Origin: Squalus acanthias
Lineage: Eukaryota
Direction of reading: 5' to 3'
Assembly (NCBI GenBank): GCA_030390025.1
Contig: JASTWF010000034.1
Span: forward strand, 3,100,001 to 3,164,000
DNA length: 64,000 nt
Shown here: piece by piece, positions 1-64,000 of the stretch
Position numbering within the stretch: the stretch's first letter is position 1
Layout: every line of letters starts with the position of its first letter
Notes under the pieces: generated by a model
What the model was told of the DNA's origin: nothing
Databases searched by the model: none
What the model saw: the letters and a program-made list of their open reading frames with translations, nothing else
Position numbers and translations under genes: made by a program

Positions 1-615
1 ACCCGCAAATGCTGCAGCAGGAAAGAATCAGGAACCATTCAAAAAGATGTTCCTGACCCAGCTCCACTCTTTAGTTAAAACCACACTGGGCATAGCCCTG
101 AGGCCCGCCGATCAGTAGACAGATATAGAGATTAACGTTCAAAGATCCTGGGAGAAGTTAACAGCCCAGTTAAAGGTGAAGTAAACACCCACGGCAAAGA
201 ACCAGTGTCAGCGGTGGAGGGATCTAGGTACTACCCCTTTAGAGGACAGTGGTTTAATTGTGAGAAGGAAGGTCACCTCGCAAAACACTGCAGGACACCC
301 AGACAGGCACCGGACCACGATGCAACGCATAGATAGATCCCGAAGGATGAACCTGAACCCTCTGGGGTGGTACAAAAATTGGCTCAGTTAGTTAGCCTTT
401 TAAAAAAGGATGAATTCAAGTCCTCTGGGACGGATCAATGATTGGACCAGTTGATAACCTTCATGAAAGCCCAAATTGTCACGGGGTGTGGGGGGGGGGG
501 GGTGCAAAATCATTTACCGGTGCACGCAATCGCCAATGCACACCCATTGGGAATGCAAATTCCTATTGTCAATGCACACCCATTGGGGGGACCGCTCCAA
601 GGATCCACCCTATGA
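1..615 (+). pseudogene. gag: gag C-terminal remnant with CCHC-type zinc knuckle
   Basis: 241-294 translates RGQWFNCEKEGHLAKHCR (CX2CX4HX4C with the first C replaced by W). The frame runs through stops at 334 and 439 to TGA 613-615. Confidence 0.75.
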
Positions 616-1000
616 CAGGGTTTGGCCCCCAAAGATTGGTCGCAAGTGGGGTTCCGATATGATGGTAGCGGGAGACCAGTAGTCCTTGTTGTCTTAAAAG
701 GGGACCGGCAGCAGATTATGATTATAGACACTGGCTCAGCCGTTACCATCATCCACACCCTATACCCTGAACGCCATCCAGCTGCGGGCAAGGGCTGTAG
801 GCCCTTAAAGGGTTTATTGGTGATACAACCACCGCGTATACAGGGAAGGCCTCTGAACTTCAGTTGGGAGGCCTCACCTGTAAGGTCCCAGCGACGATGC
901 TGATGACCACCCCCGACGGAAGGGGAATTTTAGGGACTGATGTGTTGGATCAGTATGGCGCGGTAATAGATTACAATCGGGACTGTGTTTGGATGGGATT
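616..1000 (+). pseudogene. Retropepsin aspartic protease domain (frameshifted)
   Basis: GRPVV...IMIIDTGSAVTII in ORF 622..903 and GILGTDVLDQYGAVIDY in ORF 864..1280. Confidence 0.85.
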
Positions 1001-1189
1001 GAGAAATAATGCAAAAGTGATAGAAATTTCCGATGCTCACTCGGTTTTTACTATTATAATGCTATCCGAGTTTGATCCTCCGGAAGCCATAAATGAAGCT
1101 GTGGCAAAACTAATTCAGGAACACCTAGCGATGCTGGCCACGTGCAAGCACGATTGTGGAAAAATGGGAGGCGAAGATTCTATTGAGGG

Positions 1190-2050
1190 ACCCCCCCACT
1201 CATTCACTAAACAGTACCCCATCCCAAGAGAGAATCACCCGAGACAACATAAAATCACTAGTCGAGAAGGGTGGTGTTAGGACAGGCATTTCCACAACCA
1301 ATTCACCCACATGGCCGGTTAAAAAGCCTGATAGCAGCTGGCGACTGACTTCTGATTACAGAAAGTTAAATTCTGTAACGCCAGCCTGCTCACCGTTAGT
1401 AAGAGAAGCTCCCACCATATTATCTCAAATTCCTGCTGGTTCCAAGTACTTCTCGACCCTCGACATCGCCAATTGATTCTGGAGTATCCCTGTTAAAAGG
1501 GAGGACCAATACAAATTCGCGTTCACATTTGAGGACCAGAGCTACACCTGTCTCAGGGGTTCCACAATGCCCCCCATGATCTTCCACAAAAGAATGGCTG
1601 CAGTTTTAAAAGACTTTTCCTGCCCTACCTGCTTGCTACATTATGTAGACGATCTACTGCTGGCAACCGATAACATGGAGGAGCATCGGTCCCTTTTGCA
1701 TGAACTGGTGACATTGTTGGCTCAGGCGGGACTAAAGGTGAATCCCCGTAAGGCTCAGTTGGTAAAAGAACGGGTCACCTTTCTGGGAATGTCCATTTCT
1801 CCAGAGGGATCGTCTCCCGACTCCCACAAGGTGGAGATAATACAGCGACTAACATGACCCTCTTCCAAAACAGCCCTACGATCATTCTTCGGTTTGGTGG
1901 GCTACCAAAGGGACTTGATCCCAGGCGTTGCAGAGTGCGCAAACCCCTGTATGATTTGATAAAACTGCAGGGTGATGACATACTCCCGGCATGGACTGAT
2001 TCTCACACCCAGTCCGTGGCCAAATTAAAAACTGCAGTGATACAGGTCGC
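1190..2050 (+). pseudogene. pol: Reverse transcriptase domain (fragmented)
   Basis: KQYPIP, NSPTWPVKKPDSSWRLTSDYRKLN, YFSTLDIAN*FWSIP..DQYKFAFTF, HYVDDLLL, GLKVNPRKAQL..VTFLG. Confidence 0.92.
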
Positions 2051-2059
2051 ATGTATGAT

Positions 2060-2400
2060 TCCTCCGGTCCCACGCAGCCCTTCCATTTGGAGGTCGGGGC
2101 CACAGAAAAAAGCCTCGCCGCAGTTCTGTGCCAAACGCGAGCTGATCGACTACTGTCCATTGCATATGCGTCTGGAATCCTGCAGGGGGCAGAAAAGACG
2201 TATACCGCGTGCGGGCGCCACCTGCTGGCCGTCTTCTGGGCGGTACATCATTTTACCTTTATTTCTGGCTGCAAGCTACCATCCTTCACAGTGCTCATAC
2301 GCCTCTGAGCCTACTGATGAAACCTGGATATTCGCTAGTTTCCTCGCAGCGCCTCAGCAAATGGACATTGGAATTTTTAGAAAGAGACATTGTTATCATT
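2060..2400 (+). pseudogene. Degenerate Ty3/Gypsy-type RNase H (tether/connection domain)
   Basis: PFHLEVGAT..SLAAVLCQ..IAYASGILQGAEKTYTACGRHLLAVFWAVHHF..LHSAHTPL keeps the Gypsy RNase H scaffold but lacks the usual TDAS, EKE and TDH acidic residues. Confidence 0.8.
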
Positions 2401-2520
2401 TCCAAACCCACCACATTGGTGCCACAGTTTCTGGTTTATGCGGGGGAACCAAATGAATGTCCGCTACCCCTGATTAACTTTGAGACCCATCCTGTGCAGA
2501 AAGAGCCCATACAGGGAGCC

Positions 2521-2927
2521 CCAGATGTCTACATCGATGGGTCCTCATATCACATCGAGGGATCCCCCCACACCGGGTATGCTGTGGTATTGCCAGAGAG
2601 AACCGTCCAGCGATGATGCAACCGACAGTCCACACAATATGCAGAAATCGCCGCACTTCTAAGCACCGTGATAGAAACCTCAGATAGACCCGTGAATATT
2701 TGGTCTGATAGTGCCTATGCCATAAACACCATGCTCTCCTTGCTCCTATACCACAAAAATGACTACCGTAAAATTGACGGTAACGAACTGGTCCATGGGG
2801 CCTGGTTACGCCTGCTCTGATCATACCTTAAACAGCGATCCCATCCCTGTTTCATAGAAAATGTAGCAGCCCATAGAAAAGGTGTCCACAAAGTGAGGGA
2901 AATTCCAGAGCAGACAGAGCAGCCAAG
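2521..2927 (+). pseudogene. Second, retroviral/cellular-type RNase HI domain
   Basis: DVYIDGSS (2524), AEIAA (2641), WSDSAYAI (2701), VAAH (2863-2874), GNSRADRAAK (2898-2927, shifted frame): complete D-E-D-H-D set. Confidence 0.88.
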
Positions 2928-3137
2928 GTCACTGCGATTAATGGGGCGATAGAGGATATAGTTGTTGAGCCCTGCAATGGCTCCCCAACAGATCACCTAG
3001 ATTTAAATTCCCTGCAGCAGCAATACTGGCCATACGCCGTTGTAAGCGCCTGGCACGAGGAAGGCAGACCCCTTCCTCAACCGATAGCCTGGGCCCCCAA
3101 TACCAGACTAGCCACTGCCCCATACTCAGCGGAGTAG

Positions 3138-5019
3138 TTGGTGATGTTCAAAAGAAAGCCATACGTCTGCCCGATGTTGTGTGTTCCACCAGAGCTGGGT
3201 CAGGAACAACTGTCCCTCTTTCACACCCACACCACAGCAGGGCACTATTCGGCCCTGGCAATCTTCAATAAGGTAGCATCCAAAGCTTGGTGGTCTTCCA
3301 TGAGGGAAACAATCAACCAAATGTGGCACGATGCCGACCGTGCCTGCAGCCCAATCCTCCCATGTGCACTAACCCAGCCTTGCTTCAAAGTGCGTCCCCA
3401 GCTCAAGGGCCATGGACTCACCTCCAAATTGGGCCACTTCCACAGGCGCGAGGCAATTCTTGGCGTGCCCTAGTGGTGGTGGATCAATTCACAAAATGGA
3501 ACGAAGCATTCCCCTGGCGCTCCAACACCGCAATCACGGATGACAAAACACTATTAAATCATATGTTTTGTAGGTGGGGTGTACCGGTAAAAGTGGACAA
3601 GGGAATACACATTAAATGTTTGGACACTGAGTAATACAGAGGAACACAGGTACCTTGAAGTGCATGTCCACAGATCCCTGAAGGTAGCAGGCCAGGTAGA
3701 TAAGATGGTTAAGAAGGCATACGGAATGCTTGCCTTTATTAGTCGTGGCATAGAATACAAGAGCAGGCGGGTTATGCTTCAACTGTATAAAACAATAGTT
3801 AGGCCACAGCTAGAGTACTGCGTGCAGTTCTGGTCACCTCATTACAGGAAAGATGTGATTGCACTAGAGAGGGTACAGAGGAGATTTACAAGGATGTTGC
3901 CGCTAGTAGAGCATCTTAGCTATGAGGAAAGACTGGATAGGGTGGGTTTGTTTTCCTTGGAACAGAGGAGGCTGAGGGGAGACCTTATTGAGGTATTTAA
4001 AATTATTAAGGGCATGGATAAAGTGGATAGAAAGGACCTGTTACCCTTAGCAGAGCGGTCAAAAACCAGGGGGCACAGATTTAAAGTAATTAGTGGAAGG
4101 TTTAGAGGGGTTTTGAGGGGAAATTTCTTCATCCAGAGGGTGGTGGGGGTCTGGAACTCACTGCCTGAAAGGGTGATAAAGGCAGGAACCCTAACCACAT
4201 TTAAAAAGTACTTGAATGTGCACTTGGGATGCTCTAACCTGCGGGGCTAAGGACCAAGAGCTAGGAAGTGGGATTATGCTGGATAGCTCTCTGTTGGCCG
4301 GCGCGGACACGATGGGCCGAAATGGGCTCCTTCCGTGCTGTAACTTTCTATGATTCGATGATTCTATAGACAATATCATGGTTCGCACTTTACCGGTAAG
4401 ATTTTTACCCACCTGCAGGATATGTTGGGGGTAAAACACAAACTACATGTTGCTCACCACGCCTAGTCGTCCGGAGGCGCCTAAAGGAGGAACAGGACCC
4501 TCAAGTAAATGTTAAAAAATTGTGTGCAGCCCACCCGACTCAATGGGCCAACATGCTACCAATGTTCTTAATGGCAATGAGGTCCATATCTCATAAAACA
4601 GCAGGAGCCTCCCCATATCAGGCCATGACGGGGAGACTCATGAGAACGCCAGGCCAGCTAACACTAACGGGGATGAACACCTTGACAATGGAACCATGTA
4701 GTTCCAATTGGCTGTAACAGTTGGTAGATCACACAGATCAGATGAATCGATTTGTGGCCACGAAATTGGGGAAGTCAAAAAGACACCTTAAAAGGTACTT
4801 TGACAAGAAAGTCCGTCCCTTTGAGTATCAGATGGAGGACATCGTAATGATTCCAAATTATGGGAAAAAGAAGCATGCCTTTGAGCCCAGGTTCTGGGGA
4901 CCGCATACGATTATAGACCGATTGAATCCCGCGGTTTATTTCATTCATTTACGGGGGAAAAAGGTGTTAAGTACAAGAAATGGTATCATATTAACCAGTT
5001 AAAAACTGCCAAAAAATAA
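3138..5019 (+). pseudogene. Integrase (HHCC, DDE core, GPY/F C-terminus) split by a CR1 insertion
   Basis: FHTHTTAGHY..WW..C..C, GPWTHLQI, LVVVDQFTKW, RWGVPVKVD|insert|HGSHFTG, RNRTLK, SPYQAMTGR, PRFWGPH, KWYHINQLK; stop at 5017-5019. Confidence 0.88.
3601..4368 (+). mobile_element. 5'-truncated CR1-clade LINE nested in the integrase
   Basis: ORF 3660..4250 is a CR1 ORF2 C-terminus (LYKTIVRPQLEYCVQFWSP, LERVQRRFTRM, RRLRGDLIEVFK, TRGH). Tail TTCTATGATTCGATGATTCTAT. GACAA flanks both sides (3596-3600, 4369-4373). Confidence 0.93.
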
Positions 5020-5243
5020 ATACTACACTGATCTTGTTTCCCAAAGTACCATGATACGGATACAGATGACACACAACGATGCCATAAACAGCAGAGCTAT
5101 ACAAAAGCCAGGTGCCAGCCCATGGTGGGAAACAATGTAGAATGTAGGACAACACCTCTGGCTCAGAACCCTCTCAATGCTTATGATATGCGACCCCTGG
5201 GGAGATAAATCAAAGGAGAGGTCAATAAGGTTCTTTCCCCCTC

Positions 5244-5256
5244 AAGGCGGGGAATC
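5244..5256 (+). promoter_or_regulatory. Polypurine tract of the retrovirus-like element
   Basis: AAGGCGGGGAATC immediately before the TGTAAG LTR start. Confidence 0.65.
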
Positions 5257-5943
5257 TGTAAGAATAAAAATATATGTTTTGTATGTGTGATGGACTCGAG
5301 ACTATTAATATAAGATGTATGTAATAAAGATAAATTTGATGTGTAAGGATTTCACCTGGGCGAGCAGAACTCAAGGCAATGGCACAAAACATAACAAAGG
5401 AAACCTGCATAACAGGATAACCACAACAAAGACACCATCGAAATTCACCATCGAAACTCAAGAGCCACTAAACGGTGTCAACAAACAATTAACTTAAGCA
5501 AGAAATGGTACCAGCCACTACAGACAGACACATGTTCAAAGGAAAGCCAATCAAGAACTGCCATGAAACTGAGACCCAATCCTGGGGTCTTAGCAATTTA
5601 GACCAGAGACAATTGACTTAAAAATATATAAAACAAGGAACTCAAAGGCTCTCTCTCTCTCTCTCTCTCCGGATTGCCACGCAGAAAAACAAGAAGCCCC
5701 CCCTCTACAGACTGGACCAAGAAGCAAGGAAATAGTCCGCGTGCATTGTTGATTCAGGGAAGTACAAGTTTCTGTAAATCTAACCCATTACCTTACGTGT
5801 TGTAATCGAGTAGAGTCCATAAATAAAAGGAGGCTATTGTTCTGATGTGCATGAGTGTGTGCGTTTAATTAATATATTCCAAATTGTTTCAAAAGAATTG
5901 GTCTTGCTGGCAATTAAATGACATTCGAAATATAATGCTTACA
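5257..5943 (+). repeat. 3' LTR (687 bp) of the retrovirus-like element
   Basis: Begins TGTAAG, ends CTTACA (inverted termini). TATA-like TATATAAAA near 5624, (CT)n at 5649-5669, AATAAA at 5822. Satellite starts directly after. Partner LTR is not in the window. Confidence 0.8.
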
Positions 5944-8900
5944 ACTCTCTGCACGGGGGAATAAAGTTACAGTTAAAGTTAGCTTGACATGATGCCCTCT
6001 ACACCAGGGAATAAAGTTACAGTTAATTGTTAATTTGACATGATGCCCTCTGCACCGGTGAATAAAGTTACAGTAAATTGTTAATTTGACATGATACACT
6101 CTACACCAGTGAATAAAATTACAGTCAATTGTTAATTTGACATGAAGCCCTCTACACCAGGGAATAAAGTTACAGTTAATTGTTAATTTGACATGATACC
6201 CTCTACACCAGGTAATACAGTTACAGTAATTTTTTTATTTGACATGATAACCTCTACACCAGGGAATAAATTTACAGTTAATTGTTAATTTGACATGATT
6301 CCCATTACACTGTGGAATAAAGTTACAGTTAATAGTTAATTAGACATGTTACCTCTGCACCGGGGAATAAAGTTACAGTTAATTGTTAATTTGACATGAT
6401 ACCCTCTACACCAGGGAATAAATTTACCGTGAATTTTTAATTTGAGATGATAACCTCAACACCGGGGAATAATGTTTCAGTTAATTGATTACTTCGACAT
6501 CATGCCCTCTACACCAGGGAATAAAGTTCAAGTTAGTTTCTAATTTAGACATGATGTCAGCTACACCAGGGAATAAAGTTTAAGTTAATTGCTAATTTGA
6601 CATGCTACCATCTACACCAGGGAATAAAGTACTAGTTAATTGTTAATTTGACATGATACCCTCTACAGCGGAAGCAAATTTACAGTTAATTGTTAATTTA
6701 ACATGATTCTCTCCACTGGGGAATAAAGTTGCAGTTAATTGTTAATTTAAACATTATACCCGCTACACCAGGGAATAAATCGGCAGTTAATTGTTAATTT
6801 AGATATGATGCCTTCTACACAAGGGAATAAAGTTACAGTTAATTTTTAAGTTGACATTTACCCAGCACACTGCATAATAAATTAACAGTTAATTGTTAAT
6901 TTGCCATGATACCCTCTACACCGGGGAATAAAGTTACAGTTAATTGTTAATTTGACATGATACCCTCTACACCGGGAAATAAAGTTACAGTTAATTGCTA
7001 ATTTCACATGATACCCTATACACCGGGGAATAAAGTTACAGTTGATTGTTAATTTGACATGACACCCTCTACACCGGGGAATAAAGTTACAGTTAATTGC
7101 TAATTTCACATGATACCCTCTACACCGGGGACTAAAGTTACAGTTGATTGTTAATTTGACATGATAACCTCTACACCGGGAAATAAAGTTACAGTTAATT
7201 GCTAATTTCACATGATACCCTCTATACCGGGGAATAAAGTTACAGTTAATTGTTAATTTGACATGACACCCTCTACACCGGGGACTAAAGTTACAGTTGA
7301 CTGTTAATTTGACATGATAACCTGTACACTGTGGAATAAAATTACAATCAATTGTTTATTTGACATGATAACCTCTACACTGAGGAATAAAGATAGTCAA
7401 TTGTTAATTTGACATGATATCCTCTACACCTGGGAATAAAGTTACAGTTAATTGTGAATTTAGATATATTACCCTCTACGCCCGGGAATAAATTTACTGT
7501 TAATTGTTAATTTAGACATGATTCCCCCTACACCATGGAATACATTTACAGTTAATTGTTAATTTGACAGAATGCCCTCTACACCGGGGAATAATGTTAC
7601 AGTTAATTATTCACTTAGAAATAATTCCCTCTACTACGGGGAATAAAGTTACAGTTAATTGTTAATTTGACAGGATGCCCTCTACACCGGGGAATAATGT
7701 TACAGTTAATTATTCACTTAGAAATAATTCCCTCTACTACGGGGAATAAAGTTACAGTTAATTGTTAATTTGACAGGATGCCCTCTACACCGGGGAATAA
7801 AGTTACAGTTAATTGTTAATTTGACAGGATGCCCTCTACACCGGGGAACAATGTTACAGTTAATTATTAACTTAGAAATAATTCCGTCTACTCCGGGGAA
7901 TAAAGTTACAGTTAATTGTTAATTTGACATGATGATCTCTACACCAAGGAATAAAGTTAAAGTTAATTGTTAATTTGACATGATGCCCTCTACACGGGGG
8001 AATTATGTTACATTTGTTTGTTAATTTGACATGATGCCCTCTACACTTGGGAATAAAGTTACATTCAGTTGTTAGTTTAGACATGATACCCTCTACAGCG
8101 GGGAATTATGTTACAATCAATTGTGACTCTGAAATGATACCCTCTACATCGGGGAATAAACTTACAATTACTTTTTAATTTTACACGATGCCTTCTACAC
8201 CGGGGAATAAAGTTAAAGTTAATAGTTAATTTAGACATGAATCCCTCTACACCGGGGAAAAAGTTACAGTTAATAATTAATTTGACATGATACACTCTAC
8301 ACCAGGGAATAAAGTTACAGTTCCTTGTTAATTTAGATATGATACCCTCTACACCGGGGAATAACGTTACAGTTAATTGTTATTTTACACATGATATCCT
8401 CTACACTGTGGAATAAATTTACATTTAATTGTTAATTTAGACTTGATATCCTCTAAGCCAGAGAAAAAAGTTACAGCTAATTGTTAATTTGACAGGATAC
8501 CCACTACACCGGGGAATAAAGTTACAGTTCATTGTTAATTTGAAATGATACCCTCTAAACCGGGTAATAAAGTTACAGTTAATTGTTAATTTTATATGAT
8601 ATCCTGTAAACTGGGGAATAAAGTTGAAATTAATTATTTATTTGACATGTTGCACTCTAGACCGATGAATAAAGTTACATACAATGGTTAACTTAGCATG
8701 ATATCCTGTAAACTGGGGAATAAAGTTGAAATTAATTATTTATTTGACATGTTGCACTGTACACCGATGAACAAAGATACAGCCAATTGTTAATTTAGAC
8801 ATGATTTCCTCTTCAGCGGGGAATAAATTTACAGTTAATTTTTAATTTAGACATGATACCCTCTACACCGGGGAATTATGTTACAGTTAATTGTTAATTT

Positions 8901-9703
8901 GAAATGATGCCCTCTACACCGGGGAATGAAGTTACCGTCAATTGTTAATTTGACATGATACCCTCTACAAGGGGGAATAAAGTTACAGTTAATTTTTAAG
9001 TTGACATGAAACCCTCTACACCGGGGAATTATGATACAGTTAATTGTTCATTTGAAATGATGCCCTCTACACTGGGGAATGAAGTTACAGTCAATTGTTA
9101 ATTTGACATGATACCCTCTACAACGGGGAATAAAGTTACAGTAAATTGTTAATTTGATATGATACCCACTGCACCGGGGAATAACATAACAGTCAATTGT
9201 TAATTTAGTCATGATGCCCTCTGCACCGGGGAATAAAGTTTCAGTTAAATGTGAATTTATCATGATTCCCTTTACATCGGGGAGTAAAATTTCAGTTAAA
9301 TGTTAATTTTACATGATACCCTCTACATCAGGGAATAAAGTTATAGTTAATTGTTAATTTAGACATGATTCTCCCTACATCAGGGAATAAAGTTATAGTT
9401 AATTGTTAAATTGATATGATGCCCTCTACACCGGGGAATAAAGTTACAGATAATTATTATATTGACATGATACACACTACACGGGGGAATATAGTTACAG
9501 TTCATTGTTAATTTAGCCACGATAGCCTGGACACTAGGGAAAAAGTGACAGTTAATTGTTAATTTTACATGATGCCCTCTACACCGGGGAATAAAGTTAC
9601 AGTTGATTGTTAATTTGACATGATACCCTGTACAATGTGGAATAAAATTACAGTCAATTGTTTATTTGACATGATAACCACCACACGTGGGAATAAAGAT
9701 ATT
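5944..9703. repeat. 51/52-bp satellite, diverged monomeric block 1
   Basis: Head-to-tail monomers GACATGATACCCTCTACACCGGGGAATAAAGTTACAGTTAATTGTTAATTT(A); local 102-103-bp dimer duplications near 7570-7880 and 8600-8760. Confidence 0.97.
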
Positions 9704-10466
9704 GGCCCAGAAATTTGTCCGAATACGGGAGAGTACGCACTGTGTACTCACCCATATTCGGTACCGAAGTGCCGGTTTCCTGCATGCACTGCGCATGCGC
9801 GGGAAACCAGCACTTCCGATATTGCGAAGGGGGCGGTTCCTAAGTGAACCGCGTGCTCACTACAGGCTGTGCGCGCGCAGCACACTTAGTTTTTTTTCAG
9901 ATTTGAACGCGAAGGTAAGTGTTGAAGATTTTACACATGAAGAAAGGAGGCGTAAGACCCCCTTTTAACAAGGTAAGTAGTTAATTAAGTAGTATTTTAA
10001 TTTTTTTTCAACAGGTTTATCTTTTTTAGAGACTTTAAGGAAAGGTAAGTTTATTTTTATAACTTTTAAAAAGAATTAAAAAAATTTAAAAAAATTAAAT
10101 TTTTGTTTAAAGTGTTTAATTTATTTAACTCTAGTTATTTTATTAATGTGATGATTTTTTTATAAAATAATTGAGGTTTAGCTGTTCTTTTGGGGGCAAG
10201 TTGTATTCACAGCTTTGACAGCTCTTCCTGTCAAAACTATTAATGAAAGATGGTGTGCTGCCGTTGGCTCTAACTAGCCCACGTGATCCCAGAGGTCGCA
10301 TCGAACTAACTGCGCCTCTGGGACACGCACACACTGCGCGCCGGCACCAGGGAGAGGCCGAGGAACTGAAGTTCGTGTGGGCCAAAACCATAAAGGCAGG
10401 CGCAGAGTGCTATATCGCGGGGGATCCTTACCCCCGCGGCAACCATCGAAGTCCAATTTCTGGGAC
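9704..10466. mobile_element. Non-autonomous TIR DNA transposon (MITE-like, 763 bp), probably PIF/Harbinger
   Basis: Left end GGCCCAGAAATT; right end reverse-complements to GTCCCAGAAATT (11/12 match). 3-bp duplication ATT at 9701-9703 and 10467-10469. No transposase ORF. Superfamily inferred from the 3-bp TSD and GG-starting TIR. Confidence 0.75.
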
Positions 10467-10468
10467 AT

Positions 10469-10703
10469 TGTGGCGGAACGCCACCTAAATGGGCGCAATC
10501 CACTTGACCGTCCGTGGACAATAAATCGGGCACCTTGCCTTTAAGGCGCATGCCGCCTTTAAGGGAGGAAAAACGGAGTGGGCGTGGCCTCTGAGTTTTT
10601 GCAGAGAAATGTTGCAGCAGCCATTTTAACAGAGATGTGATTAAAAGCTATGTGTTTCACCTATTGACTCGGCCTCAATTCGTGCTTCACGGCAGCCACA
10701 ACA
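10469..10703 (+). repeat. 5' LTR (235 bp)
   Basis: TGTGGCGGAACG...GCCACAACA; aligns without gaps to 12955-13189 with 15 mismatches by hand count. Confidence 0.95.
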
Positions 10704-10704
10704 T

Positions 10705-10716
10705 TGGTGACCCCGA
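10705..10716 (+). promoter_or_regulatory. Primer-binding site complementary to tRNA-Trp
   Basis: TGGTGACCCCGA matches the first 12 nt of the tRNA-Trp PBS TGGTGACCCCGACGTGAT known from avian leukosis/sarcoma viruses. Confidence 0.85.
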
Positions 10717-10743
10717 TGCTCAGAATGTATTCCGAGCACTGCA

Positions 10744-12934
10744 ATGGTGGACACGAACGCAGTTTCCGTGAAACTGCCGGAGTTGTGGATAAACCAGCCC
10801 GAAGCCTGGTTTCTCCAAGCTGAGTCCCGATTCCGGCTGCAACGTATCACCACAGATGGTATGAAGTACGACTACCTTGTCACATCACTCGGTAGCTCCA
10901 CAGTTACGAAGTTCTGCACAGCGCTGCAGAACCCACCAGAGGGGTCAAGTATGCACATCTTAAAGCCACGCTCCTTTAAAAATTTACGGCCTCGACATAC
11001 CAGCGAAACTGCCACCTCCTCAACCTTCCAGGCCTCGGTGATGCCTCACCGTCAGACCTCCTCTCCCACATGCTCTCCCTCACCGACGAGAGCCCACCCG
11101 GATCCCTCTTCTGCACGCTGTTCATCCGCCAGCTACCTCTCAGCATCTGCCCAGCGATCGTGGCGTCCGGCCTCACGGACCTGGAAGCCCGGGCAGATGG
11201 GGCCGACAAGCTGTTGTCTGCTCACTCCAGCCGCGACATCACTCCGGACCTGGCAGACACTTCCTGGGCGCGTCCCTCACCGGCCACCACGTGGCCACAA
11301 GGCCCAGCACCGGGCTCACGAGGCCTTCGCGCCCCACTAACCCGGGCCACTGTTACTTCCACAGACGGTTCGGCGCCAGGGCACAACGGTGCACACCTCC
11401 CTGCTCTTTCAAGTCCACCCCCGTAACTACCCCGCGATGGCCGTGGGCCACGCGGGCTCCCTGCTGTATGTCACGGATGACAAAACTTGCCGCCGGTTCC
11501 TATGCGAATCTGGAGCTCAGCACAGCATCATCCCGGCCTCCTCCCTCGACATCCAAAAGGGCAAACGTGGACCGGCGCTGGCTGCTGCTAACGGCTCGGA
11601 CATCCGGACATACAGCACCTGCACAGTCACCCTCGACCTCGCTGGTCACCGCTACCGATGTGAGTTCATCACTGCCAAGGTGCTCTCCCCTCTCATCGGC
11701 GCGGATTTGCTGTGCGCCCACGGCCTACTGGTAGACATCCCTCGACACCACCTCGTGGACATGAACTCCATATCCCCCATCCTGGGCGCCATGGCCCCCG
11801 TCAACCCGCCGACATGGCGTCACAGTGCCACGCCTGGGCCACGGATGACTACTCGGCACTCCTGCCCGAATTCCCGGCCCTTAGCAATCCGAAATTCTCC
11901 ACGGAGGCCGCCAAACACGTGGTGGAACACTTCATCCCCACCACAGGCCCCCCAGTGTATGCCCACACCCGCAGGCTGGACCCGGCCAAACTGGAGATCG
12001 CGCGGACCGATTTTGCCTGCATGGAACAGCTCGGCATCATCAACCGCTCCAACAGTCCCTGGGCATCCCCACTCCACATCGCCCCCAAACAAGGCGGGGG
12101 TTGGCTCCCCTGTGGGGATTACCGCCGCCTCAACGACGCCACCACCGCTGACATCGCCAGAGCCTTCGTCAGCACCTGGGTCGCACGGTTCTGCATCCCC
12201 TCCGACATGACATCGGACAGAGGTCCGCAATTTACCTCTGAACTCTGGACTGCCGTCGCACGCAATCTCGGGGTGACCATTCACTGCACCACAGCATAAC
12301 ACCCCGAAGCCACCGGACTGTGTGAGCGGTTCCAGAGATCCTTGAAGGCATCTCTTCGAGCCAGCCTCCAGGACGGCGCCTGGACCGACCGACTCCCGTG
12401 GGTCCTCCTAGGCCTGTGTACAGCAGTTAAATAAGACCTCCACACATCGGCAGCAGTGCTCGTGTACGGTCAGCCGCTGCGCGTACCCGGCAATTTCCTG
12501 CCCACCGCCACGACACCCTGGTCAGCCGACCAGCAACACCACGACTTCGCCTGACCGGCGCTACTGTTCGTCCCGGTGCCTGACATGGCGAACCCACCTC
12601 ACACGTCCCACTAAGCCTGCACGTGGCACGGTTCGTTTTCGTCCGGCACGACGCCCACCACGGACCTCTTCAACCCCCATACGACGGGCCCTACAAGGTG
12701 CTACAGGCTGGGGACAAATTTTTCACCCTGCAAGTGGGCGACAGGATCGAAAAAATGTCGGTTGACTTACTTAAGCCAGCACAGTCGGAGCCCGGTGAGC
12801 AGGTCCCGGTAGCTCGTCCACCGCCAGTTCACCCGGCTGCTCCACGCCCGGCCGTTCCACGTCCACCGGCGTCCTACAAGAGCCGCTCCAGCCGGCCCAT
12901 CAGACCGCCGCAACATCTCGTTCACACCACCTAA
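10744..12934 (+). pseudogene. gag-pol remnant of the Gypsy element
   Basis: AVSVKLPELW..PEAWFLQAE (gag), CYFHRRFG..RCTPPC (knuckle), FLCESGAQHS and IGADLL (protease), WASPLH..CGDYRRLN (RT start), TSDRGPQF and LQPPYDGPYKV (integrase). Confidence 0.9.
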
Positions 12935-12942
12935 GTGGATTC

Positions 12943-12954
12943 TGGGGGGAGCTG
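12943..12954 (+). promoter_or_regulatory. Polypurine tract of the Gypsy element
   Basis: TGGGGGGAGCTG directly before the 3' LTR. Confidence 0.75.
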
Positions 12955-13189
12955 TGTGGCGGAACGCCACCTAAACGGGCGCATTCCACTTTTCCGTCCG
13001 TGGACAATAAATCGGGCACCTTGCCTTTAAGGCGCATTCTGCCTTTAAGGCAGGACAAAAGGAGTGGGCGTGGCCTCTGGGTTTTTGCAGAGAAATGTTG
13101 TAGCAGCCATTTTACCAGAGATGTGATTAAAAGCTATGTGTTTCACATATTGACTCGGCCTCAATTCGTGCTTCGCGGCAGCCACAGCA
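12955..13189 (+). repeat. 3' LTR (235 bp)
   Basis: TGTGGCGGAACG...GCCACAGCA followed by ATAT and resumed satellite. Confidence 0.95.
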
Positions 13190-14949
13190 ATATAGTCAAT
13201 TGTTTATTTGACATGATACCCTCTACACTGAGGAATAAAGATAGTCAGTTTTTTATTTGACATGATACCCTCTACACCTGAGAATAAAGTTACAGTTAAT
13301 TGTTAATTTGACATGATTCTCTCTACACCGGGGAATAAAGTTACAGTTAATTGTTAATTTGATAGGATGCCATCTACACCGGGGAATAATGTTACAGTTA
13401 AATATTAATTTAGACATAATTCCCTCTAATCCTGGGAATAAAGTTACAGTTAATTATTTATTTGACATGATACACTCTGCTCCAGGGAAAGAAATTACAG
13501 TCAATTATTAATTTGACATTATACCCTCTGCACCGGGGAATAAAGTTACAGGTAATTGTTAATTTAGACATGATTCCCTCTAGACCAGTGAATAAACTTA
13601 CAAATAATTGTTTATTGGATATGATTCCCTCTACACCAGGGAATAAAGTTTCAATCAATTGCTAATTTGACATGTTACCCACTGAACCTGGGAATAAAGT
13701 TACAGTTAATTGTTAATGTAGACATGATTCCCTCCACACCGGGGAATAAAGTTACAGTTAATTGTTAATTTAGACAGGATGCCCTCCACACCAGTGAGTA
13801 AAGTTACAGTTAATTTTAAATTTGACATGATATCCTCTACACCAGAGAATAAAGTTATAGTTAATTGTTAATTTGACATGATACCCTCTACACCGGGGAA
13901 TAAAGTTTCAGTTAAACTTGAATTTGACATGTTACCCTCTACACCAGTGAATAAACTTAACGTTAATTGTCAATTGGACATGATATCCTCTATATCGGGG
14001 AATAAATTAGCAGTTAATTGTTAATTTGACAAGATATCCTCTACACCGGGAAAAAAGTTGCTGTTACTTGTTAATTTGGACATGTAACCCTCTACACCAG
14101 TGAATAAAGTTACAGTTAATTGTTAATTTAGATATGATACCCTCTACTCCGGGGATTAAATGTACAGTTAATTGTTAATTTTAGATGATGACCTGTAAAC
14201 CGGGGAATAAAATTAACGTTAATTGTTAATTTGACATGATAAACTATGCACCGGGGAATAAAGTAACAGAAATTGTTAATTTAGATATGATAATCTATAC
14301 ACCAGGGAATAAAGTTACAGTTAATTGTTAATTTAGACATGATGCCCTCCAAACCGTGGAATAAAGTTACAGTTAATTGTTAATTTAGACATGATACCCT
14401 CTACACTGTGGAATAAAATTACTGTTCATTTTTAGTTTGACATGATATCCTCTACACCAGAGAATACATTTAGTTAATTATTAAATTGACATGATGTCCT
14501 CTACACCTGGGGTTAAAGTTACACTTAATTACTAATTTTGAAATGATGCCCTCTACTCCGGGAAATAAAGTTACAGTTAATTGTTAATTTTGACATGATG
14601 CCCTCTACACCGGGGAATAACGTTATGTTTAATTGTTCATTTTCTCATGATACCCTTTACACTGGGGATTAAAGTTGAAGTTGATTGTTCATTTGACAAG
14701 GTAGGCTCTACACTGTGGAGTAATGTTACATTGAATTGTTTTTTTTGACATGAAACCTCGACACTGGGCAATAAAGATACAGTCAATTGTTAATTTGAAA
14801 TGATACCCTCTACACCGGGGAATAAAGTTACAGTTAATTGTTAATTTAGACCTGAAACCCTCTACCCTGGGGAATAAAGTTGCAGTTAATGGTTAATTTG
14901 ACAGGATTCCCTCTACACCGGAGAATAAAGTTACACTTAATTGTTAATT
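13190..14949. repeat. 51/52-bp satellite, diverged monomeric block 2
   Basis: Same monomer, resuming in phase with block 1 (GAATAAAG-ATAT-AGTCAATTG). Confidence 0.97.
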
Positions 14950-14961
14950 AGGAACAGTTTC

Positions 14962-15182
14962 GGAAGCGGAGAGAGCAGCAGCACAGTGAGTATTTAAACT
15001 CACTTTCGCGGGCTTTTTTACAGGGGTCAGTGTCTGGAGCGGAGAGAGCAACAGCACAGTGAGGATTTAAACTCACTTTCGCGGGGTTTTTCCAGAGGCC
15101 AGTGTCGGGAGCGGAGAGAGCAGCAGCAGAGTAAGTAGTTAAACTCACTTCTGTGGGCTTTTTACAGAGGCCAGTGTCGGGA
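14962..15182 (+). repeat. Three tandem 72-73-bp monomers in the CR1 5' UTR
   Basis: GCGGAGAGAGCA recurs at 14966, 15039 and 15111, each followed by AAACTCACTT..CAGTGTC. Confidence 0.9.
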
Positions 15183-15269
15183 AAGGGATCTTGAGTATAT
15201 CATTTAATTGAAGTGAAATTGGTGGGATTCATTTAATTTAATTTTAATTAATTAATTAAAGGGTAAGTC

Positions 15270-16219
15270 ATGGCAGGAGAGCTCCGCCCCGTGATATGCT
15301 CCTCCGGCAATATGTGGGAAATCAGGGACCCTTCCGGTGTCCCTGACGACCATGTGTGTGGGAAGTGTATCCAGCTGCAACTACTGCTAGACCGCATTGC
15401 AGCGCTGGAACTGCGGATGGATGCTTATTGGAGCATTCGCGACGCTGAGAACGTCGTGGATAGCACGTTTCGCGAGTTGGTCACACTGCAGATAAAGGGT
15501 GTACAGGCAGGAAGTGAATGGGTGACCACCAGGCAGAGTAAGAGGTGAAGGCAGGTAGTACAAGGGACCCCTGTGGCCAAGCCCCTCTCAAACAGATATA
15601 CCACTTTGGATACTGTTGGGGCGGATGACTTATCAGGGGAAGGCAGCAGCAGCCAACTTCCTGGCACCATGGGTGGCTCTGCTGCACAGGCTGGGAGGAA
15701 AACGTGTGGAAGGGCTATAGTAATAGGGGACTCAATTGTAAGGGGAATAGATATGCGTTTCTGCGGCCGCAAACGAGACTCCAGGACGGTGTGTTGCCTC
15801 CCTGGTGCAAGGGTCAAGGACCTCTCAGAGCGGCTACAGAACATTTTGGAGGGGGAGGGCGAACTGCCCGTTGTCGTGGTGCACATAGGCATCAACGCTA
15901 TAGGTAAAAAAAGGGATGAGTTCCTAAAAGCAGAATATAGGGAGTTAGGAGGTAAATTATAAAATAGGACATCAAAGATAGTAATCTCAGGATTGCTACC
16001 AGTGCCACGTGCAGTCAGAGTAGAAATAGGAGGATATTTCAAATGAATACGTGGCTAGAGGAATGGTGCAAGGGGGAGGGATTCAAATTCCTTGGACATT
16101 GGAACCGGTTCTGGGGGAGGTGGGACCAGTACAAACGGGACGGTCTGCACCTGCGCAGGGCCGGGACCGATGTCCTAGGGGGAGTGTTTGCGAGTGCAAT
16201 TGGGGAGGGTTTAAACTAA
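15270..16219 (+). pseudogene. CR1 ORF1p: zinc finger/leucine zipper plus SGNH esterase
   Basis: VICSSG..VCGKC..LLLDRIAALEL, then IVIGDSIVRG, VCCLPGA, VVVHIGIN, DGLHL. Stops at 15546 and 15960 and a frameshift near 16015. Confidence 0.9.
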
Positions 16220-16398
16220 AGTGGCAGGGGTTTGGGAACCTGAGCAGGGAGACAGAAGAAAGGGAAACAAGGATAAAAGCGAAAGACAGGATGGAGAAAA
16301 ACAAAAGTAGAAGTGAAAGAACTCAACGGTTTAAATCAAACATGGTCACAGTAAATAATAATTCATAAACGTCTGAGAGCCTTAAAAAAACAAGCCTG

Positions 16399-19181
16399 AA
16401 GGCTTTGTGTCTTAATGCAAGGAGCATTCGGAACAAGGTGGATGAATTAGCTGCGCAACTAGAGGTAAATGAATACGATTTGATTGGGATTGCAGAAAAA
16501 TGGCTCCAGGGTGGCCAAGTCGGGGAACTCAACATGCATGGGTATTCAATATTTAGGAAAGATAGGCAAAAAAGAAAGGGAGGTGGGGTAGCATGGCTGG
16601 TAAAAGAGGGGATTAACACAATTGAAAGAAGGATATTAGCTCTGATGATGCGGAAACTGTATGGGTAGAACTGAGAAATAACTAGCGGCAGAAAACGATA
16701 GTGGGAGTGGTATATAGACCTCCAAACAGTAATACGAATGTTGGGGACCACATTAAAAGGGAAATTAGAGAAGCATGCAGTAAGGGCACAGCAGTCATCA
16801 TGGGTGACTTTAATTTACATATAGACTGGGCTAACCAAATTAGTAAAAGTACCGTGGAGGAGGAATTCCTAGAATGTTTACGGGATGGTTTTATGGAACA
16901 ATATGTCGAGGAACCAACCAGAGATCAGGCCATCTCAGTCTGGGTATTATTTAACGAGAAAGGATTAATTAGCAATCTTGTTGTACGTGGCCCCTTGGGT
17001 CAAAGTGATCATAATATGATAGAATTCTTCATTAGGAGGGAGAGTGAAGTAGTTGAAGTAGAGACTTAGGGTCCTGAATTTAAATAAAGAAAACTTCGAT
17101 GGTTTGAGGCGCGAATTTCGTAGGATTGATTGGGGAATGTCACTGAAAGGGTTGACGGTGGATAGGCAATGGCAAACATTCAAAGACTGCATGGATGAAC
17201 TACAGAATTTGTTCATCCAAGTGTGGCATAAGAATAAAGCAAAAAGGGTGACTCAACCGTGGCTAACAAGGGAAATTAAGGATAGCATGAGATCCAATGA
17301 GAGGGCATATAAATTGCCCAGAAAAAGCGGTAACCGAGAGGATTGGGAGCAGTTTAGGATTCAACAAAGGAGGACAAAGGGATTAATTAGGAAGGGGAAA
17401 ATAGTATATGAAAGTAAGCTTGCAGGGAACATAAAAACTGACTGTAAGAGCTTTTATAGATATGTGAAGAGAAAAAGATTAGTGAAATCAAGTGTAGGTC
17501 CCTTGCAGTCAGAAGCGGGGGCAGTTATAATTGGGAACAAAGAAATGGCAGACCAATTAAATGCATATTTTGGTTCTGTCTTCACAAAGGAGGACATAAA
17601 TAACCTCCCAGAGATGTTGAAGAACATAGGTTCTGATGAAAGGGAGGAACTGAAAGAAATCAGTATTTGCAGGGAAATAGTGTTAGGGAAATTGACGGGA
17701 TTGAAGGGCGATAAATCCTCAGGGCCTGATAATCTACATCCTAGGGTAATTAAGGAAGAGGCTCTAGAAATAGTAGATGCATTGCTGGTCATCTTCCAAC
17801 ATTCGATGGAATCTGGAAATGTACCCGTGGATTGGAGGGTAGCTAATGTTACCCCACTATTCAAAAAGGGTGGTAGAGAGAAAGCCTGACATCGGTAGTG
17901 GGGGAAATGCTAGAGTCCATTATAAAGGATGTAACAGCTGAGCACTTGAAAAACAGTGACAGGATCGGACAAAGTCAACATGGATTTACAAAAGTTAAAT
18001 CGTGCTTGACTAATCTACTGGAATTTTTTGAGGATGTTACTGGGAAAATAGATAAAGGAGAACCAATACATGTGGTGTATTTGGACTTTCAAAATGCTTT
18101 CGATATGGTCCCGCATAAGATATTAGCGTGTAAAGTTAAGGCACATGGGATTGGGGGCAAGGTATTGACTTGGATAGAGAACTGATTGGCGGACAGAAAG
18201 CAGAGAGTAGGAATTAATGGGTCTTTTTCCGAGTGGCAGGCAGTGACTAGTGGGGTACCGCAGGGATCGGTTCTTGGAACCCAGCTATTCACAATATACA
18301 TTAATGATCTAGCTAAGGGAACTAAATGTAATATCTCCAAGTTTGCAGATCACACAAAGCTGGGTGGGCGTGTGTGCTGCGAGGAGGATACCGAGAAACT
18401 CCAGGATGATTTGGACAGGTTGGGTGAGTGGGTAGAAGCGTGGCAGATGTAATATAACGTGGATAAATGCGAGGTTATCCACTTTGGTGTCAAAAACAGA
18501 AAGGCAGGCTATTTTCCGAATGGCAATAGATTGGGAGAAGGGGAAGTGCAACGAGACCTGGGTGTCCTTGTGCACCAGTCGCTGAAGATAAGCATGCAGG
18601 TGCAGCAGGCGTTGAAGAAGGCAAATGGTATGTTGGCCTTCATAGTGAAAGGTTTTGAGTATAGGAACAGGGATGTCCTGCTGCAGTTGTACAGGGCCTT
18701 GGTGAGACCACACCTTGAGTACTGTGTGCAGTTTCGGTCACCTTATCTGAGGAAGGATGTTCTTGCCGTGGAAGGAGTTCAGCGAAGATTCACAAGGCTG
18801 ATACCTGGGATGGTAGGAATCACATATGAGGAGAGATTGGGTCGATTGGGCTTATACTCGCTGGAGTATAGAAGAATGAGAGGGGATCTCATCGAAGCAT
18901 CTAAAATTCTGACAGGTCTGGACAAACTAGATACAGGAAGAATGTTCCCGATGTTCGGAGACTCAAGAACCAGGGGTCATAATCGAAGGATAAGGGGTAA
19001 GCCATTTAGGACAGAAATGAGGGAAAATGTCTTCACCTAGAGAGTGGTGAATCTGTGTAATTCTCTACCACAGAAGGTAGTTGAGGCCAAGTCATTAAAT
19101 ATATTCAAGAATGAGTTAGATATATTTCTTAAAGATAAAGGTATCAAGGAATATGGGGAGAAGGCAGGTACAGGGTACTGA
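16399..19181 (+). pseudogene. CR1 ORF2p: AP endonuclease plus reverse transcriptase, disrupted
   Basis: CLNARSIRNK, GVVYRPP, MGDFN, SDH (APE); QHGF, YLDFQNAFD, GVPQGSVLG, KFADHTKL (FADD mutated). Multiple stops and frameshifts. Confidence 0.95.
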
Positions 19182-20224
19182 GTTTGGATGATCAGCCATG
19201 ATCTCATCGAATGGCGGAGCAGGCTCGAGGGTTCAAATGGCCTACTCCTGCTCCTATCTTCTATGTTTCTATGTAAGACATGATTCCATCTACACCGGGG
19301 AATATAGTAATAGTTAATTAATAATTTGACAAGATACACTCTATATCATGGAATAAAGTTACAGTTCATTGTTAATTTAGACATGATACTCTCTACAACG
19401 GGGAATAATGTTTCAGTTAATTGTTAATGTGACATGATACCCTCTACACCGGGGATGAAGTTACAGTTAATTGTTAATTTGACATGATACCCTCCACACC
19501 AGGGATTAAAGTTACAGTTAATTGTTAATTTAGACATGATATCATCTACACCAGAGAACAAAGTTACAGTTCATTTTTAATTTAGACATTATACCCTCTA
19601 CACCGGGGAATAAAGTTACAGTTAATTGTTAATTGAGACATGTTTTCCTCTACACTGGGGAATTTTGTTACAGTTAATTGTTAATTTAGACATTATATCC
19701 TCTACACTAGAGAATAAAGTTACTGTTAATTTTTAATTTGACGTGATACCCTCTACACCAGAGAATAAATTTACAGTTAATTGTTAATTTGACATGACAC
19801 CCTCTACACCGGGGAATAAAGTTACAGTTAATTTTTAATGTGACATGATACCCTCTACATCGGGGAATAAAGTTATAGTTAATTGTTAATTTGACATGAT
19901 ATCCTCTGCACCAGAGAAAAAAGTTACAATAACTTGTTAATTTGATATAATACCCTCTACACCAGCGAATACATTTCCAGTTATTTGTTAATTTGACATG
20001 ATAGCGTCTTCACCAGAAATAAAGTTACATTTAACTGTTAATTTGACATGATATCCTCTACACTGGGGCATGAAGATTAAGTTAATTATTAATTTGACAT
20101 GATGCCCTCTACACCGGGGAATAAATTTACAGTCAATTGTTAATTTAGACATGATTCCCTCTACAGCAGGGAATAATGTTACAGTTCATTGTTAATTTAG
20201 ACATGCTATAATCGACGCCGGGGA

Positions 20225-23200
20225 ATAATGTTACAGTTAATTGCTAATTATACAAGATACCCTCTAGACCGGGGAATAAAAATTACAGTTTATTGCTAAA
20301 TTGACATGATACCCTCTACACTGGGGAATAAAGATACAGTCAATTGTTAATTTGCCATGGTGCACACTTCACCGGGAAATAAAGTAACAGTCAATTGATA
20401 AATTAATCATGATAGCCTCTGCACCGGGGAATAAATTTTAAGTTAAATGTTAACTTTACATGATTCCATCGATCCGGGGATTAAAGTTACAGTCAATTGT
20501 TAACTTAACATGATACCCACTGCACTGGGGAATAAAGGAAAAGTCAAATGTTAATTTAGTTATGATACCCTCTGCACCGGGGAATAAAGATTCAGTTAAA
20601 TGTTAATCTGAGATGATTCCCTCTACACCGTGCAATAAAGTTACAGTTAAATGTTAATTTACATGATGCCCTCTACACCGTGTAATAAAGTTGCAGTTAA
20701 TTGTTAATTTAGATATGATTCCCTATACACAGGGGTATAAATTTATAGTTAATTATTAATTTGACATGATGCCCTCTACATCTTGTAATAAAGTTACAGT
20801 TCATTGTTAATATAGACATGTTAACCTCTACACCAAAGAATGTTGTTACAGTTCATTGTTAATTTAGACATGATACCCTCGACACTGTGGAATAAAGTAA
20901 CAATTATTTTTTAATATGACATGATATCCTGTACACCACACAATAAAGTTACAGTTAATTGTTAATTTGACATGATACCCTCCACACTGTGAAATAAAGT
21001 TACAGTCATTTTTTTTGAACATGATATCCTCTACACCGGGGAATAAAGAGGCAGTTAATTGGAAATGGTACCCTCCAGACCGGGGAATAAAGTTACAGTT
21101 AATTGTTAATTTCGACATGGGGCCCTCTACACTGGGGAATATAGTTACAGTTCATTGTTAATTGAGACGTGATATCCTTTAATCCGGGGAATAATTTTAC
21201 AGCTAATTGTTAATTTAGACATGATAAACTCTGCACTGTGGATTAAAGTAACAGATAATTGTTAATTTATACATGAAATACTCTACACCACAGAATAAAG
21301 CTACATTTAATGTTTAATTTGACATGATATCCTGTACACGAGAGAATAAATTTACAGTTAATTTTTAATCTGACATAATATCCTCTATACCGGGGAATAA
21401 AGTTAATTTAATTGGTAATTTGATATGATATCCTCTACACTGGGGAAAAATGTTCTGTTAATTGTTAATTTAGACATGATACTCTCTACACCAGATAATA
21501 AATTTACAGTTAATTGTTAATTTAGACATGATACGCTCTACACTCGAGACTAAATTTACAGTTAATTGTTAATTTAGACATGATACCCTCTACACCAGAA
21601 AACAAAGTTACAGTTAATTGTTGAATGTATATGATACCCTCAACACTGTGGAATAATGTTACAGTTATTTTTTTTTAACATGGTAATCTCTACACTGGGG
21701 AATACAGATACAGTTAATTTGAAATGATATCCTCTACACCGGGAAAAAATCACAGTTAATTGTTAATTTTGACATGATACACTCTACACCCTGGAATAAA
21801 GTTAAAGTCAATTATTAATTTGATATGATACCCTCGGCACCGGGGAATAAAGTAAAGTTCAATTGTTAAATTAGACATTAAATCCTCCACACCGGGGAAT
21901 AAAGTTACAGTTAATTTTTAAATCGACATGATGCACTCTACACCGGTGAATAAAGTTACAGTTAATTGTTAATTTAGTTATGATGACTTCTACATACGGG
22001 AAAAAAATTACAGTTATTTGTTAATTCAGATGTGTTTCCCTCCACACCGTGAAACAAATTTACAGTTTATTGTAAATTAAGAAAAGATTCCCACCACACC
22101 AGGGAATAAAGTTACTGTCAATTGATAATTTGACATGATACCCTCTACATCAGGGTATAAAGTTACACGTTAATTGTTATTTTAGATATCTTGGCCTCTA
22201 CACTGAGGATATAAGGTTACAGGTAATTGTTAATTTGACATGATATCCTCAACACCGGGGAATAAAGTTACAGTTAATTGCTAATTATACAAGATACCTT
22301 CTAGACCGGGGAATAAAAATTACAGTTTATTGCTAAATTGACATGATACCCTCTACACTGGGGAATAAAGATACAGTCAATTGTTAATTTGGCATGGTAC
22401 ACACTTCACCGGGAAATAAAGTAACAGTCAATTGATAAATTAATCATGATAGCCTCTGCACCGGGGAATAAATTTTAAGTTAAATGTTAACTTGACATGA
22501 TTCCATCGATCCGGGGATTAAAGTTACAGTCAATTGTTAACTTAACATGATACCCACTGCACTGGGGAATAAAGGAAAAGTCAAATGTTAATTTAGTTAT
22601 GATACCCTCTGCACCGGGGAATAAAGTTTCAGTTAAATGTTAATCTGAGATGATTCCCTCTACACCGTGCAATAAAGTTACAGTTAAATGTTAATTTGAC
22701 ATGATGCCCTCTACACCGTGTAATAAAGTTGCAGTTAATTGTTAATTTAGATATGATTCCCTATACACAGGGGTATAAATTTATAGTTAATTATTAATTT
22801 GACATGATGCCCTCTACACCGTGTAATAAAGTTACAGTTCATTGTTAATTTAGACATGTTAACCTCTACACCAAAGAATGTTGTTACAGTTAATTGTTAA
22901 TTTAGACATGATACCCTCGACACTGTGGAATAAAGTAACAGTTATTTTTTAATTTGACATGATATCCTGTACACCAGACAATAAAGTTACAGTTAATTGT
23001 TAATTTGACATGATACCCTCCACACTGTGTAATAAAGTTACAGTCATTTTTTTTGAACATGATATCCTCTACACCGGGGAATAAAGAGGCAGTTAATTGG
23101 AAATGGTACCCTCTAGACCGGGGAATAAAGTTACAGTTAATTGTTAATTTCGACATGGGGCCCTCTACACTGGGGAATATAGTTACAGTTCATTGTTAAT

Positions 23201-24300
23201 TGAGACGTGATATCCTTTAATCCGGGGAATCATTTTACAGCTAATTGTTAATTTAGACATGATAAACTCTGCACTGTGGATTAAAGTAACAGATAATTGT
23301 TAATTTATACATGATATACTCTACACCACAGAATAAAGCTACATTTAATGTTTAATTTGACATGATATCCTGTACACGAGAGAATAAATTTACAGTTAAT
23401 TTTTAATCTGACATAATATCCTCTACACCGGGGAATAAAGTTAATTTAATTGGTAATTTGATATGATATCCTCTACACTGGGGAAAAATGTTCTGTTAAT
23501 TGTTAATTTAGACATGATACTCTCTACACCAGATAATAAATTTACAGTTAATTGTTAATTTAGACATGATACGCTCTACACTCGAGACTAAATTTACAGT
23601 TAATTGTTAATTTAGACATGATACCCTCTACACCAGAAAACAAAGTTACAGTTAATTGTTGAATGTATATGATACCCTCAACACTGTGGAATAATGTTAC
23701 AGTTATTTTTTTTTAACATGGTAATCTCTACACTGGGGAATACAGATACAGTTAATTTGAAATGATATCCTCTACACCGGGAAAAAATCACAGTCAATTG
23801 TTAATTTTGACATGATACACTCTACACCCTGGAATAAAGTTAAAGTCAATTATTAATTTAATATGATACCCTCGGCACCGGGGAATAAAGTAAAGGTCAA
23901 TTGTTAAATTAGACATTGAATCCTCCACACCGGGGAATAAAGTTACAGTTAATTTTTAAATCGACATGATGCCCTCTACACCGGTGAATAAAGTTACAGT
24001 TAATTGTTAATTTAGTTATGATGACTTCTACATACGGGAAAAAAATTACAGTTATTTGTTAATTCAGATGTGTTTCCCTCCACACCGTGAAACAAATTTA
24101 CAATTTATTGTAAATTAAGAAAAGATTCCCACCACACCAGGGAATAAAGTTACTGTCAATTGATAATTTGACATGATACCCTCTACATCAGGGTATAAAG
24201 TTACACGTTAATTGTTATTTTAGATATCTTGGCCTCTACACTGAGGATATAAGGTTACAGGTAATTGTTAATTTGACATGATACCCTCAACACCGGGGAA
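20225..24300. repeat. Tandem duplication of a 2.04-kb satellite block (about 40 monomers)
   Basis: Variant strings recur 2037-2038 bp apart (CTAATTATACAAG 20244/22281; TTTAGATATCTTGGCC 22181/24219; ORFs 20864/22902). Ends approximate. Confidence 0.9.
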
Positions 24301-24483
24301 TAAAGTTACAGTTAATTGTTACTTTGACATGCTACCCTCTACACCGGGGAATAAAGTGACAGTTAATTGTTAATTTTACATGATGCACTCAACACCGGGG
24401 AATAAATTTGAAGTGATTTTTTAATCTGTCATGATAACCTCTATACTGGGGAATAAAGTTACACTTAATTGTTAATTTAGACA

Positions 24484-27400
24484 GGATTCGCTCAACATCG
24501 GGGAATAATCTTAATGTTAATTGTTAAGTTACACATGCTTTTCGCTACATAAGGGAATAAAGTTACCGTTAATTGTTAATTTAGACATGATATCCTGTAC
24601 ACAAGAGAATAATGTTACAGTTAATTTTTAAATGACATAATATCCTCTACACCGGGGAATAAAGTTAATTTAATTGTTAATTTGACAAGATGCCCTCTAC
24701 ACTGGGTAAATCTTACAGTTAATTCTTAATTTGACATGATACCTTCTACACGAGAGAGTAAAGTAACAGTTAATTTTTAATTTGACATGATATCCTTTAA
24801 ACTGGGGAATAAAGTTACAGTTAATTGTTAATTTGACATGATTCACTCTGCACCGGGGAACAACTTAACAGTCAATTGTTAATTTGACAGGATACCCTAT
24901 ACACCGGAGAATACAGAATCAGTTAGATGTTAATTTGACATGATGCACTCTACACCAGGGAATAAAGTTACAGTTAATTGTTTATTACGACATGATGACC
25001 TCCAAACCGATGAATAAAGTTACAGTTAATTCCTAATTTAGTCATAATACCCTCTACACTGTGGAACATGTTACAGTTTATTGTTAATTTAGAAATTATA
25101 TCCTCTGCACGTGAGAATAAAGTTACAGTGCATTTTTAATTTGACATGATATCCTCTACACCAGGGAATAAAGTTACAATTGATTGTTAATTTGACATGA
25201 TGATGCCCACTACACCGTGGAATAAAGTTACAGTTAAATATTCATTTTGAGATGATGCCCTCCACACCGGGCAATAAATTTAAAGCTAATTGTTAATTTA
25301 GACTTGATACCTTCTACACCGGGGAAATAATGTTACAGTCAATTGTTTTTTTGACATGATATCCTCTACACTGGGGAATAAATATACAGTCAATTGTTAA
25401 TTTGAAATTATACCCTATTCACCGGGAAATAAAATTACAGTTAATTGTTAGTTTCGACCTGATACCCTCTACACCGTGGAATAAAGTTACGGTCAGGTGT
25501 TAATTTGACATGATACAATCTACAACGGTGAATAAAGTTACAGTTAATTGTTAATTAGACAAGTTACCCTCAACATCTGGGAATAAAGTAACAATTGAAT
25601 GTTAATTTGACATGATACCCTCTACAACGGGTAAAAAAGTCACAGTTAATTGTTAATTTGATATGATACACTCTAGACCGGGGAATAAAGATACAGTTAA
25701 TTGTTCATTTGAAATGGTACCCTCTACACTGCGGAATAAAGTTACAGTTAATTGTTAATTTAGACATGATACTCTCTACACCGGGGAATAATGTGACAGT
25801 TAATTGTTAATTTAGACATGATACACTCTACACCAGGGATTAAACTTTCAGTTAAATGGTAACTTGCCATGATTCCCTCGACACCGGGGAATTAAGTTAC
25901 AGTTAATTGTAAATTTGAAATGATGCCCTCCACACCGGAGAATTAATTTACAGTTAATTGTTAATTTAGACATGATACCTTCTACACAGGGGAATAAATT
26001 TAAAGTTAATTCTAAATTTAGACACGATGCCCTCTACATCGGGGAATAAAGTTACAGTTAATTGTTAATTTAGACGTGATTTTCTCTACACGGGGGAATA
26101 AAGTTACAGTTAATTGTTAATTTAGACATGATTTTCTCCACACAGGGGAATAAAGTTACAGTTAATTGTTAATTTAGAAAAGATTCCTTCTACATCGCAG
26201 AATAAATTTACAGTTCATTGTTAATTGAGACATGATAACCTTGACAATGGGGAATAAAGATATAGTTAATTGTTAATTTAGACATGATATCCTCTACACC
26301 AGGGAATAAAGTTACAGATAATTTTTAATTTAAATTATATTCTGTAGACAAGAGAATACATTTACAGTAGATGTTAATTTGACATGATATCCGCTACACC
26401 GGGGAATAAAGTTACAGTTCATTGTTAATTTAGACATGATGCCCTCTACACTGCGGAATACAATTACAGTTACATGTTAATTTTGACATGACGCCCTCTA
26501 CACCGGGGAATAAAGTTACAGTTAATTATTAATTTGACATGATATCCTCTACACCGGGGAATAAAGTTACAGTTAATTGTTAATTTGACATGATACCATC
26601 TACACCGGGGAATAAAGTTACAGTTAATTGTTGCATTTACATGATGCCCTCAACACCGGGGAATAAAGTTGAAGTTAATTGTTAATCTGTCATGATACCC
26701 TCTACACTGGGGAATAAAATGACAGTAAATTGTCAATTTAGACATGAGACCCTCAACACCAGAGAATAAAGTTACCGCTAATTGTTGAATTGACGTGATA
26801 ACCTCCACACTGTGTAATAAATTTACAGTCATTTTTTTTGAACATGATAATCTCTACACCGGGGAATAAAGAGGCAGTTAATTGGAAATGGTACCCTCTA
26901 AACCGGGGAATAAAGTTACAGTTAATTGTTAATTTGACATGATGCCCTCTACACTGCGGAATAAAGTTACAGTTAATTGTTAAGTTGACATGATACCATC
27001 TACACCGGTGAATAAAGTTACAGTTAATTGTTGATTTTACATGATGCCCTAAACACCGGGGAATAAATTTGAAGTTAATTGTTAATCTGTCATGATACCC
27101 TCTACACTGGGGAATAAAATTACAGTAAATTGTCAATTTAGACATGACACCCTCTACAACAGAGAATAAAGTTACAGCTAATTGTTGAATTGACGTGATA
27201 CCCTCCCCACTGTGTAATAAAGTTACAGTCATTTTTTTTAACATGATAATCTCTACATCGGGGAATAAAGAGGCAGTTAATTGGAAATGTTACCCTCTAA
27301 ACCGGGGAATAAAGTTACAGTTAACTGTTAATTTGACATGATACCCTCTACACTGGGGAATAAAGTTACAGTTAATTGTTAATTTGACATGATATCCTCT

Positions 27401-30400
27401 ACACCGGGGAATAAAGTTATCGTTAATTGTTAATTTAGACATGATGCCCTCTACACCAGAAAATAAAGTTACACTTAATTGTTTAATTTACATGATGCTC
27501 TCTGCACTGTGGAATAAAGTTACAGTTAATTTTGTTTAACATTGTAATCTCTACACTGGTATATAAAGATACAGTTAGTTTGAAATGGTATCCTCTACAC
27601 CGGGGAATAAAGTAACAGTGAATTGTTAATTTGACATGATAAACTCTAATACCGGGGAATAAAATTACAGTTAATTGTTAATTTGACATGAGACCCTCGG
27701 CACCGGGGAATAAAGTGAATGTCAATTGTCAATTTAGACATGAAGCCCTCTACACCAGGGAGTAAATTACAGATAATTGTTAAATTGACATGATATCCTC
27801 TACACTGGGGAATAATGTTAAAGTTAATTGTTAATTTGTCATGATGTCCGCTACAGCGGGGAATAAAGTTATAGCTAAATGTTAATTTCGACGTGATGCC
27901 CTCTACACTGGTGAATAAAGTTACAGTTCATTGTTAATTTAGACATGATACCTTCTACACAGGGGATTAAATGTACAGTTATTTGTTAATTTAGATATGT
28001 TTCCCTCCACACTGTGAAATCAAGTTACAGTTAATTGTAAATTAAGAAAACTTTCCCACCACACCAAGGAATAAAGTTACTGTCAATTGCTAATTTGACA
28101 TTATATCCTCTACACCGGGGAATACAGTTACCTTTAATTGTTAATTTAGACATGATACCCTCTACATCAGAAAATAAATTTACAGATAATTGCAGAATTT
28201 TCATGATACCCTCTACACTGTGGAATAAAGCTACATTTATTTTTTTTAACATGGTAATCACTACACTGGGGAATAAAGATGCAATAATTTGAAATGGTAT
28301 CCTCTACACCGGTGGACTAAAGTTACAGGTAATTGTTAATTTGACATGATACCCTCTACACCGGGGAATAAAGTTACAGTTAATTGTCGATTTTACATGA
28401 TGCCCTCAACACCGGGGAATAAAGTTGAAGTTAATTGTTAATCTGTCATGATACCCTCTACACTGTGGAATAAAATTACAGTAAATTGTCAATTTAGACA
28501 TGAGACCCTCTACACCAGATAATAAAGTTACAGCTAATTGTTGAATTGACGTGATACCCTCCACACTGTGTAATAAAGTTACAGTCATTTTTTTTGAACA
28601 TGATAATCTCTACACCGGGGAATCAATTGGAAATGGTACCCTCTAGACCGGGGAATAAAGTTACAGTTAATTGTTAATTTCGACATGGGGCCCTCTACAC
28701 TGGGGAATATAGTTACAGTTCATTGTTAATTGAGACGTGATAACCTTTAATCCGGGGAATAATTTTACAGCTAATTGTTAATTTAGACATGATAAACTCT
28801 GCACTGTGGATTAACGTAACAGATAATTGTTAATTTAGACATGATACCCTCTACTCTGGGGAATAAAGTTACAGTTAATTGTTAATTAGGCATGAGACCC
28901 TCTACACCGGGGAATAAGTTTACAGTTAATTGTTAATTTAGACATGATACCCTCTACACCGGGGAACAAAGTTACAGTTAATTGTTAGTTTGACATGATA
29001 CCCTCTACACTGGGGAATAAAGTTACAGTTAATTGTTAATTTGATATGATACCCTCTACACCAGCGAAAAAACGTGACAGCTAATTGTTAATTTGACATG
29101 ATAACCTCTGCACTGGGGAATTAAGTTACAGTTAATTGTAAATTTGACAAGATGACCTCTACCCCGGGGAATAAAGTTACATTTCATTGATAATTGAGAG
29201 ACGATACCCTCTACACCGGGGAATAAGTTTACAGTTAATTGTAAATTTTGACTTGATACACATTACACCGGGGAATAAAAGTACACTCAATTGTTAATTT
29301 GACATGATACCCTCTGCACCGGGGAATAAAGTAAATGTCAATTGTTAATTTAGGCATGAAACCCTCGGCAACAGGGAATAAAGTTAGAGTTAATTAATAA
29401 TTTGATCTGATATCCTCTACACTTGGGAATAATATTAAAGTTAATTGTTAATTTTGAAATGATAACCTCTGCACCGGAGAATAAAGTTATCGTTAATTGT
29501 TAATTTGACATTATGTCCTCTAGACCGAGGAATAAAGTTACAGCTAATTGCTAATTTGACATGATAACCTCTGCACTGGGGAATAAAGTTACAGTTAATT
29601 GTTAATTTAGACATGATACCTTCTACACAGGGGATAAAGTTACAGTTAATTGTTAATTTAGACATGATACCTTCTACACAGGGGAATAAAGTTACAGTTA
29701 ATTGTTAATTTAGACAGTATTCGCTCAACATCGGGGAATAATCTGAATGTTAATTGTTAAGTTACACATGATTTTCTCTACATAGGGGAATAAAGTTACC
29801 GTTAATTGTTAATTTAGACATGATATCCTGTGCACAAGAGAATAATGTTACAGTTAATTTTTAAATGACATAATATCCTCTACACCGGGGAATAAAGTTA
29901 ATTTAATTGTTAATTTGACAAGATGCCCTCTACACTGGGTAAATCTTACAGTTAATTCTTAATTTGACATGATACCTTCTACACGAGAGAGTAAAGTAAC
30001 AGTTAATTTTTAATTTGACATGATATCCTTTAAACTGGGGAATAAAGTTACAGTTAATTGTTAATTTGACATGATTCACTCTGCACCGGGGTACAACTTA
30101 ACAGTCAATTGTTAATTTGACAGGATACCCTATACACCGGAGAATACAGAATCAGTTAGATGTTAATTTGACATGATGCACTCCACACCAGGGAATAAAG
30201 TTACAGTTAATTGTTTATTACGACATGATGCCCTCCAAACCGATGAATAAAGTTACAGTTAATTCCTAATTTAGTCATAATACCCTCTACACTGTGGAAC
30301 ATGTTACAGTTTATTGTTAATTTAGAAATGATATCCTCTGCACGTGAGAATAAAGTTACAGTGCATTTTTAATTTGACATGATATCCTCTACACCAGGGA

Positions 30401-33400
30401 ATAAAGTTACAATTGATTGTTAATTTGACATGATGATGCCCACTACACCGTGGAATAAAGTTACAGTTAAATATTCATTTTGAGATGATGCCCTCCACAC
30501 CGGGCAATAAATTTAAAGCTAATTGTTAATTTAGACTTGATACCTTCTACACCGGGGAAATAATGTTACAGTCAATTGTTTTTTTGACATGATATCTCTA
30601 CACTGGGGAATAAATATACAGTCAATTGTTAACTTGAAATTACTCCCTATTCACCGGGTGTTAGTTTCGACCTGATACCCTCTACACCGTGGAATAAAGT
30701 TACGGTCAGGTGTTAATTTGATATGATGCAATCTACAACGGTGAATAAAGTTACAGTTAATTGTTAATTAGACAAGTTACCCTCAACATCTGGGAATAAA
30801 GTAACAATTGAATGTTAATTTGACATGATACCCTCTACAACGGGTAAAAAAGTCACAGTTAATTGTTAATTTGATATGATACACTCTAGACCGGGGAATA
30901 AAGATACAGTTAATTGTTCATTTGAAATGGTACCCTCTACACCGCGGAATAAAGTTACAGTTAATTGTTAATTTAGACATGATACTCTCTACACCGGGGA
31001 ATAATGTGACAGTTAATTGTTAATTTAGACATGATACACTCTACACCAGGGATTAAACTTTCAGTTAAATGTTAACTTGCCATGATTCCCTCGACGCCGG
31101 GGAATTAAGTTACAGTTAATTGTAAATTTGAAATGATGCCCTCCACACCGGGGAATAAATTTACAGTTAATTGTTAATTTAGACATGATACCTTCTACAC
31201 AGGGGAATAAATTTAAAGTTAATTCTAAATTTAGACACGATGCCCTCTAAATCGGGGAATAAAGTTACAGTTAATTGTTAATTTAGACGTGATTTTCTCT
31301 ACACGGGGGAATAAAGTTACAGTTAATTGTTAATTTAGACATGATTTTCTCCACACAGGGGAATAAAGTTACAGTTAATAGTTAATTTAGAAAAGATTCC
31401 TTCTACATCGCAGAATAAATTTACAGTTCATTGTTAATTGAGACATGATAACCTTGACAATGGGGAATAAAGATATAGTTAATTGTTAATTTAGACATGA
31501 TATCCTCTACACCAGGGAATAAAGTGACAGATAATTTTTAATTTAAATTATATTCTGTAGACAAGAGAATACATTTACAGTAAATGTTAATTTGACATGA
31601 TATCCGCTACACCGGGGAATAAAGTTACAGTTAATTGTTAATTTAGACATGACGCCCTCCACACTGCAGAATAAAATTAGTTACATGTTAATTTTGACAT
31701 GACGCCCTCTACACCGGGGAATAAAGTTACAGTTAATTATTAATTTGACATGATACCATCTACACCGGGGAATAAAGTTACAGTTAATTGTTAATTTAGA
31801 CATGATGCCCTCTACACTGCGGAATAAAATTACAGTTACATGTTACTTTTGACATGATATCCTCTACACCGGGGAATAAAGTTACAGTTAATTGTTAATT
31901 TGACATGATACCATCTACACCGGGGAATAACGTTACAGTTAATTGTTGCATTTACATGATGCCCTCAACACCGGGGAATAAAGTTGAAGTTAATTGTTAA
32001 TCTGTCATGATACCCTCTACACTGGGGAATAAAATTACAGTAAATTGTCAATTTAGACATGAGACCCTCTAAACCAGAGAATAAAGTTACAGCTAATTGT
32101 TGAATTGACGTGATACCCTCCACACTGTGTAATAAATTTACAGTCATTTTTTTTGAACATGATAATCTCTACACCGGGGAATAAAGAGGCAGTTAATTGG
32201 AAATGGTACCCTCTAAACCGGGGAATAAAGTTACAGTTAATTGTTAATTTGACATGATGCCCTCTGCACCGGGGAATAAAGTTACAGTTAATTGTTAAGT
32301 TGACATGATACCATCTACACCGGGGAATAAAGTTACAGTTAATTGTTGATTTTACATGATGCCCTAAACACCGGGGAATAAAGTTGAAGTTAATTGTTAA
32401 TCTGTCATGATACCCTCTACACTGGGGAATAAAATTACAGTAAATTGTCAATTTAGACATGACACCCTCTACAACAGAGAATAAAGTTACAGCTAATTGT
32501 TGAATTGACGTGATACCCTCCCCACTGTGTAATAAAGTTACAGTCATTTTTTTTAACATGATAATCTCTACATCGGGGAATAAAGATGCAGTTAATTGGA
32601 AATGTTACCCTCTAAACCGGGGAATAAAGTTACAGTTAACTGTTAATTTGACATGATACCCTCTACACTGGGGAATAAAGTTACAGTTAATTGTTAATTT
32701 GACATGATATCCTCTACACCGGGGAATAAAGTTATCGTTAATTGTTAATTTAGACATGATGCCCTCTACACCAGAAAATAAAGTTACACTTAATTGTTTA
32801 ATTTACATGATGCTCTCTGCACTGTGGAATAAAGTTACAGTTAATTTTGTTTAACATTGTAATCTCTACACTGGTATATAAATGTACAGTTAGTTTGAAA
32901 TGGTATCCTCTACACCGGGGAATAAAGTAACAGTGAATTGTTAATTTGACATAATAAACTCTAATACCGGGGAATAAAATTACAGTTAATTGTTAATTTG
33001 ACATGATACCCTCGGCACCGGGGAATAAAGTAAATGTCAATTGTCAATTTAGACATGAAGCCCTCTACACCAGGGAGTAAATTACAGATAATTGTTAAAT
33101 TGACATGATATCCTCTACACTGGGGAATAATGTTAAAGTTAATTGTTAATTTGTCATGATGTCCGCTACAGCGGGGAATAAAGTTATAGCTAAATGTTAA
33201 TTTCGACGTGATGCCCTCTACACTGGTGAATAAAGTTACAGTTCATTGTTAATTTAGACATGATACCTTCTACACAGGGGATTAAATGTACAGTTATTTG
33301 TTAATTTAGATATGTTTCCCTCCACACTGTGAAATCAAGTTACAGTTAATTGTAAATTAAGAAAAGTTTCCCACCACACCAAGGAATAAAGTTACTGTCA

Positions 33401-36400
33401 ATTGCTAATTTGACATTATATCCTCTACACCGGGGAATACAGTTACCTTTAATTGTTAATTTAGACATGATACCCTCTACATCAGAAAATAAATTTACAG
33501 ATAATTGCTGAATTTTCATGATACCCTCTACACTGTGGAATAAAGCTACATTTATTTTTTTTAACTTGGTAATCACTACACTGGGGAATAAAGATGCAAT
33601 AATTTGAAATGGTATCCTCTACACCGGTGGACTAAAGTTACAGGTAATTGTTAAATTGACATGATACCCTCTACACCGGGGAATAAAGTTACAGTTAATT
33701 GTTGATTTTACATGATGCCCTCAACACCGGGGAATAAAGTTGAAGTGAATTGTTAATCTGTCATGATACCCTCTACACTGTGGAATAAAATTACAGTAAA
33801 TTGTCAATTTAGACATGAGACCCTCTACACCAGATAATAAAGTTACAGCTAATTGTTGAATTGACGTGATACCCTCCACACTGTGTAATAAAGTTACAGT
33901 CAATTTTTTTGAACATGATAATCTCTACACCGGGGAATCAATTGGAAATGGTACCCTCTAGACCGGGGAATAAAGTTACAGTTAATTGTTAATTTCGACA
34001 TGGGGCCCTCTACACTGGGGAATATAGTTACAGTTCATTGTTAATTGAGACGTGATAACCTTTAATCCGGGGAATAATTTTACAGCTAATTGTTAATTTA
34101 GACATGATAAACTCTGCACTGTGGATTAAAGTAACAGATAATTGTTAATTTAGACATGATACCCTCTACTCTGGGGAATAAAGTTACAGTTAATTGTTAA
34201 TTAGGCATGAGACCCTCTACACCGGGGAATAAGTTTACAGTTAATTGTTAATTTAGACATGATACCCTCTACACCGGGGAACAAAGTTACAGTTAATTGT
34301 TAGTTTGACATGATACCCTTTACACTGGGGAATAAAGTTACAGTTAATTGTTAATTTGATATGATACCCTCTACACCAGCGAAAAAACGTGACAGCTAAT
34401 TGTTAATTTGACATGATAACCTCTGCACTGGGGAATTAAGTTACAGTTAATTGTAAATTTGACAAGATGACCTCTACCCCGGGGAATAAAGTTACATTTC
34501 ATTGATAATTGAGAGACGATACCCTCTACACCGGGGAATAAGTTTACAGTTAATTGTAAATTTTGACTTGATACACATTACACCGGGGAATAAAAGTGCA
34601 CTCATTTGTTAATTTGACATGATACCCTCTGCACCGGGGAATAAAGTAAATGTCAATTGTTAATTTAGGCATGAAATCCTCGACAACAGGGAATAAAGTT
34701 AGAGTTAATTATTAATTTGATCTGATATCCTCTACACTTGGGAATAATATTAAAGTTAATTGCTAATTTTGAAATGATAACCTCTGCACCAAAGAATAAA
34801 GTTATAGTTAATTGTTAATTTGACATTATGTCCTCTAGACCGAGGAATAAAGTTACAACTAATTGCTAATTTGACATGATAACCTCTGCACTGGGGAATA
34901 AAGTTACAGTTAATTGTTAATTTAGACATGATACCTTCTACACAGGGGATAAAGTTACAGTTAATTGTTAATTTAGACATGATACCTTCTACACAGGGGA
35001 ATAAAGTTACAGTTAATTGTTAATTTAGACAGGATTCGCTCAACATCGGGGAATAATCTTACTGTTAATTGTTAAGTTAGACATGATTTTCTCTACACAG
35101 GGGAATAAAGTCACCGTTAATTGTTAATTTAGACATGATATCCTGTACACCAGAGAATAATGTTACAGTTAATTTTTAAATGACATAATATCCTCTACAC
35201 CGTGGAATAAAGTTAATTTAATTGTTAATTTGACAAGATGCCCTCTACACTGGGTAAATCTTACAGTTAATTCTTAATTTGACATGATACCTTCTACACG
35301 AGAGAATAAAGTAACAGTTAATATTTAATTTGACATGATATCCTTTAAACTGGGGAATAAAGTTACAGTCAATTGTTAATTTGACAGGATACCCTATACA
35401 CCGGAGAATACAGAATCAGTTAGATGTTAATTTGACATGACGCACTCTGCACCAGGGAATAAAGTTACAGTTAATTGTTTATTATGACATGATGCCCTCC
35501 AAACCGATGAATAAAGTTACAGTTAATTCCTAATTTAGTCATAATACCCTCTACACTGTGGAACATGTTACAGTTTATTGTTAATTTAGAAATTATATCC
35601 TCTGCCCGTGAGAATAAAGTTACAGTGCATTTTTAATTTGACATGATATCCTCTACACCAGGGAATAAAGTTACAATTGATTGTTAATTTGACATGATGA
35701 TGCCCACTACACCGTGGAATAAAGTTACAGTTAAATATTCAATTTGAGATGATGCCCTCCACACCGGGCAATAAATTTAAAGCTAATTGTTAATTTAGAC
35801 TTGATACCTTCTACACCGGGGAAATAATGTTACAGTCAATTGTTTTTTTGACATGATATCCTCTACACTGGGGAATAAATATACAGTCAATTGTTAATTT
35901 GAAATTATACACTATTCACCGGGTAATAAAATTACAGTTAATTGTTAATTTCGATTTGATACCCTCTACACCGGGGAATAAAGTTACGGTCAGGTGCTAA
36001 TTTGACATGATACAATCTACAACGGGGAATAAAGTTACAGTTAATTGTTAATTAGACAAGTTACCCTCAACATCTGGGAATAAAGTAACAATTGATTGTT
36101 AATTTGACATGATAACCTCTACAACGTTTAAAAAAGTCACAGTTAATTGTTAATTTGATATGATACACTCTAGACCGGGGAATACAGATACAGTTAATTG
36201 TTCATTTGAAATGGTACCCTCTACACTGCGGAATAAAGTTACAGTTAATTGTTAATTTAGACATGATACTCTCTACACCGGGGAATAATATGACAGTTAA
36301 TTGTTAATTTAGACATGATACACTCTACACCAGGCATTAAACTTTCAGTTAAATGTTAACTTGCCATGATTCCCTCTACACCGGGGAATTAAGTTACAGT

Positions 36401-39400
36401 TAATTGCAAATTTGAAATGATGCCCTCCACACCGGGGAATAAATTTACAGTTAATTGTTAATTTAGACATGATACCTTCTACACAGGGGAATAAATTTAA
36501 AGTTAATTCTAAATTTAGACACGATGCCCTCTACATCGGGGAATAAAGTTACAGTTAATTGTTAATTTAGACGTGATTTTCTCTACACGGGGGAATAAAG
36601 TTACAGTTAATTGTTAATTTAGACATGATTTTCTCCACACAGGGGAATAAAGTTACAGTTAATTGTTAATTTAGAAAAGATTCCTTCTACATCGCAGAAT
36701 AAATTTACAGTTCATTGTTAATTGAGACATGATAACCTTGACAATGGGGAATAAAGATATAGTTAATTGTTAATTTAGACATGATATCCTCTACACCAGG
36801 GAATAAAGATACAGTTAGTTTTTAATTTAAATTATGTCCTGTAGACAAGAGAATACATTTACAGTAAATGTTAATTTGACATGATATCCGCTACACCGGG
36901 GAATAAAGTTACAGTTAATTGTTAATTTAGACATGATGCCCTCTACACTGCGGAATAAAATTACAGTTACATGTTAATTTTGACATGACGCCCTCTACAC
37001 CAGGGAATAAAGTTACAGTTAATTATTAATTTGACATGATACCATCTACACCGGGGAATAAAGTTACAGGTAATTGTTAATTTGACATGATACCATCTAC
37101 ACCGGGGAATAAAGATACAGTTAATTGTTGATTTTACATGATGCCCTCAACACCGCGGAATAAATTTGACGTTAATTGGTAATCTGGCATGATACCCTGT
37201 ACACTGGGGAATAAAAGTACAGCAAATTGTCAATTTAGACATGAGACCCTCTACACCAGAGAATAAAGTTACAGCTAATTGTTGAATTGACGTGATACCC
37301 TCCACACTGTGTAATAAAGTTGCAGTCATTTTTTTTGAACATGATAATCTCTACACCGGGGAATAAAGAGGCAGTTAATTGGAAATGTTACCCTCTAAAC
37401 CGGGGAATAAAGATACAGTTAATTGTTAATTTGAAATGATGCCCTCTACACTGCGGAATAAAGTTACAGTTAATTGTTAATTTAACATGATATCCTCTAC
37501 ACCGGGGAATAAAGTTATCGTTAATTGTTAATTTAGACATGATGCCCTCTACACCAGAAAATAAAGTTACACTTAATTGTTGAATTTACATGATGCTCTC
37601 TGCACTGTGGAATAAAGTTACAGTTAATTTTGTTTAACATTGTAATCTCTACACTGGTATATTAAGGTACAGGAAGTTTGAAATGGTATCCTCTACACCG
37701 GGGAATAAAGTTACAGTTAATTGTTAATTTGACATGATAAACTCTAATACCGGGGAATAAAATTACAGTTAATTGTTAATTTGACATGTTACCCTCGGCA
37801 CCGGGGAATAAAGTAAATGTCAATTGTCAATTTAGACATGAAGCCCTCTACACCAGGGAGTAAATTACAGATAATTGTTAATTTGACATGAAATCCTCTA
37901 CACTGTGGAATAATGTTAAAGTTAATTGTTAATTTGTCATGATGTCCGCTACAGCGGGGAATAAAGTTATAGTTAAATGTTAATTTCGACGTGATACCCT
38001 CTACACCGGGGAATAAAGTTACAGTTAATTGTTGATTTTACATGATGCCCTCAACACCGCGGAATAAAGTTGAAGTTAATTGTTAATCTGTCATGATACC
38101 CTCTACACTGTGGAATAAAATTACAGTAAATTGTCAATTTAGACATGAGACCCTCTACGCCAGATATTACAGTTACAGCTAATTGTTGAATTGACGTGAT
38201 ACCCTCCACACTGTGTAATAAAGTTACAGTCATTTATTTTGAACATGATAATCTCTACACCGCGGAATCAATTGGAAATGGTACCCTCTAGACCGGGGAA
38301 TAAAGTTACAGTTAATTGTTAAGTTGACATGATACCATCTACACCGGGGAATAAAGTTACAGTTAATTGTTGATTTTACATGATGCCCTAAACACCGGGG
38401 AATAAAGTTGAAGTTAATTGTTAATCTGTCATGATACCCTCTACACTGGGGAATAAAATTACAGTAAATTGTCAATTTAGACATGACACCCTCTACAACA
38501 GAGAATAAAGTTACAGCTAATTGTTGAATTGACGTGATACCCTCCCCACTGTGTAATAAAGTTACAGTCATTTTTTTTAACATGATAATCTCTACATCGG
38601 GGAATGAAGAGGCAGTTAATTGGAAATGTTACCCTCTAAACCGGGGAATAAAGTTACAGTTAACTGTTAATTTGACATGCTACCCTCTACACTGGGGAAT
38701 AAAGTTACAGTTAATTGTTAATTTGACATGATATCCTCTACACCGGGGAATAAAGTTATCGTTAATTGTTAATTTAGACATGATGCCCTCTACACCAGAA
38801 AATAAAGTTACACTTAATTGTTTAATTTACATGATGCTCTCTGCACTGTGGAATAAAGTTACAGTTAATTTTGTTTAACATTGTAATCTCTACACTGGTA
38901 TATAAATATACAGTTAGTTTGAAATGGTATCCTCTACACCGGGGAATAAAGTAACAGTGAATTGTTAATTTGACATAATAAACTCTAATACCGGGGAATA
39001 AAATTACAGTTAATTGTTAATTTGACATGATACCCTCGGCACCGGGGAATAAAGTAAATGTCAATTGTCAATTTAGACATGAAGCCCTCTACACCAGGGA
39101 GTAAATTACAGATAATTGTTAAATTGACATGATATCCTCTACACTGGGGAATAATGTTAAAGTTAATTGTTAATTTGTCATGATGTCCGCTGCAGCGGGG
39201 AATAAAGTTATAGTTAAATGTTAATTTCGACGTGATGCCCTCTACACTGGTGAATAAAGTTACAGTTCATTGTTAATTTAGACATGATACCTTCTACACA
39301 GGGGATTAAATGTACAGTTATTTGTTAATTTAGATATGTTTCCCTCCACACTGTGAAATCAAGTTACAGTTAATTGTAAATTAAGAAAAGTTTCCCACCA

Positions 39401-42400
39401 CACCAAGGAATAAAGTTACTGTCAATTGCTAATTTGACATTATATCCTCTACACCGGGGAATACAGTTACCTTTAATTGTTAATTTAGACATGATACCCT
39501 CTACATCAGAAAATAAATTTACAGATAATTGCTGAATTTTCATGATACCCTCTACACTGTGGAATAAAGCTACATTTATTTTTTTTAACTTGGTAATCAC
39601 TACACTGGGGAATAAAGATGCAATAATTTGAAATGGTATCCTCTACACCGGTGGACTAAAGTTACAGGTAATTGTTAATTTGACATGATACCCTCTACAC
39701 CGGGGAATAAAGTTACAGTTAATTGTTGATTTTACATGATGCCCTCAACACCGGGGAATAAAGTTGAAGTGAATTGTTAATCTGTCATGATACCCTCTAC
39801 ACCGTGGAATAAAATTACAGTAAATTGTCAATTTAGACATGAGACCCTCTACACCAGATAATAAAGTTACAGCTAATTGTTGAATTGACGTGATACCCTC
39901 CACACTGTGTAATAAAGTTACAGTCAATTTTTTTGAACATGATAATCTCTACACCGGGGAATCAATTGGAAATGGTACCCTCTAGACCGGGGAATAAAGT
40001 TACAGTTAATTATTAATTTCGACATGGGGCCCTCTACACTGGGGAATATAGTTACAGTTCATTGTTAATTGAGACGTGATAACCTTTAATCCGGGGAATA
40101 ATTTTACAGCTAATTGTTAATTTAGACATGATAAACTCTGCACTGTGGATTAAAGTAACAGATAATTGTTAATTTAGACATGATACCCTCTGCTCTGGGG
40201 AATAAAGTTACAGTTAATTGTTAATTAGGCATGAGACCCTCTACACCGGGGAATAAGTTTACAGTTAATTGTTAATTTAGACATGATACCCTCTACACCG
40301 GGGAACAAAGTTACAGTTAATTGTTAGTTTGACATGATACCCTTTACACTGGGGAATAAAGTTACAGTTAATTGTTAATTTGATATGATACCCTCTACAC
40401 CAGCGAAAAAACGTGACAGCTAATTGTTAATTTGACATGATAACCTCTGCACTGGGGAATTAAGTTACTGTTAATTGTAAATTTGACAAGATGACCTCTA
40501 CCCCGGGGAATAAAGTTACATTTCATTGATAATTGAGAGACGATACCCTCTACACCGGGGAATAAATTTACAGTTAATTGTAAATTTTGACTTGATACAC
40601 ATTACACCGGGGAATAAAAGTGCACTCATTTGTTAATTTGACATGATACCCTCTGCACCGGGGAATAAAGTAAATGTCAATTGTTAATTTAGGCATGAAA
40701 TCCTCGACAACAGGGAATAAAGTTAGAGTTAATAATTAATTTGATCTGATATCCTCTACACTTGGGAATAATATTAAAGTTAATTGCTAATTTTGAAATG
40801 ATAACCTCTGCACCAAAGAATAAAGTTATAGTTAATTGTTAATTTGACATTATGTCCTCCAGACCGAGGAATAAAGTTACAACTAATTGCTAATTTGACA
40901 TGATAACCTCTGCACTGGGGAATAAAGTTACAGTTAATTGTTAATTTAGACATGATACCTTCTACACAGGGGATAAAGTTACAGTTAATTGTTAATTTAG
41001 ACATGATACCTTCTACACAGGGGAATAAAGTTACAGTTAATTGTTAATTTAGACAGGATTCGCTCAACATCGGGGAATAATCTTACTGTTAATTGTTAAG
41101 TTAGACATGATTTTCTCTACACAGGGGAATAAAGTCACCGTTAATTGTTAATTTAGACATGATATCCTGTACACCAGAGAATAATGTTACAGTTAATTTT
41201 TAAATGACATAATATCCTCTACACCGTGGAATAAAGTTAATTTAATTGTTAATTTGACAAGATGCCCTCTACACTGGGTAAATCTTACAGTTAATTCTTA
41301 ATTTGACATGATACCTTCTACACGAGAGAATAAAGTAACAGTTAATATTTAATTTGACATGATATCCTTTAAACTGGGGAATAAAGTTACAGTCAATTGT
41401 TAATTTGACAGGATACCCTATACACCGGAGAATACAGAATCAGTTAGATGTTAATTTGACATGATGCACTCTACACCAGGGAATAAAGTTACAGTTAATT
41501 GTTTATTATGACATGATGCCCTCCAAACCGATGAATAAAGTTACAGTTAATTCCTAATTTAGTCATAATACCCTCTACACTGTGGAACATGTTACAGTTT
41601 ATTGTTAATTTAGAAATTATATCCTCTGCACGTGAGAATAAAGTTACAGTGCATTTTTAATTTGACATGATATCCTCTACACCAGGGAATAAAGTTACAA
41701 TTGATTGTTAATTTGACATGATGATGCCCACTACACCGTGGAATAAAGTTACAGTTAAATATTCAATTTGAGATGATGCCCTCCACACCGGGCAATAAAT
41801 TTAAAGCTAATTGTTAATTTAGACTTGATACCTTCTACACCGGGGAAATAATGTTACAGTCAATTGTTTTTTTGACATGATATCCTCTACACTGGGGAAT
41901 AAATATACAGTCAATTGTTAATTTGAAATTATACACTATTCACCGGGTAATAAAATTACAGTTAATTGTTAATTTCGATTTGATACCCTCTACACCGGGG
42001 AATAAAGTTACGGTCAGGTGCTAATTTGACATGATACAATCTACAACGGGGAATAAAGTTACAGTTAATTGTTAATTAGACAAGTTACCCTCAACATCTG
42101 GGAATAAAGTAACAATTGATTGTTAATTTGACATGATAACCTCTACAACGTTTAAAAAAGTCACAGTTAATTGTTAATTTGATATGATACACTCTAGACC
42201 GGGGAATACAGATACAGTTAATTGTTCATTTGAAATGGTACCCTCTACACTGCGGAATAAAGTTACAGTTAATTGTTAATTTAGACATGATACTCTCTAC
42301 ACCGGGGAATAATATGACAGTTAATTGTTAATTTAGACATGATACACTCTACACCAGGCATTAAACTTTCAGTTAAATGTTAACTTGCCATGATTCCCTC

Positions 42401-45400
42401 TACACCGGGGAATTAAGTTACAGTTAATTGCAAATTTGAAATGATGCCCTCCACACCGGGGAATAAATTTACAGTTAATTGTTAATTTAGACATGATACC
42501 TTCTACACAGGGGAATAAATTTAAAGTTAATTCTAAATTTAGACACGATGCCCTCTACATCGGGGAATAAAGTTACAGTTAATTGTTAATTTAGACGTGA
42601 TTTTCTCTACACGGGGGAATAAAGTTACAGTTAATTGTTAATTTAGACATGATTTTCTCCACACAGGGGAATAAAGTTACAGTTAATTGTTAATTTAGAA
42701 AAGATTCCTTCTACATCGCAGAATAAATTTACAGTTCATTGTTAATTGAGACATGATAACCTTGACAATGGGGAATAAAGATATAGTTAATTGTTAATTT
42801 AGACATGATATCCTCTACACCAGGGAATAAAGATACAGTTAGTTTTTAATTTAAATTATGTCCTGTAGACAAGAGAATACATTTACAGTAAATGTTAATT
42901 TGACATGATATCCGCTACACCGGGGAATAAAGTTACAGTTAATTGTTAATTTAGACATGATGCCCTCTACACTGCGGAATAAAATTACAGTTACATGTTA
43001 ATTTTGACATGACGCCCTCTACACCAGGGAATAAAGTTACAGTTAATTATTAATTTGACATGATACCATCTACACCGGGGAATAAAGTTACAGGTAATTG
43101 TTAATTTGACATGATACCATCTACACCGGGGAATAAAGATACAGTTAATTGTTGATTTTACATGATGCCCTCAACACCGCGGAATAAATTTGACGTTAAT
43201 TGGTAATCTGGCATGATACCCTGTACACTGGGGAATAAAAGTACAGCAAATTGTCAATTTAGACATGAGACCCTCTACACCAGAGAATAAAGTTACAGCT
43301 AATTGTTGAATTGACGTGATACCCTCCACACTGTGTAATAAAGTTGCAGTCATTTTTTTTGAACATGATAATCTCTACACCGGGGAATAAAGAGGCAGTT
43401 AATTGGAAATGTTACCCTCTAAACCGGGGAATAAAGATACAGTTAATTGTTAATTTGAAATGATGCCCTCTACACTGCGGAATAAAGTTACAGTTAATTG
43501 TTAATTTAACATGATATCCTCTACACCGGGGAATAAAGTTATCGTTAATTGTTAATTTAGACATGATGCCCTCTACACCAGAAAATAAAGTTATACTTAA
43601 TTGTTGAATTTACATGATGCTCTCTGCACTGTGGAATAAAGTTACAGTTAATTTTGTTTAACATTGTAATCTCTACACTGGTATATTAAGGTACAGGAAG
43701 TTTGAAATGGTATCCTCTACACCGGGGAATAAAGTTACAGTTAATTGTTAATTTGACATGATAAACTCTAATACCGGGGAATAAAATTACAGTTAATTGT
43801 TAATTTGACATGTTACCCTCGGCACCGGGGAATAAAGTAAATGTCAATTGTCAATTTAGACATGAAGCCCTCTACACCAGGGAGTAAATTACAGATAATT
43901 GTTAATTTGACATGAAATCCTCTACACTGTGGAATAATGTTAAAGTTAATTGTTAATTTGTCATGATGTCCGCTACAGCGGGGAATAAAGTTATAGTTAA
44001 ATGTTAATTTCGACGTGATACCCTCTACACCGGGGAATAAAGTTACAGTTAATTGTTGATTTTACATGATGCCCTCAACACCGCGGAATAAAGTTGAAGT
44101 TAATTGTTAATCTGTCATGATACCCTCTACACTGTGGAATAAAATTACAGTAAATTGTCAATTTAGACATGAGACCCTCTACGCCAGATATTACAGTTAC
44201 AGCTAATTGTTGAATTGACGTGATACCCTCCACACTGTGTAATAAAGTTACAGTCATTTTTTTTGAACATGATAATCTCTACACCGGGGAATCAATTGGA
44301 AATGGTACCCTCTAGACCGGGGAATAAAGTTACAGTTAATTGTTAAGTTGACATGATACCATCTACACCGGGGAATAAAGTTACAGTTAATTGTTGATTT
44401 TACATGATGCCCTAAACACCGGGGAATAAAGTTGAAGTTAATTGTTAATCTGTCATGATACCCTCTACACTGGGGAATAAAATTACAGTAAATTGTCAAT
44501 TTAGACATGACACCCTCTACAACAGAGAATAAAGTTACAGCTAATTGTTGAATTGACGTGATACCCTCCCCACTGTGTAATAAAGTTACAGTCATTTTTT
44601 TTAACATGATAATCTCTACATCGGGGAATGAAGAGGCAGTTAATTGGAAATGTTACCCTCTAAACCGGGGAATAAAGTTACAGTTAACTGTTAATTTGAC
44701 ATGCTACCCTCTACACTGGGGAATAAAGTTACAGTTAATTGTTAATTTGACATGATATCCTCTACACCGGGGAATAAAGTTATCGTTAATTGTTAATTTA
44801 GACATGATGCCCTCTACACCAGAAAATAAAGTTACACTTAATTGTTTAATTTACATGATGCTCTCTGCACTGTGGAATAAAGTTACAGTTAATTTTGTTT
44901 AACATTGTAATCTCTACACTGGTATATAAATATACAGTTAGTTTGAAATGGTATCCTCTACACCGGGGAATAAAGTAACAGTGAATTGTTAATTTGACAT
45001 AATAAACTCTAATACCGGGGAATAAAATTACAGTTAATTGTTAATTTGACATGATACCCTCGGCACCGGGGAATAAAGTAAATGTCAATTGTCAATTTAG
45101 ACATGAAGCCCTCTACACCAGGGAGTAAATTACAGATAATTGTTAAATTGACATGATATCCTCTACACTGGGGAATAATGTTAAAGTTAATTGTTAATTT
45201 GTCATGATGTCCGCTGCAGCGGGGAATAAAGTTATAGTTAAATGTTAATTTCGACGTGATGCCCTCTTCACTGGTGAATAAAGTTACAGTTCATTGTTAA
45301 TTTAGACATGATACCTTCTACACAGGGGATTAAATGTACAGTTATTTGTTAATTTAGATATGTTTCCCTCCACACTGTGAAATCAAGTTACAGTTAATTG

Positions 45401-48400
45401 TAAATTAAGAAAAGTTTCCCACCACACCAAGGAATAAAGTTACTGTCAATTGCTAATTTGACATTATATCCTCTACACCGGGGAATACAGTTACCTTTAA
45501 TTGTTAATTTAGACATGATACCCTCTACATCAGAAAATAAATTTACAGATAATTGCTGAATTTTCATGATACCCTCTACACTGTGGAATAAAGCTACATT
45601 TATTTTTTTTAACTTGGTAATCACTACACTGGGGAATAAAGATGCAATAATTTGAAATGGTATCCTCTACACCGGTGGACTAAAGTTACAGGTAATTGTT
45701 AATTTGACATGATATCCTCTACACTGGGGAATAATGTTAAAGTTAATTGTTAATTTGTCATGATGTCCGCTGCAGCGGGGAATAAAGTTATAGTTAAATG
45801 TTAATTTCGACGTGATGCCCTCTACACTGGTGAATAAAGTTACAGTTCATTGTTAATTTAGACATGATACCTTCTACACAGGGGATTAAATGTACAGTTA
45901 TTTGTTAATTTAGATATGTTTCCCTCCACACTGTGAAATCAAGTTACAGTTAATTGTAAATTAAGAAAAGTTTCCCACCACACCAAGGAATAAAGTTACT
46001 GTCAATTGCTAATTTGACATTATATCCTCTACACCGGGGAATACAGTTACCTTTAATTGTTAATTTAGACATGATACCCTCTACATCAGAAAATAAATTT
46101 ACAGATAATTGCTGAATTTTCATGATACCCTCTACACTGTGGAATAAAGCTACATTTATTTTTTTTAACTTGGTAATCACTACACTGGGGAATAAAGATG
46201 CAATAATTTGAAATGGTATCCTCTACACCGGTGGACTAAAGTTACAGGTAATTGTTAATTTGACATGATACCCTCTACACCGGGGAATAAAGTTACAGTT
46301 AATTGTTGATTTTACATGATGCCCTCAACACCGGGGAATAAAGTTGAAGTGAATTGTTAATCTGTCATGATACCCTCTACACTGTGGAATAAAATTACAG
46401 TAAATTGTCAATTTAGACATGAGACCCTCTACACCAGATAATAAAGTTACAGCTAATTGTTGAATTGACGTGATACCCTCCACACTGTGTAATAAAGTTA
46501 CAGTCAATTTTTTTGAACATGATAATCTCTACACCGGGGAATCAATTGGAAATGGTACCCTCTAGACCGGGGAATAAAGTTACAGTTAATTGTTAATTTC
46601 GACATGGGGCCCTCTACACTGGGGAATATAGTTACAGTTCATTGTTAATTGAGACGTGATAACCTTTAATCCGGGGAATAATTTTACAGCTAATTGTTAA
46701 TTTAGACATGATAAACTCTGCACTGTGGATTAAAGTAACAGATAATTGTTAATTTAGACATGATACCCTCTACTCTGGGGAATAAAGTTACAGTTAATTG
46801 TTAATTAGGCATGAGACCCTCTACACCGGGGAATAAGTTTACAGTTAATTGTTAATTTAGACATGATACCCTCTACACCGGGGAACAAAGTTACAGTTAA
46901 TTGTTAGTTTGACATGATACCCTTTACACTGGGGAATAAAGTTACAGTTAATTGTTAATTTGATATGATACCCTCTACACCAGCGAAAAAACGTGACAGC
47001 TAATTGTTAATTTGACATGATAACCTCTGCACTGGGGAATTAAGTTACAGTTAATTGTAAATTTGACAAGATGACCTCTACCCCGGTGAATAAAGTTACA
47101 TTTCATTGATAATTGAGAGACGATACCCTCTACACCGGGGAATAAGTTTACAGTTAATTGTAAATTTTGACTTGATACACATTACACCGGGGAATAAAAG
47201 TGCACTCATTTGTTAATTTGACATGATACCCTCTGCACCGGGGAATAAAGTAAATGTCAATTGTTAATTTAGGCATGAAATCCTCGACAACAGGGAATAA
47301 AGTTAGAGTTAATTATTAATTTGATCTGATATCCTCTACACTTGGGAATAATATTAAAGTTAATTGCTAATTTTGAAATGATAACCTCTGCACCAAAGAA
47401 TAAAGTTATAGTTAATTGTTAATTTGACATTATGTCCTCCAGACCGAGGAATAAAGTTACAACTAATTGCTAATTTGACATGATAACCTCTGCACTGGGG
47501 AATAAAGTTACAGTTAATTGTTAATTTAGACATGATACCTTCTACACAGGGGATAAAGTTACAGTTAATTGTTAATTTAGACATGATACCTTCTACACAG
47601 GGGAATAAAGTTACAGTTAATTGTTAATTTAGACAGGATTCGCTCAACATCGGGGAATAATCTTACTGTTAATTGTTAAGTTAGACATGATTTTCTCTAC
47701 ACAGGGGAATAAAGTCACCGTTAATTGTTAATTTAGACATGATATCCTGTACACCAGAGAATAATGTTACAGTTAATTTTTAAATGACATAATATCCTCT
47801 ACACCGTGGAATAAAGTTAATTTAATTGTTAATTTGACAAGATGCCCTCTACACTGGGTAAATCTTACAGTTAATTCTTAATTTGACATGATACCTTCTA
47901 CACGAGAGAATAAAGTAACAGTTAATTTTTAATTTGACATGATATCCTTTAAACTGGGGAATAAAGTTACAGTCAATTGTTAATTTGACAGGATACCCTA
48001 TACACCGGAGAATACAGAATCAGTTAGATGTTAATTTGACATGATGCACTCTACACCAGGGAATAAAGTTACAGTTAATTGTTTATTATGACAAGATGCC
48101 CTCCAAACCGATGAATAAAGTTACAGTTAATTCCTAATTTAGTCATAATACCCTCTACACTGTGGAACATCTTACAGTTTATTGTTAATTTAGAAATTAT
48201 ATCCTCTGCACGTGAGAATAAAGTTACAGTGCATTTTTAATTTGACATGATATCCTCTACACCAGGGAATAAAGTTACAATTGATTGTTAATTTGACATG
48301 ATGATGCCCACTACACCGTGGAATAAAGTTACAGTTAAATATTCATTTTGAGATGATGCCCTCCACACCGGGCAATAAATTTAAAGCTAATTGTTAATTT

Positions 48401-51400
48401 AGACTTGATACCTTCTACACCGGGGAAATAATGTTACAGTCAATTGTTTTTTTGACATGATATCCTCTACACTGGGGAATAAATATACAGTCAATTGTTA
48501 ATTTGAAATTATACACTATTCACCGGGTAATAAAATTACAGTTAATTGTTAATTTCGATTTGATACCCTCTACACCGGGGAATAAAGTTACGGTCAGGTG
48601 CTAATTTGACATGATACAATCTACAACGGGGAATAAAGTTACAGTTAATTGTTAATTAGACAAGTTACCCTCAACATCTGGGAATAAAGTAACAATTGAT
48701 TGTTAATTTGACATGATAACCTCTACAACGTTTAAAAAAGTCACAGTTAATTGTTAATTTGATATGATACACTCTAGACCGGGGAATACAGATACAGTTA
48801 ATTGTTCATTTGAAATGGTACCCTCTACACTGCGGAATAAAGTTACAGTTAATTGTTAATTTAGACATGATACTCTCTACACCGGGGAATAATATGACAG
48901 TTAATTGTTAATTTAGACATGATACACTCTACACCAGGCATTAAACTTTCAGTTAAATGTTAACTTGCCATGATTCCCTCTACACCGGGGAATTAAGTTA
49001 CAGTTAATTGCAAATTTGAAATGATGCCCTCCACACCGGGGAATAAATTTACAGTTAATTGTTAATTTAGACATGATACCTTCTACACAGGGGAATAAAT
49101 TTAAAGTTAATTCTAAATTTAGACACGATGCCCTCTACATCGGGGAATAAAGTTACAGTTAATTGTTAATTTAGACGTGATTTTCTCTACACGGGGGAAT
49201 AAAGTTACAGTTAATTGTTAATTTAGACATGATTTTCTCCACACAGGGGAATAAAGTTACAGTTAATTGTTAATTTAGAAAAGATTCCTTCTACATCGCA
49301 GAATAAATTTACAGTTCATTGTTAATTGAGACATGATAACCTTGACAATGGGGAATAAAGATATAGTTAATTGTTAATTTAGACATGATATCCTCTACAC
49401 CAGGGAATAAAGATACAGTTAGTTTTTAATTTAAATTATGTCCTGTAGACAAGAGAATACATTTACAGTAAATGTTAATTTGACATGATATCCGCTACAC
49501 CGGGGAATAAAGTTACAGTTAATTGTTAATTTAGACATGATGCCCTCTACACTGCGGAATAAAATTACAGTTACATGTTAATTTTGACATGACGCCCTCT
49601 ACACCAGGGAATAAAGTTACAGTTAATTATTAATTTGACATGATACCATCTACACCGGGGAATAAAGTTACAGGTAATTGTTAATTTGACATGATACCAT
49701 CTACACCGGGGAATAAAGATACAGTTAATTGTTGATTTTACATGATGCCCTCAACACCGCGGAATAAATTTGACGTTAATTGGTAATCTGGCATGATACC
49801 CTGTACACTGGGGAATAAAAGTACAGCAAATTGTCAATTTAGACATGAGACCCTCTACACCAGAGAATAAAGTTACAGCTAATTGTTGAATTGACGTGAT
49901 ACCCTCCACACTGTGTAATAAAGTTGCAGTCATTTTTTTTGAACATGATAATCTCTACACCGGGGAATAAAGAGGCAGTTAATTGGAAATGGTACCCTCT
50001 AAACCGGGGAATAAAGATACAGTTAATTGTTAATTTGAAATGATGCCCTCTGCACTGCGGAATAAAGTTACAGTTAATTGTTAATTTAACATGATATCCT
50101 CTACACCGGGGAATAAAGTTATCGTTAATTGTTAATTTAGACATGATGCCCTCTACACCAGAAAATAAAGTTATACTTAATTGTTGAATTTACATGATGC
50201 TCTCTGCACTGTGGAATAAAGTTACAGTTAATTTTGTTTAACATTGTAATCTCTACACTGGTATATTAAGGTACAGGAAGTTTGAAATGGTATCCTCTAC
50301 ACCGGGGAATAAAGTTACAGTTAATTGTTAATTTGACATGATAAACTCTAATACCGGGGAATAAAATTACAGTTAATTGTTAATTTGACATGTTACCCTC
50401 GGCACCGGGGAATAAAGTAAATGTCAATTGTCAATTTAGACATGAAGCCCTCTACACCAGGGAGTAAATTACAGATAATTGTTAATTTGACATGAAATCC
50501 TCTACACTGTGGAATAATGTTAAAGTTAATTGTTAATTTGTCATGATGTCCGCTACAGCGGGGAATAAAGTTATAGTTAAATGTTAATTTCGACGTGATA
50601 CCCTCTACACTGGGGAATAAAGTTACAGTTAATTGTTGATTTTACATGATGCCCTCAACACCGCGGAATAAAGTTGAAGTTAATTGTTAATCTGTCATGA
50701 TACCCTCTACACTGTGGAATAAAATTACAGTAAATTGTCAATTTAGACATGAGACCCTCTACGCCAGATATTACAGTTACAGCTAATTGTTGAATTGACG
50801 TGATACCCTCCACACTGTGTAATAAAGTTACAGTCATTTTTTTTGAACATGATAATCTCTACACCGGGGAATCAATTGGAAATGGTACCCTCTAGACCGG
50901 GGAATAAAGTTACAGTTAATTGTTAAGTTGACATGATACCATCTACACCGAGGAATAAAGTTACAGTTAATTGTTGATTTTACATGATGCCCTAAACACC
51001 GGGGAATAAAGTTGAAGTTAATTGTTAATCTGTCATGATACCCTCTACACTGGGGAATAAAATTACAGTAAATTGTCAATTTAGACATGACACCCTCTAC
51101 AACAGAGAATAAAGTTACAGCTAATTGTTGAATTGACGTGATACCCTCCCCACTGTGTAATAAAGTTACAGTCATTTTTTTTAACATGATAATCTCTACA
51201 TCGGGGAATGAAGAGGCAGTTAATTGGAAATGTTACCCTCTAAACCGGGGAATAAAGTTACAGTTAACTGTTAATTTGACATGCTACCCTCTACACTGGG
51301 GAATAAAGTTACAGTTAATTGTTAATTTGACATGATATCCTCTACACCGGGGAATAAAGTTATCGTTAATTGTTAATTTAGACATGATGCCCTCTACACC

Positions 51401-54400
51401 AGAAAATAAAGTTACACTTAATTGTTTAATTTACATGATGCTCTCTGCACTGTGGAATAAAGTTACAGTTAATTTTGTTTAACATTGTAATCTCTACACT
51501 GGTATATAAATATACAGTTAGTTTGAAATGGTATCCTCTACACCGGGGAATAAAGTAACAGTGAATTGTTAATTTGACATAATAAACTCTAATACCGGGG
51601 AATAAAATTACAGTTAATTGTTAATTTGACATGATACCCTCGGCACCGGGGAATAAAGTAAATGTCAATTGTCAATTTAGACATGAAGCCCTCTACACCA
51701 GGGAGTAAATTACAGATAATTGTTAAATTGACATGATATCCTCTACACTGGGGAATAATGTTAAAGTTAATTGTTAATTTGTCATGATGTCCGCTGCAGC
51801 GGGGAATAAAGTTATAGTTAAATGTTAATTTCGACGTGATGCCCTCTACACTGGTGAATAAAGTTACAGTTCATTGTTAATTTAGACATGATACCTTCTA
51901 CACAGGGGATTAAATGTACAGTTATTTGTTAATTTAGATATGTTTCCCTCCACACTGTGAAATCAAGTTACAGTTAATTGTAAATTAAGAAAAGTTTCCC
52001 ACCACACCAAGGAATAAAGTTACTGTCAATTGCTAATTTGACATTATATCCTCTACACCGGGGAATACAGTTACCTTTAATTGTTAATTTAGACATGATA
52101 CCCTCTACATCAGAAAATAAATTTACAGATAATTGCTGAATTTTCATGATACCCTCTACACTGTGGAATAAAGCTACATTTTTTTTTTTTTAACTTGGTA
52201 ATCACTACACTGGGGAATAAAGATGCAATAATTTGAAATGGTATCCTCTACACCGGTGGACTAAAGTTACAGGTAATTGTTAATTTGACATGATACCCTC
52301 TACACCGGGGAATAAAGTTACAGTTAATTGTTGATTTTACATGATGCCCTCAACACCGGGGAATAAAGTTGAAGTGAATTGTTAATCTGTCATGATACCC
52401 TCTACACTGTGGAATAAAATTACAGTAAATTGTCAATTTAGACATGAGACCCTCTACACCAGATAATAAAGTTACAGCTAATTGTTGAATTGACGTGATA
52501 CCCTCCACACTGTGTAATAAAGTTACAGTCAATTTTTTTGAACATGATAATCTCTACACCGGGGAATCAATTGGAAATGGTACCCTCTAGACCGGGGAAT
52601 AAAGTTACAGTTAATTGTTAATTTCGACATGGGGCCCTCTACACTGGGGAATATAGTTACAGTTCATTGTTAATTGAGACGTGATAACCTTTAATCCGGG
52701 GAATAATTTTACAGCTAATTGTTAATTTAGACATGATAAACTCTGCACTGTGGATTAAAGTAACAGATAATTGTTAATTTAGACATGATACCCTCTACTC
52801 TGGGGAATAAAGTTACAGTTAATTGTTAATTAGGCATGAGACCCTCTACACCGGGGAATAAGTTTACAGTTAATTGTTAATTTAGACATGATACCCTCTA
52901 CACCGGGGAACAAAGTTACAGTTAATTGTTAGTTTGACATGATACCCTTTACACTGGGGAATAAAGTTACAGTTAATTGTTAATTTGATATGATACCCTC
53001 TACACCAGCGAAAAAACGTGACAGCTAATTGTTAATTTGACATGATAACCTCTGCACTGGGGAATTAAGTTACAGTTAATTGTAAATTTGACAAGATGAC
53101 CTCTACCCCGGGGAATAAAGTTACATTTCATTGATAATTGAGAGACGATACCCTCTACACCGGGGAATAAGTTTACAGTTAATTGTAAATTTTGACTTGA
53201 TACACATTACACCGGGGAATAAAAGTGCACTCATTTGTTAATTTGACATGATACCCTCTGCACCGGGGAATAAAGTAAATGTCAATTGTTAATTTAGGCA
53301 TGAAATCCTCGACAACAGGGAATAAAGTTAGAGTTAATTATTAATTTGATCTGATATCCTCTACACTTGGGAATAATATTAAAGTTAATTGCTAATTTTG
53401 AAATGATAACCTCTGCACCAAAGAATAAAGTTATAGTTAATTGTTAATTTGACATTATGTCCTCTAGACCGAGGAATAAAGTTACAACTAATTGCTAATT
53501 TGACATGATAACATCTGCACTGGGGAATAAAGTTACAGTTAATTGTTAATTTAGACATGATACCTTCTACACAGGGGAATAAAGTTACAGTTAATTGTTA
53601 ATTTAGACATGATACCTTCTACACAGGGGATAAAGTTACAGTTAATTGTTAATTTAGACATGATACCTTCTACACAGGGGAATAAAGTTACAGTTAATTG
53701 TTAATTTAGACAGGATTCGCTCAACATCGGGGAATAATCTTACTGTTAATTGTTAAGTTAGACATGATTTTCTCTACACAGGGGAATAAAGTCACCGTTA
53801 ATTGTTAATTTAGACATGATATCCTGTACACCAGAGAATAATGTTACAGTTAATTTTTAAATGACATAATATCCTCTACACCGTGGAATAAAGTTAATTT
53901 AATTGTTAATTTGACAAGATGCCCTCTACACTGGGTAAATCTTACAGTTAATTCTTAATTTGACATGATACCTTCTACACGAGAGAATAAAGTAACAGTT
54001 AATATTTAATTTGACATGATATCCTTTAAACTGGGGAATAAAGTTACAGTTAATTGTTAATTTGACATGATTCACTCTGCACCGGGGAACAACTTAACAG
54101 TCAATTGTTAACTTGACAGGATACCCTATACACCGGATAATACAGAATCAGTTAGATGTTAATTTGACATGATGCACTCTACACCAGGGAATAAAGTTAC
54201 AGTTAATTGTTTATTATGACATGATGCCCTCCAAACCGATGAATAAAGTTACAGTTAATTCCTAATTTAGTCATAATACCCTCTACACTGTGGAACATGT
54301 TACAGTTTATTGTTAATTTAGAAATTATATCCTCTGCACGTGAGAATAAAGTTACAGTGCATTTTTAATTTGACATGATGATGCCCACTACACCGTGGAA

Positions 54401-57170
54401 TAAAGTTACAGTTAAATATTCATTTTGAGATGATGCCCTCCACACCGGGCAATACATTTAAAGCTAATTGTTAATTTAGACTTGATACCTTCTACACCGG
54501 GGAAATAATGTTACAGTCAATTGTTTTTTTGACATGATATCCTCTACACTGGGGAATAAATATACAGTCAATTGTTAATTTGAAATTATACACTATTCAC
54601 CGGGTAATAAAATTACAGTTAATTGTTAATTTCGATTTGATACCCTCTACACCGGGGAATAAAGTTACGGTCAGGTGCTAATTTGACATGATACAATCTA
54701 CAACGGGGAATAAAGTTACAGTTAATTGTTAATTAGACAAGTTACCCTCAACATCTGGGAATAAAGTAACAATTGATTGTTAATTTGACATGATAACCTC
54801 TACAACGTTTAAAAAAGTCACAGTTAATTGTTAATTTGATATGATACACTCTAGACCGGGGAATACAGATACAGTTAATTGTTCATGTGAAATGGTACCC
54901 TCTACACTGCGGAATAAAGTTACAGTTAATTGTTAATTTAGACATGATACTCTCTACACCGGGGAATAATATGACAGTTAATTGTTAATTTAGACATGAT
55001 ACACTCTACACCAGGCATTAAACTTTCAGTTAAATGTTAACTTGCCATGATTCCCTCTACACCGGGGAATTAAGTTACAGTTAATTGCAAATTTGAAATG
55101 ATGCCCTCCACACCGGGGAATAAATTTACAGTTAATTGTTAATTTAGACATGATACCTTCTACACAGGGGAATAAATTTAAAGTTAATTCTAAATTTAGA
55201 CACGATGCCCTCTACATCGGGGAATAAAGTTACAGTTAATTGTTAATTTAGACGTGATTTTCTCTACACGGGGGAATAAAGTTACAGTTAATTGTTAATT
55301 TAGACATGATTTTCTCCACACAGGGGAATAAAGTTACAGTTAATTGTTAATTTAGAAAAGATTCCTTCTACATCGCAGAATAAATTTACAGTTCATTGTT
55401 AATTGAGACATGATAACCTTGACAATGGGGAATAAAGATATAGTTAATTGTTAATTTAGACATGATATCCTCTACACCAGGGAATAAAGTTACAGTTAGT
55501 TTTTAATTTAAATTATGTCCTGTAGACAAGAGAATACATTTACAGTAAATGTTAATTTGACATGATATCCGCTACACCGGGGAATAAAGTTACAGTTAAT
55601 TGTTAATTTAGACATGATGCCCTCTACACTGCGGAATAAAATTACAGTTACATGTTAATTTTGACATGACGCCCTCTACACCAGGGAATAAAGTTACAGT
55701 TAATTATTAATTTTACATGATACCATCTACACCGGGGAATAAAGTTACAGGTAATTGTTAATTTGACATGATACCATCTACACCGGGGAATAAAGATACA
55801 GTTAATTGTTGATTTTACATGATGCCCTCAACACCGGGGAATAAATTTGACGTTAATTGGTAATCTGGCATGATACCCTGTACACTGGGGAATAAAAGTA
55901 CAGCAAATTGTCAATTTAGACATGAGACCCTCTACACCAGAGAATAAAGTTACAGCTAATTGTTGAATTGACGTGATACCCTCCACACTGTGTAATAAAG
56001 TTGCAGTCATTTTTTTTGAACATGATAATCTCTACACCGGGGAATAAAGAGGCAGTTAATTGGAAATGTTACCCTCTAAACCGGGGAATAAAGATACAGT
56101 TAATTGTTAATTTGAAATGATGCCCTCTACACTGCGGAATAAAGTTACAGTTAATTGTTAATTTAACATGATATCCTCTACACCGGGGAATAAAGTTATC
56201 GTTAATTGTTAATTTAGACATGATGCCCTCTACACCAGAAAATAAAGTTACACTTAATTGTTGAATTTACATGATGCTCTCTGCACTGTGGAATAAAGTT
56301 ACAGTTAATTTTGTTTAACATTGTAATCTCTACACTGGTATATTAAGGTACAGGAAGTTTGAAATGGTATCCTCTACACCGGGGAATAAAGTTACAGTTA
56401 ATTGTTAATTTGACATGATAAACTCTAATACCGGGGAATAAAATTACAGTTAATTGTTAATTTGACATGTTACCCTCGGCACCGGGGAATAAAGTAAATG
56501 TCAATTGTCAATTTAGACATGAAGCCCTCTACACCAGGGAGTAAATTACAGATAATTGTTAATTTGACATGAAATCCTCTACACTGTGGAATAATGTTAA
56601 AGTTAATTGTTAATTTGTCATGATGTCCGCTACAGCGGGGAATAAAGTTATAGTTAAATGTTAATTTCGACGTGATACCCTCTACACCGGGGAATAAAGT
56701 TACAGTTAATTGTTGATTTTACATGATGCCCTAATCACCGCGGAATAAAGTTGAAGTTAATTGTTAATCTGTCATGATACCCTCTACACTGTGGAATAAA
56801 ATTACAGTAAATTGTCAATTTAGACATGAGACCCTCTACGCCAGATATTAAAGTTACAGCTAATTGTTGAATTGACGTGATACCCTCCACACTGTGTAAT
56901 AAAGTTACAGTCATTTTTTTTGAACATGATAATCTCTACACCGGGGAATCAATTGGAAATGGTACCCTCTAGACCGGGGAATAAAGTTACAGTTAATTGT
57001 TAATTTCGACATGGGGCCCTCAACACTGGGGAATATAGTTACAGTTCATTGTTAATTGAGACGTGATAACCTTTAATCAGGGGAATAATTTTACAGCTAA
57101 TTGTTAATTTAGACATGATAAACTCTGCACTGTGGATTAAAGTAACTGATAATTGTTAATTTAGACATGA
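24484..57170. repeat. Higher-order repeat array: five full units and one partial
   Basis: Marker ATTCGCTCAACATCGGGGAATAATCT near 24484, 29717, 35032, 41056, 47636, 53713, giving spacings 5233, 5315, 6024, 6580, 6077. The last four spacings also appear between paralogous ORFs in the track. Confidence 0.93.
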
Positions 57171-58389
57171 TATCCTCTACACCACAGAATAAAGCTACAG
57201 TTAATGTTTAAGTTGACATGATATCCTGTACACGAGAGAATAAATTTACAGTTAATTTTTAATCTGACATAATATGCTCTACACCTGGGAATAAAGTTAA
57301 TGGAATTGTTAATTTGATAAGATACCCTCTACACTGGGGAAAAATGTTAGTTAATTGTTAATTTAGACATGATACTCTCTACACCAGAGATCAAAGTTAC
57401 AGTTAATTGTTAATTTAGACATGATACCCTCTACACCAGAAAATAAAGTTACAGTTAATTGTTGAATTTCCATGATACCCTCAACACTGTGGAATAAAGT
57501 TACAGTTATTTTTTTTAAATATCGTACTCTCTACACTGGGGAATACAGATACAGTTAATTTGAAATGGTACCCCCTGCACCGGGAAAAAAATTACAGTTA
57601 ATTGTTAATTTTGACATGATACACTCTACACCCAGGAATAAAGTTAAAGTCAATTGTTAGTTTGATATGATACCCTCGGCACCGGGGAATAAAGTAAAGT
57701 TCAATTGTTAAATTAGACATTAAATCCTCTACACCGGGGAATAAAGTTACAGTTAATTGTTAATTCGACATGATGTCCGCTACACTGGTGAATAAAATTA
57801 TAGTTAATTGTTAATTTCGACGTGACGCCCTCTACACCGATGAATAAAGTTACAATTAATTGTTAATTTAGATATGATGCCTTCTACATACGAGAATAAA
57901 TTTACAGTTATTTGTTAATTCTGATATGTTTCCCTCCACACCGTGAAATAAAGTTACAGTTAATTGTAAATTAAGAAAAGATTCCCACCACACCAGTGAA
58001 TAAAGTTACTGTCAATTGCTAATTTGACATGATACCCACTACACCAGGGTATAAAGTTACAGTTAATTGTTAATTTAGACATGATACCCTCTACACCGGG
58101 GAATAAAGTTACAGTTAATTGTTAATTTGACATGATACCCTCTACACTGGGGAATAAAGTTACAGTTAATTGTTAATTTGACATGATGCCCTCAACACCA
58201 GAAAATAAAGTTACACTTAATTGTTGAATTTACATGATGCTCTCTGCACTGTGGAATAAAGTTACAGATAATTGTTAATTATGACATGATGCACTCAACA
58301 CCGGGGAATAAAGTTGAAGTGATTTGTTAATCTGTGATGATACCCTTCATACTGGGGAATAAAGTTACAGCTAATTGTTAATTTGACAT

Positions 58390-60910
58390 GATAACCTCTG
58401 CACTGGGGAATAAAGTTACAGTTAATTGTTAATTTGACATTAGACCCTCTACACTGGGGAATAAAGTTACAGTTCATTGTTAATTGAGAGACGATACCAT
58501 CTACACCGGGGAATAAGTTTACAGTTAATTGTTAATTGGGACATGATACGCTCTACACTAGAAAACAAAGTTACAGTTCATTGTTAATTTGACATGATGC
58601 CCTCTGCACTGCGGAATAAAGTTACAGTTAATTGTTAATTTTGACATGATACACTCTACACCGGGGTATAAAATTACATTCAATTGTAAATTTGACATGA
58701 TACCCTCTGCACCGGGGAATAAAGTAAATGTCAATTGTTTATTTAGGCATGAAAGACTCGACAACAGGGAATGAAGTTAGAGTTAATTATTAAGTTGATT
58801 TGATATACTCTACACTCGGGAATAAAGTTGCAGTTAAATGTTAATTTTGACATGATGCCCTCTACACCGGGGAATAAAGTTACAGTTAATTATTAATTTG
58901 GCATGATACCCTCAACATCGGGGAATAAAGTTACAGTTAATTGCTAATTTAGACATGATACCTTCTACACAGGGGGATAAAGTTACAGTTAATTGTTAAT
59001 TTAGACAGGATTCCCTCAACATCGGGGAATAAACTTACTGTTAATTGTTAATTTAGACATGATAAGTACTTCACCGGGGAATAATTTTTCAGTTAATTGT
59101 TAATTTAGACATGATATCCTCTACAGCACAGAATAAAGTTACAGTCAATTTGTAATTTAACATGATATCCTGTACACAAATGAAAAATGTTACAGTTAAT
59201 TTTTAAATGACATAATATCCTCTACACCGGGGAATAAAGTAAATTTAATTGTTAATTTGACATGATACCCTCTACACCAGAGAATAAAGTTACAGTTAAT
59301 TGTTAATTTGACATGATATCCTTTAAACCGGGGAATAAAGTTACAGTTAATTGTTAATTTGACATGCAATCCTCTACACCGGGGAAAAAAGATCCAGTTA
59401 ATTGATAATTTAGACATGGCACCCTCTACACCAGAGAATAAAATTAGAGTTAATTGATAATTTGACATGATACCCTCTACACCGGGGAATAATGTTACAG
59501 TTAATTGTTAATTTGACGTGATATCCTCTGCACCAGGGGAAAAAGTTAAAATAACTTGTTAATTTTACATGATGCCCTCTACACCGGGGTATAATGTTAC
59601 AGTTAATTGATAATTTGACATGATACCCTCTACACTGGGGAATAAAGTTACAGTTAATTGTTAATTTGACATTAGACCCTCTACACTGGGGAATAAAGTT
59701 ACAGTTCATTGTTAATTGAGAGACGATACCATCTACACCGGGGAATAAGTTTACAGTTAATTGTTAATTGGGACATGATACGCTCTACACTAGAAAACAA
59801 AGTTACAGTTCATTGTTAATTTGACATGATGCCCTCTGCACTGCGGAATAAAGTTACAGTTAATTGTTAATTTTGACATGATACACTCTACACCGGGGTA
59901 TAAAATTACATTCAATTGTAAATTTGACATGATACCCTCTGCACCGGGGAATAAAGTAAATGTCAATTGTTTATTTAGGCATGAAAGACTCGACAACAGG
60001 GAATAAAGTTAGAGTTAATTATTAAGTTGATTTGATATACTCTACACTCGGGAATAAAGTTGCAGTTAAATGTTAATTTTGACATGATGCCCTCTACACC
60101 GGGGAATAAAGTTACAGTTAATTATTAATTTGGCATGATACCCTCTACACCGGGGAATAAAGTTACAGTTAATTGTTAATTTAGACATGATACCTTCTAC
60201 ACAGGGGGATAAAGTTACAGTTAATTGTTAATTTAGACAGGATTCCCTCAACATCGGGGAATAAACTTACTGTTAATTGTTAAGTTAGACATGATTTTCT
60301 CTACACAGGGGAATAAAGTTACAGTTAATTGTTAATTTAGAAATGATAAGTACTTCACCGGGGAATAATTTTTCAGTTAATTGTTAATTTAGACATGATA
60401 TCCTCTACAGCACAGAATAAAGTTACAGTCAATTTGTAATTTAACATGATATCCTGTACACAAATGAAAAATGTTACAGTTAATTTTTAAATGACATAAT
60501 ATCCTCTACACCGGGGAATAAAGTAAATGTAATTGTTAATTTGACATGATACCCTCTACACCAGAGAATAAAGTTACAGTTAATTGTTAATTTGACATGA
60601 TATCCTTTAAACCGGGGAATAAAGTTACAGTTAATTGTTAATTTGTCATGCAATCCTCTACACCGGGGTAAAAAGATCCAGTTAATTGATAATTTAGACA
60701 TGGCACCCTCTACACCAGAGAATAAAATTAGAGTTAATTGATAATTTGACATGATACCCTCTACACCGGGGAATAATGTTACAGTTAATTGTTAATTTGA
60801 CGTGATATCCTCTGCACCAGGGAAAAATGTTAAAATAACTTGTTAATTTTACATGATGCCCTCTACACCGTGGTATAATGTTACAGTTAATTGATAATTT
60901 GACATGATAC
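58390..60910. repeat. Tandem duplication of a 1.23-1.28-kb satellite block
   Basis: Paralogous ORFs 58558/59790 (1232 bp) and 59196/60480 (1284 bp, one extra monomer). Ends approximate. Confidence 0.88.
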
Positions 60911-63265
60911 CCTCTACACCAGGAAAAAAAATTACAGTTAATTGTTAATTTGACATGACACCCTGTACATTGTGGATTAAAGGTACTTTCAGTTGTTAAT
61001 TTGACATGATTCCCTCTGCACCAGGGAATAACAAAACAGTCAATTGTTAATTTGAGAGTATACCCTATACACCGGGGAATACAGTTTCAGTTAAATGTTA
61101 ATTTGACATGATGCACTCTGCACCAAGGAATAAAGTTACAGTTAATTGTTAATTAAGACATGATGCCCTCCAAACCAGTGAATAAAGTTACAGTTAAATA
61201 TTCATTTTGAGATGATGCCTTCCACACCGGGTAAAAAATTTAAAGCTAATTGTTATTTTAGACCTGCTACCTTCTACACCGGGGAATAAAGTTACAGTCA
61301 ACTGTTTTTTTTACATGATATTCTCTACACTGGGGAATAAATATACAGTCAATTGTGAATTTGAAATTATATCCTCTACACCGGGTAATAAAGTTACAGT
61401 TAATTGTTAATTTAGACCTGATACCCTCTACACCGGGGAATAAATTAACGGTCAGATGTTAATTTGACATGATTCCATCAACAACGGGGAATAAAGTTAC
61501 AGATAATTGTTAATTTGACATGTTACCCTCAACATCTGGGAATAAAGTTATAATTGATTGTTAATTTGACATGATACCCTCTACACCGGGGAATAAAGTC
61601 AAAGTTAATTGTTAACTTTACATGTAGGCCTCAACTCCGGGGAATAAAGTTGAAGTGAATTGTTAATCTGTCATGATACCCTCTGCCCCGGGGAATAAAG
61701 TTAAAGTTGATTGTTAATTTAGACATGGTGACCTCTACACTGGGGAATTAGTTTACAGTAAATTGTTAGTTTCGACATGATAAACTCTGCAATCTGGATT
61801 AAAGTTACAGTTAATTGTTAATTTGGAAATGATATCCTCTACACCAGAGAATAAAGTTACAGAAACTTTTAAATTTGACATAATATCCTCTAAACCGGGA
61901 AAAAAAATTTCGGTTAATTGTTAATTTCAACAAGATAACCTCTGCACTGTGGAATAAAGTAACAGATAATTGTTAATTTAGACATGCTATCCTCTACAAC
62001 ACAGAATAAAGTTACAGTTAATTTTTTATTTGACATGATATCCTGTACACACGAGAATAAAGTTACAGTTAAATTTTATTTTGACATAATATCCTCTACA
62101 CCGGGGAATAAAGTTAATTTAATTGTTAATTTGACACGATATCTCCTGCACTGGGGAAAATAGTTACAGTTAATTGTTAATTTAGACATGATACTCTCCA
62201 CACCAGAGAATGAAGTTACAGTTAATTGTTAATTTAGAAATGATGCCCTCTACACTGAACAATAAAGTTACAGTTAATTGTTATTTTTTGACATGGTGCC
62301 CTCTACACCGGGGAATAAAGTTACAGTTAATTGTTAATTTGAATGATATCCTCTACACTGGGGAATAAATTTATAGTTAATTGTTAATTACGAAGTGATG
62401 CCCTCTACAATGGTGAATACAGTTACAGTTAATTGTTAATTGAGACATGATACCTTCTGCACACGGGAATAAATTTACCGTTATTTGTTAATTCAGATAT
62501 GTTTCCCTCTACACCGTGAAATAAAGTTACAGTTAATTGTAAATTAAGGAAAGTTTACCACCACACCAGTGAATAAAGATACTGTCAATTGCTAATTTAA
62601 CATGATACCCTCTACACCAAGGTGTAAAGTTGCAGTTGTTGCTAAATTAGACATCATGCCCGCTGCACTGATGATATCAGGTTACAGGTAATTGTTAATT
62701 TGATATGAAACCCTCTACACCGGGGAATAAAGTTACAGTTAATTGTTAATTTTGCATGTAGCCCTCAACTCCGGGGATTAAAGTTGAAGTGAATTGTTAA
62801 TCTGTCATGATACCCTCTGCACTGGGGAAGAAAGTTACAGTTATTTGTTAATTTGACATGATGACCTCTACCCCGGGGAATAAAGTTAAAGTTGATTGTT
62901 AATTGAGACATGATGACCTCTACACCGGGGAATAAGTTTACAGTAAATTGTTAATTTCGACATGATAAACTCTGCAATCTGGATTAAAGTAACAGTTAAT
63001 TGTTAATTTGGACATGATATCCTCTACACCAGAGAATAATGTTACAGATACTTTTTAATTTGACATAATATCCTCTAAACCGGGGAATACAATTACAGTT
63101 AATTGTTAATTTTTCATGATGCGCTCTACACCGGGGAATAAAGTTACAGTTAAATGTTAATTTTTCATGATGCCCTCTACACCGGGAAATAAAGTTGAAG
63201 TTAATTGTTCTTTTGACATGATATCCTCTACACCGGGAAATAAAGTTATAGTGAATTGTTCATTT

Positions 63266-64000
63266 GCAGTAAGGGCACAGCAGTCATCATGGGTGACTTT
63301 AATTTACATATAGATTGGGCTAACCAAATTAGTAAAAGTACCGTGGAGGAGGAATTCCTAGAATGTTTACGGGATGGTTTTCTGGAACAATATGTCGAGG
63401 AACCAACCAGAGATCAGGCCATCTTAGACTGGGTATTATTTAACGAGAAAGGATTAATTACCAATCTTGTTGTCCGTGGCCCCTTGGGTCAGAGTTATCA
63501 TAATATGATAGAATTCTTCATTAGGACGGAGAGTGAATTAGTTGAATCAGAGACTAGGGTCCTGAATTTAAATAAAGGAAACTTCGATGGTTTGAGGCGC
63601 GAATTGGGTAGGATTGATTGGGGAATGTCACTGAAAGGGTTGACGGTGGATAGGCAATGGCAAACATTCAAAGACTGCATGGATGAACTACAGAGAAAAA
63701 GATTAGTGAAATCAAGTGTAGGTCCCTTGCAGTCAGAAGCGGGGGCAGTTATAATTGGGAACAAAGAAATGGCAGACCAATTAAATGCATATTTTGGTTC
63801 TGTCTTCACAAAGGAGGTCATAAATAACCTCCCAGAGATGTTGAAGAACATAGGTTCTGATGAAAGGGAAGTCATGAAATATATTCAAGAATGAGTTAGA
63901 TATATTTCTTAAAGATAAAGGTATCAAGGAATATGGGGAGAAGGCAGGTACAGGGTACTTAGTTTGGATGATCAGCCATGATCTCATCGAATGGTGGAGC
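63266..64000 (+). mobile_element. 5'-truncated CR1 copy with two internal deletions, same subfamily as 14950-19274; runs off the window
   Basis: Matches about 16777-17206, then 17471-17645, then 19090-19220 of the full-length copy. Confidence 0.93.

Follow-up and report, generated by a model that had tools for sequence, protein, structure and literature searches.

A broken, env-less provirus in Squalus acanthias with a reverse transcriptase of canonical retroviral affinity, probably in the snakehead retrovirus-like grade

A dead proviral copy lacking env occupies the beginning, up to about position 5943, of the window, the 64-kb stretch of Squalus acanthias DNA analyzed here. Its reverse transcriptase (RT) belongs with those of canonical retroviruses, likely in the class III grade around snakehead retrovirus (SnRV) known as clade Huo, and its tether and RNase H are of the ordinary retroviral kind. 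We put the probability of this reading at roughly 85%.

The copy is a plus-strand LTR retroelement. Its domains, recognized by Pfam and tblastn, follow the order gag-protease-RT-tether-RNase H-integrase-purine tract-LTR (Table 1), and the succession protease-RT-tether-RNase H-integrase within pol is that of canonical Retroviridae. The window opens within the element, with the 5′ LTR and most of gag lying before its start; a contig from run X16 reaches 303 letters upstream of that point. tblastn revealed many stops and frame changes throughout pol and no second copy of the element within the 64-kb window. Between gag and protease, an 18-bp direct repeat is found in 534-586, and a G-run occupies 488-502.

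Table 1. Features of the broken provirus, with window coordinates
Feature	Position	Strand	Basis and remarks
gag 3′ end, degenerate zinc knuckle at 250-291	136..336	+	Pfam zf-CCHC E=0.011, below cut-off
Aspartic protease (DTG 727-735) with linker, interrupted by frame changes	650..1230	+	tblastn of P0003 and P0009; Pfam gag-asp_proteas E=0.05
Reverse transcriptase, YVDD 1642-1653	1222..1947	+	Pfam RVT_1 E=3e-17; in-frame stops, one stretch locally out of frame
Tether, a Gypsy-type RNase H in degenerate form with G/H/A in the catalytic columns	2069..2400	+	Pfam RT_RNaseH_2 E=1.8e-14, alignment; frame change near 2269
RNase HI-type domain with D-E-D-H-D residues	2521..2935	+	Pfam RNase_H E=8.3e-12; stops 2614, 2818
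Integrase: zinc-binding part, LINE-split core, C-terminal GPY/F-type module (GPH)	3138..5019	+	Pfam Integrase_H2C2 E=1e-7, SH3_Tf2-1 E=0.001; tblastn
LINE 3′ fragment, very high-copy, inserted in integrase core	3600..4374	+	Summed depth about 1000x flanks in X1
pol stop	5017-5019	+	
237-bp spacer without env, purine tract 5244-5254	5020..5256	+	
Probable 3′ LTR, 687 bp, ends TGTAAG / CTTACA, AATAAA at 5822	5257..5943	+	

Two RNase H-like domains follow the RT, a dead Gypsy-type scaffold coming first, as an earlier note on this DNA had proposed. Profile searches recovered both: Pfam matched the tether at 2000-2305 with RT_RNaseH_2 and with RT_RNaseH (E=1.8e-12), and a downstream RNase_H match spans 2146-2895 when stops are read as X. 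In the alignment, the three catalytic columns hold D/E/D in 13/13 Gypsy RNase H rows, as against G/H/A in the window, and a complete D-E-D is found in the tether of none of the 48 retroviral or lokiretrovirus (Loki) rows. A dead tether is the rule in retroviruses, and what is seen here is the ordinary retroviral layout. The earlier note had taken the doubled RNase H as the mark of a retrovirus-like lineage rather than an ordinary Gypsy. According to the available portions of PMC7947760 and PMC9040795, a tether with an RNase H is common to canonical retroviruses, Loki, and Odin; because the arrangement is normal for all three groups, it marks no unusual lineage. The second domain had been described as retaining an intact D-E-D-H-D set. 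All five residues are indeed present, namely, D (2536), E (2644), D (2707), H (2872), and D (2913), but the two in-frame stops interrupt the domain and the final Asp sits in a different frame. As judged from its sequence, the second RNase H of the window copy is predicted to be nonfunctional.

The two further motifs on which the earlier note relied, a CCHC knuckle in gag and a GPY/F tail in integrase, survive in degraded form. A knuckle remnant is present, but Trp occupies the first Cys position and the profile match stays below the cut-off; the tail module is likewise present but reads GPH, and its match is also below the cut-off. The combination distinguishes the copy from foamy viruses, as had been pointed out. 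SnRV possesses both a CCHC Gag knuckle and a GPY integrase tail, and the accessible text of PMC4299795 describes some SnRV/Ovex1-related ERVs that carry a zinc finger in Gag together with a GPY/F-like motif.

Relatives were retrieved by an RT search that gave six matches among 732 candidates (top matches being Latimeria at 53%, Logan protein P0004 at 51%, and Aquarana at 50%), by a full HMMER search that used P0006 as query (best 150 matches), and by a profile search (best 120 of 403). The closest among the matches listed was a Xenopus tropicalis Pol, P0009 (UniRef100_A0A803JYW4), with 62-64% RT identity; tblastn of P0009 gave 61% identity in RT over 245 aa with two stops, and identity to the window was 48% over the C-terminal half of the tether and the RNase H. 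RT identity of the window was 53% to P0004, 51-55% to five other near relatives, 40% to SnRV, 34-40% to Loki (n = 6), 31-35% to foamy viruses (n = 5), and 26-35% to Gypsy (n = 10). SnRV is represented by P0034, so identified because it matches the SnRV row of a published alignment by eye and a viral record of 10,688 nt at 99%; P0071 corresponds to walleye epidermal hyperplasia virus 1. No match emerged among 270 candidates when the tether/RNase H piece was used in a word-index search, and searches for relatives found none for P0003 among viral contigs and none for P0009 among metagenome contigs. The intact Pol proteins P0003, P0005, P0167, P0168, and P0009 carry the database labels "NYNRIN-like" or "Gypsy retrotransposon integrase-like", which mask the retroviral identity of the Pols of this ERV group.

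For phylogenetic placement, a set of 268 RT sequences was reduced to 195 at 85% identity, followed by hand-picked subsets of 75, 59, and 31 rows. The labels Loki, class I, class II, Gypsy, and foamy were assigned on the basis of motifs together with the first tree; source names accompany few of the rows. Foamy-, alpha/beta-, and lentivirus-type RTs were taken from viral records and typed by motif; the trees contained neither Odin nor ERV-L sequences and no named ERV4 row. Loki signatures were recorded in 25 RT rows. FastTree analysis of the 195 rows placed the window inside a retrovirus clade of 63 rows, to which Loki was sister. The 75-row tree recovered the trio of window, P0009, and P0004 at 99/99 and the canonical retroviruses at 100/98, with Loki separate at 100/100 and SnRV joined to the wider group of the window at 88/66. 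With five foamy and five class II rows added, the 59-row tree again supported the canonical clade (100/98), Loki (100/99), and the trio (90/96). At the base of this tree is a polytomy that takes in SnRV, the group of the window, and several rows from amphibians, turtles, and coelacanth, and a subclade of foamy, class I, and class II sequences (94/85) excludes both the window's group and SnRV. The assignment in the earlier note to a retrovirus lineage rather than an ordinary Gypsy element is thus borne out by an RT nested in canonical Retroviridae at 100/98 in two trees, and its impression of a class III-like element deep in the tree agrees with the position of the RT within canonical retroviruses near SnRV-like relatives.

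The RNase H tree, unrooted and built on 148 columns, pairs the window with P0009 as sisters (99/95); a 98/94 split sets this pair, along with the foamy and Loki RNases H, apart from SnRV, class I, and class II. The portions of PMC7947760 and PMC9040795 at hand report that foamy and Loki RNases H make up one group and flag RNase H trees as unreliable. The integrase tree, in which the window fragments fill 40% and 28% of the columns and which lacks 7 of 69 proteins for want of an integrase core, is poorly resolved apart from setting Gypsy apart at SH-aLRT 99; one of the two window fragments pairs with P0009 (SH-aLRT 94).

The RNase H placement also fits a basal grade and bears on an alternative that refines the preferred reading more than it replaces it. 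The family could form a distinct lineage in the earliest-branching grade, the first to split off within canonical retroviruses and apart from SnRV, in which the oldest RNase H type (the ancestral foamy/Loki one) is kept alongside a GPY/F integrase and a CCHC Gag like that of Gypsy elements; it would still be a canonical retrovirus, in print already but lumped in clade Huo. The polytomy outside the foamy, class I, and class II subclade is in keeping with such a lineage, as is the foamy/Loki side taken by the RNase H. We nevertheless regard it as unlikely, considering that the RNase H signal comes from a short, unrooted alignment of a kind that the sources just cited distrust, that the 75-row tree weakly links the window's group to SnRV, and that clade Huo is strongly supported in the available part of PMC6001957. 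If the basal position were true, the env-less shark and frog members would come closest to modelling the first canonical retrovirus.

A lokiretrovirus or Odin-like element, which would extend that lineage to cartilaginous fish, shares with the window the tether and new RNase H and, by the accessible descriptions in PMC7947760 (Loki) and PMC9040795 (Odin), the same broad RNase H group, Odin also being env-less. An AU test (LG+G4, 31 rows) in which the window row alone was moved to Loki did not reject the move (p=0.10). The same type of test on the whole trio as one clade with Loki did (p=0.013), and in both RT trees the Loki clade forms without the window. Nor is the RT sister to Loki; it lacks, by eye, the signatures common to the Loki and Odin rows of a published alignment, and its identity to Loki falls far short of the 64% to P0009. 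The Loki env, related to the paramyxovirus F protein, has no counterpart in the window copy. The link to Loki and Odin drawn in the earlier note is already largely refuted, and we consider it very improbable.

Still harder to sustain is an endogenous foamy virus or crocodilian-type ERV4. Among PDB sequences, the window RT fragment is best matched by foamy-type Pol chains (E=4e-12), and the YVDD motif and the RNase H type point the same way; the foamy viruses, however, form their own clade at 100/100 in the 59-row RT tree, apart from the window, and their RT identity is low. Spumaretrovirinae have a Gag without the Cys-His box, of which the window keeps a remnant, and zinc finger and GPY/F, present though degenerate here, are absent from ERV4 and spumaviruses according to the part of PMC4299795 consulted. 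Least credible of all is a Gypsy retrotransposon that gained its second RNase H independently. Plant Tat elements did gain one in this way, and the missing env, the GPY/F-type tail, the UniRef naming of P0009 as "Gypsy retrotransposon integrase-like", and a single-row AU test (LG+G4, 31 rows; p=0.14, not rejected) could be read in its favor. Gypsy rows, however, are split from the window at 100/97-98 on RT and set apart on integrase, and none of the 16 Gypsy proteins tested carries a second RNase H. Metaviridae (Ty3/Gypsy) have a single catalytic D-E-D RNase H after the RT and an RT within Gypsy, and the window fits neither description.

The reading as an SnRV-like class III element is further supported by published ERVs. 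Clade Huo, as described in the accessible text of PMC6001957, comprises SnRV-related elements including class III ERVs, is found in all major vertebrate groups, and is strongly supported. By eye, P0009 and the window look like xe_tr_ERV2 in the first 400 characters of its record in the supplement to that paper, which by hand count shares 38 of 63 residues with the window in the N-terminal part of the tether, and P0004 looks like ca_mi_ERV1 over the same length of record. In the text of Fig. S2, Xen_tro_ERV2, Rh_ty_ERV2, Snakehead_retrovirus, and Ca_mi_ERV1 stand near each other under the Clade Huo label, an order of names and not a drawn tree; the available record of Rh_ty_ERV2, from whale shark, also shows a Gag with a CCHC knuckle and a protease start similar to that of the window (PMC6001957). 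The closest relatives of the copy probably match, as far as these partial sequences go, already published frog and shark elements. The RT nests in canonical Retroviridae beside proteins that by eye look like Huo elements, and so probably inside a described family, the outcome that the earlier note had named as refuting its reading; its suggestion of a possibly undescribed lineage is not supported.

The published elements also differ from the window copy. xe_tr_ERV2 (Xen_tro_ERV2) and P0009 share its domain order, replaced tether columns, and GPY/F-type tail, yet come from another host class, and the window copy is broken, with a LINE in its integrase. ca_mi_ERV1 and Rh_ty_ERV2 are, like it, cartilaginous-fish ERVs near SnRV, and the ca_mi_ERV1-like P0004 belongs to its trio, although RT identity to P0004 is just 53%. 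An env-bearing SnRV-like lineage, CmiERV lineage I, has been described in elephant shark, where a downstream env was required of CmiERVs (PMC4422223, in the part available); we infer that ca_mi_ERV1 and this lineage are likely the same element, whereas the window copy has no env. SnRV itself is a canonical retrovirus with tether and RNase H, YVDD, CCHC Gag, and GPY-type tail, the last two degenerate in the window, but it differs in RT sequence, in its weak grouping, in an RNase H on the far side of the 98/94 split, and in its long downstream ORFs. An env-less SnRV-like element is reported from a frog transcriptome in the accessible text of PMC4131045. XtERV-S was considered as a frog relative and rejected on the basis of its YIDD motif, dUTPase, and missing Cys-His box, as given in the available part of PMC8278194. 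No description of the exact family was found in the literature searched; it is unnamed in the accessible portions of PMC4977317, PMC10435555, PMC8278194, 10.1101/2024.07.05.601823, and 10.1101/2021.11.23.469661, and its peptide motifs had no match in 12 of the 14 supplementary files of PMC10435555.

No env was detected in the window copy: the 237 bp between the pol stop and the 3′ LTR matched no Pfam family in the three plus frames, and the downstream ORFs of SnRV had no tblastn match anywhere in the window. Since env loss is frequent among ERVs, the copy is filed as an env-less ERV. Contigs pass the pol stop unbroken to 5112, 5134, and 5188. The last of these positions is also where the run X16 contig (record 14) ceases to track the window and continues with 190 unlike letters, and a short hydrophobic stretch lies in one window frame around 5188. 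The break may mark the point of an env deletion, and a longer, possibly env-bearing form of the element may exist.

In an active ancestor, the tether would have served as a structural connection domain, as is established in retrovirology, and the C-terminal RNase H would have degraded the RNA template; the purine tract would have primed plus-strand synthesis, and integrase would have acted on the TG...CA ends. The element may descend from an env-bearing SnRV-like retrovirus that lost env secondarily, after which germ-line spread could have proceeded by retrotransposition or with the envelope of a helper.

The LINE fragment that splits the integrase core, which we take to be CR1/L2-like, gave no Pfam match. 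Contigs join 3599 to 4375 in 4/4 runs, so the LINE is a later insertion in the window copy. In the same number of runs (4/4), the LTR bins reach several times the depth of the internal bins, these figures, like that for the LINE in Table 1, being summed contig depths and not copy numbers; such an excess fits solo LTRs. Part of the region 1000-3590 is contained in 20 of 21 listed runs (9 studies, at least 9 coded organisms), none of which holds half its words. Contigs from organisms A and B span all 30 bins, with differences of about 3-16% in the long internal pieces. At least two species carry multiple copies of the family. None of the 21 listed runs is on record as an RNA run containing the element, a result that is uninformative on expression.

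On its own, the copy has little significance, the tether being a retroviral hallmark and class III ERVs abundant in cartilaginous fish, where they make up the majority of ERVs, with 2843 clade III loci in six chondrichthyan genomes (PMC11089739, in the part available). It adds to the SnRV-like grade one multi-copy family, env-less in the window copy. Because the RNase H appears to be of foamy/Loki type and the RT canonical, this grade could help to root the retrovirus tree and to date RNase H replacements.

The remainder of the window is largely repetitive. A 51-bp satellite begins at 5947, directly after the LTR, and seemingly makes up most of 5947-64000 at about 33% GC; a 300-nt reference recurs 285 times at 60% identity or more. 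At about 9650-13200, it is interrupted by a GC-rich Gypsy-like element with a DUF7041 Gag-like ORF (E=3e-12) and a protease, whose RT start runs directly into an integrase core (rve E=4e-4), an arrangement suggestive of internal deletion. The segment 14000-20000 differs from the satellite in its strong GC skew (up to 0.35), an AT skew of 0.23, and a GC content of about 41%.
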